In this document: in pieces, positions 1 to 64,000 of the stretch | How the letters are laid out: every line of letters begins with the position of its first letter | Numbering within the stretch: position 1 is the stretch's first letter | NCBI GenBank assembly: GCA_964464405.1 | Contig: CAYXFX010000003.1 | Coordinates: forward strand, 6,410-70,409 | Length of the DNA stretch: 64,000 nucleotides | Direction: 5' to 3' | DNA from: an uncultured Candidatus Saccharibacteria bacterium | GTDB taxonomy: Bacteria > Patescibacteriota > Minisyncoccia > UBA11713 > 2-01-FULL-45-33 | Notes under the pieces: generated by a model | The model's database searches: none | Seen by the model: only the letters and a program-made list of their open reading frames with translations | Told to the model about the DNA's origin: nothing | Position numbers and translations under genes: made by a program

Positions 1-636
1 TTTGCTTGTCTTTGTTGCCGAGTTTTTGGATTTGATGATTTCGTCTACGATTCCGTATTTTTTTGCCTCTTCCGGATCCATGTAGAAATTGCGGTCGGTG
101 TCGCGCTCAATGTTTGCTAGAGACTGTCCGGTGTGAAGCGCTAAAATTTTATTTATTTTTTCTTTAACGTGCACAATATGCTTTGCGTCTATAGCGATAT
201 CCGAAGCTTGCCCTTCAGTCGCGCTTAAAACTTGATGAATCATGACTTCTGAATTAGGAAGTGCGTACCTTTTTTTTGCTGCGCCTCCAGCGAGCAAAAT
301 TGCGGCGCCTGACGCAGCAAACCCAACACAAAGCGTGGCAACATCCGGCTTAATATGTTGCATTGTGTCGTAAATTGCAAGCGTCGCCGAAACTGAACCG
401 CCAGGCGAATTTATATAAAGCCAAATGTCTTTTTTTTGATCCTGAAGCTCTAAAAAAAGAAGCTGAGCTATAATCGTGTTTGCAACCGGATCTATAATAG
501 GTCCGCCCAAAAAGACAATCCGGTCTTTTAAAAGCCTTGAATAAATATCGTAGGAACGTTCCCCAAACTGCTCTTTTTCAATAACAGTCGGAATTAAATA
601 AGTGTTGTATGCGTCGTCATCCATAATATTTTGCAT
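1..636 (-). CDS. clpP: ATP-dependent Clp protease proteolytic subunit ClpP; C-terminus runs off the 5' edge of the window
   Basis: Reverse-strand translation from ATG (complement of 634-636) gives [47 protein letters not shown]...YINSPGGSV...; classic ClpP motifs and classic tig-clpP gene order. Not in the ORF track because it is truncated by the window edge. Confidence 0.85.
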
Positions 637-646
637 AATATCATTT

Positions 647-1621
647 TTAGCTGTTGTTTTCAAGAAGGTTAAAAACCATTTCATTTTGTAACTGCCCATA
701 AATGTATCCTTCGAGTTCTTTTTTATCTATTTTTTTGAGGTCTTCCGGCCCATAATTTTTTAGGATTTTCTCAATTTCGTTGCTAAGCGCTTCGTCTAAT
801 GGTTTTAGACCCTCTTGTTTTGCGATATTGCTTAAAATTAAACCAAAAATTACGCGGTGTCTTGCGTCCTCTTTCCATGATTTTTTTAAATCTTCCTCGC
901 CTTTAATTTGGTCATTTTTTAAATGCTCTATATATTTGTCTAGGGCGAGGCCGATATCCGAAAGATTTGCTTTAAGTTCAAGAAGCATTTTTTCAAGTTC
1001 CGCCCCTAAAAGAACCTCTGGCATTTCAAAAACATTTAATTCTTTTGAGATGCGCTCCAAAATTTCAATTCTTTTGTTATTTTTTGCCTTTCTTTCCTTT
1101 TCGAGCCGCAAGTTTTCTTTTACTGTGTTTTCGTCTATTTTTATCTCTTTTCCGTTTTCGCTTCTAGCCATTTGATCGCGCACTAAATTTAAAGTCCGCT
1201 CAAGCTCCTCTGCGCTTACCGTAACTTCCTTTTTTTCCGCTAAAGTATCCTTTGCTATTTTTTTGTAGTCTGGAAGTATAATCTCAGGCATTAATGAAAT
1301 TACGATTTTAAGCCCCAAAGGATTATGTTCCGCAAGTTTTGTTATCGAAATTTCTGGGTGGCCGACCGGTTCAAAGCCCGATTCTTTAATTATGTTTGGC
1401 CAATGAGTTTTAAGCGCCGCCTCCGCCGCTTCTTCTAAAATGTGGGCAAGCCCCACTCTCTCTTTTACAATATTTGTCGGGGCCATTCCACGCCTGAAGC
1501 CCGGAAGTTCGAGATTTTTCTGGATATTTTTTACTGCAGCTTCAAAAAAACGGTCGAATTCTTCGGCCGGTATCTCATAAACAATTTCCGCTCGCGAATT
1601 AGGGAGTTTCTTTATTTCCAT
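647..1621 (-). CDS. tig: Trigger factor (short form, 324 aa)
   Basis: N-terminal ribosome-binding signature PGFRRGMAP; sits upstream of clpP as in most bacteria. Confidence 0.8.
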
Positions 1622-1973
1622 GTTTTTGGTCCAATTGCATTTGAATTTTTAATTCTTCCAGATTTCTTTTTCTCCTCGTCAAATCTGTCAGAAAAGCATT
1701 CCGAGCCTCGTTGTTTTCGCTTTTCATCAACTCTCCAAATCTGTCAACGAAGTTTCTCAAATCTTCTTCAGCTATCTCAAGTGTCTTTTCTTTATTTTTT
1801 AGCTCCCGTTCTTCAAGGTCCTTCTGCCCTTCAGGACTTTTAAGAAACGCTAAATATTGCTCTGCCAGATCAGCGTGTTTTTCTTCTGTTTTTTTGGCAT
1901 TCATTTTTGCATGCCCCTCCTTTTCCATGTATTCACTAAAAGACGAATATTTTGCTGGTTTTTCTTCAGCCAT
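1599..1973 (-). CDS. Hypothetical charged/coiled-coil protein (124 aa)
   Basis: Intact ORF overlapping the tig start by 23 nt; Lys/Glu-rich with no recognisable domain. Confidence 0.4.
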   Translation of the reverse strand: MAEEKPAKYSSFSEYMEKEGHAKMNAKKTEEKHADLAEQYLAFLKSPEGQKDLEERELKNKEKTLEIAEEDLRNFVDRFGELMKSENNEARNAFLTDLTRRKRNLEELKIQMQLDQKHGNKETP

Positions 1974-2025
1974 AATTTTTAATCATAGCACATTATCAAA
2001 AAAACAAACCGCAGGTTGGGCGGTT

Positions 2026-2328
2026 TTATTTGATTTTAGGCATCGCAATAAATTTGTAGCATCTTCCGCGATTTACATCCGCGCAATCGGCATATGGCTC
2101 TTCTTTTTCACTTAAAAAACGCGTCTCGCCTCTTCGTAAATCGATTGTGAAATATTTCAACTTTCCATCTGCCGGATCGATTTTCCTTGAAAGCGGGCTT
2201 GCCCCGCATTTTTTCTCCGTCCATGAAGGAATCAAGGGATGGTTTGCGCCATCTCTATAAAATACACAATCTTCACATCGGACTGTTTTGCGTTTTTTTT
2301 GGTCAAATTCTAAAATTTTTGCTGGCAT
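2026..2328 (-). CDS. Hypothetical Cys-containing small protein (100 aa), possible zinc-ribbon
   Basis: CEDCVFY...KKCG...CADVNRGRCY cysteine pattern; same strand as the neighbouring genes. Confidence 0.4.
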   Translation of the reverse strand: MPAKILEFDQKKRKTVRCEDCVFYRDGANHPLIPSWTEKKCGASPLSRKIDPADGKLKYFTIDLRRGETRFLSEKEEPYADCADVNRGRCYKFIAMPKIK

Positions 2329-2339
2329 TTTGCCTCCTT

Positions 2340-2612
2340 TTATTCAAAAGGCGGTTTTTCGTTTGAAGGTTCGTCAATTTTCCAATCCGGCAAAAATTTT
2401 TTTACAATTTCCGGATCGTATGAACCTAATCCTTCCGAGGTTCCGAAAATTCTTTTTTCTTCAAGATCGGCGAAACCACCGCGTGCGTATTCTGTTGGAA
2501 CATCGTAGTTTGACGCGATTGGTCTATGTCCGTCCATTGACCACTCTTTTTCTCCGAAAAATACTCCCATATCGGGATGCACTATAAATTTTACGAATCT
2601 TAGTTTTTTCAT
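2340..2612 (-). CDS. Hypothetical protein (90 aa)
   Basis: ORF only; a copy of the GCGATCGC palindrome motif lies about 110 nt upstream. Confidence 0.35.
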   Translation of the reverse strand: MKKLRFVKFIVHPDMGVFFGEKEWSMDGHRPIASNYDVPTEYARGGFADLEEKRIFGTSEGLGSYDPEIVKKFLPDWKIDEPSNEKPPFE

Positions 2613-2726
2613 ATTAAAATAACTCCTATTCTAATAACAGAGTACTTTTTTAAAAAATTTTTGTAAAGAAGAAAGTTAAAGAAGAAGATTTTAGAAGAGT
2701 GAAAGGGGTGTATGTTGAAAATTCAG

Positions 2727-2758
2727 GCGATCGCCTTTATTTCTGACATTAGATTTTT
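2727..2758. promoter_or_regulatory. Copy 1 of the GCGATCGCCTTTATTTcTGACATtAGATTTTT motif (half-palindrome)
   Basis: About 32-nt match to the motifs at 52757-52800 and 53367-53400. Confidence 0.4.
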
Positions 2759-2788
2759 AAGACCAAATTTTGATGAATTTGTAGAATT

Positions 2789-4819
2789 TTATTTTAAAAA
2801 CGGAATGAGCAAAAGCGCAACAATATTTACCACCTTTATCATCGGATTTATCGCGGGGCCAGCCGTGTCTTTGTATGGGTCACCGACTGTGTCTCCGGTT
2901 ACAGCGGCCTTGTGCGCATCCGATCCTTTCCCGCCGTAATTTCCCTCTTCAATATATTTTTTAGCGTTGTCCCACGCGGCACCTCCTGATGTCATTGAAA
3001 TTGCAAGAAAAAGCCCTGTCACTATTACTCCGACGAGTAAACCTCCTAAAGCTTTTGGCCCCAACCAAAATCCTACGATTATTGTCACCAAAATCGGTAA
3101 AATTGCCGGAATTATCATTTCTCGTAAAGCCGCTTTTGTAACAATGTCTACGGTTGCGGCATAATCCGGCTTGGCAGTGCCTTCCATTATTCCTTTTATT
3201 TCCCGAAATTGCCTGCGCACTTCTTCGACAACGCTCCCAGCGCTTTTTCCAACCGCGCGCATTGCCATTGAGGCAAAAATATACGGGAGCATTCCTCCTA
3301 AGAAAAGGCCTGTAATTACCAATGGGTCCGAAAGCTCGAAAGTAATTTCAAGCCCTTTTGAAGCAAGATCTGCTGCGTAAGCTGCAAAAAGAACCATTGC
3401 CGCAAGCCCTGCTGAAGCGATCGCGTATCCTTTCGTTACAGCTTTTGTTGTATTCCCGACAGCGTCTAAAGGGTCAGTAATATCGCGCACCTCTTTTCCT
3501 AACCCTGCCATTTCCGCAATTCCTCCAGCATTATCAGTAATAGGGCCAAACGAATCTATCGCGACAATTATCCCAGTCATAGACAGCATAGAAACTCCGG
3601 CTACTGCAATTCCGTAAAGCCCGGCAAAATTAAATGCAGTATACGCGCCGACTGAAATTAAAATTGCGGGGAGCGCCGTTGACTCAAGCGACATCGCAAG
3701 CCCCATAATAATATTTGTGCCATGCCCAGAAAGAGAACTTTTTGCGATCGATTTAACGGAACGAAATTTTTTTGAAGTGTAGTATTCAGTAATGAGCACC
3801 ATTCCTAACGTAACAGCAAGACCAATAAGAGATGCCCAGAAATAATTTATAAAATTTCCGGGGATTTTAACAACATTAAATAATCCTTGTGAAGTCGGGT
3901 TTTGAAAATTAACAACTAAATTTTTTACGGCTAAATAAAATCCTCCAGCGGATAAAATTCCCGCCGCTAACAGTCCTTTGTAAAGAGCGAGCATAATGCT
4001 CTCTGGGCCGGACACTCGTACAAAATAAAAGCCGATTATTGAAGCCCAAATGGCTACGCTTCCCAAAAGCAAGGGAAGTAAAATTGCTCCATTTGCTCCC
4101 GTAAAAATCGATGCTCCTAAAATCATTGCGGCAATTAAAGTTACTGCATAAGTTTCAAAAAGGTCGGCCGCCATACCCGCGCAATCTCCGACATTGTCTC
4201 CTACATTGTCTGCAATAACCGCCGGATTTCGAGGATCGTCTTCCGGGATTCCCGCTTCCGTTTTTCCCACAAGATCTGCGCCCACATCAGCCGCTTTCGT
4301 ATAAATTCCGCCTCCCAAGCGTGAAAACACAGATATTAATGAGCCTCCGAATCCCACCCCGACTAGCGCGAAGATATCTCCTGTCCATTTCCAAAATCCT
4401 GCAACAACCAAAAGGCCTAAACCAACAACCAAAAATCCTGTTACTGCCCCTCCTTTAAAGGCAAGTAAAAAAGCCTCTTTAAGCCCCTTCTTTGCCCCCT
4501 CCGTAACGCGTGAATTTGCCATGACTGCCGTCTGCATTCCAAGAAAGGCGGCGAGAGAAGAAGCAATGGCTCCTATGATAAAACCAATCGCGATGTTTAT
4601 GCCAAGCGACAACCAAAGTAAAATTGCGACAACAACTCCGACCAAAAAAACGGATTTAAACTGGCGTTTAATAAAAGCGCGCGAACCTTCGCGTATTGCG
4701 GAAGCGATCTCGCGCATTTTTTCATCGCCGTCGTCTGCTTTTTTGACACTGCGCCTCAAATAAAGCGCAAAAAGTATTGAAACAACTGCAGTTGTAATTG
4801 CAAAATTCTCGATAGTCAT
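2789..4819 (-). CDS. hppA: Membrane-bound H+-translocating pyrophosphatase
   Basis: 676 aa polytopic protein with [55 protein letters not shown], a diagnostic V-PPase motif. Confidence 0.9.
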
Positions 4820-4893
4820 GATTGATTAAATGGTTAAATTATTAAACGGACGAACAATTTTCAAGATAATATAAAATCTTCGTCTTGACACTA

Positions 4894-4922
4894 TTGACAA
4901 ACTAGCTAAAAAGGAGTATAAT
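4894..4922 (+). promoter_or_regulatory. Consensus sigma70-type promoter P1 (TTGACA-N17-TATAAT), extended motif TTGACAAAC..AAAAGGAGTATAAT
   Basis: Perfect -35 and -10 hexamers. The extended motif is shared with promoters at 35865-35892 (+) and 35709-35736 (-). Confidence 0.5.
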
Positions 4923-4926
4923 TAAC

Positions 4927-5095
4927 CTTAGAATAAGTAAATTATTAACTATTTCTTCTGGTAGGGCATGGGAATTCGCCGAAGTGCATTTACGTCTATT
5001 TTTAACATAAAAAGACATGGCACTCACATCCGGCGCCTCTGCCCCACCAGAAGCGATAGTTGATCGAAGTTCGACTTCGATCAAAAATAACGACT
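4927..5095 (+). ncRNA. Candidate small RNA of unknown class, driven by P1, rod-like fold
   Basis: No ORF. Long-range pairing cuucugguagggc(4958-4970)/gccccaccagaag(5042-5054) encloses internal helices (cgccg/cggcg). Ends with the 9-bp palindromic hairpin tgatcgaagttcgacttcgatca (5061-5083). Confidence 0.3.
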
Positions 5096-5112
5096 CCAAG
5101 CCACCCGTCTCC

Positions 5113-5150
5113 ACCCCTTACTAAGGGGGAAGGGGCTGGGGAAAGGGGTC
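5113..5150. repeat. GC-rich palindromic element, copy A (forms the 3' tail of the DUF559 gene)
   Basis: ccccttaCtaagggggaaggggctggggaaaggggtct; 36/37 identical to 5517-5553. Confidence 0.6.
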
Positions 5151-5435
5151 TGTAATTGATTTAATTTTTTCTAAAACACCATCAATCTTTTCAAAAACAC
5201 TTTGATTTAAAACTCGAATTGTTCTAATTCCAAGCGATTTCATAAACCTTTTTCTTTCATTGTCATACAACTTGTTTTCCAGAACTGCGTGTTGTTCACC
5301 GTCTAGTTCAACAACAAGCTTTAATTCTGGACAATAAAAATCAGCAACATATAAAATTTGTTCCGCATTGGTTAAATTGTTCCGTAAAATTCTACGTTTA
5401 TTTATCTGGGATTTTTTATTGAAAATTTTTGTCAT
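5121..5435 (-). CDS. DUF559 / Vsr-fold endonuclease-domain protein (104 aa)
   Basis: LRNNLTNAEQILYVADFYCPELKLVVELDGEQH...ERKRFMKSLGIRTIRVLNQSV matches the DUF559 signature. The C-terminal ...DPFPQPLPP is encoded by the GC-rich repeat. Confidence 0.7.
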   Translation of the reverse strand: MTKIFNKKSQINKRRILRNNLTNAEQILYVADFYCPELKLVVELDGEQHAVLENKLYDNERKRFMKSLGIRTIRVLNQSVFEKIDGVLEKIKSITDPFPQPLPP

Positions 5436-5502
5436 TAGAAATTGTTGAATGGCTACTACAAACTTTAATACCCCTAACCCAATAAAAACAGGCAGCCTGT
5501 TT

Positions 5503-6414
5503 TTATTTCCCCTTCCCCCTTAGTAAGGGGGAAGGGGCTGGGGAAAGGGGTCTCATTTTCCCATGAAACGCCTTGTGCACCTCGTGAAGTTGTTTGTCCG
5601 TAAAGTGAGTATAAATTTGGGTTGTTGAAATATTTGCATGGCCCAACATAGACTGCACGGAGCGAAGGTCGGCGCCATTTTGCAAAAGATCCGTCGCAAA
5701 AGCATGGCGCAGGACATGAGGGGTGACTTTTTTTACGATTCCCGCCTGCACAGCGTATTTTTTTATCATCCGTTGAATCGAGCGGGGAGTCATTGGGAAA
5801 AGAAGATCGTTTTCAATGTCCCCACGCTTTTCTAAATAATTATTTATCGCACTTTTGGCTCTGTCCGAAATAAACACAACGCGGATTTTCCCGCCCTTTC
5901 CGCGCACAGCAAATTCTCCGCTACGCAAGCTTACGTCGTCATTTTTTAAATTTGCAAGCTCCGAAATGCGAAGTCCGGTTGAAAAGAAGAGCTCTAAAAT
6001 TGCGCGGTCTCGAATCGATTTATTAGAGCCGCCTTCGGCGGAAGCCGAAGGAGCAGAAAGCAACCTCTCCAAATCCGCATGATCTAAAAGATCAAGATTC
6101 CTTTCTTTAAGTTTTGCAAGTTCAATTTTTTCGGCATCCAGGGATTCAATATTTTTTTTGGAAAGATATTTAAGAAACATCCTTAGTGCGATCACGTGGT
6201 AATTTTGGGTAGATTTATCTAAATTTGCGCGGTTTAAATGAAGCCTGTACTGCCTTACAAGCTCTTCCGAAATATCGGCAGGGGACTTAATTTTTGAAAA
6301 TTCCAAAAACTTCTTTAAATATCTGTCGTAATTTTCAACCGTCTTTATCGCCCGCCCTTTTTCAATTTCTAAATATTCAAGAAATTCTTTTTTAAGTGTG
6401 TCCAGATTAGCCAT
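5503..6414 (-). CDS. Tyrosine site-specific recombinase, XerC/XerD family
   Basis: C-terminal catalytic region LRHAFATDLLQNGADLRSVQSMLGHANISTTQIYTH. The last ~15 aa (RPLSPAPSPLLRGKGK) are encoded by the GC-rich palindromic element. Confidence 0.85.
   Translation of the reverse strand: MANLDTLKKEFLEYLEIEKGRAIKTVENYDRYLKKFLEFSKIKSPADISEELVRQYRLHLNRANLDKSTQNYHVIALRMFLKYLSKKNIESLDAEKIELAKLKERNLDLLDHADLERLLSAPSASAEGGSNKSIRDRAILELFFSTGLRISELANLKNDDVSLRSGEFAVRGKGGKIRVVFISDRAKSAINNYLEKRGDIENDLLFPMTPRSIQRMIKKYAVQAGIVKKVTPHVLRHAFATDLLQNGADLRSVQSMLGHANISTTQIYTHFTDKQLHEVHKAFHGKMRPLSPAPSPLLRGKGK
5509..5553. repeat. GC-rich palindromic element, copy B (ccccttccccc-ttagtaa-gggggaagggg + ctggggaaaggggtct)
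   Basis: 11 to 14-bp perfect stem; direct repeat of 5113-5150. Confidence 0.6.
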
Positions 6415-6431
6415 AATTTAATTATAAAATA

Positions 6432-6496
6432 TTTTGCGACGTTTTAGAATGTTGCAAAATATTTTAGTTTTTTGCGACGTTTTAGAATGTTGCAAA
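6432..6496. promoter_or_regulatory. Two perfect tandem 28-bp repeats (ttttgcgacgttttagaatgttgcaaaa) with a 9-bp spacer, in the xerC <-> rpsO divergent intergenic region; candidate operator pair
   Basis: Exact duplication. Each unit is an imperfect palindrome (ttttgc...gcaaaa). The second unit overlaps a TTGCAA-N17-GATAAT promoter for rpsO. Confidence 0.45.
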
Positions 6497-6536
6497 ACGT
6501 TTGCGTTTTTTAGATAATAATGATACTATATTTTCT

Positions 6537-6803
6537 ATGCTGAAAACTCCAGTAAAAAAGAAAATAGTTGAAGCACACAAGACCCACGACAAAGACACAG
6601 GGTCCATTGAAGTGCAAATTGCCCTGCTTTCAAAACAAATCGAGGAACTAACGGATCATTTAAAAAAGCACCCAAAAGACAACCACTCCCGCCGCGGACT
6701 TCTTAAAATGGTTGCTAAAAGAAAAAAGTTTTTGGAATATCTTTCTAAGAAAAACAGGCCAAGCTATGATAAATTGATTAAGAAACTCGGGCTTCGCAAA
6801 TAA
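6537..6803 (+). CDS. rpsO: 30S ribosomal protein S15
   Basis: MLKTPVKKKIVEAHKTHDKDTGSIEVQIALLSKQIEELTDHLKKHPKDNHSRRGLLKMV. The ORF-track start at 6501 is an upstream in-frame TTG; ATG at 6537 gives the canonical 88-aa S15. Confidence 0.85.
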   Translation: MLKTPVKKKIVEAHKTHDKDTGSIEVQIALLSKQIEELTDHLKKHPKDNHSRRGLLKMVAKRKKFLEYLSKKNRPSYDKLIKKLGLRK

Positions 6804-6828
6804 GACAAATTTGTTCTAGTATAAATAT

Positions 6829-7335
6829 ATGACAACAGTTAAACATAAAAACCAAAGAATGGCCGTCTTCATTGACGCGCAAAATCTATACCATTCAGCG
6901 AGAAGTTTATTCGGCGGAAGAGTAAATTTTAAAAACTTAATTCAAACTGCCGTAGGTGGCAGGCAATTAATCCGCGCTTTTGGATACGTAATCAGTACAA
7001 AAACGGGTGAGGAGAAGCCGTTTTTTGAAGCTTTAACAAAATTGGGAATCGAAACCCGCGAAAAAGAGCTTCAGGAGTTTTTTGGAGGCGCAAAAAAAGC
7101 CGATTGGGACGTCGGCCTCGCGGTGGATGCAATCCGCACAGCAGAAATTGTAGACACAATCGTTATAGTTTCCGGAGATGGCGACTTTATTCCGCTTGTG
7201 GAATATTTGAAAAACCAAGGAAGGCGCGTTGAAGTCATGGCATTCGGCAGAAGCGCGTCCGGCAAACTTAAAGAAGCTTGCGACGAATTCATTGATTTAG
7301 GCGAGGAGGGCGGAAAATATGTGATAAAGAGATAG
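6829..7335 (+). CDS. NYN (LabA-like, PIN-related) domain protein
   Basis: VFIDAQNLY...DVGLAVDAI...IVSGDGDFIPLV motifs. Confidence 0.7.
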   Translation: MTTVKHKNQRMAVFIDAQNLYHSARSLFGGRVNFKNLIQTAVGGRQLIRAFGYVISTKTGEEKPFFEALTKLGIETREKELQEFFGGAKKADWDVGLAVDAIRTAEIVDTIVIVSGDGDFIPLVEYLKNQGRRVEVMAFGRSASGKLKEACDEFIDLGEEGGKYVIKR

Positions 7336-7502
7336 CTCAATATTTTGACAATAAACTGAAAAAAAGCTAACATGTACTTATTATTAAATAACGAGGTGGT
7401 CTTTGGATAGGTAGTTCACTTGAAAGCTATAGTCCTAGCTTATCGAATGACCTAAAATCTGAAGATCACTCATCCGCCAAATGGCGGAAAAGTAAAAAAA
7501 TT

Positions 7503-9728
7503 ATGCAATCAAAAAAATTTACGACGGAAGTCGGCGACAAAACTTTAACCGCCGAATTTACCGATTTAGCGCACCAAGCAAATGGATCGTGCCTTGTCAC
7601 TTATGGAGGAACCGTGGTTTTAGCAACCGCAGTTCAATCTAAAAACGCGCGCGAAGGAATAGATTTCTTTCCTCTTATGGTTGATTACGAAGAAAAATAT
7701 TACGCGGCAGGAATGATTTTGGGTTCGCGATTTATGAGAAGAGAAGGGAGAGCATCAGACGAAGCAATTTTGGTTTGTCGGCTAATCGACCGAGGCATCC
7801 GCCCGCTTTTTAATCAAAAAACAAGAAACGAAGTGCAAGTCATTGTGCTTGCGCTTACTGTTGACGAAGAAAACGACCCAGACGTTCCCGCAATAATCGC
7901 ATCATCTCTTGCTTTGGGAACTTCAGACATTCCATGGAACGGGCCTTTGGGATCCGTTCGCGTATCTAAAATAGACGGCAAACTTGCCATAAACCCTTCC
8001 TACCTTGAACGCCAAAACGCTGATTTGGATATGGTTATCTGCGGAAAAAACGGAAAAGTCAACATGATTGAAGCGGGAGCAAAAGAAGTTGGGGAAAGCG
8101 ATATGGACGAAGCGTTGGAACTTGCGAGCAAAGAAATAGAAAAGATAATTAAATTCCAAAAAGAGATAATTTCGGAAATCGGAAAGAAAAAAGTTGAAGT
8201 AAAATTAGCTGAAGCTCCGAAGCAGATGGAGGAAATGTTTAAAAAACATATTGCGCGGCGCCTCGAAGACGCAATTTACATAAAAGAAAAATTAAACAGG
8301 TATGAAGCGCTAAACGAGCTTAAAGCCGAGTGGATGGGAGTTTGCGCGGAGCAATTTAAGGAAGTACCGAAAAACATTGTCGATTCTCTTTTTGAAGACA
8401 CGATAAACGATGTCGTACATAAAAACATAATTGAGCAGGAAAAACGGCCCGACGGAAGGGGAGTTAAAGAAATCCGCCCGCTTTTTGCTAAGCACCATAT
8501 TCTACCGCGAACGCACGGCTCGGGAGTTTTTTATAGAGGAGAAACGCATATTCTTTCGGTCGTAACTTTGGGAGCACCTTCAGACGTGCAATTAATCGAA
8601 GGAATGGAAATCCGCACCAAAAAAAGATTCATGCACCATTATAACTTTCCGCCATTTTCAGTAGGCGAAATCAAACCGATGAGAGGCCCTTCGAGGCGCG
8701 ACATAGGCCACGGAGCATTGGGAGAACGCGCGCTTTTTGCAGTCGTTCCCGAATCAAAAGATTTTCCTTACACAATCCGCGTGGTTTCAGAAACGCTTTC
8801 TTCGAACGGTTCCAGCTCCATGGGCTCGGTAACCGCGGCGTCTCTTGCGTTGATGGATGCCGGAGTTCCGATCAAGGGGCCGGTTTCGGGAGCCGCAATG
8901 GGCCTGATGTTGAGCGAAGCGAAATCCGCCTCTGGCGAAATGGAAGATTACCGCTACAAAATTTTAACCGACATACAGGGGCCCGAAGACCATCATGGCG
9001 ACATGGACTTTAAAGTCGCCGGAACCAAAGAAGGAATTACAGCGGTACAAATGGACGTAAAGGTGGACGGCATTCCTCTTAAAATTATGAAAGAAGCGTT
9101 TTTGGACGCCAAAGAAGCGCGATTGAAAATTTTAAAAGTCATCACAGACGAACTTCCTGAACCCAAAAAAGAGTTATCTCCGTATGCTCCGCGAATTCTT
9201 ACAATGAAAATCGACCCGGATAAAATCCGCGATGTTATCGGCCCAGGCGGAAAAATGATTAACGCAATAATTGCCGAAACCGGAGCGGATATTGATATTG
9301 AGCAAGATGGTACAATTTTTATCACCGCACCAAAAGAGGAAGGGCTTAAGGCGGCGGAAGAAAAAATTAAAATGCTTACAAAAGTTTTTGAGATAGGCGA
9401 GTCATTTACGGGAATTGTTACAAGAATTTTTCCGTTCGGAGCAATGGTAGAGTTTGCGCCGAAACAGGAAGGGCTTGTTCATATTTCGGAGCTTGCCCCA
9501 TTCAGAGTAAACCAGGTTACGGATGTGGTTTCCCCTGGGGACGAAGTGCCGGTAAAAATTGTAGGAATAGACGACCAAGGAAGAGTAAACCTCTCAATCA
9601 AGGCGGTAAAGAAACTTGAACTTAAATCAGACGAAGACCGCAAAAACGGCGAAGAAATAGCGCGCAAGCAGGCAAACGAACGCATGCGCCGTGAAAACGG
9701 AAGGGGCGGAAGAGGAGGAAGACGATAA
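7503..9728 (+). CDS. pnp: Polyribonucleotide nucleotidyltransferase (PNPase)
   Basis: 741 aa with two RNase PH domains, KH and S1 domains, and a C-terminal RGG tail. Confidence 0.95.
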   Translation: MQSKKFTTEVGDKTLTAEFTDLAHQANGSCLVTYGGTVVLATAVQSKNAREGIDFFPLMVDYEEKYYAAGMILGSRFMRREGRASDEAILVCRLIDRGIRPLFNQKTRNEVQVIVLALTVDEENDPDVPAIIASSLALGTSDIPWNGPLGSVRVSKIDGKLAINPSYLERQNADLDMVICGKNGKVNMIEAGAKEVGESDMDEALELASKEIEKIIKFQKEIISEIGKKKVEVKLAEAPKQMEEMFKKHIARRLEDAIYIKEKLNRYEALNELKAEWMGVCAEQFKEVPKNIVDSLFEDTINDVVHKNIIEQEKRPDGRGVKEIRPLFAKHHILPRTHGSGVFYRGETHILSVVTLGAPSDVQLIEGMEIRTKKRFMHHYNFPPFSVGEIKPMRGPSRRDIGHGALGERALFAVVPESKDFPYTIRVVSETLSSNGSSSMGSVTAASLALMDAGVPIKGPVSGAAMGLMLSEAKSASGEMEDYRYKILTDIQGPEDHHGDMDFKVAGTKEGITAVQMDVKVDGIPLKIMKEAFLDAKEARLKILKVITDELPEPKKELSPYAPRILTMKIDPDKIRDVIGPGGKMINAIIAETGADIDIEQDGTIFITAPKEEGLKAAEEKIKMLTKVFEIGESFTGIVTRIFPFGAMVEFAPKQEGLVHISELAPFRVNQVTDVVSPGDEVPVKIVGIDDQGRVNLSIKAVKKLELKSDEDRKNGEEIARKQANERMRRENGRGGRGGRR

Positions 9729-9809
9729 AAATTTCAAGAAAAAAATAAATAAGGCAATATTTTTTCCGGCTTTGTTAATATTAACATCAAAAAATGCTAA
9801 AATTAGCAT

Positions 9810-10676
9810 ATGATAGATGATAAAAAGCCTGAATTGCCAAAACTTAGGACATTCAAGTCCGACGCCGAAATTTTTACGAACAAAAAGAAAATTTCTGAAT
9901 TTGATATAAAAAAAACGGCCTATTTAGAACAAAAGGAAGACCGACTTGTACGCTACCGGCCTGGCATTTCCATCTTCATGAAAATCGTAATCGCTGCGGC
10001 CGTAGCTCTAGTTATCGGGGGAGGGGGATATTTCGGATACCGATATTTGCTTAGCAAACCTGCGGTAAAAACTCCGGAAAAAGCAAAACCTCCCGCACAA
10101 ATTGTTAAGGCAGATGACGAAAAAATTATTACATTTAATATCGTAAACCCAGGCACCTTGATTTCATATTTAATTAGCGAAAAAGAAAAAAATTTACGGC
10201 CCGGTTCGATTGTAAATTTTCCGATAGAAGCTGTTGTGGAAACCGGCGAAATTAAATTTATTGACTCTAAAAAAATAGCTGAGGCGCTTTCTTGGAATGC
10301 TCCGTTAAGTTTCATCGAAAATCTCTCGGGAGAATTTAATGCATTAATGATCTACGGAGAGTATTCACATGATTTTTCATTGATAATGAAAGTTAATAAC
10401 TTTGACACCGCCATTTCTTCGCTAATTTCGTGGGAACGAACTATGTGGCCGCCGTGGAAACCGTTTTTTTCTGCAGACGATGTTGAAAACGTCCATAATT
10501 TTACTTTTGTAGACGAAATAATTGAAAATAACGACGCGAGAATTTTTAAAAATAAAGAAACAGGAAAAGTTATTTTAGGATACAGCATTTTTAATAAACA
10601 GTATGTAATTTTCTCAACATCGCGCGAGGGCTTAAAACTAATTCTTTCGCGTCTTGTATCCTTGCCACCCAGATAG
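9810..10676 (+). CDS. Hypothetical membrane-anchored protein (288 aa)
   Basis: Single TM (IVIAAAVALVIGGGGYFGY) plus an extracytoplasmic domain; no recognised family. Confidence 0.45.
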   Translation: MIDDKKPELPKLRTFKSDAEIFTNKKKISEFDIKKTAYLEQKEDRLVRYRPGISIFMKIVIAAAVALVIGGGGYFGYRYLLSKPAVKTPEKAKPPAQIVKADDEKIITFNIVNPGTLISYLISEKEKNLRPGSIVNFPIEAVVETGEIKFIDSKKIAEALSWNAPLSFIENLSGEFNALMIYGEYSHDFSLIMKVNNFDTAISSLISWERTMWPPWKPFFSADDVENVHNFTFVDEIIENNDARIFKNKETGKVILGYSIFNKQYVIFSTSREGLKLILSRLVSLPPR

Positions 10677-10735
10677 TTTCGTGCTATTATATTTACGGAT
10701 AAATTTCCCTAAATTCAAGGAAGGAGAAATTCCCC

Positions 10736-11659
10736 ATGAAAGTTTATGTCGTTCATAAAAACAAAAAGGTTGCAGAATTTTTATGTTCGCTTTTAGAAGA
10801 ATGGGGTTATGACCCGTTGGATCTAGTGAGCTTGATTGTCAGTCCAACTGATAGGCGGTGGGACACGATTGTCACGGTAGACATTTGTAATTATATAAAA
10901 AAAATGGAAAACGACGCGCCGCCAGTAGTTCTTATTGATTTATCAATAAGAGGCAGTACTTGGCTTAGCATGGCGTTAACAGCAATGGTCGCGCAACCAG
11001 CCCAGATTATTTTTATCGCCCACAGAGAAACGGATCCGATCGCTATCAATTTTCATGATCGTATTTACGGAAATATATTGCCTGTGCTTTCGGAGGCGGA
11101 GATTTTTAGCAGCATGGAAATTTTCGCTCTAAAATCTTTGCTCCATGGGGCAAAGAAGACAATAGATATTATCGAGAAAGCAAAAAAAGACTATGTAACA
11201 CGATTGCCGAACGTAGAAGAAACGGACAGGCTTCTCGAGATAATTTTTAGACAAAACAAACAAATGTCCGTAATAATAATTGATATCGATAATTTCAAGT
11301 ACTTAAATGATACGTGCGGCCACGAAGCAGCGGATGAAGTTTTGAGATGGGTTGGGAAAAGAATAAGGAGAGCGGTAAGACCGCAGGATTTGGTTGGAAA
11401 ATATAAGAAGGGCGACGAATTTTTAGTGGCAATCTCTAATTTTTTACCCAAAGAAGAAATTGAGAAAATGACGGAGCGCATAAAAGCCGCTGTTATCCGG
11501 CCAATCAAAGTTAGAAGGAGAAAAGAACCCATCATCGCTGAAATTTCGGCAGGTTACGCAAGCAAAGAAAAAAACAAATCTCTAGGGTCTTTGAAAGAGG
11601 ATGCGGATAAAAACATGCTTCAAGAAAAAGCACTAAAAGGTCACGTGATAGTTATATAA
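10736..11659 (+). CDS. GGDEF-domain protein with degenerate active-site motif (KGDEF) and a REC-like N-terminus
   Basis: IIIDIDNFKYLNDTCGHEAADEVL and KYKKGDEFLVAI match a diguanylate cyclase fold, but GG(D/E)EF is replaced by KGDEF. Confidence 0.6.
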   Translation: MKVYVVHKNKKVAEFLCSLLEEWGYDPLDLVSLIVSPTDRRWDTIVTVDICNYIKKMENDAPPVVLIDLSIRGSTWLSMALTAMVAQPAQIIFIAHRETDPIAINFHDRIYGNILPVLSEAEIFSSMEIFALKSLLHGAKKTIDIIEKAKKDYVTRLPNVEETDRLLEIIFRQNKQMSVIIIDIDNFKYLNDTCGHEAADEVLRWVGKRIRRAVRPQDLVGKYKKGDEFLVAISNFLPKEEIEKMTERIKAAVIRPIKVRRRKEPIIAEISAGYASKEKNKSLGSLKEDADKNMLQEKALKGHVIVI

Positions 11660-11727
11660 TGCCGGCTTTTACGCTGGTGTTTTTTTATTTTTGACTAAAA
11701 AAATTAATAGTGTAAAATTAATAAATT

Positions 11728-12087
11728 ATGCCAATAGACTTAGATTATTTAAAAAAACAATTACTAGACGAGAAGACGAAAATTGAAGGGGAACTTTCTG
11801 TAATCGCCTCTAGAAATCCGGAAGCGCCGGAAGATTGGAATGTAAAATTTCCTGACATGAATGTAGAACAAGCCGACAAAAACGAGGCCGCAGACCAAGA
11901 AGAAGAAATGGAAAACCGCGTAAGCATTGAAGCGGGGCTTGAGGCTCGGCTTCGAGACATAAACGAAGCGCTTCAAAAAATGAACGATGGAAAATATGGA
12001 AAATGCACAATTGGAGGAGAAGAAATAGATGAGGCACGGCTCCGAGCAAACCCCGCCGCAGTAAATTGCATCGAACATTCATCTTAA
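11728..12087 (+). CDS. DksA/TraR-family zinc-finger protein (partially degenerate Cys ligands)
   Basis: C-terminal YGKCTIGGEEIDEARLRANPAAVNCIEH resembles the TraR/DksA motif; acidic coiled-coil N-terminus. Confidence 0.55.
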   Translation: MPIDLDYLKKQLLDEKTKIEGELSVIASRNPEAPEDWNVKFPDMNVEQADKNEAADQEEEMENRVSIEAGLEARLRDINEALQKMNDGKYGKCTIGGEEIDEARLRANPAAVNCIEHSS

Positions 12088-12132
12088 AAAGATTCTATTC
12101 GTATATTAGTACTTATTCGTAATTAGTATTTT

Positions 12133-12717
12133 ATGTTTCAAATAGATAAAAAATTTCCCGATTTCGCGTTAGAAATTTATAATCCAGAAAACAAAGACGT
12201 CGGCAAAATAAAATTAAATGATTTCGCAGGCGGGTGGTTAATTTTGTTTTTTTATCCAGCGGACTTTACTTTTGTATGCCCGACAGAACTTTTGGATATA
12301 AATCGCAAAATAGAAGGCTTTAAAAAACTTAACGCGGAAATTGTTTCTGTTTCAACCGATACAGTTTTCACCCATAAGGCATGGCTTGAAACAGAAGAAC
12401 TTCTAAAAGATATAAAATATAAAATGGCTGCCGACCACAACGGCAAATTTTCACGTGAATTGGGAATATACGACGAAGAAATCGGCATGGCTCAGCGCGC
12501 GGTATTTATTGTGGATCCCGAAGGAATTTTGCGAAGCGCCCAGATTGTAGCGGACGCAATCGGAAGAAACGCTTCCGAAATTTTACGCCAGCTTAAAGCA
12601 TTAGATTTCGTAAAAAATAATCCCGGACATGTCTGCCCCGCAAGCTGGGACGAAGGCGCTCAAACCTTAGAGCCACATGTCTCAAAAGCCGGCAGGGTGT
12701 ATAAAGAATTGAAATAG
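12133..12717 (+). CDS. Peroxiredoxin (AhpC/TSA, typical 2-Cys)
   Basis: FTFVCPTE peroxidatic Cys motif and C-terminal resolving VCP. Confidence 0.85.
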   Translation: MFQIDKKFPDFALEIYNPENKDVGKIKLNDFAGGWLILFFYPADFTFVCPTELLDINRKIEGFKKLNAEIVSVSTDTVFTHKAWLETEELLKDIKYKMAADHNGKFSRELGIYDEEIGMAQRAVFIVDPEGILRSAQIVADAIGRNASEILRQLKALDFVKNNPGHVCPASWDEGAQTLEPHVSKAGRVYKELK

Positions 12718-12783
12718 TTTTATCATATATCAATTTTGGTAAAGGTGTTTACTTTAATGAAGCACCGATGGTAAAGTCTCATC

Positions 12784-14307
12784 ATGGCTATAAAACTGCA
12801 TTCTGCGGAAGTTGTTGGGTTATCTGGCAAAATCATTGACGTAGAAATTGATTTATCTCCCGGGCTTTTTAGTTTCTCTATTGTCGGGCTTGCGGACAAA
12901 GCGGTTGCCGAATCCAAAGAAAGGATTTCGGCCGCGATAAAAAACTTGGGGGCAAAATCCCCGCAGAAAAAAAATCAGCGCGTGGTGGTTGCCTTAGCAC
13001 CCGCAGACTTAAAAAAAGAAGGCCCTGTTTTTGACTTGGCTATTGCGCTTGCATATTTACTCGCCTCAAAACAAACAAAATTTGATCCGAAAGGAAAATT
13101 GTTTTTGGGGGAGTTGGCTTTAGATGGCGCACTCCGCCCAGTAAAAGGAATGTTGGCGCTTGCGGAAGAAGCGCGTCGCGCCGGTTTTAAAGAAATTTTT
13201 GTCCCATTTGGTAATGGGGCCGAAGCGGCACTGATCGACGGAGTAAAAGTTTACGAGGCAAAATCTCTCGAAGACTTAATAGAACATCTGGAAGAAAAAG
13301 TTTTAATTAAAGAAACTCCTAAAACAAAACTCAATTTATTTACGCCAGATTCTCTGCTCGATTTTTCAGATGTAAAAGGCCAGGAATCGGCAAAAAGAGG
13401 ATTGGAAATTGCAGCCGCCGGATCGCATAATGCGCTGATGGTTGGAAGTCCGGGAACCGGGAAAACCATGCTTGCCCGCGCGTTTGCCGGCATTCTTCCT
13501 GCGCTTTCGAAAGAGGAAGCGCTTGAAGTTACAAAAATACATTCAATCGCGGGGGCTTTACATGAAGATAAATCCATACTTTTAGAGCGCCCTTTTAGAA
13601 ACCCGCACCATACGTCTTCCTATGTTTCTTTAATCGGAGGAGGCGCGTTTCCTAAGCCGGGAGAAATTACATTGGCCCACAGAGGAGTGCTTTTTCTGGA
13701 CGAATTTCCCGAGTTTGAAAGAAGAGTGATTGAAGCCCTGCGCCAGCCGTTGGAAGATAAGGTAGTGACAGTTTCGCGAGCAAAGGCAACTCTAAATTTT
13801 CCCGCACAAATCATGATGATACTTGCGATGAACCCATGCCCTTGCGGGAATCTGGGATCCGCTAAAGCTTGCGTTTGCAACTCAAATTCGATAAACAAAT
13901 ACCAAAGAAAAATTTCCGGGCCGATTGTGGATAGAATTGATCTTTGGCTTGGAGTATACGGAATTGACCACAAAAAACTAGAAGATGAATCGATAAGGAC
14001 TGAAACTTCTAAAGAAATAAGAAAAAGAGTGGAACGCGCAAGAGATATACAAAACAAAAGATTTTCCGGCTCGAAATTATTAACAAATTCTGAAATGTCC
14101 GCACGCGATATTAAAAAATATTGCGCGCTAGACAACGAGTCAAAATCGATTTTACAGCAAGCTGCCGCGCGGCTAGATCTTTCGCCCCGAAGCTACCACC
14201 GCGTAATAAAACTCTCGCGAACAATCGCAGACTTAGAAGGTGCACGGGACATAAAAAAAGAGCATCTTTTGGAAGCTCTTCAATATAGACCGAAATCGTT
14301 GATTTAA
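12784..14307 (+). CDS. YifB/ComM-family Mg-chelatase-like AAA+ ATPase
   Basis: Lon-like N-terminal domain (IDVEIDLSPGLFSFSIVGLADKAV), Walker A GSPGTGKT, C-terminal ChlI-like domain. Confidence 0.85.
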   Translation: MAIKLHSAEVVGLSGKIIDVEIDLSPGLFSFSIVGLADKAVAESKERISAAIKNLGAKSPQKKNQRVVVALAPADLKKEGPVFDLAIALAYLLASKQTKFDPKGKLFLGELALDGALRPVKGMLALAEEARRAGFKEIFVPFGNGAEAALIDGVKVYEAKSLEDLIEHLEEKVLIKETPKTKLNLFTPDSLLDFSDVKGQESAKRGLEIAAAGSHNALMVGSPGTGKTMLARAFAGILPALSKEEALEVTKIHSIAGALHEDKSILLERPFRNPHHTSSYVSLIGGGAFPKPGEITLAHRGVLFLDEFPEFERRVIEALRQPLEDKVVTVSRAKATLNFPAQIMMILAMNPCPCGNLGSAKACVCNSNSINKYQRKISGPIVDRIDLWLGVYGIDHKKLEDESIRTETSKEIRKRVERARDIQNKRFSGSKLLTNSEMSARDIKKYCALDNESKSILQQAAARLDLSPRSYHRVIKLSRTIADLEGARDIKKEHLLEALQYRPKSLI

Positions 14308-14324
14308 AAAAATGGACTAGCCTG

Positions 14325-14675
14325 TCAAACAGTGGGCAATCCAGTTCCGCCGGCCACCTCGTGTGCTCTGCCGTGCACATAACTACTGACCACGGAAAAG
14401 GCATTGCGATATTCCGGCGACTGCCAGAGATACTCGTATGCCGCTTCAACAAAAGCTGCTTTTAGATCATTCGAAGTTACAAAAAAGACATCTGGTTTCA
14501 TGTTTGAATACCGACGTTCGCTTGAAAGTACGCTCTTCAGGATCAGCAACTTGCATTGAGCGTCGGTAGAGAAATCCTTTTGTAACCGCTTTTCGTATTC
14601 TTCTTTTTTTTTCGAAAGTTGTGCCAACAAATTTTTGTCACTTTTGTCAATAAAAATGTGCGTGTAAGATGGCAT
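14325..14675 (-). CDS. Hypothetical protein (about 116 aa from internal ATG with AGGGGGG SD), GC-rich
   Basis: The track ORF extends to 14711, but ATG at 14675 has the better RBS. The elevated GC suggests horizontal origin. Confidence 0.4.
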   Translation of the reverse strand: MPSYTHIFIDKSDKNLLAQLSKKKEEYEKRLQKDFSTDAQCKLLILKSVLSSERRYSNMKPDVFFVTSNDLKAAFVEAAYEYLWQSPEYRNAFSVVSSYVHGRAHEVAGGTGLPTV

Positions 14676-14868
14676 ACTAGCCCCCCTTCTTTTTCCATTT
14701 ACTGTCGTCAATTATGTGCCACGCCACTCCTCCTGCTTTTTGATATGTTTACCGGTCAACCCCCGTGTGAAAAAATATTATCTATGGTAACTATACATCT
14801 TTAAATTGTCTTTGTCAAATCACAGTCATTGTGTCCTTCTCCCGGGGTTTTTTTGATATAATGAACGC

Positions 14869-15843
14869 ATGAACACCAAATATGTTACCGGCTTAATTTT
14901 AGTAGCCATAGGCGGGGCTACAGTTTGGTTTTATTTAAACGACCTTCAGTTTCAATCAGCCGAAAAACAACAGCCATCCGAAGACGATCAAATTTTAACA
15001 ATTGCCGAACCGTTCGGGAAAAACCCGATGTTTGGTCCGCTATACGAATCTGCGGATAAGGAATATGGCACTTTAATAAGATTTTTGGCCTCAAAACTGG
15101 AAAGTTACGGCATTAAAGAAGGAAAATTTATTGCAGTAGAAAATTCGTATGAAGCAAGCTTGTTGCTTAGGCAAGGAAAACTAGATATTTACGTAGACAG
15201 TCCATTTCCGGCATACATTGTCGCGAAACTTACGGGAGCAGAACCTTTAGTAAACAGATGGAAAAGGGGGCAAGAAAAATATCACAGCAATATTTTTGTA
15301 AAAAAAAGTAGTGCCATTAAAACACTTGACGATCTGAAAGGCAAAATGATGGTTTTTGACAAACCGGACTCTACTTCAGCATATTTTCTCCCGAAAGCTG
15401 AACTTATTAAGCGTGGATACAAAATGACACAAAAATCAGGACCGAGAGATTCGACGTCCTTAGACGAAATAGGATATTATTTCGCCGGAAGTGATGTAAA
15501 AGCAATGGAAGATATGCAAAATGGAGTTGCGGCTGCGAGCGCGCAAAATGACGCCGATTTTAAAACTTTAGCAGGAGATCAGGCAGGAGATTACCGGTTT
15601 ATTTTTTCAACAGTCGATGTATTTCGACATGTTTTAGTTTTACGCCCGGGCATTGATCCTAAGTTAAAAGAAACAATTAAACAAATCTTGCTTGACATGG
15701 ATAAAGATCCTGAAGGCCAAAAGGTGCTTAATGATCACAAAAAAACCAAAAAATTCGAGGAATTTAAGCCAAGCGTTGCTGAAGCCTTTAGGGGCATAGC
15801 GGAGCTTTCTTCACTCGTCGAAAAAGAAATTATCGGACAATAG
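14869..15843 (+). CDS. PhnD/SsuA-like ABC-type substrate-binding protein (membrane anchored)
   Basis: N-terminal TM/signal peptide; periplasmic-binding-protein type 2 fold signatures (KLDIYVDSPFPAYIV...MVFDKPDSTSAYFLP). Confidence 0.55.
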   Translation: MNTKYVTGLILVAIGGATVWFYLNDLQFQSAEKQQPSEDDQILTIAEPFGKNPMFGPLYESADKEYGTLIRFLASKLESYGIKEGKFIAVENSYEASLLLRQGKLDIYVDSPFPAYIVAKLTGAEPLVNRWKRGQEKYHSNIFVKKSSAIKTLDDLKGKMMVFDKPDSTSAYFLPKAELIKRGYKMTQKSGPRDSTSLDEIGYYFAGSDVKAMEDMQNGVAAASAQNDADFKTLAGDQAGDYRFIFSTVDVFRHVLVLRPGIDPKLKETIKQILLDMDKDPEGQKVLNDHKKTKKFEEFKPSVAEAFRGIAELSSLVEKEIIGQ

Positions 15844-15852
15844 TCTGCCCAA

Positions 15853-16767
15853 TTGTTTTCAAACTTTTTTACAAATCTCTCCATCCGAAACAAACTTCTT
15901 TTCGGATTTTCGATCGTTGTTTTATTTTTTCTTTTTTTTGCCGGATACTTTTTAAGGTCAGTAAATAATCTAAACAAAACCTTTGACGATCTGGAGCGTC
16001 AATATAAAATTCTTAGCGCCTTGTCGATTCTTCAACTAAGCAACAACAAATTTGCCAACAACGCCAAAGCTTATATTTTAACGAATGACAAAAAATGGGA
16101 AGATGCTTATGACGAAGCGCTGATCCAGTATGATTTGGCTTTAAATGAATTTTATGCAATTGAAACAAATGGCGAAATTCAGTCTCAAGTTAAAAGATTT
16201 GCGTTTCTTATTTCGCAACTTAAAGGCACCGAACTCTTGATTCTTTCTAAAGTCAGGAGCGGCGAGACTGAAAATGCGAAATCTCTTTTTGACTTAAATT
16301 ATGAACAACGGCAAAATGAAGCCTCGCGGCTTATTTTAGATACAGTTGAAGACAAATTTAGCGACGTTACTTCGAAATTCAATTCCGGGCATAACATTGT
16401 AAAAAAAGCGAGAAACACCCTGCTAACTTTGTTTGCGGTAGCAACGGTTGGACTGCTGCTATTATCCTTTTGGATTTCTTCATTCATTTCCGAGCCCATT
16501 AAAGAATTGGCTGAAACAATCAAAAAAATAGCAGACGGAGATTTAAAGATTCGTGCAAGAGTTTCCTCAAAAGACGAGGTAGGCATTCTTGCATCCGATC
16601 TAAACGAAATGACAAAACGCATGGAAAAATCATATCAAGATTTGGAAGAAAAAGTCCGAATTCGCACGAAAGATCTGGAAGATAAAGTAACGGAGCTTGA
16701 AAATCTAAGGGAAACAATGATAAAAACCGTAGAAACTCTGGAAAAAATAAAAGAAAAAGATCAGTGA
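15853..16767 (+). CDS. HAMP-domain signalling protein (sensor-like, no kinase domain)
   Basis: TM - periplasmic domain - TM - HAMP (PIKELAETIKKIADGDLKIRARVSSKDEVGILASDLNEMTKRME) - coiled coil. Confidence 0.6.
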   Translation: MFSNFFTNLSIRNKLLFGFSIVVLFFLFFAGYFLRSVNNLNKTFDDLERQYKILSALSILQLSNNKFANNAKAYILTNDKKWEDAYDEALIQYDLALNEFYAIETNGEIQSQVKRFAFLISQLKGTELLILSKVRSGETENAKSLFDLNYEQRQNEASRLILDTVEDKFSDVTSKFNSGHNIVKKARNTLLTLFAVATVGLLLLSFWISSFISEPIKELAETIKKIADGDLKIRARVSSKDEVGILASDLNEMTKRMEKSYQDLEEKVRIRTKDLEDKVTELENLRETMIKTVETLEKIKEKDQ

Positions 16768-16787
16768 TCGAAGTTCGACTTCAATCA
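16765..16787. terminator. Palindromic hairpin tgatcgaagttcgacttcaatca between convergent genes (repeat-family member)
   Basis: Near-identical to 5061-5083; lies between the HAMP gene stop and the M23 peptidase stop. Confidence 0.4.
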
Positions 16788-16800
16788 GTACTGATTTCAG

Positions 16801-17799
16801 CTAGAACGGATTCTTTGCTCCTCTTACCTCAAAATGAACATGGCACCCGCTTGAGTTGCCTGTGCTTCCGATAGCCCCGACCACCGCCCCTTGGCTAACA
16901 ATTTGCCCTGGCACAACATAAACAGAGCTCATGTGAGAATATAATGTTTGTGTCCCGTTAGGATGGATTATGACAATATATTTTCCGTACCCTCCGTTCC
17001 AGCCCGTGCTTCTTGCAATAAGTACAGTACCCGCAGCAGAAGCAAAAATCTGTGTTCCACAGCTGTCTGCTAGATCAACTCCGTTAAAACCATGGATGCC
17101 TTGCGTTTTTCTGCCTGCCAAAATTGGCCTTATATAATAACCGATAATTTCCGGTCCTCCTCCGCCCCTATAAACATTTTTCGTTCCTGAAGATTTGGGT
17201 GGTGCGCTTGGGATCTCAATTTCGGCATCGGGAATAATTATTGTAGAACCAACTTCCAAAAATCCATCTTGTAAAAGTCCGTTGAAGGTCATAATTTCTT
17301 CGGCATCGCTTTTGAATTTTTTTGCTAATGATTTCACAGTATCTCCCTTTTTTACCTCATACTGTATTCCAGATATCGGCAAAATTACAAGAACATCTCC
17401 CGTTTTGATAAGCGCGCCCTTTTTCAAATTGTTCGCCCAATAAATTGTATTTACATTTATTCCAAACATGTCCGCGATTTTGGATAAATTATCTCCCCCT
17501 CGCACAGTATACGTCGTAATTTGGTCCAGCTTATAAAGATCCGATTCAGCCACACTTCCCAAGGGCCCTACAACCGGCATAAGAGCTGATCCGTCAACAT
17601 AATTAATTTGAGGCCCCCCGGTGCCATTAAGGTCGAGCGCTTGCGGCGCATTTAATAAAGGGACATTCTGGGAATTATAAGGAACTTCCTCTTTTCCACC
17701 CCCAAAAAAGTTTTCTAAAAAAGAAAGAAGCCCCGCATGAGCCTCTTTTGTAAAAGCATTCAAAATAAACACGACGAAAAGAAGCCCGCACACGGGCAA
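16801..17799 (-). CDS. LysM-domain M23 family metallopeptidase
   Basis: Two LysM repeats (YTVRGGDNLSKIADMFGINVNTIYWAN) and a C-terminal M23 HxxxD/HxH region (HPNGTQTLYSHMS...GNSSGCHVHFEV). Confidence 0.8.
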   Translation of the reverse strand: MPVCGLLFVVFILNAFTKEAHAGLLSFLENFFGGGKEEVPYNSQNVPLLNAPQALDLNGTGGPQINYVDGSALMPVVGPLGSVAESDLYKLDQITTYTVRGGDNLSKIADMFGINVNTIYWANNLKKGALIKTGDVLVILPISGIQYEVKKGDTVKSLAKKFKSDAEEIMTFNGLLQDGFLEVGSTIIIPDAEIEIPSAPPKSSGTKNVYRGGGGPEIIGYYIRPILAGRKTQGIHGFNGVDLADSCGTQIFASAAGTVLIARSTGWNGGYGKYIVIIHPNGTQTLYSHMSSVYVVPGQIVSQGAVVGAIGSTGNSSGCHVHFEVRGAKNPF

Positions 17800-18023
17800 A
17801 AGCGCTTTTTTATAGTTTTGAATATTTAAAATAGTGTTTAAAACTGACTAAAATTCTAAGTAAAAATTCATCTCATGTTGGATAAAAAGTCCATATTTTA
17901 AGCCATTTTTTATCCATTTGCTCCAAATTCGACCAGTACCAACAGACTAACAAATTTCGGAGAAAGGAGCAACCGAGATATCCACTTCTGTGCAAAACAT
18001 GTGGAATCCATTATCATACCCCT

Positions 18024-19925
18024 ATGTTGGATAAAAATCCCTTAAACCCCGCGCAAAAAGAAGCTGTTATTACAACTGAAGGGCCTATTTTGGTTATTGC
18101 TGGGGCAGGAGCAGGCAAAACAAAAGTAATTACAGAAAGAATCAAACATTTAATTGAAAAAGGTGTAGATCCGGGATCGATTATCGCTGTAACATTCACA
18201 AACAAAGCAGCTGGAGAAATGAAAGAAAGACTTCGTCTTTCAATTTCTGATTTTCAAGTTTCAATTTGCAATTATCCATTTATAGGCACCTTCCATTCGC
18301 TCGGGCTTTTGCTGATTAAAGAAAATCTTAAAGCGCTTGGCATAGGAAAAAATTTTTCGATTTTAGACGAAGATGATTCATTAAAGTTAGTAAAAGACTG
18401 CGAGCTTGAATTAAATATCGACCCCAAACAATTTGATCCCGGCAGAATCCGCGGACAAATTTCGAAATTAAAAAATAAAATGATGGGGCCAAACGAATTT
18501 ACCGCGGATGATACAGGATTTTTCGGACAAATTTTAGGAAACATCTGGAATTTATACGAAACCAAAAAACAAGCGCAAGATTTTTTAGATTTTGATGACC
18601 TTTTGCTTTTTCCGACCAAACTTTTAGAAAAAGACAAAAAAATTTTGGAGCGCTACCAAAACCGCTGGAAATACATCCATATAGATGAATATCAGGACAC
18701 GAACGACGTCCAATACGCGCTTTCCAAACTGCTTGCGAGTTTTTATAAAAATATTATGGTTGTGGGAGACATTGACCAAGCAATCTATTCATGGAGAGGA
18801 GCTGACTTCAGAAATATTCTTTATTTTAAAGAAGACTATCCGCAGGCAAAAGTTGTAACGCTTGAAGAAAACTACCGCTCGACAAATATTATTTTAGAGG
18901 CGGCAAATTCTGTTATTTTAAAAAACAAAGAACGCCTCCCAAAAAATTTGTGGACAAAAAAAACAGGCAGTGAAAAAATTAAAATAGTTTTCGGAGAAGA
19001 TGAAAAAAAAGAAGCGGAACTCATTGCTTCCGAAATAAAAAATTTGATAAAAAACGGAGATTCGTACGGAGATATTGCGGTACTTTACCGAACGAACGCG
19101 CAGTCGCGCGCAATAGAAGAAGGTTTTTTAAGTATGGGCTTGCCTCACAAAATAATCGGCGGAACGCGTTTTTATGACCGCAAGGAAATCAAAGACATGC
19201 TCGCGTATCTTAAGCTCATTTACAATCCGAAGGATATTATTTCAAAAAAAAGAATTTTAAACATTCCTCCGCGCGGCATCGGCAAAACTCTTTCGTTAAA
19301 AATTTTAGGCGGAATAGAACTAAAAGAAAGCGAGAAATTAAAGAACGAAGAATTTGAGCGTGTTATTTCTTATCTAAAAGAAGAAGCAGAAAAAAATGAA
19401 ATTTCAGCGCTTGTAAAAATCTTAATAAATAAAATTGGTTATAAAAAATTCATAAATGACGGGACCGAAAAAGGAACGGAGAGGTGGCAAAACGTTGAGG
19501 AGCTTTTGACCGTTGCTAAAAGCCTTCGAACGCTTGAAGAATTTTTGGAGCATGTTTCTCTTTTTTCTGTTGACGACCATTATAACAACGAAGGAAACTC
19601 GAAAAATAAGAGAGTAAGTTTAATGACCATGCACTCGGCAAAAGGGCTTGAATTCGAAGCTGTTTTTGTTGCGGGGCTAGAAGAGGGGCTTTTTCCGCAC
19701 ACGTTATCGCTCGAGCCGGGAGATTTAGAGGAAGAGCGCAGACTTTATTATGTTGCGATCACCCGCGCAAAAAAACATTTATATTTGACGCTCGCTTCGC
19801 GCCGGATGATTTTCGGCGAACGCACCGCAAACATTCCTTCAAGATTTTTACAGGAGATACCCAAGCATTTGGTTGAATTTAAAAATTATCCCGAAGAGTA
19901 CGAAGAAAATATTATAGTTGAATAA
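18024..19925 (+). CDS. UvrD/PcrA-type ATP-dependent DNA helicase
   Basis: Walker A AGAGAGKTKVITERI and helicase motifs throughout (633 aa). Confidence 0.85.
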   Translation: MLDKNPLNPAQKEAVITTEGPILVIAGAGAGKTKVITERIKHLIEKGVDPGSIIAVTFTNKAAGEMKERLRLSISDFQVSICNYPFIGTFHSLGLLLIKENLKALGIGKNFSILDEDDSLKLVKDCELELNIDPKQFDPGRIRGQISKLKNKMMGPNEFTADDTGFFGQILGNIWNLYETKKQAQDFLDFDDLLLFPTKLLEKDKKILERYQNRWKYIHIDEYQDTNDVQYALSKLLASFYKNIMVVGDIDQAIYSWRGADFRNILYFKEDYPQAKVVTLEENYRSTNIILEAANSVILKNKERLPKNLWTKKTGSEKIKIVFGEDEKKEAELIASEIKNLIKNGDSYGDIAVLYRTNAQSRAIEEGFLSMGLPHKIIGGTRFYDRKEIKDMLAYLKLIYNPKDIISKKRILNIPPRGIGKTLSLKILGGIELKESEKLKNEEFERVISYLKEEAEKNEISALVKILINKIGYKKFINDGTEKGTERWQNVEELLTVAKSLRTLEEFLEHVSLFSVDDHYNNEGNSKNKRVSLMTMHSAKGLEFEAVFVAGLEEGLFPHTLSLEPGDLEEERRLYYVAITRAKKHLYLTLASRRMIFGERTANIPSRFLQEIPKHLVEFKNYPEEYEENIIVE

Positions 19926-19936
19926 TAACTAAAATT

Positions 19937-20680
19937 ATGAGAAGAAAAAAATTTTTGGGACAAAATTTTTTAAATAAGAAAAAGATTTTGGAAGAAATGG
20001 CGCGCGTAGCAAAACTTTCAAAAAAAGATGTTGTGCTTGAAGTCGGAGCGGGACTGGGTTCGCTTACAAAAATTTTGGCCGCACGAGCAAAAAAAGTGAT
20101 TGCCGTAGAAAAAGATCGCGAACTAATTCCTTTTTTGAAAGAAAAATTCAGTAAAGAAAAACATGTTGAAATTATCGAGGGTGACATTTTAAAATTTGAA
20201 AATTTTAAATTGAAAATTGGAAATTTTAAACTAGTCGCCAACATCCCTTACTACATCACTGGAAACTTTTTGCGAAAGTTTTTATCCGATAATAAACTCC
20301 GCCCTCAAGAGATGGTAATTATGATTCAAAAAGAAGTCGCGGATAGAATTTTGGCTCGCGATAAAAAAGAATCGCTCCTTTCAATTTCCGTTAAAGCTTA
20401 CGGGAAACCGGAGTTTGTCCGAAAAATATCGCGCGGAAATTTTTCTCCGCCGCCAAAAGTTGATTCGGCAATTATAAAAATATCCGGAGTTTCGAATAAA
20501 TGGTTTTTTAAAAATAAAATAAACGAAGAAAAGTTTTTTGAAATTTTGCGCCTCGCTTTCCAAAAAAAAAGAAAAATGCTCCGCGCATCGATCGGCAAAA
20601 TTATTTCCCTTCCCGAAAAGTTTACAACAAAGCGACCCGAAAAACTTTCACTTGACGACTGGGGTGAAATTTTGAAATAA
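19937..20680 (+). CDS. rsmA: 16S rRNA (adenine1518/1519-N6)-dimethyltransferase
   Basis: FLGQNFL...VLEVGAGLGSLT...ANIPYYIT motifs (KsgA). Confidence 0.85.
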   Translation: MRRKKFLGQNFLNKKKILEEMARVAKLSKKDVVLEVGAGLGSLTKILAARAKKVIAVEKDRELIPFLKEKFSKEKHVEIIEGDILKFENFKLKIGNFKLVANIPYYITGNFLRKFLSDNKLRPQEMVIMIQKEVADRILARDKKESLLSISVKAYGKPEFVRKISRGNFSPPPKVDSAIIKISGVSNKWFFKNKINEEKFFEILRLAFQKKRKMLRASIGKIISLPEKFTTKRPEKLSLDDWGEILK

Positions 20681-20702
20681 AGAAAACCGCACTCGCGTGC
20701 GG

Positions 20703-21017
20703 TCATACATTAACTTTAGTTTTTTTCTTAACTATCCATATTTCATATATGGAAGCTACTAAAGATACAACGACCAGATCGTAGTTATTAACTTTGGCTC
20801 CGAGCTTTAAAAAACCCGCGAGGATTAATGCCGATGCTAATATGACTATCCCCCGAAACAACGAAACGTTTTTCACAAACTGCCCTTCATAAACACAAAT
20901 TACCAAAGTCACAAAAGCAAACAGGTCGGCTAACTCTCCTCGATTGGTTGCTGCACTAAAAATTGTTGCAACCAAAAACGACCCAAACACAATACCTATC
21001 ATTCGCGCTGCAAACAT
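20703..21017 (-). CDS. Hypothetical small membrane protein (104 aa)
   Basis: Three predicted TM helices. Confidence 0.4.
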   Translation of the reverse strand: MFAARMIGIVFGSFLVATIFSAATNRGELADLFAFVTLVICVYEGQFVKNVSLFRGIVILASALILAGFLKLGAKVNNYDLVVVSLVASIYEIWIVKKKTKVNV

Positions 21018-21112
21018 TATAATCTCCCTTCTTTATTTTCTACTTCAAGAATAACACATTACAGTGAAAAAATCAAGTAACTTTGAGCTTTAATTCGGGA
21101 TACAATATACAA

Positions 21113-21859
21113 ATGAAGCAAAAAGGGAGCAAAAAAGCATTGATTTTGTTGTTTTTTATAACTTTTTCTCTTTTTTACCCTTTTCTTGAAGCAAAAGCCG
21201 CGACCAAGGTTTATGAATATACCAGGGGATTCGGAGGTAAAATTACAAAAATTCAGGCCTGCTCGGTACCCCCCGGATTTGTTATTCACGTAGGACCGCC
21301 CACACCCGGGAAGTTCTTCTTAAATCCGGCGACAAGTTCAATTCATCCATACGGCGTAATTATGCCGGGAGTTTGGGTTTTAGGTAATGCGGCGCCCACT
21401 CCCATGACTTGTTCGGAGGGTAATCCCAAAGGAATCGGTGGATTCGGCGCTTTGGGAGGACTTGCCGGTTCAACCGGTTCACTGTTTTCTGCTTCGACAA
21501 GACTTAACGAATTCGACGAAATTTCAGGCATAACGATAAGCGGTCCTTTGGGAGGTTTGAGATTAGAGGGACAATTAGGCGAAACTTTGGGCGGAATTTC
21601 AAATTCTCTAGGAGGAATAAGCGACTCAATAGGTAATATAACCAGTTCTTTAGGAAATATAGGAAGCGCTTTTTCTATTGTCGGCTCATTAATGAGCGGG
21701 GATTTTGTGGGAGCAGCTTTAAGCGTTATAACTTTTTTTGACCCGACTGGACTTACATCTTTAGCAAAACTTTTTGTATCTTTTCTCGATGACCCACCAT
21801 CTTTGGGCTCTGCGTATCCGATAATACACATAGGAACAAGCCTTTATCCTGCCCGCTAG
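21113..21859 (+). CDS. Secreted Gly/Ser-rich repeat protein (hypothetical)
   Basis: Signal peptide; LGGISNSLGGISDSIGNITSSLGNIG repeats. The track start at 21083 is TTG; ATG at 21113 is preferred. Confidence 0.45.
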   Translation: MKQKGSKKALILLFFITFSLFYPFLEAKAATKVYEYTRGFGGKITKIQACSVPPGFVIHVGPPTPGKFFLNPATSSIHPYGVIMPGVWVLGNAAPTPMTCSEGNPKGIGGFGALGGLAGSTGSLFSASTRLNEFDEISGITISGPLGGLRLEGQLGETLGGISNSLGGISDSIGNITSSLGNIGSAFSIVGSLMSGDFVGAALSVITFFDPTGLTSLAKLFVSFLDDPPSLGSAYPIIHIGTSLYPAR

Positions 21860-21938
21860 CTTTAATTTTATTTAACTTTATACACAGAGCTTCGAAGCCG
21901 AGCTTTGAAGCTCTTCGTGGTATAATTAAGAAGGAAAA

Positions 21939-22976
21939 ATGGGCTACGCACCGTCAAAAAATTTCATAGCCCTTGTTTCTGCTACACTTGTCATTCTCTT
22001 TGTGGGGTTTTTCATAACGCGTGTTGTGCTTCCTGAAAAAAAAGCGAAAAAAGAACGCCTTGCGTCCGCTCTAAATGCGATTCAAAAACCCGAGGCCGGG
22101 TTTTTGGAAGCTTACGAAGATGCTAACCGCGACACAGACGGCGACGGCCTTAAGGATTGGGAAGAAATCTTGTGGAAATCCGATCCGCATAAGCCAGACA
22201 CCGACGAAGACGGCACAACAGACAAAGAAGAAACCAAAGAAAACCGAAGTCCTGTTGTTGCCGGCAAAAAAAATTCGGACGGATCTTGGAGCGACGCGGT
22301 AAAGTCAGCAGAAGTTCCGGAAAAAACTTCAACTTCAACACCCAAAACACTTACGGAACGTATTGCGCGCCAATTTGCGGTTGAATATTTGACCACCGAA
22401 GGGGTAGCCGGCGGAAACATAAATAATTTTCAAAAAGAATCAATTACCGAATCCCTAGTAGAGTCGCTAAGCAAAGACGCGCTTCTTTACAAAGACAAAT
22501 ACGCAACCAAAGATATAAAAATTTTAGATGGCGCGTCTCCCGACACAAAAAAGGAATATTTAAATAAAATCGGGGAAACACTTAAAAAAAATCTAAAGGG
22601 AACTGAGCGTTCCGAAATGGAAATTTTAAACGAAGCTATTTCCATGGGAAAATACGATAGTCTTTCAAAATTAGATGACTATATTTCAGCTTACAAAAAA
22701 AGTTTAGAATTTTTAAAAAATTTAAATTCACCTAAAGAATACGCGTATTTCCATCTTGAGCTTATGAATATTTTGGAAAACACGATAAATGCGGACAACT
22801 TTATAAAAACAACCAGCAGCGATCCCGCGCGCGGGCTTGTGGGGCTTTATATTTATTCAAATCAAATAAGCCGCCTCGCAAATTTTTATAAATCAATTGA
22901 GCGGCAAATCAGAATTGATAATTTATCATTTAAGCCGAACGATGGCGGATATTATTTTGCAAATTCCGGGTTATGA
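21939..22976 (+). CDS. Membrane-anchored protein with D-x-D-x-D calcium-binding-like repeats (hypothetical)
   Basis: N-terminal TM; DTDGDGLKDWEE...DTDEDGTTDKEE. Confidence 0.45.
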   Translation: MGYAPSKNFIALVSATLVILFVGFFITRVVLPEKKAKKERLASALNAIQKPEAGFLEAYEDANRDTDGDGLKDWEEILWKSDPHKPDTDEDGTTDKEETKENRSPVVAGKKNSDGSWSDAVKSAEVPEKTSTSTPKTLTERIARQFAVEYLTTEGVAGGNINNFQKESITESLVESLSKDALLYKDKYATKDIKILDGASPDTKKEYLNKIGETLKKNLKGTERSEMEILNEAISMGKYDSLSKLDDYISAYKKSLEFLKNLNSPKEYAYFHLELMNILENTINADNFIKTTSSDPARGLVGLYIYSNQISRLANFYKSIERQIRIDNLSFKPNDGGYYFANSGL

Positions 22977-24439
22977 AAATATTTAATCTAAAATCAATTA
23001 CAGCTTTTTTGATTGCTTTTATTTTGAGTACAAATATTTTTCTTCCGAATATTGTTTTTGCCGAAACAGAAGTTTCGCCCGACGAGCTGATGGATCCGTT
23101 TGCCGGGCAAGATCTTTCCGGAGGCGCGGGAGATTCGGGGTTAGGAAGCATTCCGGGAATCGGAGGGCTTTTAAGCGGAGCGCTTCGCACAAATCTGGTT
23201 CCTATCAGCATGCAGCAAGATATCCCGGGGACAGCGCGCGACATCGCAAATAAAATTGCGTGGGGAATTGCAAAAATGATGATACACCAATTAACCCAAC
23301 AGATAGTGCAGCTCATCCGGACTGGAGGGCAGGGCGGCGGAGCTTTGTTTGTACAAGATTGGCAAGGCTTTTTGCTTGATGCGGCGGACCAGGCAAGCGG
23401 GGTTTTTTTGCAAGAACTTAATTTAACACAACTCTGCCAGCCATTCGGGATAAAACTGCGCTTGCTTTTCGCGGATGATAGTGCGCGCCTTCCTTTACAA
23501 AGAAGGCTTTCGTGCACCGTTTCAACAGTCGCAAGAAATATTCAGGGATTTCTTGACGATTTTAATAATGGAGGGTGGGCGAGGTGGTTTGAAATCACGC
23601 AAGTTCCGCAAAATAATTTTTATGGCGCATATTTAATTGCATTGGATGACAAGTTAACCCGTGAAGCAAATGCGGTCGCAGCCGCGCGAAACGAGGCAAT
23701 TTCAGCAAATGGATTTATCGGAGTAAAAGAATGTGAACCAACAGTTGAAACAGAACCGGGAGATGCGCCCATCGGAGAAGTTTGTAAAATTGTAAGTCCG
23801 GGAAAATATTTGGAAAATCGTTTAGCTGAAGCGACCACCGATGATATTCGTCAACTAGGACTCGCTGATTCATTTAATGAAATTTTAATCGCTGCTTTTC
23901 AATCCTTAATAAACAACCTCTTCTTCTCGCAAGGCGGGCTTGCAAGCTCAAATATCAGATCTTCCACCATCAGAAATCAGCTGCAAGAAGACTTGTTTAC
24001 CGTAAAACAAAGTGGGCTACAGCTTTCGGGAATTGATTCTGCGATAGCCGCAACAAAAGCAATTATAAACAAAAAACAAAACTCGCTCGCGAAAATCAAT
24101 GAAGCGCTAGACGCACTAGGAAATTTAAAAACATGCCTACAAGACGGCGGAAAAACATTGGCTTCGGCAAATACAGATATCAATTCCGCCACAACCGTTA
24201 AAACATCGCTTGAAAACGACTTGCTTGACCAAAATATTCTTTTAATAAATTTAGAAGACGACAAATTTGATATGACAAACGCGTCCACTGTCGCAACCCT
24301 TAACGACGCGCTTTCAAAAGCGTATGAAAATGTATCCGAGGTCGGATCATACGCAATAGCAGCCGCAGAAAACAGCCAAATTACAACCATTCGCACAAAA
24401 GCGGTTTCGGATTTAACATCATGTGAAAATTCAAACTAA
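22973..24439 (+). CDS. Secreted hypothetical protein (488 aa)
   Basis: Signal peptide MKIFNLKSITAFLIAFILSTNIFLPNIVFA; translationally coupled (ATGA overlap) to its neighbours. Confidence 0.45.
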   Translation: MKIFNLKSITAFLIAFILSTNIFLPNIVFAETEVSPDELMDPFAGQDLSGGAGDSGLGSIPGIGGLLSGALRTNLVPISMQQDIPGTARDIANKIAWGIAKMMIHQLTQQIVQLIRTGGQGGGALFVQDWQGFLLDAADQASGVFLQELNLTQLCQPFGIKLRLLFADDSARLPLQRRLSCTVSTVARNIQGFLDDFNNGGWARWFEITQVPQNNFYGAYLIALDDKLTREANAVAAARNEAISANGFIGVKECEPTVETEPGDAPIGEVCKIVSPGKYLENRLAEATTDDIRQLGLADSFNEILIAAFQSLINNLFFSQGGLASSNIRSSTIRNQLQEDLFTVKQSGLQLSGIDSAIAATKAIINKKQNSLAKINEALDALGNLKTCLQDGGKTLASANTDINSATTVKTSLENDLLDQNILLINLEDDKFDMTNASTVATLNDALSKAYENVSEVGSYAIAAAENSQITTIRTKAVSDLTSCENSN

Positions 24440-27400
24440 AATGAATTTCTTCAAAAATAAAAATTTAAAAATTATTTTATTAAGCGCTTTGGTTTTGGCG
24501 CTCTTAATTAATTTTGGCTTTAACGTTCCAAACGCGGAAGCGGCCGGCACAAAATTTGGGAGCCAGCTGAAAACAAACCTGCAATCCGGCTTTAAATCTC
24601 TGGGAAGCGACATTGCAAGCGCGTCTGTTTATATTGCGGTAATTTATGTTGTTTTATTTGTTATACTCCAAGTGCTTTTATGGTTTTTTGACGCAGCTTC
24701 TCAATTAATAAATGCCGCCTTCGCGTTTGCAACTCGTCCGGAATGGTACAACAACGAAGCGGTTACGGCGGCTTGGACGATAATTCGGAATTTTGCCAAT
24801 ATCTGGTTTATTTTTCTTTTGCTTTTCGTAGCAATTGCAACCATTTTGCGTGTCCAGCGCTACCAGGCCAAAGAAATGGTGCTATGGATAATTATAATGG
24901 CAATTTTAATTAATTTCAGTTTGCCTATTACTAAAATTATTATAGACGTTTCAAATATTTTAACTTTTCAATTTGTTAAAACTATGGGGGTTTTGATAAC
25001 GAACGAAAAAACAAATGGAAGGGTTTATGACATTGCAGGAACAATTGAAAATAGTGTGGGAGTCAGAAGATTAATCAATGATACCGAATCTGATTATGCA
25101 GTTCCGGGGTTGGAACAAGAAAAAGTGCAATCACCCGAAAAAACGCAACAAAATACTCAGGGTTTTGTACCAGTCAATCAAGGAGAAGCCAATACTTTTT
25201 CTATTTTACCGCACGCAAAAGCGGTTATTGATCCGATTTCTATCGGCATCGGCGTGCTTGTATGGATCGGTCTCAATGTTGTCGCCCCAGCTGCCCTCGG
25301 ATGGGTCGCGTATCAAATCGGTTTTGCCGGAGTGATTCTCAATCCGATAATTAACTTATTGATCAGCAACATTCTCATCGGATTTGCGGTTTATGTAATA
25401 ATTTCTTTGGCAATATTTTTATTAATAAGGACTGTAGCGCTTATGTTTTTGGTGGCCACTTCGCCTGCCGGATTTTTACTTTCAGCTTTTCCGGGTTTTT
25501 CAACTTATTCCAGCAAATGGTGGAGTGCTTTATTAAATCAAGCATTCTTCGCGCCCGCGGTAGCGTTTCTTTTGTGGCTTAGTCTTTCCTTAACCAGCCA
25601 AATACAAATGAATTTAAATCAGCAGGGCCTGACAAATTCCATAATTGATCTTCGAAATGGAAGAATTATATTTTTTGTTTTAACAATAATTTTGCTCTAT
25701 ATGTCGCTGCGCGTTGCAAGAGATATGGGGGCTTACGGAGCAGAAACAGCAATAGGTTTGGGGAAGAAAATTAAAGATTTTGCACTCGGCGGAGTAAAAG
25801 GATTCGCAAAAAGCACGTTTGTCGCGCCAATTGGAAAATCTTTGGAAAAAACCGGCGTTGCCGATCAGCTTGGGCGAATTCCTGTTGTTGGGCCAGTTTT
25901 AGGACGGCAAGCAAATAAAGGAGTTGATTGGTTAAAAACGCGCGGTGCAGCGGATAAAATCGCGCAGGAAGAAGCCAATCTTGGAATGAAACTGCCGGAA
26001 TCTCAAAGAGCGGGATATTTTGGGCGCCTTAATCTGGCCGGGAAAGAAGCATTGCTTCGCAAAATGAGTCCGGACGAGCGCGCCAGATTTATGGAAAATT
26101 TGGAAAAAACTAACCCGAGACAAAAGAAAATAGCGGAAGGAATTATGGGTTCTGCGTTGTTTAGACCGGGAGAACGCGCGCAGTTTGATATTGCGACATA
26201 TAAGCGCATGACCTCACAGCAACAATACGAAAACTTTGATAAATTAAGCGAAGAAGCGCAAAGCGATTTCCTGCACGGAATGGATGCTTCAAAACAAGCT
26301 GAATTTAAAGAAAAATTAAACGCGGACGGCAAAAGAAAACTAAATGATCTTATTGCCTCTCCAAGGTTTTCTCAAAAAGAAAAACAGGATTTCAAAATTG
26401 CAGAAATTATGCAACAAACGGAAGAAGAAAAGCACATCAAATTTGCTTCGGAGCTTAATGACGCAGACAAAGAGACGATGCTTCGCAAAATGTCAGACGA
26501 TCAAAAGACAAAATTCCTCGCGGGTTACAGAAAAACTCCGCCTGCGCAACTTTCTCCACAACAACTCGCGAATTGGAATTCAGCAGATGCAACAGCCCAT
26601 AACATAATTAGCACTAAATTCACTGATTCTGAAAAAAGAACATTCGAGGAAGCTGAGGACAAGCAGTGGATTAAAGATAATTCGAGCAACTTTTCTGCTA
26701 ACTTCATTAACCTTACAAACCCCGTAAAAGAACGCATTTTCAAAACAGCTTCGGACTATCAAAAGGCAGAGCTTGCATTTAAGTTGAGGGACTCCGGAAA
26801 CGAAAACGCAATTAGAGATCTGTCAAACAAACTAACTCCGGAAGAAAAAGACAAATTCTACAAAGAAAACGCAAATTATGTAGCCCGCCAAAAAGTTGCG
26901 GACATCGAAAGAATTGCGCCCAAACTCGAAAACGAAGAACTAGATTATTTTGTTCGCAGCGCTGACATTTTCAAAGTTTCCGAACTGCTAAACACGACAC
27001 AAAATAACATTGTTCTAGGGAAAATAGGAACAAGCATACGCAGACAGGGCTCGGGCCAAAAACTTGCGGGCTCCGTCCGACCAAATATTTATGTCGAGGA
27101 GATCAAAGGAATTGCGCGGCTCGATCCAACTGGAAATATTTCTGATAACTATAAAACAGAGCTTAAAAAACATTACGCAACTTCTGATCCAAAAGTTTTA
27201 CGAAACCTGCTTACTCCGGAGATAATTAAACAGCCGGAAATTTTTGATGATCTTTTAATTGCTGGTTCTCTTAAAAATTTTGCTGATATAACCACGGATT
27301 CTTTGCGCGCCGCGGCAGTAAAAGAAAAAATTGACGAACAAATCCATAACGCACATGCTGCAAATCATCTGCAACAAACCATCCAAAAAATAAATACTGA

Positions 27401-27683
27401 TCCACAACTATCAAGAGAGTATAATAATTTAATAAACAACTATTTAGCCACCGCTGGAGGCATTCCCGGTGCACAGGCGCTTGCACAAACCACAGCAATT
27501 AACGAGATGTTGAACACAAATACGCGCGCTCGCGCTGAAGCTTTAGCTGAAATTCTGGAAAGTAAGACAAATACACAAACAGCACAACAAATCAGAGACC
27601 AGCTTAGCCAGCCGGGCGCGCCGAACCGGCCGTTTCTAGAAAGATTATTAAAAGGTGAGCCTCCAAAAGGCAAATTAAAATAA
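24423..27683 (+). CDS. TrbL/VirB6-like polytopic membrane protein with a 600-aa repetitive hydrophilic C-terminal extension
   Basis: Signal peptide, then 6 or more TM helices in the first 450 aa in a VirB6-like arrangement; C-terminus has repeated LRKMSxDxxxxF-type units. Confidence 0.5.
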   Translation: MKIQTKMNFFKNKNLKIILLSALVLALLINFGFNVPNAEAAGTKFGSQLKTNLQSGFKSLGSDIASASVYIAVIYVVLFVILQVLLWFFDAASQLINAAFAFATRPEWYNNEAVTAAWTIIRNFANIWFIFLLLFVAIATILRVQRYQAKEMVLWIIIMAILINFSLPITKIIIDVSNILTFQFVKTMGVLITNEKTNGRVYDIAGTIENSVGVRRLINDTESDYAVPGLEQEKVQSPEKTQQNTQGFVPVNQGEANTFSILPHAKAVIDPISIGIGVLVWIGLNVVAPAALGWVAYQIGFAGVILNPIINLLISNILIGFAVYVIISLAIFLLIRTVALMFLVATSPAGFLLSAFPGFSTYSSKWWSALLNQAFFAPAVAFLLWLSLSLTSQIQMNLNQQGLTNSIIDLRNGRIIFFVLTIILLYMSLRVARDMGAYGAETAIGLGKKIKDFALGGVKGFAKSTFVAPIGKSLEKTGVADQLGRIPVVGPVLGRQANKGVDWLKTRGAADKIAQEEANLGMKLPESQRAGYFGRLNLAGKEALLRKMSPDERARFMENLEKTNPRQKKIAEGIMGSALFRPGERAQFDIATYKRMTSQQQYENFDKLSEEAQSDFLHGMDASKQAEFKEKLNADGKRKLNDLIASPRFSQKEKQDFKIAEIMQQTEEEKHIKFASELNDADKETMLRKMSDDQKTKFLAGYRKTPPAQLSPQQLANWNSADATAHNIISTKFTDSEKRTFEEAEDKQWIKDNSSNFSANFINLTNPVKERIFKTASDYQKAELAFKLRDSGNENAIRDLSNKLTPEEKDKFYKENANYVARQKVADIERIAPKLENEELDYFVRSADIFKVSELLNTTQNNIVLGKIGTSIRRQGSGQKLAGSVRPNIYVEEIKGIARLDPTGNISDNYKTELKKHYATSDPKVLRNLLTPEIIKQPEIFDDLLIAGSLKNFADITTDSLRAAAVKEKIDEQIHNAHAANHLQQTIQKINTDPQLSREYNNLINNYLATAGGIPGAQALAQTTAINEMLNTNTRARAEALAEILESKTNTQTAQQIRDQLSQPGAPNRPFLERLLKGEPPKGKLK

Positions 27684-27685
27684 AT

Positions 27686-28639
27686 ATGGACGACCAAAAA
27701 CAAAAAGACATATTAGAAACTTACGCGAATTTGCCAGCTGATTTGCAAAACGCACTTTTCGCGCCGCAAACTACGTCCGCAATACGAGAAATTGGAAAAA
27801 AGCACGAACTTACTTTAGATAAAGTCGGAGTTTTGGGAGATGAAACCGGGGCTGTAATGATGGGGCTTGCTCCGCTTAACGAATTTATTAAAAATCTTTC
27901 CATAAAACTCGAGGTGGACCGCACGAAAGCGCGTTCGATTGCAGAAGATATAAACGCGCAGATTTTTAAACCTGTTAGAGAATCATTAAAACAAGTTCAC
28001 CACGTTGTTTCTACAACAGAACCGACTCAAGGCGCCTCTAAGGAAATACCCCCTCCTACTCCCCCTTATAAAGTGGGAGATAATCAGTTTTCCCCTCCTT
28101 TACAAGGAGGGGCCGGGGAGGTAATAACGACCAAACCAGAGGAAAAACTTGAAAGAGAAGTCGTTCCAAAAAGCGAAACCAAAAAAATTCCCCCGCTTCC
28201 CAAAGAAATGATTGACGGGCTTAAATCTAAAATTCCCTCATTTATTGGGGGCAGTTCAGACTCTCCGAAAACCGTAACTTTTGAGCAATCAACAGTTGGT
28301 GGAGAAATTAAAAAACCCGAGCCTCCTGAAAATTTGCCTGTAGAAATTGTTTCCCCGCCGGCCTCCTTGAAGTCCGACTTCAAATCCCAAAAGAAGTCGG
28401 ACTTCATCCCAGCCGGCGAACCAACAATTTTTGCCAAAAAACTGCCGGAGGAGGAACCTTTGGTAATAAAGCCCATGCCCAACCGATTCGGCATGAGCGC
28501 CGCAGAGCCTTCCCAAACTGCTTCGCTGCAATCAGAGTTAGAAAAAGAATTAGGCGGCTCCATCCGTAGAGGAACAGCATCTCCGGACATTCCGCGCCCA
28601 CCCAAAAAAAACGATCCGTATAGAGAACCGATCGAGTAA
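27686..28639 (+). CDS. Pro-rich hypothetical protein carrying in-frame palindromic repeat insertions
   Basis: Conserved-looking N-terminal domain, then a low-complexity Pro-rich region that includes the GC-rich elements (28047-28121) and the KSDF palindromes (28369-28405). Confidence 0.5.
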   Translation: MDDQKQKDILETYANLPADLQNALFAPQTTSAIREIGKKHELTLDKVGVLGDETGAVMMGLAPLNEFIKNLSIKLEVDRTKARSIAEDINAQIFKPVRESLKQVHHVVSTTEPTQGASKEIPPPTPPYKVGDNQFSPPLQGGAGEVITTKPEEKLEREVVPKSETKKIPPLPKEMIDGLKSKIPSFIGGSSDSPKTVTFEQSTVGGEIKKPEPPENLPVEIVSPPASLKSDFKSQKKSDFIPAGEPTIFAKKLPEEEPLVIKPMPNRFGMSAAEPSQTASLQSELEKELGGSIRRGTASPDIPRPPKKNDPYREPIE

Positions 28640-28653
28640 ATTAGCATCGCATT

Positions 28654-29097
28654 ATGCAATACCAAGTACCACAATTTATAGAAGTAGAAGATAAAATTTT
28701 CGGGCCGTTAACCGGAAAACAATTTTTCTATATCTTAGGCGGAGGAGCTATTATATTCATTATGTACATTTACCTGCAGCTTTGGGTTGTTATTCTTTTT
28801 GGCATACCTGTCGCTGGCCTTACTGCCTCTTTAGCGTTTTTAAAAATCAACGGAATGCCTTTTATAAAAGTTTTAAATAATGCAGTCGGATACGCAGTTT
28901 CGTCCCGGCTTTACCTTTGGAAAAAAAGTACAAAACTATCGGCGTCCCTGAAATTTGAAACTAAATCTGGCGAGAAGTCGGACTTTTTGCCAGCCAACAT
29001 CCCAACAACCATTCCCGAAGCTGCTCCAAAACTTACAGAAAACAAATTACAAGATTTAGCATGGTCGCTCGACATTAAGCAGCAAATTAAACGTTAG
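28654..29097 (+). CDS. PrgI-family / VirB3-like small membrane protein
   Basis: MQYQVPQFIEVEDKIFGPLTGKQFFYILGG + 2 TM, typical of PrgI-like proteins that precede VirB4 in Gram-positive-type T4SS. Confidence 0.5.
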   Translation: MQYQVPQFIEVEDKIFGPLTGKQFFYILGGGAIIFIMYIYLQLWVVILFGIPVAGLTASLAFLKINGMPFIKVLNNAVGYAVSSRLYLWKKSTKLSASLKFETKSGEKSDFLPANIPTTIPEAAPKLTENKLQDLAWSLDIKQQIKR

Positions 29098-29110
29098 CCA
29101 TTTAACCATT

Positions 29111-29761
29111 ATGGTCCAAGCGCAACCCACACAAAATATATTAAAAATAGAAGAAATAAGAGACGGGGTCTTAATTTTAAAAGACGGATCTTACCGCGCG
29201 ATTTTAATGGCATCGTCCTTGAATTTCGCGTTAAAAAGTACGGAAGAACAGAATGCAATTATTTACCAGTATCAAAATTTTTTAAACTCACTCGACTTTT
29301 CCGTTCAATTCTTTATTGAATCAAGAAATTTAAATATTGAGCCCTATATCGAAACCTTAAAAGAAACGGAATCAAAACAGACAAACGACCTTTTAAAAAT
29401 TCAAATTACTGAATACATAGATTTCGTCCGCACTTTCGTACGCGCTGCGAATATTGTATCAAAAAGTTTCTTTGTTGTGGTTCCTTTTTCTCCGCCCTTA
29501 TTTAATACGCCGCAGGAGGGATTAAAAAATGTTTTCGGCGGATTTTTCGGAAAAAATAAAAATGTAGATGCAAATAAATTAGATCAGGAAAAGTTTGAAG
29601 AATATAAAACGCAGCTTTGGCAAAGGGTGGACAACGTAATTCAAGGGCTTGTTAGAATGGGAGTAAAAACCGTTCCATTAAATACGGAGGAAATAATAGA
29701 ATTGTTCTACGGATTATATAATCCTGGAGAGCTAGAAAAAGGAAAGCCACCTATGGCGTAA
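29111..29761 (+). CDS. VirB4-like ATPase, N-terminal fragment (216 aa); terminated by in-frame TAA-TGA
   Basis: ILKIEEIRDGVLILKDGSYRAILMASSLNFALKSTEEQNAIIYQYQNFLNSLDF resembles the extreme N-terminal region of Gram-positive-type VirB4 (TrsE/PrgJ-like). Same reading frame as the downstream ORF. Confidence 0.45.
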   Translation: MVQAQPTQNILKIEEIRDGVLILKDGSYRAILMASSLNFALKSTEEQNAIIYQYQNFLNSLDFSVQFFIESRNLNIEPYIETLKETESKQTNDLLKIQITEYIDFVRTFVRAANIVSKSFFVVVPFSPPLFNTPQEGLKNVFGGFFGKNKNVDANKLDQEKFEEYKTQLWQRVDNVIQGLVRMGVKTVPLNTEEIIELFYGLYNPGELEKGKPPMA

Positions 29762-29803
29762 TGAGTCACTAAACATAAAACATTAAATACAAAGATAAAA
29801 AAT

Positions 29804-31618
29804 ATGCTTGGATTTGGAAAAAAAGAAAAAGAACCAGAGTTAACGCCAGTTTTCCCAGAGGAAATTTACCGCGCGGGCGTGCTAGATTTAAAAGACGTTA
29901 TTGCGCCTTCGGCTCTTGAGATTACTTCGAATTTCGTGCGTTTAGGAGAAAAACTCGCGCGCACTATGTTTGTTTTTGCTTTTCCAAGATTTCTTTCATC
30001 TAACTGGTTTGCACCGATAATAAACTTAGACAAAGTTATGGACGTATCTATGTATATACATCCCGTAGACACATCCATGGTTTTAAAACGCCTCGAAAGG
30101 AAAGTTGCGGAAGTGCAATCGCAAATTACTGTGCGCCAAGATAAAGGCCTTGTAAGAGATCCTGTGCTAGACACCGCTTATCAAGATTTGGAATCTTTGA
30201 GAGATCGGCTTCAGCAGGCACAGGAAAAACTTTTCAGCTTTGGTCTTTATATAACTGTTTACGGAAACACGAACGAGGAACTCGATAAATTGGAGAAAGA
30301 AATCAAATCAATGCTTGAATCGCGCCTTGTTTACGTAAAACCGGCGCTCTTCCAGCAAAAAGAGGGGATAGATTCTGTTTTTCCGATGCTTGATGACGTC
30401 ATAAAAATTAATAGTTACTTAAATTCATCTCCCGTATCCAGCGTTTTTCCGTTCGTATCTTTCGACCTTACTTCAAATAAGGGAATACTTTATGGAATTA
30501 ACGCGCATAATAATTCTTTGGTTTTGTTTGATCGTTTTAGTTTGGAAAATTATAATTCCGTGATTTTTGCCAAAGCCGGCGCGGGAAAATCCTATGCAAC
30601 AAAGCTGGAAATTATGAGGTCTTTGATGTTTGATACGGAAGTAATAGTAATTGATCCTGAGCGAGAATACGAATATCTAGCAGAAGCAGTTGGCGGAAGA
30701 TATTTTAATATTTCGCTTTCCTCAAAGCACCACATAAATCCATTCGATCTACCTATGCCTAGAGAAGACGAATCTCCGTCAGATGTTTTGCGGTCGCATA
30801 TCATCAACCTTGTTGGCCTCTTTAGAATCATGCTCGGAGGAATTTCTCCAGAAGAAGATGCAATTATTGATCGCGCAATAACCGAAACATATGCTTCGCG
30901 TGACATAACTCCGGATAGCGATTTCTCTAAAGCCGTTCCTCCGATTCTTTCAGATTTAGAACTTGTGCTTGCAAATATGGAGGGAGGAGAATCTCTCGCG
31001 CAAAGACTTAGGAAATTTACGCAAGGAACATGGGCTGGATTTATAAACCAGCCGACAAATGTCGATATCAACCAAAAATTTATTGTATTTTCGGTACGAG
31101 ATATGGAAGATGATCTTCGGCCGGTTGCAATGTACATTATTATACATTTCATATGGAGCGCAATCCGCGCAGAAATTAAAAAAAGGATTCTTGTTGTGGA
31201 CGAGGCGTGGTGGATTATGAAAAATGAAGACGGAGCATCTTTTCTTTTCGGTATCGCAAAACGAGCAAGAAAATATTATTTAGGCCTTACAACAATTACG
31301 CAGGATGTTTCGGACTTTTTAAATTCGCCTTACGGTAAACCGCTAATCACGAACTCCTCAATACAGATGCTTTTGCGCCAAGCTCCGGCAAGTATTGATA
31401 TTTTAAAAGAAACTTTTAATTTAACTGACGAAGAAAAATTTTTACTTTTAGAATCAGATGTGGGAGAGGGAATATTCTTTGCCGGCTTAAAACATGTGGC
31501 AATAAAAATTTTAGCTTCCTACACAGAAGATCAAATAATTACTTCTGATCCGGCGCAGCTTTTGGCAATTAAAAAAGCAAAAGCTCAATTTTTAGCAGAA
31601 CCAAAAAACGTAATGTAA
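29804..31618 (+). CDS. VirB4/TrbE/CagE-family type IV secretion ATPase (604-aa segment)
   Basis: IAPSALEITSNFVRLGEKLARTMFVFAFPR (VirB4 DUF87-like region), Walker A AKAGAGKSYATKLE, Walker B ILVVDEAWW. Confidence 0.8.
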   Translation: MLGFGKKEKEPELTPVFPEEIYRAGVLDLKDVIAPSALEITSNFVRLGEKLARTMFVFAFPRFLSSNWFAPIINLDKVMDVSMYIHPVDTSMVLKRLERKVAEVQSQITVRQDKGLVRDPVLDTAYQDLESLRDRLQQAQEKLFSFGLYITVYGNTNEELDKLEKEIKSMLESRLVYVKPALFQQKEGIDSVFPMLDDVIKINSYLNSSPVSSVFPFVSFDLTSNKGILYGINAHNNSLVLFDRFSLENYNSVIFAKAGAGKSYATKLEIMRSLMFDTEVIVIDPEREYEYLAEAVGGRYFNISLSSKHHINPFDLPMPREDESPSDVLRSHIINLVGLFRIMLGGISPEEDAIIDRAITETYASRDITPDSDFSKAVPPILSDLELVLANMEGGESLAQRLRKFTQGTWAGFINQPTNVDINQKFIVFSVRDMEDDLRPVAMYIIIHFIWSAIRAEIKKRILVVDEAWWIMKNEDGASFLFGIAKRARKYYLGLTTITQDVSDFLNSPYGKPLITNSSIQMLLRQAPASIDILKETFNLTDEEKFLLLESDVGEGIFFAGLKHVAIKILASYTEDQIITSDPAQLLAIKKAKAQFLAEPKNVM

Positions 31619-31660
31619 CCACCTCTTCCACCCCTTTACGAAAAGGGGTTTGGGAGAGGC
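31619..31660. repeat. Diverged copy of the GC-rich palindromic element immediately after the VirB4 stop
   Basis: ccacctcttccacccctttacgaaaaggggtttgggagagg would read PPLPPLYEKGFGRG in the VirB4 frame. Confidence 0.4.
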
Positions 31661-31696
31661 AATAACAATGATAAAATTAGATTAAGATAAATAATA

Positions 31697-32677
31697 ATGA
31701 ACGGTTTAAGTAAAATATTAATAGTCAGTTCGTTACTGCTAATCGCATTCTATGCAGAAGCTCTTACAATTTCAACCGATAATTTGGTGTTGTCTCCTTC
31801 TCCCGCATATCCCAAAGCGAATTCTGAATTTATTATAAAAGCAAAAACATTTTCTTTTGACGCAACTCGCGCGCGTTTTACGTGGTATCTTGATGGTAAA
31901 AAAATCGACGAAGGAACAGGGTTAACCGAACAAACATTTGTGGCAAGAAAGCTTGGATCAAAAATGAATATCCGCGCGGCAGTCCTATCCGCAGATGGGG
32001 AATATTTTGAGGACAGCATCACGATTTCGGTTTCCGATATAGATTTAATTATTTCTCCGCTTACATATACTCCTCCTTTTTATAGAGGCGCGCCCCTAGC
32101 TTCTCCCGGAAGTGTGGTTGAAATTATCGCGATCCCGCATTTATATTCTGGCTCTGCAAGAATTAATCCCCAAAGTTTGATTTACGAATGGTCGTTAAAT
32201 AATAAACCAGTTCAAAATCAATCCGGGGGAGGTAAAAACATACTTTCACTTAAATTAGCGGACGTTTCAAATAGTGAACAAGTTGTTACCTTAAAAGCGA
32301 GCACTGTTTCCGGAAACACGTCTGTTGAAAGAAATGTGCGCGTTAGAACATACCAGCCAGAAATACTTTTTTACGAAACAAATTCCGTAACCGGCAAAAA
32401 AGTAAAAGCTTCATCTTTTTTTAATTTTACTCCAGCAAGCTCTTTTTCAATATTAGCCGAGCCATTTTATATGGCTTTGGAATCTCTTTTAAAATCAAAA
32501 TTCACATGGTTTGTAAACGGAAATATTTTTTCGGAAAACGCAAAAAACCCGTTGGTGTTAGATTTAACTGCTCCACCGGATTCGGAATCACAAACAAATT
32601 TTTCTTTAAAAATCGAAGATGTAGGCACTCTTTTTCAAAGAGTAAGCGGAATTTTAACGGTTAGAATAACAAAATGA
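31697..32677 (+). CDS. Secreted hypothetical protein (326 aa), beta-rich
   Basis: Signal peptide; no recognised domain. Confidence 0.45.
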   Translation: MNGLSKILIVSSLLLIAFYAEALTISTDNLVLSPSPAYPKANSEFIIKAKTFSFDATRARFTWYLDGKKIDEGTGLTEQTFVARKLGSKMNIRAAVLSADGEYFEDSITISVSDIDLIISPLTYTPPFYRGAPLASPGSVVEIIAIPHLYSGSARINPQSLIYEWSLNNKPVQNQSGGGKNILSLKLADVSNSEQVVTLKASTVSGNTSVERNVRVRTYQPEILFYETNSVTGKKVKASSFFNFTPASSFSILAEPFYMALESLLKSKFTWFVNGNIFSENAKNPLVLDLTAPPDSESQTNFSLKIEDVGTLFQRVSGILTVRITK

Positions 32678-33492
32678 ACATTTTAAAAAATTTTAAAAAA
32701 AACACAAGGGGAAGAGGTGGGGGGAAGTCGCTCCAATATGTTTTCGGAGTTCTCGTTATTTTTATGCTTCTTATAACCATATCTAGCCCCACACTCGCCG
32801 CTGAAGATAATGCGACTTACAAACTAATACAGCCGCTTCCGGGAACTCCGGGAAGCGGAGGACCAATAACGGATGTGGGGGGAGATATGCCTTTTGCGCA
32901 ATATATGCAGCGTATCATTCCTTTTATTCTGGCATTTGCAGCGCTTTTAGCTTTGGTGCAAATTGTGGTAGGTGGTTTCGAATATGGGCTTTCCGCAATA
33001 CCGGGCATAAAAGTTGAAGGGAAAGATAGGATAACTAGCGCGCTTTGGGGACTTGGGCTTGCGTTAATTTCTTGGCTGATACTCCGCACAATCAATCCGG
33101 ATTTGGTAAATTTGAAATTTTTTGTACCACGCCCAGTTGGTTTATCGTCACAATCGTCCCCGCCCACACAATCTACAAAAACAAACGATTTACAGCAAAG
33201 TGGCGCCGTAGAAGTAACAAATCCGAACAGCCGTGGTCCGATTTGCCCACCAGGATCAGATAAAACTTGTGATAGAAACCAGAAGTGCGCACTTAATATG
33301 AATGGTACGAATTATGTGTGTGTAAATACAAATGCAGCACAGTCTGCCGACTCAAAAACTGCATTTTTTTGTTCAGCAAACACAAATATTTGTGCATCTT
33401 TTGGAGGAACAATCGCCCCCGGCCTCGCAAATTGTGGAAAATGTAACTCTGGTTATATTTGCTGTGAAAGAAAAGAGTCTATACCAAAATAA
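32674..33492 (+). CDS. Membrane protein (3 TM) with C-terminal Cys-rich extracellular domain; candidate T4SS pilin-like component
   Basis: TM helices then 14 Cys in the last 90 aa (CPPGSDKTCDRNQKCALN...CGKCNSGYICCERK). The N-terminus (NTRGRGGGKS) resembles a partial GC-rich element. Confidence 0.4.
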   Translation: MNILKNFKKNTRGRGGGKSLQYVFGVLVIFMLLITISSPTLAAEDNATYKLIQPLPGTPGSGGPITDVGGDMPFAQYMQRIIPFILAFAALLALVQIVVGGFEYGLSAIPGIKVEGKDRITSALWGLGLALISWLILRTINPDLVNLKFFVPRPVGLSSQSSPPTQSTKTNDLQQSGAVEVTNPNSRGPICPPGSDKTCDRNQKCALNMNGTNYVCVNTNAAQSADSKTAFFCSANTNICASFGGTIAPGLANCGKCNSGYICCERKESIPK

Positions 33493-33495
33493 AAC

Positions 33496-34725
33496 ATGCA
33501 AAATTTATTAACAAAAAAGAATTTAATAATCGCAGTTGTATCAATTTTAATTATTGTTGGTATTATCATTTTCTTTGCCAGAAAAAATGGTGATAACGAA
33601 AATTCAAATAGTGGAGGATTTTTTGGACTCTTTCCAGCAAGCGAAGAGCCGTCTGTAACCGCACCGTCCGAAACACCCGCCTCGTCGGCGGGCGAGTCGG
33701 ATGTTTCCGCATCCGGAGTTTCCCAAACCCAATCCACATCGACCCCTCCGATCGGAACAATGTTTAGAATTACTGACAATGCTGTTTCTTCACTGGTCGG
33801 GACAAAATCCGGAAACATAAGATATCACAAAAATACACCTGAAAATATCGGGCATTTGTTTGAAAGAAGCGCCGAAGGAAAATCGGAAGAAAAACGTCTT
33901 TCAAATTTCACCATTCCGCAGATTACGAAAGTCGTCTGGTCGCCAGACGCAACGCGCGCTTTGATATTTTATAATTTGGACGGAGAAATAAGAAAAATTT
34001 TGATTGATTACAGATCAACATCAACCCCCAAAACCAATTTCCTTCCGGATGGAATTTTGGACGCCGCATTTTCTCCTGATTCAAAATCTATTGCTTATAT
34101 AAATAGCGAAAATGGTGTTTTTATTGCGACTTCAGATTTTAAATCTCCCAAGAAAATAACGAATAGCGAGGTTTCTAACCCGGAAATCAGCTGGCCTTCA
34201 CCAAATTTTTTATCTTTGAAAACAAAATCTTCGTACGCTTCGCGCGGATATTTATACAAAATGGATATTCGCACAGAAACTCTCGAAAAAATTGCGGAAG
34301 GGTTGGGATTAGATGCCGTTTGGTCCGGTGACGGTTTGGGAGTTTTATATTCGACAGTAAATAGCGCGGGAGAAATGCAAAATTTAATCTACTTAAATAC
34401 AAAAACCGGCGAGAAAAAAGAAATTTTAATTAAGACAGTGGCGGAAAAATGTGCCTTTTTAAATTCGATCAAAACTGTAGCTTACTGCGGCGTCCCCAAG
34501 CTGGATTCCAACGTACTTTCTCAAAAATATCCTGATTCTTGGTGGCAAGGCAGAACTTCTTTTATAGACGATTTTTGGTTATTTGACGTGGCGACAAATC
34601 AATTAGCAAGCTTTATTGCGACTTCATTTGATGTTATTAATCCTAAGCTGATGAGCGACGACTCGTATCTAATTTTTCAGGATAAAATTTCCGGATCATT
34701 ATGGAGTTTGAAACTTAAAATATAA
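33496..34725 (+). CDS. Membrane-anchored TolB-like beta-propeller protein
   Basis: N-terminal TM; repeated WSPD/FSPD PD40-like motifs (VVWSPDATRALIFYN, AAFSPDSKSIAYINS). Confidence 0.5.
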   Translation: MQNLLTKKNLIIAVVSILIIVGIIIFFARKNGDNENSNSGGFFGLFPASEEPSVTAPSETPASSAGESDVSASGVSQTQSTSTPPIGTMFRITDNAVSSLVGTKSGNIRYHKNTPENIGHLFERSAEGKSEEKRLSNFTIPQITKVVWSPDATRALIFYNLDGEIRKILIDYRSTSTPKTNFLPDGILDAAFSPDSKSIAYINSENGVFIATSDFKSPKKITNSEVSNPEISWPSPNFLSLKTKSSYASRGYLYKMDIRTETLEKIAEGLGLDAVWSGDGLGVLYSTVNSAGEMQNLIYLNTKTGEKKEILIKTVAEKCAFLNSIKTVAYCGVPKLDSNVLSQKYPDSWWQGRTSFIDDFWLFDVATNQLASFIATSFDVINPKLMSDDSYLIFQDKISGSLWSLKLKI

Positions 34726-34751
34726 ACACGATAATATTAGTATCGCATATT

Positions 34752-35525
34752 ATGTTTGACGAACTTAAAAAAATTGGATTATCAGAAAACGAGGCGCGTG
34801 TTTATTGCGCACTTCTTGAGTTAGGATCAGCAACTGCGCAAGAAGTTGCGAAAAAAGCCGATGTTAAACGCGCTACGACTTATGTTCAATTGGATTCTCT
34901 TATGAAAATAGGCTTGGTAACATCTTTTGAAAAAACCCCCGAAAGAAAAAATGGAGCAGGTAAGACATACTTCCGCGCGGAAGATCCATCATATTTAGAA
35001 AAAATTGTCGAGCGCGAAAAGAAAACAGCAGAAGACCGCGAAAAGGTTTTGAGAGAAATACTTCCGGCGCTAGAAAAAGTGTTTTTATCTTCTGGCGAGC
35101 GCCCTCGCGTAAGATTTTTTGAAGGAGTGGAAGGCCTCCGCACAATGCAGGATGAGTTTTTGAAGTCAAAATCGAAAGAAGCAGTTGGCTTTTCTTCGGC
35201 TGATGACATTTTAAGAATTTTTCCTTCGCATCCTTCCGAATATTCTCCGAGGCGGGTAAAAAGCAGGATACATTCTAAAGTGATCTATACAAGCTCTAAA
35301 GGAAAAATTCTTAAAGAAGTAGACCAAGAAATGATGCGCGAGGCTCGTTTCGTGCCGGAAGCTAAATTTCCTTTTACATGCGATGTTGTCATTTATGATA
35401 ATAAAGTCGCAATTTCTGCTTTAAGTAAAAAACCAATGGGCGTAATAGTTGAAAGTGAAGAAATAACTGAATCATTCCGTTCAATGTTTGCGCTTGCTTG
35501 GGAAGCTGCTGAAAAATATCAATAA
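34752..35525 (+). CDS. TrmB-family HTH transcriptional regulator
   Basis: MFDELKKIGLSENEARVYCALLELGSATAQEVAKKADVKRATTYVQLDSLMKIGLV wHTH plus a TrmB C-terminal domain. Confidence 0.65.
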   Translation: MFDELKKIGLSENEARVYCALLELGSATAQEVAKKADVKRATTYVQLDSLMKIGLVTSFEKTPERKNGAGKTYFRAEDPSYLEKIVEREKKTAEDREKVLREILPALEKVFLSSGERPRVRFFEGVEGLRTMQDEFLKSKSKEAVGFSSADDILRIFPSHPSEYSPRRVKSRIHSKVIYTSSKGKILKEVDQEMMREARFVPEAKFPFTCDVVIYDNKVAISALSKKPMGVIVESEEITESFRSMFALAWEAAEKYQ

Positions 35526-35526
35526 A

Positions 35527-35703
35527 AAAGCCGGGGGCGTTCGACGGCCCCCGTAAGGAGAAAAAAATAAAAATTTTTTTCTTTCTTTTTTTATTTTTTC
35601 ACATTAATTCCCGCCATAATATGGCGGAAAAAAACACATCAACCTCCCAGGTTTAGAACAACATCCGACCACCTCCTTTCTGATAATCCGCACCTCATAT
35701 CCC
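35527..35703 (-). ncRNA. Candidate small RNA (about 175 nt) with its own consensus promoter and an intrinsic terminator
   Basis: Promoter P3 on the minus strand (tgtcaa 35731-35736 / attata 35709-35714 in plus coordinates). Internal hairpin ccgccauauuauggcgg. Terminator cgggggccgucgaacgcccccg followed by UUUUUU (35553-35525). No ORF. Confidence 0.35.
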
Positions 35704-35864
35704 ATCTAATTATACTCCTTTTATATGTTTTGTCAAATTATTTGGGCAGAATTGAATTACATGCTTAATTACGAACTGCCGCGCTTCAACAACATTTCAT
35801 AAAGAAAAAAACGGCTTAAAATAAAGCGCTTTTGTGAACTTTTACACAAAAGAGCCATAAACGC

Positions 35865-35892
35865 TTGACAAACTTCTACAAAGGAGTATAAT
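35865..35892 (+). promoter_or_regulatory. Consensus promoter P2 (TTGACAAAC..AAAGGAGTATAAT), divergent from P3
   Basis: TTGACA-N16-TATAAT with the same extended motif as P1 and P3. Confidence 0.5.
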
Positions 35893-35903
35893 GCTATTTA
35901 GTT

Positions 35904-36590
35904 AAGTTGAAATAACGACTTAACCGAAAGGGGTGGTATGGAATATGGGCAAAAACTAAAATAATAGCCCGAACCACAACCACTTCAAGGTTTCGCCCTT
36001 TAGGCGGACAAGTTTGATAAAAAAGTCATGGGTGGTTCCTCTCATCCCGCCGAAAGGCAGGCAAGCTAGAGAGGAGACTAGGGGATAATGTGACCCCTCG
36101 CCTCCTCTTTAAAGAGGAACAAGATATGCGAGATATTCTCGCAGCGCTCAAGGGCGCTAGGTTAATCGCTAAAACCTACGCCGCGGAGCAAAGGATAGCC
36201 CACTATCTTTTGCCGAACGGTCAGGTTGCGGAGGTTACCCGGCGGGTTAGGCCCAAAGAGCGCAAAAATATCCTGGTAGCCCGTCCCAGGTTGCGCTAAA
36301 TAGCGCGTAAAAATGAAGGCTTGCGGGTTTGTGTGTTCCTGCATAGGTGAGCCAGAAATCATCTAAAAATTAGAACACTCCTCGGGGCGGCGGTTAGCCC
36401 TGATAGGAAGTCAACGCACTTCCGACTTCCATCAAAATTCATTTTAATGCTAAAAATTAAAACGGATTTTAATGGGAGTAGGTGAGCCTGAGTGCTTTGC
36501 ACAAGCGGAAGCTAAGAGTTGTCTGCAAGGTGATTAACTCCGGGCTTACGTAATCGTCCACCCACCGCTCTCTTAGCCCTTTTCAAAATA
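35904..36590 (+). ncRNA. GC-rich, densely structured non-coding region; candidate stable RNA(s), possibly including RNase P RNA (P4-like strands AGCCCG at 36283-36288 and ACUCCGGGCUUA at 36540-36551)
   Basis: GC content far above flanks. Chain of hairpins including a GAAA tetraloop (gccGAAAggc). 3' motif aACUCCGGGCUUA resembles the RNase P CR-V ACAGAANCCGGCUUA; AUAGGUGAGCCAGAAAUC resembles AUAGGGCAGG..GCCAGGUAAC. rnpA is 2 kb away. ORFs in the track here look spurious. Confidence 0.3.
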
Positions 36591-36611
36591 AAAAAAATTT
36601 AAGGAGGAAAA

Positions 36612-36848
36612 ATGTTAAATCAGAAGCTTAGTTTGGTGTTGGCAGGTTTGTTGTCAATTTGGTTTCTTTGTTTGGGGCTTGCGATCCTCACCCGCCAGCA
36701 CAGTTGGTTTCTTCGTTTTTCTCGCCGCCAGGCAGCCAGACCATTTCGCTGGATCTGGCGCCACTGGCATACGCAGATTACCTGGGCGCTCATCGGTGCA
36801 GGCGTCCTCCTCTATTATCTCGTTTCCACCAACCGCATTGCTCCTTGA
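36612..36848 (+). CDS. Small two-TM membrane protein (78 aa) with strong SD (AAGGAGG) and a downstream terminator; GC-rich
   Basis: AAGGAGG 7 nt upstream of ATG; hydrophobic-RW rich-hydrophobic architecture; intrinsic terminator at 36950-36983. Confidence 0.35.
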   Translation: MLNQKLSLVLAGLLSIWFLCLGLAILTRQHSWFLRFSRRQAARPFRWIWRHWHTQITWALIGAGVLLYYLVSTNRIAP

Positions 36849-36949
36849 AGCAATGCCCCTACCAAAGTTTTGTATGCAATCAGTGTTCTATAAGTACGCT
36901 CATATTAATAAAAAATTTTGGTAGGATTAAAAAAGGTTATGACCGCAAC

Positions 36950-36983
36950 CGCGCCAAGCAACAGCTTCGGCGCGATATTTTTT
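36950..36983 (+). terminator. Rho-independent terminator (cgcgccaagc-aaca-gcttcggcgcg + TATTTTTT)
   Basis: 10-bp GC-rich stem with a tetraloop, then a T-run. Confidence 0.5.
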
Positions 36984-37092
36984 AAATAAATCGAGATGTT
37001 GATTTTTCACAAAAAACAAGTTAAGCTCTTGTAGGTAAAAAAGAGAAAAGGAGAATAAGACGTTTAAAAAACTAAATAATCAGCTCGAAAAA

Positions 37093-37407
37093 GTGGGTAT
37101 GATTCTAAATCATATTTTTGATGATATTTGCGGTGTAGAGCATAAAGAACAGGTCGGCCAAAAAGAAAACTTCTATCAATATGTGTCTTTTAGTATTATT
37201 TTTTTGTATTCATCGATATGCATAGCCTCAACAATAGTTTTGTTCTGTATTCCGATTTTTAGGTTAAAGACGAATTCCTCAATACAAAATTTTTACTTCG
37301 ACAACATGTACTGGATAATCCCATTGACGATGCCGACCGGATGGATTATCTCAAAACAACTTAACGCAAAACTTTGGGCTTTTATAAAAACAAAATACAA
37401 ATCCTAA
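37093..37407 (+). CDS. Hypothetical membrane protein (104 aa)
   Basis: ORF followed by terminator aatctcgcc-aaa-ggcgagatt + ATTTTTT (37405-37432). Confidence 0.35.
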   Translation: MGMILNHIFDDICGVEHKEQVGQKENFYQYVSFSIIFLYSSICIASTIVLFCIPIFRLKTNSSIQNFYFDNMYWIIPLTMPTGWIISKQLNAKLWAFIKTKYKS

Positions 37408-37450
37408 TCTCGCCAAAGGCGAGATTATTTTTAAAAAAAATACTTTATTT

Positions 37451-37921
37451 CTATAAATTCAGCGGTTTAATTACGACTCGGCGGCCCATTCCTTCTCCCG
37501 TGCTTTCGGTAGAAATGTCGGGATATTCTTGGAGAACCGTGTGTACGATTCTTCGCTCGTATGCATTCATCGGGCGCATTTCGATCGGCTTTTTAAAATA
37601 TCGTACGCGCTGGGCATGCATGCGCGCCATATCTTTAATCTCCTCCACATGTTTTTTGTGGTAATCGTTTACGTCAATTAAAAATCTTATGTCTGTTTCT
37701 CCATATTTTTTTTCGACAATTCGGCGCACAACATGATTAAGCGCCGCTAAATTCTGTCCGCCTTCCCCAATCAAAAGCGGCGCTTCGTCTGATTTAAGAA
37801 TAAACCAGCTCTCTTCCGCACCCTCCTGAAATTCCAACGAGCTTAAAACGCCGAGTTTATTTAATATTTCGGATATCGTATTTCTTACAAATTCTACTTT
37901 TTCTTGTGTGTTTTCTGCCAT
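37451..37921 (-). CDS. Jag/KhpB-like R3H domain RNA-binding protein
   Basis: KH-like and R3H region (ERRIVHTVLQEYPDISTESTGEG); canonical rpmH-rnpA-yidC-jag cluster. Confidence 0.75.
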   Translation of the reverse strand: MAENTQEKVEFVRNTISEILNKLGVLSSLEFQEGAEESWFILKSDEAPLLIGEGGQNLAALNHVVRRIVEKKYGETDIRFLIDVNDYHKKHVEEIKDMARMHAQRVRYFKKPIEMRPMNAYERRIVHTVLQEYPDISTESTGEGMGRRVVIKPLNL

Positions 37922-37941
37922 TTAGAAGCAGATGTGTGAGT

Positions 37942-38643
37942 TTAAACCTTTCTCCGCACCATCGCTTCGTGAATAATAGCAAAAATATTCATTGATGTCC
38001 AATAAAGTGAAACTGCAGCTGGTAGTTTAAATCCTAAAAAGAAGATCATAACGGGAAAAACATACATCATCTGTTTCTGCATCATAACCGCCATGTCTGC
38101 TTTCTTTTTTACATCTCCCGCAGGTTGCACGGTCGCAAGTCTAATTTGCAAAAATTGGGATATCGCCGCAATAGCCGCAAGCCCAATACTTGCCTCTGTT
38201 AATGAGATAAAACCTAAAAACACTAGATTAATATTTTCCGGAATACTCAAAAAATAATAAACTTCTTGCGCTTTAAAAGGAATCCCGTTTATAAACACAC
38301 GATACATCGCAAAAAGAATGGGCAACTGGATTATCAACATAAAAAAACCGGAAAACGGGTTTATTCCGTGTATCTTATAGAGCTCCATTAGTGCGCGCGC
38401 TTGCTCGTTTTTGTCCTTTTTCTCTTCGTTTATTTTTTTAATTTGCGGCTCAATTTCTTTCATTATTTTTTGTGTACGCAACATCTTGTGCGTCATCGGA
38501 AATGTTAATATCTTTATTAACACTGTAAGTAAAATTACAGCCAGCCCCAAATCGTGCCCCGGAAGAAATGTAGTCAAAACCAATAGACCGTTTAGAATCG
38601 GTCTATAAAAAACCTGTGTATAGATTAAGCTAATAAATGACAT
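37942..38643 (-). CDS. yidC: Membrane protein insertase YidC (short form)
   Basis: Conserved YidC/Oxa1 core TMs (LIKILTFPMTHKMLRTQKIMKEIEPQIKKI...YKIHGINPFSG). Confidence 0.85.
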   Translation of the reverse strand: MSFISLIYTQVFYRPILNGLLVLTTFLPGHDLGLAVILLTVLIKILTFPMTHKMLRTQKIMKEIEPQIKKINEEKKDKNEQARALMELYKIHGINPFSGFFMLIIQLPILFAMYRVFINGIPFKAQEVYYFLSIPENINLVFLGFISLTEASIGLAAIAAISQFLQIRLATVQPAGDVKKKADMAVMMQKQMMYVFPVMIFFLGFKLPAAVSLYWTSMNIFAIIHEAMVRRKV

Positions 38644-38968
38644 TTAGTAGATTTAGTATATCATTTTTTAAATCTTTAAAGGAAGGAGGTGGCGACTTTT
38701 CGATTTTCATAAAAAAAACAATTTTCATTCCTGATTTAATGTCTCCAATTTTTCCCCGCACAATTTCGCTCATTTGGCGCCTAAGTTTGTTTCTCAAAAC
38801 TGCACCGCCTCGTTTTTTCGAAACACTTGCGATAAAAGCAAATTTTTTTTCTTTTGTCTCAGCAGAGCAAAAACGCATAATAACATATTTACCGCGCAAA
38901 AACCTAGATCTCTTCTTAAAAAAATGATCTAGTTCCTTTCTATTTAACCGGAATTCTTTTTTTAGCAC
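38630..38968 (-). CDS. rnpA: Ribonuclease P protein component
   Basis: FAFIASVSKKRGGAVLRNKLRRQMSEIVR (RNR motif region). The start is GTG (complement of 38966-38968), 2 nt after the rpmH stop. Confidence 0.8.
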   Translation of the reverse strand: MLKKEFRLNRKELDHFFKKRSRFLRGKYVIMRFCSAETKEKKFAFIASVSKKRGGAVLRNKLRRQMSEIVRGKIGDIKSGMKIVFFMKIEKSPPPSFKDLKNDILNLLNVIY

Positions 38969-38970
38969 AC

Positions 38971-39105
38971 TTATATTACAATTTTACGCCTACCCTTACT
39001 TCTTCTCCTTGAAAGCACATTTCTGCCAGTTTTGGATCTCATTCTTTTTAAAAAACCGTGTGTGCGCGATCTCTTCTTTTTTTTGGGTTGGTATGTTTGC
39101 GACAT
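38971..39105 (-). CDS. rpmH: 50S ribosomal protein L34 (44 aa)
   Basis: Reverse translation gives [44 protein letters not shown]. Not in the ORF track because it is under 60 aa. Confidence 0.8.
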
Positions 39106-39213
39106 ATAAGGATTCTACAATGTTTTTTTTATTTTGCAATATTCACAACGGGTCCACAACATATTAACATTAAAACTAAATACATGTTTAGAAAATAGAT
39201 TTATAGTTATCAT
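39106..39213. other. rpmH-dnaA intergenic region (oriC-associated)
   Basis: Divergent transcription switch (jag-yidC-rnpA-rpmH leftward, dnaA-dnaN rightward); AT-rich with partial DnaA-box-like 9-mers (ttcacaacg, gtccacaac). Confidence 0.4.
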
Positions 39214-40575
39214 ATGATGATTAATGACGAATTGTGGAAAAAGGCGTTGGGAGGAATAGAAACTGAAATTTCAAGAGCTAATTTTTTAACTTGGTTTAAA
39301 AACACGCACATAATAGAACACTCTGAAAACACAATTACGATTGGGGTTCCATCAAATTTTGTTAAAGAGTGGTTGGAAAATAAATACCATAAATACATTT
39401 TGAAATCCTTAAGAAATATCTCTCCTGATATTAGAGTTATAAATTATACTATTGCTTCAGAAAACTTAAAAATTGATCAAAAATTAAAAATTCAGAAAGA
39501 ATCACCTCCTCCACCAGAAGAACAGCTCGAATTTAAAGATTTCAATCTCGACCCAAACACCAACCTAAATCCCAGATATACATTAGAAACATTCATTGTG
39601 GGCCCTTTTAATGAGCTTGCCTACGCAGCGGCGCTCGAAGTAATAAAAAACCTCGGCAAGGCCCTAAATCCTTTATTTATTTACGGAGGAGTTGGGTTGG
39701 GAAAAACCCATTTACTTCAAGCAATAGGAAACACTATTCATATAAAAGACCCTAGAAAGCGCGTTTACTACATTACATCTGAAAAATTCAGTAACGAAAT
39801 TGTATCATCAATTCAAAACCACAATATTCACAACTTTAAAGAAAAATACCGTGATTATGACTTACTAATTATTGATGATGTACAGTTTTTCGGTGGAAAG
39901 GTTAAAACTCAAGAAGAGTTTTTTTACACATTTAACACTTTGTACGAATCTGGGAAACAAGTCGTATTTTCTTCCGATAGGCCGCCGAAATCAATTCCTG
40001 ACATAGAAGAGCGGTTGCGCTCACGTCTGGAAGCAGGAGCTTATATTGATATTTCAGAACCAGAATACGAAACAAGACTTGCGATATTAAAATCAAAAAC
40101 ACTCGAAAAAAAACTTGATATTTCCGAAAAGGTGTTAGAAGTAATAGCTTCTGTTGTCCAAAAAAATATCAGGGAGTTGGAAGGTGCTTTAAATACCATA
40201 CACATGCAGTCCGTTTATCATAATAGGATTCTTACTCCTGATGAAGCAAAGGTAATACTAAGTAAAAATACACGCCCAAAAATAAATATAACACCTGCAC
40301 AAATTATTAAAAATGTCGCTGAATTTTATGATATTCCGGAACGCATGATGTTCGAGCGAACACGCAAAACCGAAATCGTAAAACCGCGACAAATAGCTAT
40401 GTTTTTAATTAGAGAAGATCTTGGCGGCTCATATCCTTTTATTGGACAAAAGTTTAATGGAATGGACCATACAACAGCAATCCATGCTTATGAAAAAATA
40501 ATTAATGATTTAAAAAAGAATTCAACACTTGAGGAAGAGTTGAGGAGTATTAGGGAAAAATATCAGGTTAAATAA
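39214..40575 (+). CDS. dnaA: Chromosomal replication initiator DnaA
   Basis: AAA+ Walker A GGVGLGKTHLLQAIGN; C-terminal DNA-binding domain (RQIAMFLIREDLGGSYPFIGQKFNGMDHTTAIHAYEKI). Confidence 0.95.
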   Translation: MMINDELWKKALGGIETEISRANFLTWFKNTHIIEHSENTITIGVPSNFVKEWLENKYHKYILKSLRNISPDIRVINYTIASENLKIDQKLKIQKESPPPPEEQLEFKDFNLDPNTNLNPRYTLETFIVGPFNELAYAAALEVIKNLGKALNPLFIYGGVGLGKTHLLQAIGNTIHIKDPRKRVYYITSEKFSNEIVSSIQNHNIHNFKEKYRDYDLLIIDDVQFFGGKVKTQEEFFYTFNTLYESGKQVVFSSDRPPKSIPDIEERLRSRLEAGAYIDISEPEYETRLAILKSKTLEKKLDISEKVLEVIASVVQKNIRELEGALNTIHMQSVYHNRILTPDEAKVILSKNTRPKINITPAQIIKNVAEFYDIPERMMFERTRKTEIVKPRQIAMFLIREDLGGSYPFIGQKFNGMDHTTAIHAYEKIINDLKKNSTLEEELRSIREKYQVK

Positions 40576-40719
40576 TTATCCACTGTATAATCACAATATA
40601 ATAAATAAAAGATATTAAAATTTTCATTTAAAAATAAATAAAAATTTTAATATCCACATATTAACAAAATTAGTAATAATAATTTTTTATTCAAATATAA
40701 ATTAAATTAATAAACAAAA
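40576..40719. other. Candidate oriC: very AT-rich dnaA-dnaN spacer with DnaA boxes
   Basis: TTATCCACT at 40577-40585 and ATATCCACA at 40652-40660 (consensus TTATCCACA); DUE-like A/T tracts. Confidence 0.45.
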
Positions 40720-41820
40720 ATGAAAATTATTTGTGCCAATCAAAATATTAAAGAAATTCTTTCCATTGCAGAAAGAAATGTTTCAAAAAATCAAACTCTT
40801 CCTATTTTAAATTCTGTTTTTCTTAATGCCGAAGATGGAAAATTACAAGTAAGAGCGACAAATTTAGAAACCGCAATTGAAGCGAATGTTTTCTGTACTG
40901 TAAAAGAAAAAGGATCTTTAGTAATTCCAGCAAAGATTTTATATACTTATCTATCAAATATTAACGATGAACAAATTACACTGCAAAGCCAAAAAAGTAA
41001 TTTATTCATAAAAACAAATAATTCTGAAACAGTAATTAGGGGGATGTCTGTAGATGAATTTCCATTATTTCCGAAAATTGATGTGATAAACTCTTTTTCG
41101 ATGCCATGCGATCTTTTAAAAGAATCATTATCACAAGTTGTAAGTGCGTCTAGCCAATCAGAAATTAAACCAGAACTTGCTAGTGTTTTGTTTAAAATTT
41201 TTAAAAATTCAGTTAAATTTGCAGCAACCGATTCTTTTAGGTTGGCTGAAAAAACTATAGTTTCTAAGACAATCAACTCCGATAAACAATATAATTTTTT
41301 AGTACCACAAAAATCTGTACATGAAATTTTGAGGATTTTAGTTAATAATGAAATTATAAATGTTGGTTTTGGTAAAAATCAAATGATACTTGAAACCAAA
41401 CAACTAAAATTTATTTCACGTCTTACAGACGGCGTATTTCCGGACTATGAACAAATTATTCCTAAAACTTTCAAAACAGACGTTTTAATTACCCATAATT
41501 CAATTTTAAAAAATTTAAAAATAGCTAGTATTTTCGTCGGCAAATTAAACGAAATTAATCTAAATTTTGAGCCACATAAAAAATTAGTTTTAATTTCCGC
41601 ATCACATCCGGAAGCGGGCGAACATTCTTCCGAAGTCAGTGCGAATATTGAAGGAGAAGAAGTAAATATAAAATTTAATTATAAATATTTACTAGACGGT
41701 ATTTCACAGATAAACAGCGAGTATATTTCTTTTAATTTAAACGGCAGCGATTCCCCTCTTTTAATAAAAGGAAAAGGAGACTCATCTTTTATTTATTTAG
41801 CGATGCCGATGAGAGTTTAA
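40720..41820 (+). CDS. dnaN: DNA polymerase III beta sliding clamp
   Basis: 366 aa, three-domain clamp architecture; follows dnaA. Confidence 0.9.
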   Translation: MKIICANQNIKEILSIAERNVSKNQTLPILNSVFLNAEDGKLQVRATNLETAIEANVFCTVKEKGSLVIPAKILYTYLSNINDEQITLQSQKSNLFIKTNNSETVIRGMSVDEFPLFPKIDVINSFSMPCDLLKESLSQVVSASSQSEIKPELASVLFKIFKNSVKFAATDSFRLAEKTIVSKTINSDKQYNFLVPQKSVHEILRILVNNEIINVGFGKNQMILETKQLKFISRLTDGVFPDYEQIIPKTFKTDVLITHNSILKNLKIASIFVGKLNEINLNFEPHKKLVLISASHPEAGEHSSEVSANIEGEEVNIKFNYKYLLDGISQINSEYISFNLNGSDSPLLIKGKGDSSFIYLAMPMRV

Positions 41821-44312
41821 TTAGTAATATTTAAATTAATTTTTGTTTCCGTTTTATTTTCAGCTTCGTCATATATTTTAATTTTTATTTCAGCACTACT
41901 GGTATTAATAAAATCTAAATTTAATCTATACTGAAAAGGATTTGAAGTAACAGATCCTAAAAATTTTTCATTAACAAAAAAATCAATTTGTTTTATATTA
42001 TAAGAACTTTCTATTATGGGCTCGATGATTATATCATCCTTTTTACTGTAAGATGTTTTTTCTGGTAAAATTTTAATTTCTGTTTTAGAAAAAAAAGAAT
42101 TATAAATAGTGTCGTCGTATGAGTTTGGAATAGAATTTACGTTTTGGTCTATGTATCCACGCGAATATGCCCATTCTCTTACAGAATGCTCCCAGTTTTT
42201 AAATTGTGAGTCAGATGAAGGATTAAACGGAGGTTCACCTAAAGGATCATCTTTTTTTAACCAGTAAAGAATCGTATGTATGGCTGCAATAACACGCTCT
42301 TCTTTAAAATTTTGCGGAGTGTCTTCGCGCGCTAATTTTCCTGAATTTTTGTTTATAATATAAGAAATTCCACCTCTCCATTCTCCTTTAAGAACAGGTT
42401 TGTTGGCCGGAAAGTTATCCGGCGTAATAAAGTCTTCAGACGGTGTTTTTGTTAAAGCAAATTCCATTAACTCGTGCCACATCGGAGCAACAATAAATCC
42501 TGCGACCCTTTTTTCCATCGGGGTGTTGTCGTTATTTCCAGACCAAGCCCCGATTGCTATATTGGGCGTATATCCAATAACCCACGCGTCTCTATAATTA
42601 TTGGTGGTTCCTGTTTTTGCCGCAACTTTTTTACCTGAGAAAACAAGAGCTTCTCCAAATGAAGGTCCGCGAGCGTTATTGTCCGATAATATATCGCTAA
42701 TTGTGCGCGCAGTGTTTTTATCAACGACTTCAGATGATTTTGTTTCAGAAGTAAATAAAAGTTTTCCCGAAGAATCTTTAATTTCTAAAATATCCCTACT
42801 CGGGTTTTTTATTCCTTCGTTTGCAAAAACACCATACGCTGAAGTTAGTTCAAGAAGCGACACTTCTCCTCCTCCAAGCACTAAAGTAAGGCCATATCGA
42901 TCAGGTTCGTTAAGAGAGGTTATGCCGAAATCACGGGCTGTTCTTAAAGAATCATCCAACCCTGTTAAATAAAGAAGTTTAACAGAGGGAACGTTAAGTG
43001 ATTGCGCTAGGGCCTCTCTTAGTGAAACGGGGCCTCTAAATTTTTCATCATAATTTTGCGGGTGGTAGCATTTGTCAGGATCAAATCCGGCAGGAGCGTT
43101 TCCATTAGGCATGCACGATGGATTAAATTCAGTAAATAAATCAAAAAGAACAGTTTCGGGAGTATACCCTTTTTTAAGTGCGGTTGCGTATACAAACGGC
43201 TTAAAAGAAGAACCGGGCTGCCGCTTCGCTGTTGTGATGTTAAAATTCCCGTCTCTTTTTTGGTCAAAATAATCACGCGATCCGACCATGGCCAAAATAT
43301 CTCCGGTTTTTGGATCTGTTATCACAATTCCAGCATTTTTTGCATTGAAATTTTTTTCATTATTATCTCCGTATTTTTTTATAACTTCTTCTGATTTTTG
43401 TTGTAGATCGACGTCGAGCGTTGTTATAACATTAAGCCCACTTCTGGCGATCAAGTCTTCTCCATATTGGCTGTTTAATTTATCTAAAACCTCCATAACA
43501 AAATGAGGGGCAATGATTCCCTGCCTTTTTTGCGGCAAAAAGGAAACTTTTTCTTTTTTTGATTCCTCATATTCTTTTTCCGACAAAAAACCAAGGTCCA
43601 TCATTCTTTTTAAAGTAAATTCGGCTCGTTTATCGAGAGAGTCTTTATGTTTTCCGTACGGAGAATAGAAACTCGGCGCCTTAGGAAGAGACGCAAGATA
43701 TGCCGATTCTGGAATATTAAGTTCATTTGCGTGTTTTCCAAAAAAAGTAATGGCGGCCGATTCTACTCCATAAGCATTTTGTCCGTAAGGGATTTGGTTT
43801 AAATAGAGATCTAATATTTTATCTTTTGAGTATTTTTGTTCAATTTTGATTGTTAAAATTACTTCTTTGATTTTACGTTTGATTGTTTTTTCCGGCCCTA
43901 AAAGTGTGTTTTTTACAAGCTGTTGCGTAATAGTGGAGCCGCCCTGCTCTAAATTTATTTTTATAATATTTATCAAAAGCGACCGAAGAATTGAAAGCGG
44001 ACGAATTCCGTAGTGTTGATAAAAAGTGTCGTCTTCTAAAGCAATTGTTGCGTTTTTAATAGACCTAGGAATTTGATCAAATGTTATAACCGTCCTTTTT
44101 TCTTCTCCATGGACGTCATATAAAACAATTTTTCCGGTTCGATCGTAAATTTTTGTTGATTCGGCTCTTTTTATTTCATTCGCGTTTGCAATGTCTGGAA
44201 TTTTAGTAAAATAAACCGCAAGTACCAAAAAAACCATGCTTAAAACGGCGAGTGCCAAGATAGATAAAAAAAATTTCCAAATTATTTTTTTTCTTTTAAG
44301 CATTTTCTTCAC
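41817..44312 (-). CDS. Class A penicillin-binding protein (PBP1A-type transglycosylase/transpeptidase) with a C-terminal extension
   Basis: GT51 motifs EDDTFYQHYGI, GGSTITQQLVKN; transpeptidase SxxK (GSSFKPF), SxN, KTG (KTGTT). Confidence 0.85.
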   Translation of the reverse strand: MKKMLKRKKIIWKFFLSILALAVLSMVFLVLAVYFTKIPDIANANEIKRAESTKIYDRTGKIVLYDVHGEEKRTVITFDQIPRSIKNATIALEDDTFYQHYGIRPLSILRSLLINIIKINLEQGGSTITQQLVKNTLLGPEKTIKRKIKEVILTIKIEQKYSKDKILDLYLNQIPYGQNAYGVESAAITFFGKHANELNIPESAYLASLPKAPSFYSPYGKHKDSLDKRAEFTLKRMMDLGFLSEKEYEESKKEKVSFLPQKRQGIIAPHFVMEVLDKLNSQYGEDLIARSGLNVITTLDVDLQQKSEEVIKKYGDNNEKNFNAKNAGIVITDPKTGDILAMVGSRDYFDQKRDGNFNITTAKRQPGSSFKPFVYATALKKGYTPETVLFDLFTEFNPSCMPNGNAPAGFDPDKCYHPQNYDEKFRGPVSLREALAQSLNVPSVKLLYLTGLDDSLRTARDFGITSLNEPDRYGLTLVLGGGEVSLLELTSAYGVFANEGIKNPSRDILEIKDSSGKLLFTSETKSSEVVDKNTARTISDILSDNNARGPSFGEALVFSGKKVAAKTGTTNNYRDAWVIGYTPNIAIGAWSGNNDNTPMEKRVAGFIVAPMWHELMEFALTKTPSEDFITPDNFPANKPVLKGEWRGGISYIINKNSGKLAREDTPQNFKEERVIAAIHTILYWLKKDDPLGEPPFNPSSDSQFKNWEHSVREWAYSRGYIDQNVNSIPNSYDDTIYNSFFSKTEIKILPEKTSYSKKDDIIIEPIIESSYNIKQIDFFVNEKFLGSVTSNPFQYRLNLDFINTSSAEIKIKIYDEAENKTETKINLNITN

Positions 44313-44341
44313 CGGTTTATTATAGCCGGTTTCTAACTTTT

Positions 44342-45538
44342 ATGCTATATTATAAAGATTCTATGAATATAGACAATAAAAAAATACAGGAGGTTTTGGA
44401 GAGGAATGTAGAGCAAATTATCACAAAAGAGGAATTATTAAAAAAGATGAGCTCTGGAAAACAACTTCGTATTAAACACGGGGTTGATGTTACAAGCCCG
44501 ATGCTACATTTGGGACACGCCGTTAACTATTGGAAAATGAGGGAATTTCAGGAGATGGGACACAAAATTATTTTTTTAATCGGCGATTTTACAACGACCA
44601 TCGGCGACCCTACCGGAAAATCAAAAACACGCCCAGAGATAAATGAAGTAGAAATTAAAAAAAACGCAAAAGATTATTTGCGCCAGGCTGCGAAAATTTT
44701 AATAAACAAACCAAAATTACTCGAAGTTCGGAGAAATTCTGAGTGGTTCGGCAAAATGAAACTCGGCGGATTTCTCTCGCTTTTAAAGAAAATTACACAT
44801 TCTCGGCTAATGGAACGAGATATGTTCCAGGATAGGATTAAAAAACAAGAAGATATTTACATGCACGAAACGATGTACCCGATTCTGCAGGCTTATGATT
44901 CTGTCATGCTGAAGTCTGACCTGACCATTATCGGTTCAGACCAGCTTTTTAATGAGCTTATCGGAAGAAAATATCAGGAAATTTTCGGACAGAATCCTCA
45001 GTCGATTATCACCACATCAATAACGCCCGGCTTGGACGGAGGAAAAAAAATGTCAAAATCTTTAGGAAATTTTGTGGCCATTGCAGATTCTCCAGAAAAT
45101 CAATTCGGAAAAATAATGACGCTACTTGACGAATTGATCCAGATTTATTTTTTGGTTTACACAAAACTATCATTAGAGGAAATCGAAAACATAAAAAAAG
45201 AAAAGCCGTTCGAAGCCAAAAAAAAGTTGGCTTTCGAAATTGTAAAAATATACCACGGAGTTGATAGTGCAACAAAAGCTAAAAATAATTTTGAAAAGAA
45301 CTTTTCGAAAAGAGAAATTAACGAAGATAACTTAAAGATATATAAAGTTCAAAAAGGAGAAAAATGGGCCGACTTTTTAGTAAAAGAAAATTTTGTAAAA
45401 TCAAAAACTGAAGCGAAACGGTTATTAAGTGGTGGCGGAGTAGAACAAAAAAATAAAAAAATTAGTCAAAATATTGAAATAACTTCTGGTATCGCAAAAA
45501 TAGGAAAATATAAATTTGTAAAAATTGATATTTTATAA
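44342..45538 (+). CDS. tyrS: Tyrosine--tRNA ligase
   Basis: HLGH and KMSKS class I motifs; C-terminal S4-like domain. The true start may be the ATG at 44366. Confidence 0.9.
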   Translation: MLYYKDSMNIDNKKIQEVLERNVEQIITKEELLKKMSSGKQLRIKHGVDVTSPMLHLGHAVNYWKMREFQEMGHKIIFLIGDFTTTIGDPTGKSKTRPEINEVEIKKNAKDYLRQAAKILINKPKLLEVRRNSEWFGKMKLGGFLSLLKKITHSRLMERDMFQDRIKKQEDIYMHETMYPILQAYDSVMLKSDLTIIGSDQLFNELIGRKYQEIFGQNPQSIITTSITPGLDGGKKMSKSLGNFVAIADSPENQFGKIMTLLDELIQIYFLVYTKLSLEEIENIKKEKPFEAKKKLAFEIVKIYHGVDSATKAKNNFEKNFSKREINEDNLKIYKVQKGEKWADFLVKENFVKSKTEAKRLLSGGGVEQKNKKISQNIEITSGIAKIGKYKFVKIDIL

Positions 45539-45542
45539 AAAA

Positions 45543-45566
45543 TTGCCCCAGTGGGGCAATTTTTTA
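45543..45566. terminator. Hairpin ttgcccca-gt-ggggcaa followed by TTTTTT (convergent gene pair)
   Basis: 8-bp stem plus T-run, directly after the tyrS stop. Confidence 0.5.
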
Positions 45567-45728
45567 CTCGTCTAGTTCTTTTTCTGCTTCACTTACTTTC
45601 CAATCTTTTTCCTCTTCGCCTTCCCCCTCTTCTTCTCCGAGTCCATCAACTAAATCTCCATCATCGCTATCTCCTCCGCCAACAGGTTCTGCGTCATCTA
45701 ATAATAAATTATCATCAAAATTTACCAT
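45564..45728 (-). CDS. Possible small highly acidic protein (54 aa)
   Basis: ORF MVNFDDNLLLDDAEPVGGGDSDDGDLVDGLGEEEGEGEEEKDWKVSEAEKELDE downstream of ruvC on the same strand; below the ORF-track size cut-off. Confidence 0.25.
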   Translation of the reverse strand: MVNFDDNLLLDDAEPVGGGDSDDGDLVDGLGEEEGEGEEEKDWKVSEAEKELDE

Positions 45729-45831
45729 AGTATGTCTCAATCGACCTATTATTATTAATATTCCTTTCCAATTTAAAAGAGATTTCAGGCTCTGGCAAAT
45801 CTGGTTGTGGATAAGTTATGGATAACGTTGA

Positions 45832-46302
45832 TTATTCGCGGCTTACAAGGGCAGTAAGCGCAATGGCTATAGCGTCTGTTTCGTCGTCTAAAAGCTTATT
45901 TTTAGGCATTTTTAACAAAATTTTGACCATAGACGCGACAGCTTCTTTATTTGCCTTACCATATCCACATACCGCTGTTTTTACCTCTAAAGGAGCATAC
46001 TCTTTTATCTTTAAGGAGTGCATTTCTGCGACAGAAAGTATTATGCCACGAACCTCGCCGATTACAAGGGCGGTTTTTACGTTTTTTGCAAATAAAAGCT
46101 TTTCGATAGAAATTGTGTGAGGATGTGATTTTTTAATTATATTATCCAAAAATATGAAAATTTCAAAAAGCCTTTTACTTTTTGAAATTTTTGTAGAGGT
46201 TTTTTTTACTCCCGAATCAATTTTTTCGATATGGTTTTCGTTTTTTTTTAAAATAGCCCAACCCAGCCGCTCAATGCCGGGATCAATTCCTAGAACAATC
46301 AT
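45832..46302 (-). CDS. ruvC: Holliday junction resolvase RuvC
   Basis: MIVLGIDPGIERLGWAIL... catalytic DxG(D/E) core. Confidence 0.85.
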   Translation of the reverse strand: MIVLGIDPGIERLGWAILKKNENHIEKIDSGVKKTSTKISKSKRLFEIFIFLDNIIKKSHPHTISIEKLLFAKNVKTALVIGEVRGIILSVAEMHSLKIKEYAPLEVKTAVCGYGKANKEAVASMVKILLKMPKNKLLDDETDAIAIALTALVSRE

Positions 46303-46832
46303 ATAGAGTTAGAATAAACATCCAGCACATCGTCCTGATTATCTAATGCGTCCAGAAGAGATTCAAATTTTTTTGAATCTTCTTCGGATAGTTGTGTCGG
46401 AAACTTTGGATTAAATTCTTTTCCTATTTTGTCGAATGCCCACATTGCGCTTCCTTCCACGCCCAGCTTCCCTTCGTGTTCTGCAAGTATGTGTTTTATT
46501 TCGTTTGTTGTGCGGTTTGAACTGTCTGTAACTGCGGTAATAATTAAGGCCGATCCTCCTGGCCCATATGCTTCGTAGAGAACTTCTTTTAACTCGTTGC
46601 CGTCTTTCGAGGCGGCTTTATCAATCGCGCGCGCAATATTATCACTTGGCATGTTTGCTTTTCTGGCCTCTTCTATCGCCGAAGCAAGTTTTGAATTTGT
46701 TTTAGGGTCGTTTCCGAGCTCTTTTACCACAACTGTTATTGCACGCGAAAGTTTGGAGAAAATTTTCCCCTTCTTTGCGTCAGTTGCTGCTTTTTTATAT
46801 TTAATTTGCGCCCACTTGCTATGTCCGCTCAT
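46299..46832 (-). CDS. YebC/PmpR-family protein (short, 177 aa)
   Basis: MSGHSKWAQIKYKKAATDAKKGKIFSKLSRAITVVVKE hallmark N-terminus; ruvC-yebC linkage. Confidence 0.8.
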   Translation of the reverse strand: MSGHSKWAQIKYKKAATDAKKGKIFSKLSRAITVVVKELGNDPKTNSKLASAIEEARKANMPSDNIARAIDKAASKDGNELKEVLYEAYGPGGSALIITAVTDSSNRTTNEIKHILAEHEGKLGVEGSAMWAFDKIGKEFNPKFPTQLSEEDSKKFESLLDALDNQDDVLDVYSNSI

Positions 46833-47325
46833 TTTTTTCTAAAATTGTATTTTGTAAAATCAGATCTTTTGCCTCATTAAGCCGCGGCACTTGTTTTATA
46901 TGAAATGATTTTTCTCCGGCTGTTTGGATAATTATATTGCCATATCCTAGAAGTGTCGGAAGCATTCCAGGCATCTCGATTGTCACGTCTTGCACGCGTT
47001 CCAGAGCAAATTCCGAAATTTCTCTATAAAATAAACCTTTTTGTTCAACATCGACTATTCTCTCGTTTGTTATGATCCACATATCCAAATGATAGTCGGC
47101 CCAAAAAATAAAAAGAATTAATACGAGAATCATTAAATAAACAACAAAAGAAAATGCAAATATAGGCAAATAATAATCTAAGTCAATCGGAATGGTTGTT
47201 AAAAAAGAAAACAACAATAACGGAAAAATTAAAAAAATCAGCCCAAGAAAAAATTTTAAAAACATCACAATCCAGTGTCTATGCAAAACCATCAAAATTT
47301 TTTCATTTCGGTTTAAATTAATCAT
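46819..47325 (-). CDS. Bacterial PH-domain (bPH_2/YdbT-like) membrane protein
   Basis: Two TM, then IVDVEQKGLFYREISEFALERVQDVTIE...IIIQTAGEKSFHIKQV. Confidence 0.55.
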   Translation of the reverse strand: MINLNRNEKILMVLHRHWIVMFLKFFLGLIFLIFPLLLFSFLTTIPIDLDYYLPIFAFSFVVYLMILVLILFIFWADYHLDMWIITNERIVDVEQKGLFYREISEFALERVQDVTIEMPGMLPTLLGYGNIIIQTAGEKSFHIKQVPRLNEAKDLILQNTILEKNERT

Positions 47326-47525
47326 ATTACAGTTGGAATGCTTAAAAACAAAATTAAGGATAATATGTTTAATAAAAACATGACTGCAAGAAAAATTCTC
47401 GGAACCCAGTTTATAAAGTCATGTGGAAGACTATATTCTTTTAAATGCCAAAATGCGGAAAACGTAAAAAACCAATAAACCACCAAAAATACAGCATAAA
47501 TGGATAAAGAAATAAGAAAAACCAT
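47322..47525 (-). CDS. Small membrane protein (67 aa, 2 TM)
   Basis: Hydrophobic ORF overlapping neighbours by 4 nt. Confidence 0.35.
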   Translation of the reverse strand: MVFLISLSIYAVFLVVYWFFTFSAFWHLKEYSLPHDFINWVPRIFLAVMFLLNILSLILFLSIPTVI

Positions 47526-47533
47526 AATTTATA

Positions 47534-48556
47534 TTATATCAACTTTTGTTGATTGGGAGCAGTAAGCCCTAAATGTTCATAAGCGCGGGCGGTTGCGATG
47601 CGGCCGCGGGGAGTGCGGTCCAAAAATCCTAATTGCATGAGAAAGGGTTCATAAACTTCTTCTATTGTGTCTTCTTCTTCCATGATGGAAGCCGCGATTG
47701 TTTGAATACCTACAGGACCGCCGGAAAAATTTTTAATTATTATTTCTAAAATTTTTCTATCCAAAGCCTCAAGCCCCAATTTATCAATTTCTAAAAGATC
47801 CAGCGCATCACTTGCGAACGCCGTAGTAATTACGTTAAATCCTTTTACTTCAGCGAAGTCTCTAGCGCGCTTTAATAATCTATTCGCTATTCTCGGGGTC
47901 CGGCGTGCGCGCGACGCAATTATGGGAATCGCATCTTTTTCTATGTTGATTCCCAAAATTTTTGCGCTGCGCTCAATTATTCGCTCAATATCGCTTTGGG
48001 AATAGTAATCTAGCCGGAAAGTTCCTCCGGAAAATCTTGATCTGAAAGGAGAAGAAAGAAGCGCAAGCCTGGTTGTTGCCGAAACTATGGTAAAGGAAGG
48101 AAGTTCCAATTGTATCACTCTGGCTGAAGGCCCCTTTCCGATGATAATATCGAGAGAACGATTTTCCATTGCGGGATAAAGCACTTCCTCGATCACCTTA
48201 TTTAATCGGTGCACTTCATCGATAAATAAAATATCTCCCGGAGAAAGATTGGTAAGAATCGATGCAAGATCTCCCACCTTTTCAATTGCCGGCCCGGATG
48301 TTATTTTAATCTGGGCGTTAGTTTCTTTGGCAATAATATGCGCAAGTGTGGTTTTGCCTAAACCAGCTGGGCCGCATAAAAGCAAATGTTCAATTGGTTC
48401 TTTTCTTTTCTTTGCGGCCTCTATTAGTATGCGCAGATTCTTTTTTATATTTTCTTGGCCGATGTACTCATTAAAAGATTGCGGGCGCAAAGCTAAATCG
48501 AGCGATTTATCTTCACTTCTTTTTTTAGGAGCAAGATTCATATTTCTTTCATCCAT
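47534..48556 (-). CDS. ruvB: Holliday junction branch migration ATPase RuvB
   Basis: LLCGPAGLGKTTLAHIIA Walker A, sensor motifs and C-terminal winged helix. Confidence 0.95.
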   Translation of the reverse strand: MDERNMNLAPKKRSEDKSLDLALRPQSFNEYIGQENIKKNLRILIEAAKKRKEPIEHLLLCGPAGLGKTTLAHIIAKETNAQIKITSGPAIEKVGDLASILTNLSPGDILFIDEVHRLNKVIEEVLYPAMENRSLDIIIGKGPSARVIQLELPSFTIVSATTRLALLSSPFRSRFSGGTFRLDYYSQSDIERIIERSAKILGINIEKDAIPIIASRARRTPRIANRLLKRARDFAEVKGFNVITTAFASDALDLLEIDKLGLEALDRKILEIIIKNFSGGPVGIQTIAASIMEEEDTIEEVYEPFLMQLGFLDRTPRGRIATARAYEHLGLTAPNQQKLI

Positions 48557-48610
48557 TTGACATCTGTTGACATTATAATAATAATTTGATATAATTCAGA
48601 AAAATAATTC

Positions 48611-48770
48611 TGAAGAGTAGCCTCTAGGCGATAATCCCGGATACCGGGATAGCTGGTTTTATCTTAGCCTCGGATAGCTTGGTTTTCCCGCTTGCGGGAA
48701 GCTACTCGGCTAATCCTCGGAGAAAATCTAAGCTCTATCTACCCATGGAAGAGCAATCGCCTGGAGACTA
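48611..48770. other. Structured element closed by an 18-bp long-range stem (gagtagcctctaggcgat / atcgcctggagactactc), between pilB and ruvB; candidate ncRNA or cis-regulatory RNA
   Basis: Inverted repeats 48611-48628 and 48753-48770 enclose about 125 nt with GC hairpins (cccggataccggg, tcccgcttgcggga). GC-rich relative to flanks; no ORF. Confidence 0.3.
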
Positions 48771-48785
48771 CTCGGCAGAAAACAA

Positions 48786-50459
48786 CTAAACCGAAACGAC
48801 TCTATTTAATTCTTCAAAGGACGTAATTCCGCCCAAAACTTTTAATATTCCGTCTTGATATAAAGTTAACATCTGCTGCATGCGCGCCATTTCGTTAATA
48901 TCAGCTTCGGCTGGGTTTTTAAGAATTAGGCGTTCAACTTTATCGTCGATTAAAAAGAGTTCAAAAATTCCAATTCTTCCTTTAAATCCCGTGAAATTAC
49001 ACGCCTCGCATTCTCCACTACTCCATAACTTAAATTTTTTTGTGACGATGTTTTTTTTAAATTTTTCGGGAATATTTTTTAGTATTTTTTCTATCTGCTC
49101 GCGCTCTTTTTCATCCGGCTCGTATTCTTTTTTACAATTTTTACAAAGTCTTCTGACTAGTCTTTGCGCAATTACAGAATTAATGGCCGGAGCGATAATG
49201 TTTGTTTTTACTCCCAAGTCAATTAATCTTGGAATGGTTCCGGCGGCGTTGTTGGTGTGCAGAGTTGAGAATACAAGGTGTCCGGTGAGTGCTGCGTGCA
49301 TTGCTGTTTCAGCGGTTTCAAGGTCTCTTATCTCGCCTACTAAAATTATGTCTGGATCTTGGCGTAAAATTGATTTTAAGCCGTTAGAAAAATCATATGT
49401 TTTAGATTGGTCTACTTGTGTCTGAGTTACATAAGGAAGGTGATATTCAATCGGGTCTTCGATTGTTACTACCTTTACTTCAACGGACGCAACTTTTTTT
49501 AAAAAAGCATAAAGAGTCGTTGTTTTTCCGGATCCTGTAGGGCCAGTTGTTAAAATCATTCCGTTGGGCCGCGAAAGCTCCTTTTCGATTGTTTCTTTTA
49601 ATTCGTGATGAATGCCTAAATTTTCAAATGTTATTGCGATTGTTTTTGGGAGCAGAATTCTTGTCACTACGGATTCTCCGTAGGGGCCAGGGAGAATCGA
49701 GGTTCTTACTTCTATATCTTCCGTGTTAATTCTTATTGTAAATCTTCCGTCCTGGGGGCGGTCATGAACATTTAATTTGACTTCGGAGACAAGTTTTATG
49801 CGCGAAAGAATCAGTAAAAAAAGCTCTTTTGAAATATCCGATATTTCCTGCAGAACTCCGTCAATTCTGAACCTTATTTTTGCGCCGTCTTCTACGGGTT
49901 CCAAATGTATATCCGAAGCTTCTGCTTCGAGTGCGCCAGCCAAAAGTAATTCCAAAGATTCAGATGCCTTCCTCGATACTTTATCTTGAGATAAAGCTCG
50001 CATCTCTTCTTTAAAAGCTTTTAATGATTTTATTTTTTGCCCGAATGTTTCGATTTTGGATTGATTGATGTTTACAAGTCCAGATTTAATTTCTTCAAAG
50101 CGCGGTATTTCTTTGTATTTTATAAAAGCGCGTTCAATACTGGTTGGAGAAACAAGAAAAAGCTGGATTTCGTAATTTTTCCTTTTAAGATTATCTAAAA
50201 TTTCAGAAACTTCAGGTCTGTCCGGGTTTGTAACTGCGATTTGTAATTTTTTACCAACACTTTGTATCACTGCCAAAGATGCAGATTTAGCTTCTTGCTC
50301 CGGAATTATTTTTAGGGAGTCAATGTCAATGGTCATTAAAGAAAGGTCTAAATATTGAAGGCCGTGCTTTTGGGCCAACGTCTGCGCAAGCTCTTCTTCT
50401 TCTTTTTTTCTTAAGAAGTCAATTGTGCTTCGGGTTTTACTGTTCTCCCCTTGTTTCAT
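48786..50459 (-). CDS. GspE/PilB-family type II/IV secretion / type IV pilus assembly ATPase
   Basis: Walker A GPTGSGKTTTLYA, VTIEDPIEY, Asp/His boxes, C-terminal Zn tetracysteine (CKNC...CEAC). Confidence 0.85.
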   Translation of the reverse strand: MKQGENSKTRSTIDFLRKKEEEELAQTLAQKHGLQYLDLSLMTIDIDSLKIIPEQEAKSASLAVIQSVGKKLQIAVTNPDRPEVSEILDNLKRKNYEIQLFLVSPTSIERAFIKYKEIPRFEEIKSGLVNINQSKIETFGQKIKSLKAFKEEMRALSQDKVSRKASESLELLLAGALEAEASDIHLEPVEDGAKIRFRIDGVLQEISDISKELFLLILSRIKLVSEVKLNVHDRPQDGRFTIRINTEDIEVRTSILPGPYGESVVTRILLPKTIAITFENLGIHHELKETIEKELSRPNGMILTTGPTGSGKTTTLYAFLKKVASVEVKVVTIEDPIEYHLPYVTQTQVDQSKTYDFSNGLKSILRQDPDIILVGEIRDLETAETAMHAALTGHLVFSTLHTNNAAGTIPRLIDLGVKTNIIAPAINSVIAQRLVRRLCKNCKKEYEPDEKEREQIEKILKNIPEKFKKNIVTKKFKLWSSGECEACNFTGFKGRIGIFELFLIDDKVERLILKNPAEADINEMARMQQMLTLYQDGILKVLGGITSFEELNRVVSV

Positions 50460-50501
50460 TCTTTTATTTTAGCTCTTTACAGGAAGTTCTACAAAGAAAA
50501 A

Positions 50502-51587
50502 TTATTGTAAAAGAACTTTCTTTAAAACGGATCTAATTTTAAGCTCGGCTTCCGAAAAAGTTTTAAATCCGTTTACAAAAATATAGGCGGAAGCGATTTC
50601 TGCTCCCAAAAGCTCGGCCGCGCGCTCTGTTGAGGAACGGTTTTTTGACGAAATAATGGCCGAAATTTCTTCCGGTTTTTTTTCAACCAAAAAAGCGGTA
50701 AATTCTCTCTGTGGTTTAATGTTTTCAAGTTCGCGAAGAAGCAAAAAAGAAGAGTTATCCGCGGTTTCATTTGAGGACTCAAAGTCTTTTTTAGATAAAA
50801 ATGACCAAAATGTTTTTAATTCCGGCTCAAATTCGCTGCGTAAAAGCGCGCGTCCAAGCAATTTTTCAAACAACAATCCTTTCAGTGTTTCAAAAGCACC
50901 ATTGATTTTTTGTTGGTCCGCGCCAAGTTTTAACAGGTTTGTTTTTATAACGGACAGTTCCTCATTTGTTTCTCCTAACTTTTTTTCTTCCAAGGAAAAA
51001 AGCGCCCAAAACGGGGTTGCGAATTCATCAGGTATTTTGCCGAAAAAAGTTACAACCATGTCGTATGTTTTTAAAGCGATTCCATTCGGCCGGTCGGAGA
51101 ACCGCACCACATCTTTGTGCGGTGTTTCGGCTAAAATTTCATCCGTTTCCTTTTCGGGAGTATCAACGAGCATCAAAAGATCAACTGCCGCTTTTTCTTT
51201 TACAATTTCTATATTTTCTGTCTTTATTTCGCCGTTTCCGCGCAAAATGAGCTTTAAAATATCGCCCTCCTTTTCATATTTTAACTCTTCGACCGGCAAA
51301 TTTTTGGTATCGAGTTTAATCAAGACGTTTTCGGGGAGTTTTGTGTTTTCTTCTTTAAAAAACACTTTCAAAAAATCAGAAATTTTTGTATTTCCGTCAA
51401 ATTCGAGGTTTGATTTTTTCCCGAGCTTTAAAAAAGAAGCATGCAAAATTTTTGCGACAAGAGTTTTTCCGATATCGTGGTTTTCCCCGATTCTTATCGC
51501 AATGGTTTCGGTTTCGTCCAAAGTATTTTTAAATTTTTGCATTGCTTCGATCATAAATTTATCATTTGGTACATATATTCGTAGCAC
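50502..51587 (-). CDS. Hypothetical protein (361 aa) upstream of pilB in the same operon
   Basis: Intact ORF; no recognisable domain. Confidence 0.4.
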   Translation of the reverse strand: MLRIYVPNDKFMIEAMQKFKNTLDETETIAIRIGENHDIGKTLVAKILHASFLKLGKKSNLEFDGNTKISDFLKVFFKEENTKLPENVLIKLDTKNLPVEELKYEKEGDILKLILRGNGEIKTENIEIVKEKAAVDLLMLVDTPEKETDEILAETPHKDVVRFSDRPNGIALKTYDMVVTFFGKIPDEFATPFWALFSLEEKKLGETNEELSVIKTNLLKLGADQQKINGAFETLKGLLFEKLLGRALLRSEFEPELKTFWSFLSKKDFESSNETADNSSFLLLRELENIKPQREFTAFLVEKKPEEISAIISSKNRSSTERAAELLGAEIASAYIFVNGFKTFSEAELKIRSVLKKVLLQ

Positions 51588-51658
51588 ATAGGTCGATTTT
51601 TATACAATGATGCCCGAAATGTGGATAAGTCTCGTGAAAATTTCTCGGGAGAAAAAGG

Positions 51659-51687
51659 TTGACTTTTCTTCGTTTTGGGTGTAGAAT
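51659..51687 (+). promoter_or_regulatory. Promoter TTGACT-N17-TAGAAT
   Basis: Good -35/-10 spacing upstream of a leader ORF and of 51746..52654. Confidence 0.45.
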
Positions 51688-51745
51688 AAAAGGAGGTTAA
51701 CAATGTCAAAAAAACAAGGCAAAAAAGGAAGGAAAGGAGAAGAAG

Positions 51746-52654
51746 ATGAAAATTAAATCGTTTTTGTTGCTGTGTTTGACTGTTTGGTTTTTTCCGTTCG
51801 GACCGGAGCTGGTCGAGGCGGATGGAGCGAGGTTTTTTAATCAGTCTCGAGTAGTTTCAAATGGGCCTCCGAGCCCACAGACTCCACCGCAGGATTTTCC
51901 GCGGATGGATTCGACGGGACGAGGTTGTTTTATCGCCCGTGACTGCGGGCGGTTGTATGGTTTTGAGGAAATTCCAACACCGGGCGGAGGGGTTGATGTG
52001 CGTCCACCTCCCTCCCTTTACGGGAGACCGCCGACGGTTTATGAAACCGGAAGCTACTCTTACTCCTCCGGCGGATCTTACTATACCGGAGGTAGTGGTG
52101 GAGGTTTCCCGGTTGTCGTTGTTGGCGACTTTTTGGGCATCGGCAGCTTTTTCCGGGCTGTTGGATGTATTTTCGGCTGCGGCCAAAACGTAGTAGCCGG
52201 ACAACCACCCCCGGAAGTCCGGGAACGGATTATTGAACGGGTGGTTGAGCGGGAGTCGGAAAGGCGTGTTGAGCCACCACCAGCTGTTCAGCCGCCCCCT
52301 CCAGTATCGGTTCCCGCGTTGTCGCAAGTCGAAGCACGAAGGCCGACTGCTTCGTTGGTTGCACCAGATGGTGCAAGCGATGATGTATTTAACTCCGTTC
52401 GGTCGCGCCTTTCATCAAAGTACGATTTTGATGAAGGGCGTGTGGTGGATTTCCGATTCACTTTGAAAGAAAAAAAGGTCGGTGATCCAACGCTCGTGAT
52501 CGATGTCAGTCGGTTAGAGCTCGGGACCGGCAGAGAGGTGACTGGTCGCGGCATCGCGCAATATAGAGCGCGAAAGGATGTGGTCGATCAGGCGTCGCTT
52601 CTTAGGGCAATTGAAATGGCGTCCGAAGTGGCCACAAAAAATTTCTTGCAATAA
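51746..52654 (+). CDS. Secreted Gly/Pro-rich protein (302 aa), GC-rich gene, possible lipoprotein-like C-terminal domain
   Basis: Signal peptide MKIKSFLLLCLTVWFFPFGP; markedly higher GC than the genome; SD AGGAG 6 nt upstream. Confidence 0.5.
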   Translation: MKIKSFLLLCLTVWFFPFGPELVEADGARFFNQSRVVSNGPPSPQTPPQDFPRMDSTGRGCFIARDCGRLYGFEEIPTPGGGVDVRPPPSLYGRPPTVYETGSYSYSSGGSYYTGGSGGGFPVVVVGDFLGIGSFFRAVGCIFGCGQNVVAGQPPPEVRERIIERVVERESERRVEPPPAVQPPPPVSVPALSQVEARRPTASLVAPDGASDDVFNSVRSRLSSKYDFDEGRVVDFRFTLKEKKVGDPTLVIDVSRLELGTGREVTGRGIAQYRARKDVVDQASLLRAIEMASEVATKNFLQ

Positions 52655-52665
52655 TTTCAGTTTTT

Positions 52666-52699
52666 AGGGACATCCAGCGCGGTGTCCCTTTCTTTTTTT
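52666..52699 (+). terminator. Rho-independent terminator (agggaca-tccagcgcgg-tgtccct + TTTCTTTTTTT)
   Basis: 7-bp stem plus T-run immediately after the stop. Confidence 0.55.
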
Positions 52700-52756
52700 A
52701 ACCCATTCTTTTTACCCACTTTATTATTTTTTTATTCACATTTTTTCAATGTTCGA

Positions 52757-52780
52757 AATAAAAGCGATCGCCTTTATTTT
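52757..52780. promoter_or_regulatory. 24-bp palindrome AAATAAAAGCGATCGCCTTTATTT overlapping the -35 (TTGACA 52780-52785) of the regulator gene; candidate operator
   Basis: 23/24 self-complementary. The same palindrome occurs at 53367-53390, and a half-site at 2727-2758. Confidence 0.5.
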
Positions 52781-52814
52781 TGACATAAGATTTTTGGGTT
52801 GATAAAGTTAAGTA

Positions 52815-53366
52815 ATGGCTAGATATAGCATAGTAAAAGAAAAAATTTTATTACTTTTGTTGGGAGGAGCAGCTTTACTGTTGGCATATAACCCCAAAAA
52901 ACAACTTAGAGTAATCGAACAAATTTCTAAAGAGTGGAAAAAAATTAACAGAAGAAAACTTTATTACTTTATAAATCAATTTAAATATGAAAGGCTTGTA
53001 GATTTTAGAGAAAACAAAGACGGAACAATAAAAATGGTTTTAAACGATGATGGCAAAAAAAGGGCCTTAGTTTATAGCTTAGATCAGTTGGAACTTAAAA
53101 AAGAACGGGTTTGGGATAAAAAGTGGCGCATTGTAATATTTGATATACCCGAAAAGAAAAAAAGAGGCAGAGAAGCACTAAGGTTGAAACTGAAGGAGTT
53201 GGGGTTTAAGGAATTACAGAAAAGTATTTTTGCTTTTCCATATAAATGTAAGGATGAAATAGATTTTGTAGTCGAAGTGTTTGAGTTGAGGCAATACGTG
53301 AGGTTTATTGAAACTTCAAATCTTTTCCACGACGCAGATTTAAGACTTCATTTCAATCTTGTCTAA
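52815..53366 (+). CDS. PaaX-like transcriptional regulator (N-terminal wHTH + W-x2-W-R-hhhF-DIPE middle domain), short form
   Basis: KEKILLLLLGGAALL...; WDKKWRIVIFDIPEKKKRGREALRLKLKELGFKELQKSIFAFP resembles the PaaX middle domain. Confidence 0.45.
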   Translation: MARYSIVKEKILLLLLGGAALLLAYNPKKQLRVIEQISKEWKKINRRKLYYFINQFKYERLVDFRENKDGTIKMVLNDDGKKRALVYSLDQLELKKERVWDKKWRIVIFDIPEKKKRGREALRLKLKELGFKELQKSIFAFPYKCKDEIDFVVEVFELRQYVRFIETSNLFHDADLRLHFNLV

Positions 53367-53390
53367 AATAAAAGCGATCGCATTTATTTT
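53367..53390. promoter_or_regulatory. Second copy of the 24-bp GCGATCGC-centred palindrome, 1 nt after the regulator stop and upstream of tsaE
   Basis: AAATAAAAGCGATCGCATTTATTT (23/24 self-complementary), followed by TTGGAC...TATAAT promoter-like hexamers. Confidence 0.5.
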
Positions 53391-53449
53391 GGACATCAAC
53401 AAAAGTTTCTTAAAATATAAAAAGTATAATTTGTAAAAAATATAAGAAA

Positions 53450-53932
53450 ATGAAAATTACGACAAAAAGTGGTAAAGAAACAAAAAAATTTGGCGCAAAA
53501 ATTGCAAAAGAAATTTTAAAAGAAAAAAAATGGGGGAAAGCTGTTGTTGTAAGTTTGGAGGGTGATCTTGGCGCTGGCAAAACAACCTTTACACAGGGAT
53601 TTGCAGAGGGTTTGGGTATCCACGAAAAAATCCAAAGCCCGACTTTTGTGATTTTAAAAGTGTATTCAATTACCCCTCCCAGCCCTCCCCTTGTAAAGGG
53701 GAGGAGTTCCAAAAAAATCGGGAGGTTTTCAAAATTAATCCATGTCGACGCTTACCGCTTGCGATCAAAAGATTTTAAAGCGCTTAATTGGGAAGATTTT
53801 ATTCGCGATGAAAAAAATATAATTTTAGTCGAGTGGGGAAATAAAATAAAAAAAATCTTACCGAAAAATTCGATAAGAATAAAATTCGAACACGGAAAAA
53901 ATTTTAACCAGCGCATGATAAAAATCATTTAA
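53450..53932 (+). CDS. tsaE: tRNA threonylcarbamoyladenosine biosynthesis protein TsaE, carrying an in-frame palindromic-element insertion
   Basis: P-loop GDLGAGKTTFTQG, SPTF...DAYRL. The region between them is about 17 aa longer than in E. coli YjeE and is encoded by the GC-rich palindrome (ITPPSPPLVKGRSS). Confidence 0.75.
   Translation: MKITTKSGKETKKFGAKIAKEILKEKKWGKAVVVSLEGDLGAGKTTFTQGFAEGLGIHEKIQSPTFVILKVYSITPPSPPLVKGRSSKKIGRFSKLIHVDAYRLRSKDFKALNWEDFIRDEKNIILVEWGNKIKKILPKNSIRIKFEHGKNFNQRMIKII
53672..53706. repeat. GC-rich palindromic element inside tsaE (acccctcccagccctcccc-ttgtaa-aggggaggag)
   Basis: 9-bp perfect stem cctcccctt/aaggggagg; about 80% identical to the reverse complement of 5509-5553. 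Confidence 0.55.
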
Positions 53933-53949
53933 TAAGTTAAAATATAAGT

Positions 53950-56547
53950 ATGAAAACACTTGTTTTACTTGATGCACATGCGCTGATTCACAGAGCTTAC
54001 CACGCGCTGCCGAAGTTTACTTCCAAAAAAACAGGAGAGCCGACAGGGGCGCTTTATGGGCTTTCTTCTATGCTTTTAAGGGCTCTAAAAGATTTAAAGC
54101 CGGATTATATCGTGGCGGCTTTCGATAGGCCTGAACAGACTTTTAGGCACGCCGCGTATGAGCAATATAAAGCAAAGCGGCCTGATGCCGACGACGAATT
54201 AATTCAACAACTAATAAGATCGCTCTATGTTGTCGAAGCATTTGGTATTCCGATTTTCAGCGCCGCAGGTTTTGAAGCTGATGATGTTCTAGGGACAATA
54301 GTAGAACAAGTAAAAAAAACAAAAGATTTAAAAATCATTATTGTTTCAGGAGATATGGACGTTCTTCAGCTTGTAGAAAACGACAGGGTTGTTGTTTTTA
54401 CAATGAGAAAAGGTATAGACGATGTGGTGATTTATAACGAAGAAAAAGTAAAAGAAAGATTTGGTTTTACTCCGGAATTGCTGCCCGATTTTAAAGGATT
54501 AAAAGGAGATCCGTCCGATAATATTACGGGAGTGAAAGGAATAGGCGAAAAAACCGCGACGGATCTCATAAAAAATTTTGGGACACTCGAGAGTTTGTAT
54601 CAAAAAATAGACAAAAAGAGCGATATTAAAGACGGAATGATAAAAGAAAGAATTTTAGAGTTGTTAAAAACTCATAAAGAAAATGCTTTTTTTTCAAAAA
54701 CTTTGGCAACAATAAGGCGCGACGTTCCGATTAAGTTTATGATTCCCGAAGAAACATTTCAAATTAATAAAGAAAACTTAAGAAAAATTTTTGACGAGCT
54801 TGGTTTTGACAGTTTGGTAAAAAGAATTTCATCAGAAAACAGCGATGTGTTGATGGCGTCCGCGCCCGTTTCTGAGAAGTTGCGGGCCGATTCTTCAGCC
54901 GGCACACTTCCATTTAATTTCGGAATAAAAGAAATAAAAAGCGTGGAAGACGATAAAAACTTTTGGGTGAGCATAAAAAAGTCCAACGAATTATTTTTTC
55001 TTTTTCAAAACAGTAATTATTTAATTTCGGACAAGTCCGAATCCTGGTCGTTTAGAGAAGAATTTTTTAAAAAAGCAAAAAAAGAGTGGGCGGAGGTTTT
55101 TCAAGAAAAAATTATAGTTTCTGAAGATTTTAAAAAGTTATCTAAATCGCTCTTGAAATTTTCAATCGCACTTCCTAAAATTTTTTTTGACGTCTCGGTG
55201 TCTTCATGGGTTGCTGAAAGTAATTTTAAAAAAACCACTATCGAAAATCTAGACCAACTTATTTCTTTATATCAAAAATTGCTTTTGGAAATTAAAGAAA
55301 AAAAACTCGAACGCGTGCTATATGAAATAGAATTTCCAATCATTCCGATTCTTGCGCAGATGGAGACGCGCGGAATAGGAATTGATAAAAAATTTCTATT
55401 AAAATATAAAAAAGAAATTTCGAAGCGCATTTCGGAGTTTGAAAAAGAGATTTATAAAATCGCTGGCTGTACTTTTAATATAAATTCTTCGGCGCAAGTC
55501 AGCGAGGTTGTTTTTAAAAAATTAAACATAAAAGGGCGCGGAAAAACCAAAACAGGCCGGTTTTCCACGCGCGAATCGGAACTTGTCAAATTAAAAAATG
55601 AATCTCCCATCGCTGCTTTAATACTTGAGTACCGCGAAATGGCAAAGCTTCTGACTACTTATGTAAATCCGTTTTTGGAGCTTTCCAAAATAAGTTCTAA
55701 AGTTCACACAACTTTTAATCAAACTGGAACTGTTACTGGGCGCCTTTCTTCGGATTCTCCGAATTTGCAAAATATTCCTTTTAGAAGCGAGTTTGGCGCA
55801 CGGATAAGAAATGCGTTTATCGTTTCCTCGGGGTTTACTTTTGTTTCTTTTGATTACTCCCAAATCGAGCTTAAAATTTTGGCGGCGCTTTCGAAAGACA
55901 AAAAAATGATAGAAGCGTTTCAAAATGATGTTGATATCCACCGTTTTACAGCCGCGAACATTTATAATGTTCCATTGGAAAATGTGACACAACTTATGAG
56001 AAACCGCGCGAAAGTTATAAACTTCGGGATTATTTACGGAATGGGAGTAAGGAAGCTCGCCGAAAACACCGGAATGAGCAGCGAAAATGCACAAAAATTT
56101 TATAAAGAATATTTTGAGACATTTCCGCAAATTAAGGGGTATATGGATCGGATAAAAAATGATGTTAAAAAATTAGGATATGTCGAAACTTTTTTCGGAA
56201 GGCGCAGATATTTTAATTTAAGCGAAATAAGGAACAGATTTTATGAGTCTGAAATGGAAAGAATGGCGGCAAACGCCGTTATTCAGGGAACCGACGCAGA
56301 TATTGTTAAATTAGCAATGTCTAAAGTTTATAAAGCATTTTCCGGGCAGGAAGCTTATTTATTGCTTCAAATACATGATGAATTGTTGTACGAAATTAGA
56401 GATGATATAATAAAAACAGTTGTTCCAAAAATAAAGCAGATAATGGAGTCAATTTGTGACTCGCCTAATATAAAGGAGCGTTTTTTAGTTCCATTGTCGG
56501 TGGACGTTAAAATAGGAAAACGCTGGGGTTCATTAAAAAAAATATGA
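53950..56547 (+). CDS. polA: DNA polymerase I
   Basis: 5'-3' exonuclease domain plus polymerase motifs A/B/C (DYSQIELKILAALS, RRxAKxxNFGxxYG, HDE). Confidence 0.9.
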   Translation: MKTLVLLDAHALIHRAYHALPKFTSKKTGEPTGALYGLSSMLLRALKDLKPDYIVAAFDRPEQTFRHAAYEQYKAKRPDADDELIQQLIRSLYVVEAFGIPIFSAAGFEADDVLGTIVEQVKKTKDLKIIIVSGDMDVLQLVENDRVVVFTMRKGIDDVVIYNEEKVKERFGFTPELLPDFKGLKGDPSDNITGVKGIGEKTATDLIKNFGTLESLYQKIDKKSDIKDGMIKERILELLKTHKENAFFSKTLATIRRDVPIKFMIPEETFQINKENLRKIFDELGFDSLVKRISSENSDVLMASAPVSEKLRADSSAGTLPFNFGIKEIKSVEDDKNFWVSIKKSNELFFLFQNSNYLISDKSESWSFREEFFKKAKKEWAEVFQEKIIVSEDFKKLSKSLLKFSIALPKIFFDVSVSSWVAESNFKKTTIENLDQLISLYQKLLLEIKEKKLERVLYEIEFPIIPILAQMETRGIGIDKKFLLKYKKEISKRISEFEKEIYKIAGCTFNINSSAQVSEVVFKKLNIKGRGKTKTGRFSTRESELVKLKNESPIAALILEYREMAKLLTTYVNPFLELSKISSKVHTTFNQTGTVTGRLSSDSPNLQNIPFRSEFGARIRNAFIVSSGFTFVSFDYSQIELKILAALSKDKKMIEAFQNDVDIHRFTAANIYNVPLENVTQLMRNRAKVINFGIIYGMGVRKLAENTGMSSENAQKFYKEYFETFPQIKGYMDRIKNDVKKLGYVETFFGRRRYFNLSEIRNRFYESEMERMAANAVIQGTDADIVKLAMSKVYKAFSGQEAYLLLQIHDELLYEIRDDIIKTVVPKIKQIMESICDSPNIKERFLVPLSVDVKIGKRWGSLKKI

Positions 56548-57551
56548 GCGGAAACAAATACGTTTTAATAGTAATTATCGCGTTGGTAATTTTGGGCGGA
56601 GTTTTTTTATATCCTTCCTTTTTTAATAAAAAAGAGGCGGTGCCCGAGCCGAAAAGAATTTCAATGTTGACGGCTTCCGATTTGCAGCTTTCGACAATCG
56701 ACGGGCTTAGGCTCGGATTTAAAGATCTGGGGTTAAAAGAAGGAGTAGATTTTGTTTTGGAACTTAGAAATCCCAAGGGAGATCGAGATGTTACTGCTAC
56801 AATGGCAAGAGAAATTATATCGAAAAAGCCCGATGTGATCGTAAGTATTTCAACAAGCGCAACAAGCGCAATACAAGAAGCCAACAAAGAAGCTAAGATT
56901 CCAACTGTTGCTATTGACGTTGGAAATTTCAAACAGCTCAATATCGAAAATATTCAGCGTCCGGGCGGATTTATAACGGGCGTTGTCGTAGATAATGTCG
57001 GTGTGGCGCCGAAAAGAATGGAAATGTTAAAAAAACTTTTACCGAATCTTAAGACGATTGGCGTAATCGCCAATCCCAAGCACGTAAGTTATAACGAAAT
57101 AATAGATGCGCACAACATGGGAGGGGAGAAGCTTGGAATAAAATCCGTTTATTATCACGCTACAAAAAAAGAAGAAATTGCGTCTATGCTTGAGAAAATT
57201 ACAAAAGAGAAGCCCGATGCAATTATGACGACATCGGAGGCTGTTATTTCCGGAAATGCGGAAACTATTGCATCGGCTTTGAGAAAATCAAAAATTCCAT
57301 CTTTGGACTTTAATATAGAAAGAGGCGTCGGATCCGGATATCTCATGGTATACGGCGTAGCCAGGTTTGATGTCGGAAAGCAAAGCGCTCGCATGGTTGC
57401 AAAAGTTCTACAGGGAGAAAAACCCGGAAATATTCCTGTGGAATTCGCTTCTCCGAGTTCTTTTGAAATAAACAACACGCTTGCGAAAGAAATAAACATA
57501 AAAATTCCTGAAGCTCTGCTTTTACAGGCAACCAAAGTTTATAATGAATAA
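56544..57551 (+). CDS. ABC-type substrate-binding-like protein (PF04392-like), membrane anchored
   Basis: N-terminal TM; periplasmic-binding fold; paralogue of the next gene; associated with the downstream two-component system. Confidence 0.55.
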   Translation: MSGNKYVLIVIIALVILGGVFLYPSFFNKKEAVPEPKRISMLTASDLQLSTIDGLRLGFKDLGLKEGVDFVLELRNPKGDRDVTATMAREIISKKPDVIVSISTSATSAIQEANKEAKIPTVAIDVGNFKQLNIENIQRPGGFITGVVVDNVGVAPKRMEMLKKLLPNLKTIGVIANPKHVSYNEIIDAHNMGGEKLGIKSVYYHATKKEEIASMLEKITKEKPDAIMTTSEAVISGNAETIASALRKSKIPSLDFNIERGVGSGYLMVYGVARFDVGKQSARMVAKVLQGEKPGNIPVEFASPSSFEINNTLAKEINIKIPEALLLQATKVYNE

Positions 57552-57564
57552 AAGTATATAGTTT

Positions 57565-58572
57565 ATGGACGACAAATTAAGAAAATATATTTTGAGTGCG
57601 CTTATTTTGATACTTATCGTAAGTGTTGTTTTTATTTATAAAGACAAATTTTTTACAGAAGGAGAAAAAATTTTTAAAATCGGCATAATTGTTGACCAAG
57701 ATGTCCAAATTCCAAATGCCGAAGGATTTAAAAACAAAATGGCGGAACTCGGGTATATAGAAGGAAAAAATATTGCTTATATTTTTAAAAATCCGCAATC
57801 AAAACAAGATTTGCGCGATAAATATTTGGAAGAAATCATAAATTCGAAGCCGGATTTAATTGTTGCCGCTTCAACTATTATTGCAACCAACTTAAAAAAG
57901 AAAAATCTTGACACCCCGGTTATTTTTATGGACGTAGGCACCCTTTCCGGAGTTATCGAAAATCCGCTTGTGCCCGAAAGCAATATAACAGGAGTGTACG
58001 GGGGGTTCGTGGATTTTACTGGCAAGAGACTAGAGCTTCTTAAAACAATAGAACCAAACATCAAAAAAGTAATTATTTCGCCCGAAAAAAATTTTCCGAG
58101 CTACAAAGATTTTATGGGTTCACTAAAAGAAGCATCTGGCCGGTTAAATATTGAAGTTGTAGAAATTCCTACAAACGATGCCAAAGATTTTATTAGCAGG
58201 CTTCCGGAAATTGTAAATAAAAAAAATGGAGACGCCTTTCTTTATTTTACTGGGCCGAATAATACACCTGTAGATCAGTTAGATAAAAAAAAGATTGTAG
58301 ACCAACTAATTAAAGAAAAATTGCCTGCAATAAATCACAACATGGAAGTCGGAGCAAATATCGGAGTGCTTGCAAGTTACGGAAATTATCGTTCCGAGAT
58401 TGGCGAAGAAGCAGCATTGTTGGCAGATCAAATTATAAAAGGAGCTCTGGTTAAAAATGTGCCCGTTGTCCTGATTAAAACTCTTTCTTTGGAACTAAAC
58501 TTAAAGACTGCTCAAAAAATCGGTGTTTCCATATCAAAACCAATTTTAGACAGGGCAAATAAGATTTACTAA
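57565..58572 (+). CDS. ABC-type substrate-binding-like protein, paralogue
   Basis: Same length (335 aa) and architecture as 56544..57551. Confidence 0.55.
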   Translation: MDDKLRKYILSALILILIVSVVFIYKDKFFTEGEKIFKIGIIVDQDVQIPNAEGFKNKMAELGYIEGKNIAYIFKNPQSKQDLRDKYLEEIINSKPDLIVAASTIIATNLKKKNLDTPVIFMDVGTLSGVIENPLVPESNITGVYGGFVDFTGKRLELLKTIEPNIKKVIISPEKNFPSYKDFMGSLKEASGRLNIEVVEIPTNDAKDFISRLPEIVNKKNGDAFLYFTGPNNTPVDQLDKKKIVDQLIKEKLPAINHNMEVGANIGVLASYGNYRSEIGEEAALLADQIIKGALVKNVPVVLIKTLSLELNLKTAQKIGVSISKPILDRANKIY

Positions 58573-58576
58573 TCTA

Positions 58577-60664
58577 ATGCGCAAAGGCCTTGGACTTTTT
58601 TCATCTGAACGGAGATCCCAACTTTGGGTTTTGGGGGTGGTTGCTGTCTTTACCTTGGTTGCTGCAAATATGGCGTGGCTTTTTCCTACGTTAGATGAGC
58701 TTGAAACAAACGCTTATTTTCTTGAGCGTGCTGTAGCAGTTGATGCGTTTAACCAACTGTCCTCTTTTTTTACAAGTCGAGAACGCGCTCTTTTGGCCGG
58801 AGCCGACCTTATTAACCAAAATCCTAAAATTTTTAACGACATTGTTTCGCGCTTGTTGAAAGAAAACCCTTCAATTGAGTCGCTTTCTGTCATCGATGTT
58901 TCCGGAAAGGAAATATTTAAAAACCATCGTTTTTTGTTGACAACGAAATCCGATTTAAGAAACAAATCTGACGAAGAATTGTTTAGAACGATTCAAAGAA
59001 AAGAAATATACAGAAGTTCGGTCGTTGTTTCCGGAGTTTCTGAGCCAATAATTACAATTGCCGTGCCGCTTGATTCATCAACGGGGTTTTCAGGCATTGT
59101 TGCGGAAATAAACCTTAAATTTTTGTTAGATGTGGTGCGAAACACGAAAATCGGGGAAGAAGGAATTTCTTATGTAGTGGACAAGGATGGATATATAATT
59201 GCTCACCCCAATTCTTCTTTAGTTTTTGGTAGAACAAACGCTCTGGACAGGAAATTAATCGCACGCGCTTTAGCCGGAGAAGAGGTTGATACTAGAAATG
59301 AAGAGTTTTCTTATCGCAATGAAAAAGGTGAAGACGTTTTTGCTATGGCATTGCCGTTTGAATTGACGGAATGGGCAATTATTGTAGAAAATTCGAAATC
59401 AACTGTTTTTGCTCCATCTCAAAGAATATTAAACGTTGCTATTATATCTTTTGGTCTGGAAATTTTACTGATAATACTTTTAATTTGGAACTACTTTAGT
59501 TTAGTCAGTACCGCCCAACTTTTTTATGATGAGAGAAACCAAAGAGAAGCAATTCTTAATAATTTGGGAGATGGAGTGTTGGAGTATAACGAAAATTCGA
59601 TGATTGTCCTTATGAATCCTAAAGCAGAAGAACTTCTTGGCGTTAAATTTAACGAAATTACTGGGATAAAAATAACACCGGAATTTACAAAAATACAGCC
59701 ACGTGCACAGGCGCTGGTGGAACTTTTATATCCTGCTTTGGCTCCTTTTACTTCGAGCGCAAAGGAAATGCATGGTACGAGATCAAAAATCATGGAACTG
59801 CACACGTCAAAACCGGAGCTCAAACTTTCCGTGACAATCACGCAGGTTATGGACCAAACCGGTGCAACTAGGGGCTTTTTGAAAATTATTCATGATATTT
59901 CGCGCGAGCAGCTGATTTCTCGCATTAAATCGGAATTTGTGTCGATCGCCGCACATCAGCTGCGCACGCCACTTTCCGCTCTTAAATGGACATTAAAATT
60001 AATTTTAGAAGGAGATGTGGGGCCACTAACTAAGGAACAGCGGGATTTTCTTGAAAAAGGATATATCACAAATGAAAGAATGATTAAATTAGTAAATGAT
60101 TTGTTAAATGCCGCACGAATAGAGGAAGGAAGATTTGGGTATGATTTGAAAGACTTTGACTTGGAAAGCCTTTTAAAAACTATTATTTCAAATTACAGTA
60201 CAAACGCTTTAAGTAAGTCAATTAACCTTACTTTTGAAAATAAAACAAAAAATTTACCGCAAATTTTCGCTGATCCGGAAAAAATCACTTTAGTTGTGAC
60301 CAATCTTTTGGACAACGCCTTTAAATATACGCCTAAAAACGGAAATATTTCACTTGTGCTGGACAAGCAGAATAATTTCGCAGTCGTAAGCATCAAAGAT
60401 AATGGGGTAGGAATCCCTGAAACTGAAAAAAAGAGGGTGTTTACGAAGTTTTTTAGGGCTTCTAACGTGCTTAAAATGGATACAGAGGGCACGGGACTGG
60501 GCTTATTTATTGTTCGCAATATTTTAAAAAGGCACGGTGGAAACATAACTTTTTCTTCAAAACTTGGAGAAGGTACCACTTTCTCTTTGACACTGCCTTT
60601 AAATAAGGAATATGTCCCCAAAACCGAGAGTCCACAGCTTGAGGAGTTTTTAGAAACAATCTAA
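58577..60664 (+). CDS. Sensor histidine kinase (TM - dCache-like - TM - PAS - HisKA - HATPase)
   Basis: H-box SIAAHQLRTPLSAL, N-box LDNAFKYT, G-boxes DNGVGIP and GTGLGL. Confidence 0.8.
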   Translation: MRKGLGLFSSERRSQLWVLGVVAVFTLVAANMAWLFPTLDELETNAYFLERAVAVDAFNQLSSFFTSRERALLAGADLINQNPKIFNDIVSRLLKENPSIESLSVIDVSGKEIFKNHRFLLTTKSDLRNKSDEELFRTIQRKEIYRSSVVVSGVSEPIITIAVPLDSSTGFSGIVAEINLKFLLDVVRNTKIGEEGISYVVDKDGYIIAHPNSSLVFGRTNALDRKLIARALAGEEVDTRNEEFSYRNEKGEDVFAMALPFELTEWAIIVENSKSTVFAPSQRILNVAIISFGLEILLIILLIWNYFSLVSTAQLFYDERNQREAILNNLGDGVLEYNENSMIVLMNPKAEELLGVKFNEITGIKITPEFTKIQPRAQALVELLYPALAPFTSSAKEMHGTRSKIMELHTSKPELKLSVTITQVMDQTGATRGFLKIIHDISREQLISRIKSEFVSIAAHQLRTPLSALKWTLKLILEGDVGPLTKEQRDFLEKGYITNERMIKLVNDLLNAARIEEGRFGYDLKDFDLESLLKTIISNYSTNALSKSINLTFENKTKNLPQIFADPEKITLVVTNLLDNAFKYTPKNGNISLVLDKQNNFAVVSIKDNGVGIPETEKKRVFTKFFRASNVLKMDTEGTGLGLFIVRNILKRHGGNITFSSKLGEGTTFSLTLPLNKEYVPKTESPQLEEFLETI

Positions 60665-60673
60665 ACTAAAGAT

Positions 60674-61471
60674 ATGAGCGACCATAAAATATTAATAATC
60701 GAAGACGAGCCTGTTCATTTAAACGTAATGAAGGCCAAATTAGAACATGAGGGGTATTTAATAAGTGTGGCCACAGATGGCGAGGAAGGGTACAAGGCAA
60801 TTAAAGAAACAAATCCTGATTTGGTGCTGCTTGATATAATTTTACCGAAACTTAACGGCTTCGATGTATTAGAAAAGGTAAGAAGCGAGGGTTTTACGGC
60901 CCCGATAATAGTAGTTTCTAATTCCGGCCAACCAGTTGAAGTAGATAGAGCGTTAAAATTAGGTGCTAACGATTATCTTGTTAAAGCAGAATTTAATCCC
61001 TCGGATGTTTTGGAAAAAGTTGAAAAATTTGTAAATAAACCACAAAGAGATAAATCAGCGGCTTTAAAAACGGAAACCGCTGGTTCGAATAAAAAGACGG
61101 CCATTTTAGTTGTTGAAGACGATAAATTTTTAAGAGATTTAATTGTACAAAAATTAAATAAAGAAGGTTTTTTTGCTACGGAGGCGATAGACGGAGAAGA
61201 GGGCTTAAAAAATGCAAAAGAAAAGAAACCCGACTTAATTCTTCTTGATTTAATTTTACCTGGCGTGGATGGTTTTGAGGTGCTTCGCCGCTTAAAAGCA
61301 GATTCTCAAACACAAGCCATTCCGGTAATTGTGCTTTCAAATTTGGGCCAGAAAGAAGACATGGATCGTGCAATTGCGTCCGGCGCAGAGGAATTTATGG
61401 TAAAGGCACATTTCACTCCGGGGGAAATCATTTCAAAAATTAAAGAAATACTAAACAAAAAATATTTTTAA
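60674..61471 (+). CDS. Response regulator with two tandem receiver domains, no output domain
   Basis: Two REC units (ILIIEDE...DLVLLDIILPKLNGFDVL and ILVVEDD...DLILLDLILPGVDGFEVL). Confidence 0.75.
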   Translation: MSDHKILIIEDEPVHLNVMKAKLEHEGYLISVATDGEEGYKAIKETNPDLVLLDIILPKLNGFDVLEKVRSEGFTAPIIVVSNSGQPVEVDRALKLGANDYLVKAEFNPSDVLEKVEKFVNKPQRDKSAALKTETAGSNKKTAILVVEDDKFLRDLIVQKLNKEGFFATEAIDGEEGLKNAKEKKPDLILLDLILPGVDGFEVLRRLKADSQTQAIPVIVLSNLGQKEDMDRAIASGAEEFMVKAHFTPGEIISKIKEILNKKYF

Positions 61472-61472
61472 A

Positions 61473-62426
61473 ATGAAAAAAATAATAATTTTGCTTTTAA
61501 TTATAGCCGCTGTAGCTGCAGGATATTTTTATTGGCTGGATATTAACAAGATTGAAACTATTAAAATAAGCTCTGCAAACGCTGAAAACATGAAGCTTCT
61601 TTTTGCTGTAATGCAGGACAAAGGAATGACAGATAAGAATAAAATAAAATTAGATGTCGTTTATTCGGATCCTGCTGAAGCGGAAAGAAAAATGGTAGAT
61701 CGGTCCAACGGCGTTGAGGTTTCTGTTTTTAATCCGATAGCATTGGCAGCGACAAATCAACAAAAAAGGATAAATCTGAGAGCGTTTGTTGGGGTTCACA
61801 ACTCCTACCACGCTATTTTAGTAAAAAAAGATTCTACCTATAAAAAGTTGGAAGATCTTAAAGGGGCAAAAATCGCGATACGCCCCAAAGTAAGCGCTGC
61901 ATATAGTGCTTTTTCGGTAGGAATGCAAACGGCTGGTTTAAATTTAGAAAAAGATTTTAAACTGACGTTCGGATCCATTCCGCAAAATGTAGCTTCTCTT
62001 AAAAACGGAGAAGTGGATGCCACATTCTTAAATATATTTGAAACATCAAAATTATTAGCCGCCGGGCAGTATCGGGAGATCAACGATTTGGATCAAAAAT
62101 GGTTCGATGAAATGAAGTTCCCAATGCCGTTTGTGGATTTCGCGGCGCACGAAGATTGGATAAAGGAAAATCCTAAGAAAGTTAAGAGGCTAAAAATGAC
62201 AACATTGGAAGCGTTGGAATACATTCACAATAGTCCCAATCTTGCTTACGAATATAAGGATTTGCTTGGGTTAAAAACTGATGAGGAAATAAAGCTTGTA
62301 AAAAACCGCATCGATGGGAGCTATCCTACGGCATGGAATCCGGACATCCGGGAGCGAGTTTTGGAAAAAGCATTTAATCTCGGGTTTTTAAAAGAACTTC
62401 CGAAAGAAAAACTTTTTCTTGATTAA
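61473..62426 (+). CDS. Periplasmic substrate-binding-like protein (NMT1/SsuA-like), membrane anchored
   Basis: N-terminal TM; PBP type 2-like sequence features. Confidence 0.4.
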   Translation: MKKIIILLLIIAAVAAGYFYWLDINKIETIKISSANAENMKLLFAVMQDKGMTDKNKIKLDVVYSDPAEAERKMVDRSNGVEVSVFNPIALAATNQQKRINLRAFVGVHNSYHAILVKKDSTYKKLEDLKGAKIAIRPKVSAAYSAFSVGMQTAGLNLEKDFKLTFGSIPQNVASLKNGEVDATFLNIFETSKLLAAGQYREINDLDQKWFDEMKFPMPFVDFAAHEDWIKENPKKVKRLKMTTLEALEYIHNSPNLAYEYKDLLGLKTDEEIKLVKNRIDGSYPTAWNPDIRERVLEKAFNLGFLKELPKEKLFLD

Positions 62427-62437
62427 AAAATAAGTTT

Positions 62438-63355
62438 ATGACTTTTCTTATTTTAGGCGACAATTCATATCTCGCCTTGCATAAAATTTCAGAAATTCGC
62501 GCTTCTTTTTTTAAAAAAAATAAAGAAGCTTTTTTGGATTATGAGGTAGACGAAAATGTAAATCTGGAAGAGATCCGGACTTTATTTAAACAAAAAAGCT
62601 TGCTTTCCCCAAAAAAACTGGTTATAGCAAAAAACGTATTAAATAAATACCCGGATTTACTCGTCTTCTTAGAAAAAGAAAAAGAACTTTTAAATTCTCA
62701 AGATGATTTTTTTGTTTTTTGGGAAGCGGATTTATCCGAAAACCAAAAAGCATTAGGTTTTTTTAAAAGGAACGCCGCACGAATACAAGAAGTAAAATTT
62801 AAAGACGCAGCAAATTTATCCAAATGGGTTGAAAAAAAATCAAAGGAACTCGGAATTTCTTTTTCTAAAGAAGAGCGCGATAACCTCGTGTCGCTTTTCG
62901 GAAATGCCGGGGAATGGTCGCTTGAAAATGAATTAGAAAAAATATCACTTAGTTCCGCCAGCACTGAAAAAATAAATTCAGGCTCGGAGGCAGTCTCTCC
63001 CTCCAGATTTTCCAGCAATGAATCTGCCGTTTTTAATTACGCTGATAAAATTTTTTATAATAACTTTTCACGCGCGGCGCTGGTTTATAAGAGCGCTCTT
63101 TTAGAAGGCGTTGATTCTATGCGCCTTTTTTACACGATTTGTTGGAAATTAAAAAATATAATTATGGTAAAAAGGGGAGAGGCACACACTTTGAGTCCGT
63201 ATGTCGCCAAAAAAACCGAAGCCGAGGCAAAAAACTTTTCCGAAAAAAAGATAACGGATGCTTATTGGAGTGCAATTGAAACGGAGTCTTTATTAAAAAG
63301 AGACGCAAAAAAAATAGACGAAAATATTGAAAAATTCCTATTTTCTTTTAACTAG
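62438..63355 (+). CDS. Probable DNA polymerase III delta subunit
   Basis: N-terminal LILGDNSYLA...; size and architecture typical of HolA; precedes rpsT as in many bacteria. Confidence 0.45.
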   Translation: MTFLILGDNSYLALHKISEIRASFFKKNKEAFLDYEVDENVNLEEIRTLFKQKSLLSPKKLVIAKNVLNKYPDLLVFLEKEKELLNSQDDFFVFWEADLSENQKALGFFKRNAARIQEVKFKDAANLSKWVEKKSKELGISFSKEERDNLVSLFGNAGEWSLENELEKISLSSASTEKINSGSEAVSPSRFSSNESAVFNYADKIFYNNFSRAALVYKSALLEGVDSMRLFYTICWKLKNIIMVKRGEAHTLSPYVAKKTEAEAKNFSEKKITDAYWSAIETESLLKRDAKKIDENIEKFLFSFN

Positions 63356-63568
63356 TTGTGATTTGAGCCGCGCAGCTTTATTCTTTGCAATTATTCCCTT
63401 TTTTGCGGATTTGTCGATAATTTTGTAAGCGGCGCTCAGAGTTTCTTGAGTTTTTGACGTCGCAGCTTTTTTAATTGCTTGATGCAGCCGATCTTTCCAT
63501 TCACGGTTGTGCTCCCTTCTTTTTAAAGACTGGCGCAATGCTTTTTTTGCCGAACTTGTTATTGGCAT
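63338..63568 (-). CDS. rpsT: 30S ribosomal protein S20
   Basis: MPITSSAKKALRQSLKRREHNREWKDRLHQAIKK... Confidence 0.85.
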   Translation of the reverse strand: MPITSSAKKALRQSLKRREHNREWKDRLHQAIKKAATSKTQETLSAAYKIIDKSAKKGIIAKNKAARLKSQLVKRK

Positions 63569-63610
63569 AAAAACAGTATAGAGCAGATTTTTTTTATTGT
63601 AAAGACATTA

Positions 63611-64000
63611 TTATTTTTTTATTGAATTTATAAAATCTCTGATTTCTGCTGCTTTCTCAAAATCAAGCACCCGCGCCGCTTCTAGCATTTCTTCTTCGAG
63701 CTCTTCTTTTAATTTTTCGCGGGACATTTCTTTAGAAATTTTTGTAATATCAAAATATTTTTTCTTCTTTTCTCCTTCTCTGGCGAAAATTGATTCGTTT
63801 ATTTCCCTTTTAATCGGCGAGGGACGGACGTTATTTTTCTTATTAAAGTTTTCCTGCGTTTTCCTTCTTCTTTCGGTTTCCGATATCGCGCTCCTCATAG
63901 ATTCCGTTATTTTATCTGCATACATTAAAACTGTTCCATCCGTGTGCCGCGCGGCTCTGCCGATCGTTTGAATTAATGTTTGTTCGTTTCTTAAAAACCC
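63611..64000 (-). CDS. uvrB: Excinuclease ABC subunit B, C-terminal part (gene continues past the 3' edge of the window)
   Basis: Upstream in-frame translation LIQTIGRAARHTDGTVLMYADKITESMRSAISETERRR plus a C-terminal UVR domain (EEEMLEAARVLDFEKAAEIRDFI). Confidence 0.8.
   Translation of the reverse strand, partial: GFLRNEQTLIQTIGRAARHTDGTVLMYADKITESMRSAISETERRRKTQENFNKKNNVRPSPIKREINESIFAREGEKKKKYFDITKISKEMSREKLKEELEEEMLEAARVLDFEKAAEIRDFINSIKK

Follow-up and report, generated by a model that had tools for sequence, protein, structure and literature searches.

The window analysed here is a 64-kb stretch of DNA, and the locus of interest lies between the gene for a TrmB-family winged-helix transcription regulator and a small gene for a two-helix membrane protein (Table 1). 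The bacterium, a groundwater member of Candidatus Giovannonibacteria, occurs in the samples SRR12113383, SRR12113384, SRR12113420, SRR12113424 and SRR12113430. NCBIfam matches of the regulator are to its N-terminal HTH only. The GC content is 0.46-0.54 over 35900-36400, compared with 0.32-0.39 in the flanks (35400-35900 and 36900-37400); it drops to 0.41-0.44 at 36400-36600 and is back up at 0.51-0.52 across the downstream ORF. A sigma-70 consensus promoter points into the GC-rich region, with the conserved GGAGTATAAT at its -10 region, and transcription is predicted to start near 35899. No plus-strand promoter or terminator was predicted within 36126-36590, and no promoter across 35893-36612. 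Beyond the small gene stands an intrinsic-terminator-like hairpin, which is missing from the scanner's list because the loop setting was too short, and which is likely the end of the transcription unit.

Table 1. Features of the locus, with positions counted from the first letter of the window.
Feature	Position	Strand	Basis or remark
TrmB-family winged-helix transcription regulator, 257 aa	34752-35525	+	PF01978
Divergent second RNA candidate	35532-35736	-	promoter and terminator prediction
Sigma-70 consensus promoter TTGACA-16-TATAAT	35865-35892	+	12/12 match, pointing into the region
Conserved 5' RNA module (family core)	35899-36125	+	covariance model, covariation, folding z
5' hairpin	35901-35924		read from sequence
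GGGGTGG	35930-35936		read from sequence
Stem I	35930-35986	+	same long hairpin when each of the five distinct sequences is folded alone (MFE)
Invariant GGUAU	35935-39	+	identical in 6/6 aligned sequences
Invariant motif AAAAUAAUAG (loop and first stem base)	35958-35967	+	identical in 6/6 aligned sequences
AGCCCG	36278-36283; second copy 35966-35971		read from sequence
Invariant linker motif CAUGGGUGG	36027-36035	+	identical in 6/6 aligned sequences
GCCGAAAGGC	36049-36058		read from sequence
Long terminal hairpin of core	36067-36115	+	9/19 pairs changed on both sides; folds
CCTCTTTAAAGAGG	36104-36117		read from sequence
Structured 3' extension; alternatively the downstream gene's long 5' leader	36126-36590	+	z = -4.96
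TGCGAGA/TCTCGCA	36127-36143		read from sequence
ATAGGTGAGCCAGAAATC	36343-36360		read from sequence
Long AU-rich hairpin, CCAYCAAA...UUUGRUGG type	36421-36487	+	folds
ACTCCGGGCTTA	36537-36548		read from sequence
CCACCC	36558-36563		read from sequence
Ribosome-binding site AAGGAGG	36601-36607	+	upstream of 78-aa gene
78-aa protein gene, two predicted membrane helices	36612-36848	+	ORF and homologues
Intrinsic-terminator-like hairpin (CGCGCCAAGC/GCUUCGGCGCG) followed by AUAUUUUUU	36950-36983	+	read from sequence

Folded as a whole, the 702 nt at 35899-36600 reach -259 kcal/mol against a shuffle mean of -205 +/- 6 (z = -8.7, with 0 of 20 shuffles as good as the native sequence), and the minus strand of the same region gives z = -8.2. 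Both parts are structured on their own: the 5' 227 nt give z = -5.35 on the plus strand and -4.78 on the minus strand, and the 3' 475 nt give -4.96 and -3.11, the plus strand scoring better each time. The first-pass annotation had described the locus as GC-rich, hairpin-dense and without a credible ORF, and the GC contrast, the folding score and the coding content all bear this out. The local features that it named are all present, although several lie 3-11 nt from the positions that it gave for them. Repeats at the locus are short and two-copy only, for example UAGGUGAGCC at 36344 and 36479, and no tandem or array-like repeats were seen. ARAGORN found neither tRNA nor tmRNA genes in the 64-kb window.

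That the gene callers overlooked a protein-coding region here is barely credible. The longest ORF inside the region has 69 aa and a GTG start (36090-36299), and the region is also overlapped by several smaller ones (41-66 aa). Yet the 69-aa ORF has no homologues among 5.8 billion proteins, neither it nor any of the three minus-strand ORFs (41-66 aa) matches Pfam, and the public assembly carries no gene call over the structured region. A 1-nt indel right after CAUGGGUGG between two close homologues, L033 and L036, breaks the frame and rules out a conserved reading frame in the 5' core described below.

Five distinct loci of Giovannonibacteria carry the 5' core, each behind the same promoter and with the same arrangement of hairpins. 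Homologues were collected through searches of gene neighbourhoods and through an unbiased scan of metagenomes for the motifs, and comprise L033 (also L039/40/43), L034 (also L042), L036/L044 and L050. The four viral pattern matches and four of the metagenome ones are chance hits. The covariance model R1 scores 122 bits on the window, 194-219 on L033/L036/L044, 124 on L034 and 77 on L050; the last of these was held out of the model building and scores E = 3.5e-21. Across the core alignment 85.5% of cells are paired, compared with 36-55% when the partners are slid, and two-sided changes occur in 20 of the 47 pairs, compared with 9.2 +/- 2.3 in shuffles (0/500), the support coming from five distinct sequence types (six aligned rows, two of the types closely related), and the alignment used for the count having been fitted to the model. 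G-U cells number 36 and A-C cells 11, which favours the given strand, and each core sequence folded independently by MFE shows the same architecture. The window is the most divergent member: the model sets several of its helices out of register, and its nhmmer link to L033 is weak (E = 0.03). Between L033 and L036 identity is 90% for the first ~190 nt, and from there on the two sequences are unrelated. On these comparisons, the core appears to be an RNA family with no catalogued match, limited to a subclade of Candidatus Giovannonibacteria as far as sampled.

The core is made up of a long hairpin with an invariant A-rich loop (Stem I), the single-stranded CAUGGGUGG, a short hairpin and a long terminal hairpin. 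Stem I has an outer stem (35930-35937/35979-35986), a middle stem, and an inner stem (35946-35950/35967-35971) that closes the 16-nt A-rich loop at 35951-35966. Its outer-stem sequences are wholly different between loci, with the pairing kept. Three motifs, GGUAU, AAAAUAAUAG and CAUGGGUGG, are invariant and single-stranded. Within the 64-kb window, sites complementary to AAAAUAAUAG or CAUGGGUGG were not found beyond the motifs themselves, apart from one 1-mismatch site for CAUGGGUGG, which is at chance frequency. A U-run follows the terminal hairpin in L034 only, making it terminator-like there; the hairpins of the window, L033 and L036 lack one.

The core keeps both its promoter and its neighbour. 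The same TTGACAAA...(G/C)GAGTATAAT promoter stands at a fixed distance from the RNA in every homologous locus. In L033, L034, L044 and L050 the gene beside the RNA encodes an orthologue of the TrmB-family regulator (61-74% identity), so that an orthologue adjoins the RNA in 5/5 sequence types and in two orientations: the RNA lies in a downstream-type arrangement in the window, L033, L034 and L050, and is divergent from the regulator gene, about 120 bp away, in L044. A palindrome, TTGTCA-N8-TGACAA, overlaps the -35 box of the RNA promoter in L033, L034 and L036/L044, and is found at the second promoter in L050. Its position over the -35 box suggests a dimeric regulator, as in known regulator/sRNA pairs. 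The palindrome was not found in the window, even with 2 mismatches, so control by the regulator is not arguable for this particular genome. The RNA is absent from the TrmB-orthologue loci L032 and L051, and four loci found through Jag hold neither the regulator gene nor the RNA. By synteny through YidC and Jag, the closest relatives in the genome collection are only 42% identical, and the locus is absent at the same genomic position in L024, L026, L027, L029 and L032.

Behind the core, the window carries a structured 3' extension that is specific to this lineage and unique to this strain among the relatives compared. Local alignment of this extension with those of L033 and L036 does not rise above shuffles (z = 0.4-1.9), the three vary in length from 220 to 640 nt, and no Rfam family matches 36110-36610. 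L033 (~850 nt) and L036 (~420 nt) run on to a tRNA gene without a terminator, and the core of L034 and L050 has a second promoter behind it. Hairpins related to the long AU-rich hairpin of the window occur also in L033, L034, L050, L024 and L052. What lies downstream is unrelated from locus to locus: the membrane-protein gene, tRNA-Tyr, tRNA-Pro together with a basic ORF of 43 aa, or a new promoter. The 78-aa protein of the window has ten homologues (E 3e-15 to 8e-4) that share the motif WF..LGLAI..RQH...RPFRW.W.RW; judged by these homologues its ORF is a real gene, and it is probably co-transcribed with the RNA. The sole contig that gives a homologue of it a context is 544 bp long. As a fallback, the earlier annotation had suggested one large structured RNA outside the known classes, or several RNAs, and a ~225-nt conserved core with a lineage-specific structured extension agrees with that suggestion.

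We put the probability at roughly 0.5 that the region is a plus-strand noncoding RNA gene in which a regulator-linked sRNA core has become fused, in the window, to a long structured leader. The RNA would be transcribed from the consensus sigma-70 promoter, and its core would act as a trans-acting regulatory or protein-binding small RNA, with the invariant unpaired motifs as its contact sites. The promoter palindrome in most relatives may mean that a dimeric regulator controls the RNA, in the simplest case the TrmB-like protein encoded beside it. Since the core in the window has no terminator, transcription most likely runs on into the downstream gene, reading through the 470-nt structured segment and the two-helix membrane-protein gene and ending near 36983. 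The resulting transcript of ~1.1 kb would be a structured RNA and an mRNA at once.

Small RNAs encoded beside their regulators are familiar from other bacteria, for example SgrR/SgrS-SgrT, OxyR/OxyS and GcvA/GcvB, and some are dual-function; S. aureus RNAIII encodes delta-haemolysin. Like these pairs, the locus has a strongly promoted RNA gene beside a transcription-factor gene, a promoter-overlapping palindrome in most loci, unpaired motifs conserved within a variable structured RNA and, in the window, a small ORF on the same predicted transcript. It resembles none of them in sequence or by model, and differs further in its candidate-phyla-radiation host, in a regulator of the TrmB family, and in the long non-homologous extensions that follow the core in three loci. 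Candidate-phyla-radiation bacteria have tiny genomes, and their regulatory RNAs are, to our knowledge, almost unexplored. If the sRNA reading is right, this would be among the few candidate regulator/small-RNA pairs in these bacteria, and would give metatranscriptomic and biochemical work a concrete handle. The core family is narrowly distributed, and its function is one that we infer.

The same observations can be read as one large 'ornate' RNA of ~690 nt, with a conserved 5' core and a fast-evolving 3' domain, which may work with the downstream membrane protein. We consider this rather unlikely. Neither a terminator nor a second promoter lies between 35899 and the ORF, the 3' part is significantly structured with a strand bias, L033 and L036 likewise run on without a terminator, and the small membrane protein downstream is real. 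However, the extensions of the three loci are dissimilar in sequence and length, the core stands alone in L034 and L050 with a new promoter after it, the downstream genes vary, Rfam gives no large-RNA family match, and CAUGGGUGG pairs with C-rich segments of the 3' part no better than expected by chance. The locus does share with OLE, ROOL, GOLLD, HEARO and raiA its hundreds of densely folded, noncoding nucleotides. OLE RNA has a membrane partner, OapA, and here too a small membrane-protein gene lies directly downstream. But no model of these RNAs matches, conservation stops after the first ~225 nt, the RNA is very narrowly distributed, and the downstream gene is not kept across the core family. 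A bolder version, in which the whole ~1.1-kb transcript of this ultra-small symbiotic bacterium is a new kind of dual-function ornate RNA whose large lineage-specific folded domain partners the membrane protein in the manner of OLE/OapA, and in which the swappable 3' domains of the relatives are alternative 'cargo' on one shared core, strikes us as a long shot. Searches of Rfam (to E<=10) and ARAGORN gave no match to OLE, ROOL, GOLLD, HEARO, group I/II introns or tmRNA. Matches to IMES-2, GP20-a, sok and microRNA families, at 10-21 bits, are far under the gathering scores and were taken as noise.

A cis-acting leader, meaning a riboswitch, attenuator or processive-antitermination element that controls the downstream genes, would explain why the core always sits directly behind the promoter and ahead of other genes, its last hairpin resembles a terminator in L034, though not in the other loci, and hairpin-rich sequence does follow the core in several loci. 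The reading is doubtful all the same: the unrelated downstream content is atypical of riboswitches, and T-box, riboswitch and leader families go unmatched even at 7-11 bits. The T-box is one point of comparison. Its hallmarks are a specifier loop, an antiterminator that carries a UGGN bulge and, downstream, an aminoacyl-tRNA synthetase or amino-acid gene. The core resembles it in its long 5' hairpin followed by a linker, GGGUGGU(C)ACC, similar to the T-box sequence GGGUGGNACC, in a terminal hairpin that is terminator-like in one locus, and in tRNA genes downstream in two loci. But a specifier loop and an antiterminator bulge cannot be drawn in the core, the genes downstream of it are not aminoacyl-tRNA synthetase or amino-acid genes, and no T-box model matched in L033 (221 nt searched at E<=10, listing down to ~7 bits) or in the window. 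It is very unlikely that the region is a functionless GC- and hairpin-rich remnant in a variable intergenic hotspot, such as mobile elements or repeats in decay. Among relatives, the stretch from the regulator gene to Jag is indeed of highly variable length (about 0.2-4.3 kb) and contains recurrent palindromic CCAYCAAAG hairpins, and no other strain shares the 3' extension; a remnant would nevertheless hardly keep a perfect promoter at a conserved position, or invariant motifs and two-sided pair changes despite wide sequence divergence, and the phage, plasmid and viral-contig collections hold no match to the locus.

The leading suggestion of the first-pass annotation was that the region encodes RNase P RNA. 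Bacterial RNase P RNA is universal, single-copy and, among relatives, conserved from end to end, and catalyses pre-tRNA 5' maturation together with RnpA; its P4 helix is formed by the conserved regions CR-I (GGAAAGUCC...) and CR-V (ACAGAANCCGGCUUA). The locus is a GC-rich, multi-hairpin RNA in an AT-rich genome, rnpA is 2 kb away, and the 12-nt string ACUCCGGGCUUA resembles the CR-V consensus. This string is present as claimed, though at 36537-36548 and not at 36540-36551, but it sits, together with the other RNase P-like string at 36343-36360, in the 3' extension, which is without a homologue in the related loci. AGCCCG had been proposed as its P4 partner. The copy at 35966, which is the best 5' partner, forms the 3' side of a local hairpin, and this hairpin shows covariation (L034 has GGAC/GUCC in place of GGGC/GCCC). 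Similarly, the proposed closure of the ends by GGGGUGG and CCACCC competes with a local helix at the covarying outer stem of the family. Duplex energies for CAUGGGUGG with C-rich 3' segments and for the end-closing pair are not significant (z = -1.7, 0.2 and 0.1). A conserved P4 helix cannot be drawn: a 3' strand of the CCGGGGCU type is missing from L036 (420 nt), and L033 has no matching strand either.

The covariance models give the same answer. At gathering thresholds, Rfam 15 has no match anywhere in the 64-kb window. Low-threshold searches of stretches of 1301, 751, 501 and 221 nt listed chance hairpin matches of 7-12 bits, and RNase P (RF00010/RF00011) was absent from them at E<=10 in 35600-36900, 36110-36610, L036 and L033; it was also not found at E<=5 over the entire window. 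A highly diverged form is conceivable, since RNase P RNAs of candidate-phyla-radiation bacteria can fall below standard Rfam thresholds: RF00010 thresholds had to be lowered for 10 of 35 such genomes, and diverged forms were detected at a threshold of 5 bits (Lui et al. 2021, PMC8172020). For this locus we find it highly improbable. Matches as low as 7 bits were within view, the CR-V-like string is confined to the unconserved 3' half, the locus is missing from the same position in close relatives, and its length is about 2x the usual. Removing this false lead is relevant because truly diverged RNase P RNAs have been reported in such organisms.

A second candidate RNA gene may lie beside the first, divergent from it and on the minus strand. 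Its promoter, at 35736-35709, is a 12/12 match, and its predicted transcript of ~170 nt would end at a bidirectional terminator at 35532-35553. Its position and its 5' motif GGAGGUG...GUGG are kept in L033, L034 and L050.

The GC-rich, structured stretch without a credible ORF described by the first-pass annotation is confirmed. Between 35900 and 36400 the GC content lies at 0.46-0.54, compared with 0.32-0.39 in the flanks, and the ORFs within the region have neither homologues nor domains. The folding energy of the 702 nt that begin at 35899 is -259 kcal/mol, against a shuffle mean of -205 +/- 6 (z = -8.7); the reverse strand gives z = -8.2. Every hairpin and string listed earlier was found, several of them shifted by 3-11 nt. 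A perfect TTGACA-16-TATAAT promoter points into the region, and between it and the downstream ORF the plus strand has no further predicted promoter or terminator. We put the probability at roughly 85% that this is a real RNA locus, that its conserved 5' module (the core) defines an uncatalogued family, and that it is not RNase P.

The window is matched by a MAG of Candidatus Giovannonibacteria (candidate phyla radiation, Patescibacteria; GCA_016176325.1, contig JACOXL010000004.1). The label trmB holds for the upstream gene in the sense of the regulator family PF01978 and does not refer to the tRNA methyltransferase. The secretion/pilus-like cluster is syntenic beside the replication-origin genes in every Giovannonibacteria locus examined, and the DNA between this cluster and Jag is a hotspot of variation, ranging from about 0.2 to 4.3 kb.

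Positions of the features discussed, in the window and in loci from related genomes or metagenomes (L numbers)
Feature	Locus	Position (strand)	Remark
Type-IV-secretion/pilus-like cluster	window	28654-34725	PrgI-like, TraC-like, VirB4/TraG-type ATPase and T4SS-pilin-like proteins; directly upstream of regulator/RNA region
TrmB-family regulator	window	34752-35525 (+)	between secretion-like cluster and RNA locus
Divergent RNA candidate	window	35532-35736 (-)	
Divergent RNA candidate	L033; L034; L050	5765-6080; 5780-6010; 5780-6075	
Divergent promoter	window	35736-35709 (-)	perfect TTGACA-16-TATAAT
RNA promoter	window	35865-35892 (+)	
Core	window	35899-36125	element 1, long hairpin; then linker, short hairpin, long terminal hairpin
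3' extension	window	36126-36590	
Direct repeat	window	36344-36356; 36479-36491	each just 3' of a hairpin
Ribosome-binding site AAGGAGG	window	36601-36607	after A-rich stretch; leads into 78-aa ORF
78-aa ORF	window	36612-36848	after RNA locus
Hairpin	window	36858-36925	3' of 78-aa ORF
Terminator-like stem and U-run	window	36950-36983	3' of that hairpin
Jag, YidC, RnpA, RpmH	window	beyond 78-aa ORF (opposite strand)	
DnaA, DnaN	window		next in gene order
TTGTCA-N8-TGACAA	L033; L034; L044; L036; L050	6139-6158; 6088-6107; 4144-4163; 9571-9590; 6545-6564	
Block 3' of core	L034; L050	6447-6800; 6550-6910	
tRNA gene	L033; L036	7028-7115; 9042-9118	tRNA-Tyr or tRNA-Pro
GC-rich structured stretch	L033	7120-7310	3' of tRNA-Tyr
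CCAYCAAAG...CUUUGRUGG hairpins	window	36421-36487; 36858-36925	
CCAYCAAAG...CUUUGRUGG hairpins	L033	6539-6575; 6738-6806	
CCAYCAAAG...CUUUGRUGG hairpins	L034; L024; L052	6962-7027; 5486-5549; 11-44	
CCAYCAAAG...CUUUGRUGG hairpins	L050	7429; 7970; 9031	

Relatives were sought by several routes. Synteny via YidC and Jag was set aside, its nearest species representatives being just 42% identical; in four Giovannonibacteria loci reached through Jag homologues, Jag directly adjoins the secretion cluster, with neither regulator gene nor RNA. The regulator gene was the productive route. It led to L033 and L034, which share the window's layout 3' of the orthologue: first a bidirectional terminator, then a promoter on the minus strand followed by one on the plus strand, and finally GC-rich gene-free DNA. 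One unbiased metagenome scan with two motifs common to these three loci, AAATAATAGYCC and CATGGGTGGT, recovered further copies of the L033 and L034 types and added one new type (L036/L044); four more matches were due to chance. A covariance model from the window, L033, L034 and L036/L044-type sequences then found a more divergent member, L050 (77 bits, E = 3.5e-21). With filters off, the model had no match in six other related loci, and phage, plasmid and viral collections gave no match. Among the sampled loci the family is narrowly distributed.

Conservation is confined to the first ~190-230 nt; L033 and L036 are 90% identical across the first ~190 nt and unrelated beyond. Single-sequence folds, each run independently, gave one architecture in all five distinct sequences, with an outer stem in the first hairpin that differs wholly in sequence between loci and closes a 15-17-nt A-rich loop. 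In an alignment of only five sequence types that was itself fitted to the model, 20 of 47 pairs show changes in both partners, where shuffles average 9.2 +/- 2.3 (0/500), and 85.5% of cells are paired, against 36-55% with the partners slid; of all members the window diverges most, and the model misaligns part of it. The plus strand is supported by 36 G-U cells, compared with 11 A-C cells. GGUAU, AAAAUAAUAG and CAUGGGUGG are invariant, and a 1-nt indel between L033 and L036 immediately 3' of CAUGGGUGG excludes a conserved reading frame. Immediately 5' of the same motif, both loci carry AAUAGGU(G/A)AAC.

The lead proposal had been RNase P RNA. Rfam 15 gave zero matches at gathering thresholds over the whole 64 kb, and RNase P, intron, OLE, ROOL, GOLLD, HEARO and T-box were absent both at E<=10 (35600-36900 and 36110-36610) and at E<=5 (whole window). 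ARAGORN predicted no tRNA or tmRNA gene in the whole window (1-64000). Many bacteria of the candidate phyla radiation have diverged RNase P RNAs below standard thresholds, detected by lowering the RF00010 threshold down to 5 bits (Lui et al. 2021, PMC8172020). The short-stretch searches reached down to chance hairpin matches of 7-12 bits, a range in which an RNase P match of similar weakness should have been listed. The comparative results are independent grounds against it. The string taken for CR-V (36537-36548) lies inside the unconserved extension. AGCCCG, its possible P4 partner, is at 35966-35971 the 3' strand of an inner hairpin that covaries (GGGC/GCCC to GGAC/GUCC in L034). GGGGUGG (35930-35936), thought to close the ends with CCACCC, is the 5' strand of a local window helix with ACCACUUC, where the family has its covarying outer stem. 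Because the first string is unconserved and the other two are locally paired, RNase P is rated highly improbable. Neither the core nor the whole locus matched any of 4,227 Rfam families, full-text literature searches found no description of it, and the most fitting place for it is among regulator-adjacent structured bacterial RNAs, as a new family.

The extension is significantly structured and strand-biased (z = -4.96 versus -3.11) without comparative support. In the window no terminator follows the core, which is most simply read as the head of a ~1.1-kb transcript, where it would begin a long structured leader for a small membrane-protein gene. The 78-aa product belongs to a small unannotated two-helix membrane-protein family (exhaustive profile search, 10 matches, E 3e-15 to 8e-4) with the conserved motif WF..LGLAI..RQH...RPFRW.W.RW. 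A single large ornate RNA and a cis-acting leader are each rated unlikely. The extensions, 475 nt in the window, ~635 nt in L033 and ~220 nt in L036, align with each other no better than shuffles. In L033 and L036 the RNA region abuts a tRNA gene, whose processing could set the RNA 3' end, and L034 and L050 have a second consensus promoter 3' of the core.

The regulator orthologue (61-74% identity) adjoins the RNA in all five sequence types, with the RNA downstream in the window, L033, L034 and L050 and divergent, about 120 bp apart, in L044. L032 and L051 have the orthologue and lack the RNA, so the linkage is one-directional only. In L033, L034 and L036/L044 the palindrome TTGTCA-N8-TGACAA overlaps the RNA promoter at its -35 box, and in L050 it overlaps the -35 box of a second promoter close by; the window lacks it throughout, even with two mismatches allowed. 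As a candidate operator for a dimeric regulator, it suggests that the TrmB-like protein may control the RNA in relatives. Adjacency and a palindrome at the promoter liken this RNA to known regulator/small-RNA gene pairs. From anatomy and gene linkage only, we infer that the core would act in trans through its invariant unpaired motifs, under the neighbouring regulator in relatives. No targets for these motifs were found within the window. With this mechanism included, the odds of the overall reading are about even.

Several minor features were seen nearby. The 78-aa ORF has a GC of ~51%, unusually high for the genome, and the window's extension holds two copies of a direct repeat, UAGGUGAGCC(A/U)GA. 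In L034 and L050, the second promoter 3' of the core is accompanied by a small ORF (28-43 aa) and by a conserved block, apparently non-coding (…GUCGCGGGCGAGACCCGCAU…GGAGGUGGCAAAAUAUGCGUUGAA), which may be another RNA element. The L033 stretch beyond tRNA-Tyr has an SRP-RNA-like string, CAGCGGAAGGCGGCAUCAG, and no Rfam match at gathering thresholds. From the window's divergent promoter, a minus-strand RNA of ~170 nt would run to the bidirectional terminator that lies behind the regulator gene. This candidate is conserved in position, with a 5' motif AAGGAGGUGAUGCGAAG(G)UGAGUGGCG in L033, L034 and L050, of which the window keeps only GGAGGUG...GUGG; it has no Rfam match and only mini-ORFs of 3-12 codons. 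AU-rich long palindromic hairpins, CCAYCAAAG...CUUUGRUGG, recur in the clade's intergenic DNA, mostly without a U-run; they may be terminators peculiar to the clade, repeat elements or hairpins that control translation. In L052 such a hairpin lies immediately 5' of a homologue of the 78-aa protein, and its 3' arm contains the ribosome-binding site.

Follow-up and report, generated by a model that had tools for sequence, protein, structure and literature searches.

The phenylacetyl-CoA-responsive repressor PaaX, known from E. coli and Pseudomonas (PDB 8a39, 3L09), has an N-terminal winged helix and then a Cas2-like central domain, an arrangement that the modelled fold of the predicted regulator described here resembles. 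E. coli PaaX recognises the site TGATTC(N27)GAATCA, and at its own promoter it acts as a repressor by sterically blocking RNA polymerase (PMC9493321). The half-sites of the E. coli protein are widely spaced and span 39 bp, which is the size of the inverted repeats that we analysed in the window (the whole stretch of Patescibacteria DNA under study, 64 kb). Very few regulators can be recognised in the ultra-small Patescibacteria (CPR bacteria), which cannot be cultivated on their own. A literature search for PaaX-like proteins in Patescibacteria or for palindromes of this kind returned nothing, and we found no description of the repeat–gene–repeat module in the searchable literature. A sequence-only reading of the window had proposed that a 24-bp palindrome is the autoregulatory operator of a PaaX-like gene and the basis of a mini-regulon. 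The tie between the palindrome, the regulator and its promoter stood up to our analysis, with autoregulation as the best reading, whereas a conserved mini-regulon did not.

Two of the three repeat copies found in the window bracket the regulator gene, and the third stands alone at a distant position. The relevant features are as follows:

52815..53366, + strand: open reading frame of the PaaX-like regulator, 183 aa
52780..52808, + strand: predicted sigma-70-type promoter, with a -35 element TTGACA at 52780-52785, a 17-nt spacer and a -10 element TAAAGT at 52803-52808
52749..52786: upstream inverted repeat, 38 nt, axis between 52767 and 52768, core 52756-52779, with the shared 47-nt unit continuing to 52795
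53359..53396: downstream inverted repeat, axis between 53377 and 53378, core 53366-53389, best palindrome 53360-53395
2712..2758: solo 47-nt copy, core 2719-2742, axis between 2730 and 2731

The 24-mer AAATAAAAGCGATCGCCTTTATTT occurs exactly at 52756-52779, with one mismatch at 53366-53389 and with three mismatches at 2719-2742. The number of matches expected by chance was 0.00 (100 shuffles), and a chance origin of the three copies is excluded. The palindromes that had been picked out by eye are real, except that they had been placed one base too high and credited with 23/24 self-complementary bases, where a recount gives 11/12 pairs, or 22/24 bases. A repeat finder run on the window delimited a shared unit of 47 nt (2712-2758, 52749-52795 and 53359-53405), in which the two copies next to the regulator are 85% (52749-52795) and 64% (53359-53405) identical to the copy at 2712-2758. 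The 2712-2758 and upstream copies agree at 40/47 nt, including bases outside the palindrome. When read outwards from its dyad, each copy is an imperfect palindrome of 36-38 bp with the ends ATGTY...GACAT, and the extended consensus in the window is ATGTYnAAAATAAAnGCGATCGCnTTTATTTnKGACAT. The real unit is an imperfect inverted repeat of 38-47 nt, which is longer than the 24 bp first described, and the third copy, which had been taken for a half-site, is a whole degenerate palindrome.

The upstream repeat is self-complementary at offsets 1-4, 6-12 and 16-19 from its axis. The downstream repeat lies 610 nt away in direct orientation relative to the upstream copy; its core begins with the final base of the stop codon, not 1 nt after the stop as previously read, and its best palindrome (53360-53395) covers the last two codons of the gene. 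The solo copy is located 30 nt past the stop of a minus-strand ORF at 2789..4819, judged by eye to be H+-pyrophosphatase-like, and precedes the start (2612) of a minus-strand 90-aa ORF by 100 nt. A 75-aa ORF (2712-2939) that starts within the solo copy was rejected as spurious, as it lies on the strand opposite the 3' end of that pyrophosphatase-like gene. With three copies in 64 kb, the repeat does not behave as a generic high-copy or HIP1-like sequence in the window. The octamer GCGATCGC occurs four times across the 64 kb, where 0.89 occurrences would be expected, and three of the four are inside the repeat element. The window has 14 CGATCG sites, which are palindromic past the hexamer only in the three repeat copies, and no further long CGATCG-centred palindrome was found in the 64 kb.

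The predicted promoter of the regulator gene matches the consensus at 10/12 positions and features a TG before the -10 element. Its -35 hexamer sits inside the right outer arm of the upstream repeat. The 24-mer, which had been said to overlap the -35, stops one base short of TTGACA, whereas the extended palindrome includes the hexamer. Because the ATG at 52815 is only 7 nt past the -10, the regulator mRNA is predicted to be leaderless, and because the dyad precedes the predicted promoter, the upstream palindrome would be outside the regulator transcript. The gene upstream of the regulator ends in a canonical terminator of its own, at 52666-52699. On the other side of the regulator gene, the downstream repeat ends ~7 nt before the would-be -35 of tsaE, whose TATAAT box lies at 53425-53430.

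The 183-aa protein matches Pfam PaaX_M (PF20803) over residues 98-170 (2.1e-20, 73 bits, cutoff 24), in keeping with the PaaX-like identity assigned from the sequence alone. An AF2 model features a three-helix winged helix with a three-stranded wing, followed by a ferredoxin-like domain; pLDDT exceeds 90 in the C-terminal domain and is moderate (54-69) in the N-terminal domain. Foldseek aligned the model with PaaX 8a39 over 149 columns (probability 1.00, E 5.7e-3), while the N-terminus has no Pfam match. The C-terminal domain also matches Cas2 and VapD in Foldseek, and this Cas2-like domain retains the Asp that is conserved in strand beta-1 of Cas2. The invariant residues are W100, D101, W104, R105, D110, P112, R119, Q135, S137, C145 and E154.

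Three more familiar identities were rejected. The protein is not PaaX proper: it ends at residue 183 without the C-terminal effector domain, and it scores 25.2 bits against the PaaX equivalog TIGR02277 (cutoff 264.55). In addition, no paa genes are present in the gene tables, which cover, on either side of the regulator, 5-10 kb in L174-L179 and L183-L185 and 9-10 kb in L002, the closest genome (the Candidatus Giovannonibacteria MAG GCA_016176325.1). In the region read around the gene, L002 matches the window base for base, the sole exception being an in-frame deletion of 84 nt in the regulator that removes 28 aa of the wing, so this genome is useless for footprinting. The protein is also not a CRISPR Cas2, given its two domains and 183 aa, the absence of cas1 from the neighbourhood tables and the absence of a CRISPR-like array from the window. 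The match to TIGR01573 spans just 40 residues at 25.8 bits (cutoff 24.5), and this marginal match accounts for the public ‘Cas2’ labels. An IS200-like element was dismissed because both a HUH motif and a Y1 match are absent; PaaX_M and Cas2 were the only matches in Pfam, NCBIfam and PADLOC, with no HUH/Y1 transposase match. A PDB sequence search with the 183-aa protein returned just a weak Cas2 match. On the modelled fold, the protein is most likely a short PaaX-type DNA-binding protein, predicted to pair a winged helix–turn–helix (wHTH) with a Cas2-like dimerisation domain and to have no effector domain.

More than 1,100 homologs with 50-58% identity occur throughout the Patescibacteria, usually under the label ‘Cas2’ or ‘PaaX’, and a profile search recovered 731 cluster representatives at E <=1e-30. 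A second branch of homologs (36-43% identity) is encoded on contigs for which the relatives bear the name Deltaproteobacteria or Thermodesulfobacteriota. The N-terminal domain and the repeat arms both vary between the two branches, in contrast to the Cas2-like domain and the CGATCG centre, which are conserved.

The association of gene and repeat was assessed in a protein-first set of eight independent loci (the window, L174, L175, L177, L179, L183, L184 and L185), which represent several lineages of Patescibacteria as well as Thermodesulfobacteriota-like contigs. In all eight, the PaaX_M-type gene has a CGATCG-centred inverted repeat on either side; a check put forward with the original proposal, whether orthologous regulators carry flanking motifs of this type, was thus answered positively. 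The axes of the flanking repeats are 610-774 nt apart in the loci where both were measured, and the distance from dyad to ATG is 33-52 nt in seven of the eight loci. The arm sequences are lineage-specific. L179 features perfect palindromes of 48 bp and 44 bp around ACGATCGT, both flanks of L185 carry 33 identical nt (TTGTACCAACTCCTCACGATCGGATAAGGTTGG) with non-complementary spacers, and in some lineages the centre is CGATCG alone or GCGACCGC (L179, L177, L185 and the Saccharibacteria locus L010).

A motif-first metagenome scan for ATAAANGCGATCGCNTTTAT identified a PaaX_M homolog directly adjoining the motif in 11/120 loci. These adjacent homologs are only 36-55% identical to the window protein, and some of their contigs have 45-50% GC. 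As the gene is ~0.6 kb long and estimated to occur once per genome, this adjacency goes beyond chance. A scan of a genome collection for the half-site plus its extension mostly returned cyanobacterial HIP1 noise, along with one hit within a coding ORF (L053) and L010, in which the gene lies between its own 44-bp palindromes with one central mismatch. Taken together, these comparisons indicate that the link between gene and repeat is real and old. A strict promoter scan gave no clear call at the regulator gene in L185, L093, L010 and L179, leaving the window as the sole supported case; in L093 and L185, reading by eye picks out a TGnTATAAT box that adjoins the right arm or overlaps it. Solo copies outnumber those beside the gene (26 solo loci versus 4 gene-flanking loci in a metagenome sample), usually with one solo copy per 7-14-kb locus, and a rough estimate is about ten solo sites per genome.

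The proposed mini-regulon comprised tsaE-polA, which follows the downstream repeat, and a small Cys-protein operon near the solo copy. Control of tsaE-polA gains no support from three related Giovannonibacteria-type contigs that keep the order ruvB-pilB-X-Y-tsaE-polA-ABC, where the Y-tsaE spacer features neither the regulator gene nor a CGATCG palindrome, and ordinary terminators are found instead. Nor is it supported by six loci (L144, L125, L154, L166, L183 and L184) in which the downstream repeat is retained beside a convergent next gene. The regulator has different neighbours in every Patescibacteria genome examined (after dnaJ; dnaE/rnhB; ftsW/murG; after recR; after secA), and the Thermodesulfobacteriota-like contigs have a stable synteny in which the gene lies between DUF362 and truA. 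These comparisons indicate that the downstream repeat belongs to the regulator gene and not to tsaE-polA. The claim for the small Cys-protein operon fared no better, as no homolog of its 90-aa or 100-aa proteins was found beside palindromes at other loci, and the same was true of hppA and tsaE. Local control of tsaE-polA or of the Cys-protein operon is possible, without comparative support.

Across the 16 protein-first sites, 16, 15, 16 and 13 sites are self-complementary at offsets 1-4, respectively, compared with 7-11 sites at offsets 5-9 and 11-15 sites at offsets 10-19. The site architecture is tripartite, with a centre, a dip at offsets 5-9 and outer arms at 10-19. The inner arms are non-complementary in L185, L174, L175 and L177. 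Because the spacers dip or are non-complementary, recognition of double-stranded DNA fits the data better than a hairpin does. A dif/Xer-like site was considered and rejected: the recombinase arms of dif abut the centre, whereas conservation here dips right beside it. The complementarity peaks at offsets 10-19 and the position of the -35 within the right arm agree, at the level of sequence, with the geometry of a PaaX-type operator, whose inverted half-sites stand about 27-30 bp apart and overlap the promoter under control. A PaaX-type dimer is suggested by the centre and the two outer patches ~30 bp apart, which match the PaaX requirement.

On balance, we lean towards a model in which a PaaX-like dimer represses its own predicted leaderless promoter through ~38-bp tripartite, CGATCG-centred sites. 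The 183-aa protein would bind the inverted repeat as a dimer, with its two winged helices contacting the outer half-sites ~10-19 bp from the dyad (ATGTY...GACAT in the window genome) and the conserved dimer core facing the invariant CGATCG centre. Binding at the upstream site would cover the -35 and exclude RNA polymerase, such that the gene would repress itself. We infer that the downstream site, in direct orientation, is part of the same module, where it could serve as a second operator (by looping or as a roadblock) or as an insulator against neighbouring genes. The few solo sites per genome, including 2712-2758 in the window, would be further candidate binding sites.

Some properties of the repeats would not be expected of a simple operator. 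Many copies are longer or more perfect than an operator needs, such as those of L179 (44-48 bp, zero mismatch) and L010 (one central mismatch), and compensated arm changes within a genome are not predicted by independent binding to half-sites. Solo copies between convergent genes have no promoter to regulate. The agreement between the upstream and solo copies of the window at 40/47 nt continues past the palindrome, which looks like copying as opposed to independent evolution.

These properties raise the question of whether the repeats function as hairpins, in single-stranded DNA or as cruciforms, that are recognised or processed by the wHTH-Cas2-like protein. The repeat–gene–repeat arrangement would then be a relocating REP/RAYT-like unit or a recombination cassette, and the solo copies would have been dispersed or left behind; we regard this as conceivable but doubtful. 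One line of support is strong covariation. At 112 motif-first sites, arm positions outside the searched pattern are paired in 77.8% of cases, compared with 64.5% when shuffled and 37-46% when slid, and the covariation score (0.332 versus 0.135) was reached by 0/500 shuffles. The outer arms are complementary at >=7/10 positions in 69/122 hits versus ~1% expected. Taken alone, these motif-first data would suggest a hairpin, but cross-lineage covariation is also expected from a dimer that co-evolves with its half-sites. Copies within one genome or contig also differ by compensated arm changes (L010, L166, L184, L093 and L096): C>T is paired with G>A between the L010 copies, each arm variant in L166 and L184 is self-complementary, and L093 and L096 harbour three different palindromes within 900 nt and two within 144 nt, respectively. 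Compensated changes are likewise seen at one orthologous intergenic site, the nitroreductase|NUDIX spacer, where the palindrome keeps its position among species whose proteins are 62-81% identical. Compensated changes could arise without selection for a hairpin if template switching makes quasi-palindromes symmetrical. Perfect palindromes of 38-48 bp fold at -13 to -19 kcal/mol (z < -8). In contrast, the upstream and solo copies of the window are poor hairpins (both -3.7 kcal/mol with DNA parameters; z -1.1 for the solo copy) that are no better than shuffles (z about -1), although the downstream copy reaches -8.8 kcal/mol (z -4.7), and the inner arms of L185, L174, L175 and L177 would disrupt a hairpin while leaving a site for a protein intact. 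Relocation would fit with flanking copies that are direct repeats wherever asymmetry decides (L185, 37 versus 25; L184, 34 versus 27), with the lack of synteny in Patescibacteria, with the absence of the whole unit from the syntenic site in three relatives and with identical 40-bp copies beside unrelated genes (radical SAM, PPIase) in Thermodesulfobacteriota-like contigs. It would also fit with solo copies between convergent genes (11/56 classifiable copies, from crude ORF calls), with pairs of different palindromes side by side at some loci and with the beta-1 Asp kept by the Cas2-like domain. Nevertheless, the unit encodes no transposase or recombinase and the protein has no HUH/Y1 match, copy number is low in the window and in the sampled loci, synteny is stable in Thermodesulfobacteriota-like contigs, and the empty sites, in what are distant relatives, lack a solo copy. 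It is unlikely, in our assessment, that the repeat–gene–repeat arrangement is a new self-contained unit whose wHTH-Cas2-like protein recognises, symmetrises or moves CGATCG hairpins, as a non-HUH analogue of REP/RAYT or of a cassette. In such a unit, the gene would travel with its two direct-repeat copies and leave or seed solo copies.

There is also a small chance that the palindromes act as RNA-level or transcriptional punctuation (bidirectional terminators, insulators or mRNA-stabilising hairpins) and are not bound by the gene product. This would suit their intergenic location, mostly just past a stop codon (stop-to-axis distance 11-111 nt), the terminator-like calls for some copies (L093, L010 and L179) and the solo copies between convergent or tandem genes, one of which lies inside an apparent operon, between hutU and hutH. 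However, ordinary terminators neither share an invariant CGATCG across phyla nor bracket a single gene family in 8/8 loci. The window copies lack a G+C-rich stem with a U-tract, drew no terminator call and include no Rfam family match, and the gene upstream of the regulator has its own terminator at 52666-52699. The position of the upstream copy outside the predicted regulator mRNA in the window, with the same layout suggested by eye in L093 and L185, also argues against this role. A methylation or restriction signal (GATC, CGATCG or a HIP1-like GCGATCGC), or a chance product of A+T-rich flanks, is highly improbable. The repeat centre does contain GATC and CGATCG, both targets of known methyltransferases that have been discussed for HIP1 (PMC4390886, PMC5861425), and cyanobacterial HIP1 hits made up most of the output of the genome scan. 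Yet the octamer is not hyperabundant in the window, palindromy beyond the hexamer is confined to the 3/14 CGATCG sites in the repeat element, and neither the shuffles of the 24-mer (0.00 matches) nor the complementarity of the outer arms is compatible with chance. Methylation and chance would both leave the gene association unexplained.

The autoregulatory reading matters beyond this locus. With a precisely defined candidate binding site, the function of a large and mislabelled protein family becomes directly testable. A PaaX-type assignment would correct a widespread ‘Cas2’ misannotation and would allow the sites of this protein to be mapped across hundreds of uncultured genomes. The bracket on both sides of the gene, the compensatory arms and the HIP1-like centre suggest that the element may exceed a mere operator. 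If the self-contained unit proved true, it could offer a clue to the origin of GCGATCGC-type iterated palindromes.

Compared with PaaX, the regulator is short (183 aa only), without an effector domain or nearby paa genes, and it further differs in the conserved CGATCG centre of its repeats, in having sites on both sides of its gene and in its hosts, which are Patescibacteria and Thermodesulfobacteriota-like contigs. It resembles Cas2 and VapD in the ferredoxin-like fold of its C-terminal domain and in the conserved Asp after strand 1, but unlike Cas2 it is fused to a winged helix and is accompanied by neither cas1 nor a CRISPR-like array. The layout is comparable to that of REP/RAYT systems (REPINs), in which a single gene is likewise bracketed by palindromic repeats, with solo intergenic copies and compensatory arm evolution. 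In contrast to REP/RAYT, the flanked protein is no HUH/Y1 transposase, the copies are estimated at tens at most where REP sequences reach hundreds, and the repeats have a dyad about CGATCG with no 5' GTAG-type tetranucleotide and direct flanking copies. Finally, many copies share their central octamer with HIP1 (GCGATCGC) of cyanobacteria; HIP1 is hyperabundant and also found in coding sequence, whereas the octamer here is rare, strictly intergenic and embedded within a ~38-bp palindrome.

A second candidate target of the regulator emerges from the spacer between a nitroreductase gene and a NUDIX gene, where a solo palindrome lies at exactly the same position across species (comparison loci L114, L116, L170, L070, L135 and L165). 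It lies 57 nt past one stop codon and its dyad falls 34 nt ahead of the next ATG; in this lineage the regulator gene itself shows an equal dyad-to-ATG distance. This shared spacing hints that the solo palindrome may be a real second target.

A natural deletion variant of the regulator gene is present in the closest genome, the Candidatus Giovannonibacteria MAG GCA_016176325.1 (L002, 10001-10468). Relative to the window, the gene carries an 84-nt in-frame deletion, while the surrounding DNA is otherwise identical and both flanking palindromes are intact. The 28 residues lost (FINQFKYERLVDFRENKDGTIKMVLNDD) are predicted to comprise the end of the recognition helix and the wing.

Searching the whole 64-kb window against Rfam returned no family at or above its gathering score. 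On a Vogelbacteria contig, the regulator module has a transposase gene about 5 kb away, probably unrelated to it:

L185 15620-16312, Y1_Tnp (IS200-like) transposase gene

Besides the regulator gene, a second small gene in the window is bracketed by direct repeats, directly 3' of a recombinase-like ORF:

5114-5151 and 5516-5553, 38-nt G+C-rich direct repeat, copies 97% identical and 402 nt apart
5121-5435, minus strand, 104-aa ORF, DUF559-like by eye
5503-6414, minus strand, ORF resembling an XerC/D-type tyrosine recombinase

The C-terminal tails of both ORFs are encoded by the 38-nt repeats. The window also holds a G+C-rich palindromic motif as an inverted pair:

28091-28121 and 53675-53705, CCCCTCC...GGAGGGG

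The latter copy falls within the coding region of tsaE and encodes a PPSPPLVKG-type stretch, and a similar sequence occurs in an intergenic spacer of comparison locus L181.

Pairs of GATCG-centred palindromes, the two members different and their arms unrelated, stand side by side in low-GC metagenome contigs, 10-20 nt apart:

L102 6276-6353, palindrome pair
L123 1290-1361, palindrome pair
L148 3382-3458, palindrome pair
L112 5621-5711, palindrome pair

In their layout, these four pairs are similar to REP doublets.

What the first reader, a model, noticed from the sequence alone, without database searches (positions are those of the whole stretch)
53641..53720. Rickettsia-RPE-like GC-rich palindromic element family inserted in-frame into protein-coding genes
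A GC-rich palindromic module with core CCCCTT-N3-AAGGGG, flanked by ccccag/cccc runs, recurs at least six times in this AT-rich window. In every case it sits in the same orientation and reading frame relative to the host gene. It encodes ITPPSPPLVKGRSS inside tsaE (53672-53706), between the P-loop and the conserved DAYRL block; that region is about 17 aa longer than in E. coli YjeE. It encodes RPLSPAPSPLLRGKGK as the last residues of the Xer recombinase (5509-5553), and DPFPQPLPP as the tail of the DUF559 protein (5113-5150). It encodes PPPTPPYKVGDN and SPPLQGGAGEV in the Pro-rich T4SS-cluster ORF (28047-28121). It would read PPLPPLYEKGFGRG directly after the VirB4 stop (31619-31660). This mirrors the Rickettsia palindromic elements, which are selfish hairpins that insert into ORFs. 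It also explains the odd proline-rich C-terminal tails often seen on DUF559 proteins. I am not aware of this having been described for a CPR-like genome. Coordinates given are for the tsaE copy.
Basis: partly seen in the sequence, partly recalled or inferred. Interest (0 to 1): 0.8.

Follow-up and report, generated by a model that had tools for sequence, protein, structure and literature searches.

The report
Triplex-motif (BoxC-type) repeats inside genes
The GC-rich hairpins are real copies of an already described bacterial repeat (BoxC / "intrastrand triplex motif"), here sitting in frame inside essential genes of a tiny CPR genome, and in every locus examined genes for the uncharacterised DUF559 nuclease are flanked by such repeats, which gives a testable candidate for what spreads them.

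Summary
The window holds four solid copies (tsaE 53668-53711; DUF559 3' end 5104-5151; Xer tail 5506-5553; Pro-rich ORF 28085-28129) and two degenerate relatives. The claims of one orientation and one reading frame are wrong: copy E is inverted and all three codon phases occur.

The element is not Rickettsia-RPE-like. It is a 35-45 nt module: pyrimidine arm, 3-nt loop, purine arm, short linker, then a G-rich strand that mirrors the purine arm. This is the BoxC / PIT / TMECO "intrastrand triplex motif" known from E. coli and cyanobacteria. More than 120 near-identical copies were found across at least eight phyla.

Two points go beyond the papers I found. First, outside E. coli the element sits in frame in loops and linkers of essential genes: TsaE, KsgA, PolA and TrmD in CPR, and LeuRS, ValRS and AlaRS elsewhere. 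Orthologues without the insert exist. In tsaE the element DNA is far better conserved than the host gene. Second, all 18 DUF559 loci inspected, from diverse phyla including E. coli ycjD, carry such elements next to the gene. DUF559 is related to a homing endonuclease. How the element spreads is still inferred.

The parts
53668..53711 (-). Element copy C, in frame inside tsaE. Hairpin 53684-53704 (9-bp stem CCTCCCCTT/AAGGGGAGG, loop 3). On the minus strand it is followed by linker GCTG and third strand GGAGGGGTA, which mirrors the purine arm. Read on the gene strand it encodes TPPSPPLVKGRS.
   Evidence: CM 44.7 bits, E=5.5e-11. DNA fold dG -9.5, z -2.6. Mirror triads 9/9. Only 1/36 nt differs from the orthologous copy in L219, against 127/444 in the rest of the gene.
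53450..53932 (+). tsaE host gene (160 aa). The insert occupies residues about 73-86, in a coil between strands 69-73 and 95-100.
   Evidence: Pfam TsaE E=6.7e-32. Alignment A1 with insert-free orthologues. AF2 model mean pLDDT 87, with the insert region at 55-76.
5506..5553 (+). Element copy B. It has a 13-bp stem hairpin at 5509-5537 plus a G-tract third strand. It forms the last 15 codons of Xer (RPLSPAPSPLLRGKGK) and lies upstream of the DUF559 gene.
   Evidence: CM 38.1 bits. dG -15.8, z -3.7. 38 nt are 97% identical to copy A. The Xer orthologue in L206 stops before the element.
5104..5151 (+). Element copy A. It overlaps the 3' end and stop codon of the DUF559 ORF (tail DPFPQPLPP). The hairpin at 5114-5128 is only 6 bp.
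   Evidence: CM 39.7 bits. The fold is weak (z -1.3). It is a direct repeat of B.
5121..5435 (-). DUF559 (Vsr-like PD-(D/E)XK nuclease) gene bracketed by copies A and B. It lacks about 31 conserved residues (W..LRNRQL.G.KFRRQ..IG.Y) and is probably degenerate.
   Evidence: Pfam PF04480 E=4.6e-16, matching only profile positions 43-106. Alignment A3.
5503..6414 (-). Xer-type tyrosine recombinase whose reading frame runs into element copy B.
   Evidence: Pfam Phage_integrase E=9e-44. BLASTP against the L206 orthologue.
28085..28129 (+). Element copy E, in sense orientation inside the Pro-rich ORF of the T4SS-like cluster. Hairpin 28092-28112 (CCCCTCCTT/AAGGAGGGG), linker CC, third strand GGGGAGGTA. 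It encodes SPPLQGGAGEV.
   Evidence: CM 39.3 bits. Mirror triads 9/9. dG -9.6, z -2.9.
28044..28087 (-). Copy D, a degenerate inverted partner of E with an interrupted hairpin. It encodes PPPTPPYKVGDN.
   Evidence: CM 14.1 bits, E=0.057. dG -6.5, z -3.0.
27686..28639 (+). Host ORF of D and E (317 aa, Pro-rich, no Pfam family), within a T4SS-like gene cluster (PrgI-like, VirB4/TraG-like).
31619..31664 (+). Copy F, a hairpin-only relative (ACCCCTTT acga AAAGGGGT, extendable to about 16 bp) directly after the VirB4-like stop codon. It has no clear mirror third strand and no T-run.
   Evidence: CM 9.7 bits, E=1.1, not significant. dG -13.2, z -5.2.

Best explanation
The window carries CPR (Paceibacterota-type; the same genes are on record in NCBI assembly GCA_016176325.1) members of the BoxC / PIT / TMECO family of G/C-rich 'intrastrand triplex motifs'.

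Anatomy. Each module is about 35-45 nt. It has a pyrimidine arm, a free 3-nt loop, a purine arm, a 2-4 nt linker and a G-rich third strand that mirrors the purine arm (G opposite G, T or A opposite A). As a single strand it can fold into a hairpin. For the E. coli member it folds into a purine-motif triplex in vitro (shown by others). The four G-tracts could alternatively form a quadruplex.

What is shown here:
- The modules are dispersed repeats that are nearly identical across at least eight phyla.
- They have almost no stop codons in any frame and encode flexible Pro/Gly-rich peptides. In gene-dense genomes they persist at gene 3' ends and, in frame, in surface loops and interdomain linkers of even essential proteins.
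- Gains and losses occur in multiples of three bases.
- The DNA of the tsaE copy is far more conserved than its host gene.

What is inferred:
- They behave as selfish or neutral DNA whose sequence is kept uniform by a DNA-level process: recent insertion, gene conversion, or selection on the structure.
- The best candidate for that process is the DUF559 nuclease. Its genes were found embedded among these elements in all 18 loci inspected. It may act as an element-specific nicking or homing-type endonuclease, by analogy with RAYT and REP, or with free-standing homing endonucleases.
- I give about 0.4 to this last step. The identity of the element and its in-frame residence I hold at 0.9 or more.
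For: Identity of the element:
- Hairpins with Y/R arms appear at all four solid copies.
- The third strand mirrors the purine arm 9/9 in copies C and E even though their arms differ (AAGGGGAGG and AAGGAGGGG). Copy B has one mismatch.
- The same covariation holds in 123 cross-phylum instances: AAGGGGAGGG/GGGTGGGGTA, AAGGGGGGG/GGGGGGGTT, AAGGGGAGAGGG/GGGTGAGGGGTT. The mean triad fraction is 0.89 against 0.76 with swapped tails.
- The proteobacterial version GGGAGAGGGTTAGGGTGAGGG is the published TMECO/BoxC and HPG1 sequence (PMC4666352; 10.1101/032615).

Distribution:
They came from Cyanobacteria, Planctomycetota, Verrucomicrobiota, Nitrospirota/Nitrospinota, Proteobacteria, Hydrogenedentes, Desulfuromonadales and Paceibacterota.

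In-frame residence:
- The TsaE loop is hypervariable, and insert-free orthologues exist.
- Pfam-confirmed hosts in CPR are KsgA, PolA and TrmD.
- Hosts in other phyla are LeuRS, ValRS, AlaRS, GH38, GH116, CHAT and STAND proteins, mostly between annotated domains.
- The TsaE insert lies in a low-pLDDT coil.
- Indels between close relatives measure 24, 27, 30, 60 and 99 nt.

DNA-level constraint:
- Between the window and L219, the element shows 1/36 nt differences and 0/11 synonymous changes.
- The rest of tsaE shows 127/444 nt differences and 35/99 synonymous changes.

DUF559 link:
- The window gene is bracketed by copies A and B. The Microcoleus locus L124 has an element on one side and three tandem copies on the other.
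- By eye, all 16 further DUF559 loci, chosen only by protein homology, have hairpin plus G-tail elements within about 200 nt of the gene. They include E. coli ycjD, Neisseria, Deinococcus, Sphingomonas, Azospirillum, Sinorhizobium, Photobacterium, Picosynechococcus PCC 7002 and a spirochaete.
- A strict triplex detector finds 15 elements in 8 kb near the genes (1.88/kb). The rest of the same loci gives 0.23/kb and 555 kb of control CPR DNA gives 0.023/kb.
- In L208 the only three GC-containing hairpins in 4.4 kb all sit at the DUF559 gene.
- A DUF559 profile hits the homing endonuclease I-Bth0305I (PDB 3R3P) at E=3.3e-5.
- The DUF559 cassette lies beside the orthologous xer gene in the window and in L206, but in opposite orientations.
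Against: - No target-site duplication and no clean empty/filled site pair was found. The polymorphisms seen in Microcoleus are tandem copy-number changes.
- Copy number in the window is modest: 4-6 per 64 kb. In 555 kb of other CPR DNA it is low.
- The orientation of the elements around DUF559 is not fixed. Tails face inward, outward, or form direct repeats. This does not fit a classical transposon with terminal inverted repeats.
- The window's own DUF559 is internally deleted, so it cannot be the active enzyme here.
- The strict detector confirms flanking elements in only 9 of 16 loci. The rest rest on inspection by eye.
- The detector definitions were written after seeing the data.
- The association could mean that DUF559 genes insert at, or survive next to, these elements, rather than that they mobilise them.
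- According to Holder et al., earlier work by Maher and colleagues found no promoter or terminator activity for the E. coli elements. Holder et al. themselves found no link to mobility genes (PMC4666352).
Confidence: 0.7

Rival explanations
1. The segments are ordinary protein features: Pro/Gly-rich linkers or tails selected at the protein level. The DNA palindromes would be a by-product of CCN and GGN codons.
For: All frames of the element give Pro/Gly-rich peptides, which suit loops. The host ORF 27686-28639 is Pro-rich throughout. The TsaE insert sits in a loop.
Against: The same DNA occurs in intergenic positions (L043, L190, E. coli) and in both orientations and all three frames. The mirror third strand covaries with the stem. 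The DNA is identical at synonymous sites while the host gene has diverged. The sequences are near-identical across phyla.
Confidence: 0.03
2. The elements are host-selected cis-acting DNA or RNA structures, such as transcription terminators or attenuators, mRNA 3'-end stabilisers, replication pause sites, or a G-quadruplex/hairpin regulatory switch. They would not be selfish DNA. Their sequence uniformity would reflect binding of a conserved host factor.
For: Three of the six window copies lie at gene 3' ends. The hairpins are stable. The tsaE copy is conserved at the DNA level. A G4-hairpin-duplex switch was proposed for the E. coli copies (10.1101/032615).
Against: No T-run follows the hairpins. 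Many copies lie in the middle of essential genes, where termination or pausing would be harmful. Copy number varies between near-identical strains. According to Holder et al., earlier work by Maher and colleagues found no promoter or terminator activity and no in vivo effect on polymerases for the E. coli elements (PMC4666352, introduction).
Confidence: 0.12
3. The elements are REP/REPIN-like or IS200/IS605-derived hairpins mobilised in trans by a Y1 HUH transposase (RAYT/TnpA) encoded elsewhere in the genome. The DUF559 association would be incidental: both simply accumulate in dispensable spacers.
For: The size, the hairpin, the frequent inverted pairs and the multi-copy dispersal resemble REPs. 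Only 64 kb of the genome was available.
Against: The elements carry no GTAG or CGTC tag. No Y1 transposase is present among the window ORFs scanned or in the neighbouring gene calls. No recurrent neighbouring gene family was found across 120 loci. DUF559 adjacency is highly specific. In L208 the neighbouring selfish 23S-rRNA-IVP gene has no such hairpins. Holder et al. found no transposase near any E. coli copy.
Confidence: 0.08
4. There is no dedicated enzyme. The motifs arise and multiply through replication slippage or template switching at hairpin, triplex or G4 structures, together with ordinary recombination. DUF559 genes are selfish cassettes that home into pre-existing motifs as a target, without driving their spread.
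For: All polymorphisms seen between close relatives are local tandem gains or losses of 24-99 nt. Arrays occur in L092, L121, L124 and L221. Holder et al. report motif-associated instability. DUF559 is related to a homing endonuclease. The cassette occurs in both orientations at one orthologous site.
Against: Slippage does not explain dispersal to unrelated sites or near-identity of 40 nt across phyla. It also does not explain the lack of synonymous change in an old orthologous insert.
Confidence: 0.3

Closest known systems
BoxC / PIT elements / TMECO G/C-rich class II intrastrand triplex motif (E. coli, cyanobacteria; Holder et al. 2015, PMC4666352), also described as the HPG1/HPG2 G-quadruplex-hairpin-duplex switch (bioRxiv 10.1101/032615)
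   Same: The three-block architecture is the same: C-rich arm, G-rich arm and a mirror G-rich third strand with short loops. The length is about 37 nt, the loops are free and the stems conserved. Copies are dispersed, often in inverted pairs. Sequence grades continuously from the E. coli form through the Photobacterium, Azospirillum and cyanobacterial forms to the CPR form. Copy number differs between close strains.
   Different: The E. coli copies are reported as exclusively intergenic. Here, and in cyanobacteria, planctomycetes and CPR, many copies lie in frame inside genes, including essential ones. The stems end in TT/AA with a 3-nt loop. The host genome is AT-rich (about 39% GC). No link to DUF559/ycjD was reported in those papers.
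Rickettsia palindromic elements (RPE)
   Same: Both are palindromic selfish-looking repeats found in frame inside ORFs of a small genome, at positions that tolerate extra peptide (surface loops). Orthologues without the insert exist.
   Different: From my own knowledge, RPEs are about 100-150 bp and encode 30-50 aa. These elements are 35-45 nt and encode 10-15 aa. They have a mirror-repeat third strand and G-tracts, are found across many phyla, and show no evidence of common origin with RPEs.
REP / REPIN elements with their RAYT transposase
   Same: Both are short GC-rich hairpins present in many copies and often paired. A single small nuclease gene sits flanked by the elements, while most elements lie far from it. 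That is the pattern proposed here for DUF559.
   Different: There is no GTAG or CGTC tag. The candidate enzyme is a Vsr-like PD-(D/E)XK fold (DUF559), not a Y1 HUH transposase. The elements are not confined to extragenic DNA. The orientation of the elements around the gene is not fixed.
Free-standing and intron-borne homing endonucleases of the EDxHD / Vsr-like family (I-Bth0305I, PDB 3R3P)
   Same: A DUF559 profile matches the catalytic domain (E=3.3e-5). Both are small selfish-looking genes inserted between or within operons (sufB-sufC, the hpa operon, sapF-fabI). Both are flanked by repeated copies of a specific sequence.
   Different: No intron or intein is involved. The presumed target is a repeated structured motif rather than a unique gene sequence. 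No activity has been demonstrated.

Membership tests
BoxC / PIT / TMECO intrastrand triplex motif | Hairpin made of a pyrimidine-rich 5' arm and a purine-rich 3' arm with a short loop | tested here: met
   Perfect stems of 9-13 bp in copies B, C and E, and 6 bp in A. DNA folding gives dG -9.4 to -15.8 and z -2.6 to -3.7, but only z -1.3 for A.
BoxC / PIT / TMECO intrastrand triplex motif | A third G-rich block after a 1-6 nt loop that mirrors the purine arm (G*G, T*A or A*A triads) | tested here: met
   C 9/9, E 9/9, B with one mismatch, A only 4 contiguous triads. The strict detector hits 5509-5551, 28092-28123 and 53671-53704. Covariation holds across 123 instances.
BoxC / PIT / TMECO intrastrand triplex motif | Sequence relationship to the described consensus (…CCCTCTCCC…GGGAGAGGG-TTA/CCG-GGGTGAGGG) | tested here: met
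   The E. coli ycjD-fabI spacer carries the published sequence. Photobacterium and Azospirillum carry AAGGGGAGGGTTAGGGTGGGG. Cyanobacteria and CPR carry AAGGGGAGGGCTGGGGTGGGG. The tsaE copy aligns to that consensus over 45 positions. This is similarity through intermediates, not a formal phylogeny.
BoxC / PIT / TMECO intrastrand triplex motif | Actual triplex formation by the single strand | not testable with these tools
   Shown by CD and NMR only for the E. coli oligonucleotide (PMC4666352). The folding tool used here models hairpins only.
BoxC / PIT / TMECO intrastrand triplex motif | Strictly intergenic location (as reported for E. coli K-12) | tested here: not met
   Copies B, C, D and E, and the end of A, lie inside ORFs. 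In other genomes the hosts are KsgA, PolA, TrmD, LeuRS, ValRS and AlaRS. This is a property of the E. coli copies rather than a structural definition.
Rickettsia palindromic elements (RPE) | Length of about 100-150 bp with a long imperfect palindrome | tested here: not met
   The elements span 35-45 nt. The RPE size is from my own knowledge.
Rickettsia palindromic elements (RPE) | In-frame presence in ORFs, with orthologues lacking the insert | tested here: met
Rickettsia palindromic elements (RPE) | Sequence homology to RPE families | not tested
Rfam gave no family hit in the window.
REP / REPIN with RAYT | Conserved GTAG or CGTC tag at one end of the palindrome | tested here: not met
   No such tag is present in the aligned copies.
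REP / REPIN with RAYT | A Y1 HUH transposase gene flanked by the elements | tested here: not met
   None was found among the window ORFs scanned with Pfam or in the precomputed gene calls. The rest of the genome was not searched.
MITE | Terminal inverted repeats with target-site duplication, derived from a parent IS | tested here: inconclusive
   No duplication was visible at the copies or at the indels compared. No close empty-site pair was available.
Intrinsic terminator | GC-rich hairpin followed by a T-run | tested here: not met
   The sequence after each hairpin is G-rich or mixed.
DUF559 (PF04480) Vsr-like endonuclease (gene 5121-5435) | Full-length match including the N-terminal W..LR..L.G.KFRRQ block and the E-x-D-G-x-x-H core | tested here: inconclusive
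   The Pfam hit (E=4.6e-16) covers only profile positions 43-106. The core E43/D45/G46/H49 is present, but about 31 conserved residues are missing. The gene is a member by homology and is probably inactive.

The most novel reading that the evidence does not exclude
DUF559 (E. coli YcjD and its relatives in most bacterial phyla) is the dedicated structure-specific nuclease of the BoxC/PIT/triplex-motif repeats. Its gene resides among its own targets. Its nicking or cleavage drives copying, homogenisation and dispersal of the 40-nt modules, including into the reading frames of essential genes. This would make a repeat-plus-nuclease system analogous to REP/RAYT but built on a Vsr-like homing-endonuclease fold. 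It would assign a function both to a 30-year-old orphan repeat and to a large domain of unknown function.
Probability: 0.35. Interest if true: 0.85.

Novelty: new variant of a known kind. Interest (0 to 1): 0.65.

Why it matters
BoxC/PIT/triplex motifs have been known since the 1990s. They occur in hundreds of genomes and are linked to genome instability, yet they have no known function, origin or means of spread.

This window shows three things.
- The family reaches into ultra-small CPR genomes.
- Outside enterobacteria it routinely sits in frame inside essential genes: TsaE, KsgA, PolA, TrmD and three aminoacyl-tRNA synthetases. It is therefore a recurrent source of loop and linker insertions in proteins, and of confusing Pro/Gly-rich tails in annotations.
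- DUF559 genes are embedded among these elements wherever I looked.

The third point turns two open questions, what moves these repeats and what DUF559/YcjD does, into one simple experiment in E. coli.

On the practical side, gene callers and protein-family alignments should expect these 10-15 aa inserts. The high DNA conservation inside a diverged gene is a useful signature for finding them.

Tried and rejected
- Rfam, gathering threshold on the window and E-value mode on eight element-rich loci: only chance microRNA-hairpin matches.
- tRNA scan of the window: none.
- Clustering of all ORFs within 1.5 kb of 120 cross-phylum copies, looking for a common neighbour gene: only orthologous Microcoleus regions, no shared family.
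- tblastn of the window DUF559 against those loci: one hit, L124. I first read this as no association. I then re-read it as the one-gene-to-many-elements pattern and tested it from the DUF559 side.
- DUF559 in viral contigs: one weak hit, not useful.
- Search for empty and filled sites with target duplications among orthologous Microcoleus loci: only tandem unit gains and losses.
- Search for E. coli genomes lacking ycjD to see an empty site: ycjD is nearly universal. The variant allele in O157:H7 is an island junction, which was not informative.
- K-12 annotation of the ycjD-fabI spacer: no repeat feature is annotated.
- Literature searches by the cyanobacterial/CPR sequence, by encoded peptides, by DUF559, and by CPR plus palindrome terms: nothing relevant. 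Only the proteobacterial sequence string led to the triplex-motif papers.
- The idea that the G-tail is just a quadruplex motif was replaced by the mirror-repeat (triplex) reading, because the tail covaries with the stem. Quadruplex formation is still possible.
- A link to the Shine-Dalgarno/anti-Shine-Dalgarno sequence (AAGGAGG/CCTCCTT in copy E) was considered and dropped as a consequence of purine-rich composition.
Full report
**What is in the window.** The exact core CCCCTT-N3-AAGGGG occurs three times (5114, 5516, 53687) and never in 100 dinucleotide shuffles. A scan for perfect hairpins finds the same class at 5114, 5509, 28092, 31630 and 53684. Reading the flanks shows that the unit is longer than the core. 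The hairpin is followed on one side by a G-tract tail. Copies at 5114-5151 and 5516-5553 share 38 nt at 97% identity.

A covariance model was built from 34 copies found in other phyla plus the local ones. It gives four strong hits in the window:
- C, 53668-53711 (minus strand), 44.7 bits.
- A, 5104-5151 (plus strand), 39.7 bits.
- E, 28085-28129 (plus strand), 39.3 bits.
- B, 5506-5553 (plus strand), 38.1 bits.

There is one marginal hit (D, 28044-28087, minus strand, E=0.057) and one non-significant hit (F, 31625-31664, E=1.1). Nothing else was found. F is still a strong hairpin (z -5.2).

Hosts were confirmed with Pfam: TsaE, a Xer-type recombinase, DUF559 and a VirB4/TraG-like ATPase. The rest of the window is housekeeping DNA around the origin of replication. 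No transposase was detected among the ORFs scanned.

Orientation is not uniform. A, B, C and D are antisense to their host ORF and E is sense. The frame is not uniform either. The central loop base falls in codon phases 2, 0, 1, 2, 2. The peptides look alike because runs of C and G read as Pro and Gly in any frame.

**In-frame insertion is real.**
- In 39 CPR TsaE homologues, the segment between SPTFV and HVDAYR is hypervariable. Several orthologues have no insert (IYHP-HNFIHVDAYR), and others have one or two modules.
- In 69 orthologous loci with DNA, the modal loop is 27 aa. The window has 41 aa.
- Orthologues with related peptides keep the hairpin in their DNA (L139, L138, L165, L190, L219). 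The stated refutation condition is therefore not met.
- An AlphaFold model (mean pLDDT 87) places the insert in a coil between strands 69-73 and 95-100, with pLDDT 55-76.
- The Xer orthologue in L206 is 73% identical and stops at HGKRRR. The same element lies about 22 nt downstream of that stop. In the window the frame simply runs into the element, adding 15 aa.
- In other CPR contigs the element lies in frame in KsgA/RsmA (two copies), in the PolA linker and in TrmD (two copies). All three hosts were confirmed with Pfam.

**The DNA of the insert is unusually conserved.** The window and L219 TsaE proteins are 63% identical.
- In the 12 element codons, 1 of 36 bases differs, and none of 11 identical-residue codons has a synonymous change.
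- In the rest of the gene, 127 of 444 bases differ, and 35 of 99 identical-residue codons differ.
- L219 also has a second, 24-nt module that the window lacks.

So the element is held constant, or refreshed, at the DNA level while modules come and go in multiples of three.

**What the element is.** These came from Cyanobacteria (Microcoleus, Chamaesiphon, Tychonema), Planctomycetota, Verrucomicrobiota, Nitrospirota/Nitrospinota, Gamma- and Alphaproteobacteria, Hydrogenedentes, Desulfuromonadales and Paceibacterota. The consensus is CTCCCT-CCCCTT-nnn-AAGGGG-AGGG-CT-GGGGTGGGGT-AA. The loop is free. Stem length changes on both sides together.

The tail is a mirror image of the purine arm, with G opposite G and T or A opposite A:
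- AAGGGGAGGG pairs with GGGTGGGGTA.
- AAGGGGGGG pairs with GGGGGGGTT.
- AAGGGGAGAGGG pairs with GGGTGAGGGGTT.

In the window, C and E have different arms, and each has a perfectly matching mirror strand (9/9). B has one mismatch.

Searching papers for the proteobacterial form of the tail (GGGTTAGGGTGAGGG) identified the family. It is BoxC, later called PIT elements. Holder et al. 2015 characterised it as TMECO, a G/C-rich class II intrastrand triplex motif. According to that paper:
- the motif is 37 nt long and has 23 copies in E. coli K-12, "always located intergenically";
- it is present in more than 260 genomes and abundant in cyanobacteria;
- it forms a triplex in vitro;
- it is associated with local genome instability;
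- it has no associated transposase or integrase.

The same E. coli sequences were also described as a G-quadruplex-hairpin-duplex switch and were again all intergenic. Rfam has no corresponding family. The kind of element is therefore known, and the RPE comparison is only an analogy.

**In-frame residence is general outside E. coli.** Of 101 evaluable cross-phylum copies, 40 lie in open frames with at least 60 codons on each side. Another 11 lie at ORF ends. Pfam confirms that the hosts include LeuRS, ValRS, AlaRS, GH38, GH116, a CHAT protease and AAA-WD40 proteins. In most of them the element falls between annotated domains. Between Microcoleus genomes 93-96% identical, copies differ by tandem units or indels of 27, 30, 60 and 99 nt. 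I found no paper in the library that reports intragenic residence.

**The DUF559 link.** In the window, the DUF559 gene is bracketed by copies A and B. It is itself degenerate, lacking about 31 conserved residues. About a third of its homologues end in hairpin-type peptides. In Microcoleus locus L124, a DUF559 gene has one element on one side and three tandem copies on the other.

I then sampled DUF559 genes by protein homology alone:
- eight loci from metagenome and genome assemblies;
- eight loci from annotated replicons: Photobacterium, Deinococcus, E. coli ycjD, Azospirillum, Sphingomonas, Neisseria, Picosynechococcus PCC 7002 and Sinorhizobium.

By inspection, every one has hairpin plus G-tail elements within about 200 nt of the gene, often on both sides. 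Detector results:

| Detector | Loci with an element near the gene | Near DUF559 | Rest of the same loci | Control CPR DNA |
|---|---|---|---|---|
| Strict (hairpin plus mirror strand) | 9 of 16 | 1.88/kb (15 in 8 kb) | 0.23/kb | 0.023/kb (555 kb) |
| Relaxed (Y/R hairpin only) | 11 of 16 | 2.6/kb | 0.28/kb | 0.04/kb |

Further observations:
- In L208, the only three GC-containing hairpins in 4.4 kb are at the DUF559 gene. A neighbouring selfish 23S-rRNA-IVP gene has none.
- The cassettes sit in places typical of selfish genes: between sufB and sufC, inside an hpa operon, and between sapF and fabI.
- Beside the orthologous xer gene, the cassette occurs in opposite orientations in the window and in L206.
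- A DUF559 profile matches PDB 3HRL and, at E=3.3e-5, the homing endonuclease I-Bth0305I.
- None of the 25 papers that mention DUF559, nor the two papers on the motif, connect DUF559 with these repeats.

**Limits.**
- No target duplication or clean empty site was found.
- The orientation of the elements around DUF559 varies.
- The detector definitions were written after seeing examples.
- Seven of the 16 loci rest on inspection by eye.
- Association does not give direction. DUF559 could spread the motifs, or it could home into them.
- The covariance model included the window copies.
- The TsaE loci were retrieved with a query that contains the insert, which may slightly enrich for inserts.

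**Verdict.** The finding is a real member of a known repeat family, in a new host lineage and with a new habit: in-frame residence in essential genes, which proves to be widespread. The consistent embedding of DUF559 nuclease genes among these motifs is, as far as I could find, unreported. It offers a direct experiment on a long-standing orphan repeat and a large domain of unknown function.

Noticed in passing
window 2712-2758, 52749-52795, 53359-53405: A second repeat family. It is a roughly 47-nt AT-rich palindrome centred on GCGATCGC (…AAATAAAGGCGATCGCCTTTATTT…). It sits in intergenic spacers after the H+-PPase gene and on both sides of the PaaX-like gene just upstream of tsaE. It could be an operator or a bidirectional terminator.
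   Followed up: no
window 6432-6507: Two tandem 38-nt units (89% identical) in the spacer between xer and rpsO.
   Followed up: no
L192 229-333; L126, L155, L149, L153 TsaE loops; proteins P0005, P0057, P0075, P0084 and locus L125: The same TsaE loop in other CPR genomes carries unrelated palindromes. One has a 16-bp stem (CAAGGCGAAACCTTGT). There is also a recurrent 'RHKPYALRHKAYGLR' peptide type, which additionally appears in a second loop near the N-terminus. The loop seems to be a general sink for several hairpin repeat families.
   Followed up: partly
L054 vs L057; L024, L049, L015, L012, L023; L092, L121, L124: In Microcoleus the motif forms tandem arrays with periods of 33, 44 or about 73 nt inside long ORFs. 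Copy number differs between closely related genomes.
   Followed up: partly
L019, L021, L032, L046, L082, L099, L108 (Microcoleus/Tychonema); Chamaesiphon loci such as L006, L020, L081: In some cyanobacteria the motif sits at the centre of a larger repeat of about 110 nt with its own terminal inverted repeats (TATAGCAATCC…GGATTGCTATA). In others it is followed by a conserved tail (…CTACGCAGCAACTCAAATAACTTGT). This suggests compound or nested repeats.
   Followed up: no
L208 3391-3732: A 23S-rRNA-intervening-sequence-protein gene (four-helix-bundle family) lies between separately called N-terminal and C-terminal parts of transketolase in a CPR contig. It is about 1 kb from the DUF559 cassette.
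   Followed up: no
L230 (E. coli O157:H7 strain 9234) 1-2600: In O157:H7 the BoxC-rich spacer upstream of fabI borders a different gene set (a TetR regulator, a truncated RND adaptor and IS1203) instead of ycjD-sapF. This fits the reported instability at these motifs.
   Followed up: no
window 37451-41820 and 35526-37450: A replication-origin neighbourhood: rnpA, yidC and an R3H/Jag-like gene on the minus strand, then dnaA and dnaN. GC falls to 0.28 at 40-42 kb. No tRNA gene was found in the whole 64 kb. The stretch 35.5-37.4 kb has only short ORFs.
   Followed up: no
window 19937-20680 vs L052 2203-3078: The window's own KsgA/RsmA (247 aa) has no insert. The Paceibacterota KsgA in L052 (292 aa) carries two motif copies. 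This is another presence/absence case.
   Followed up: partly
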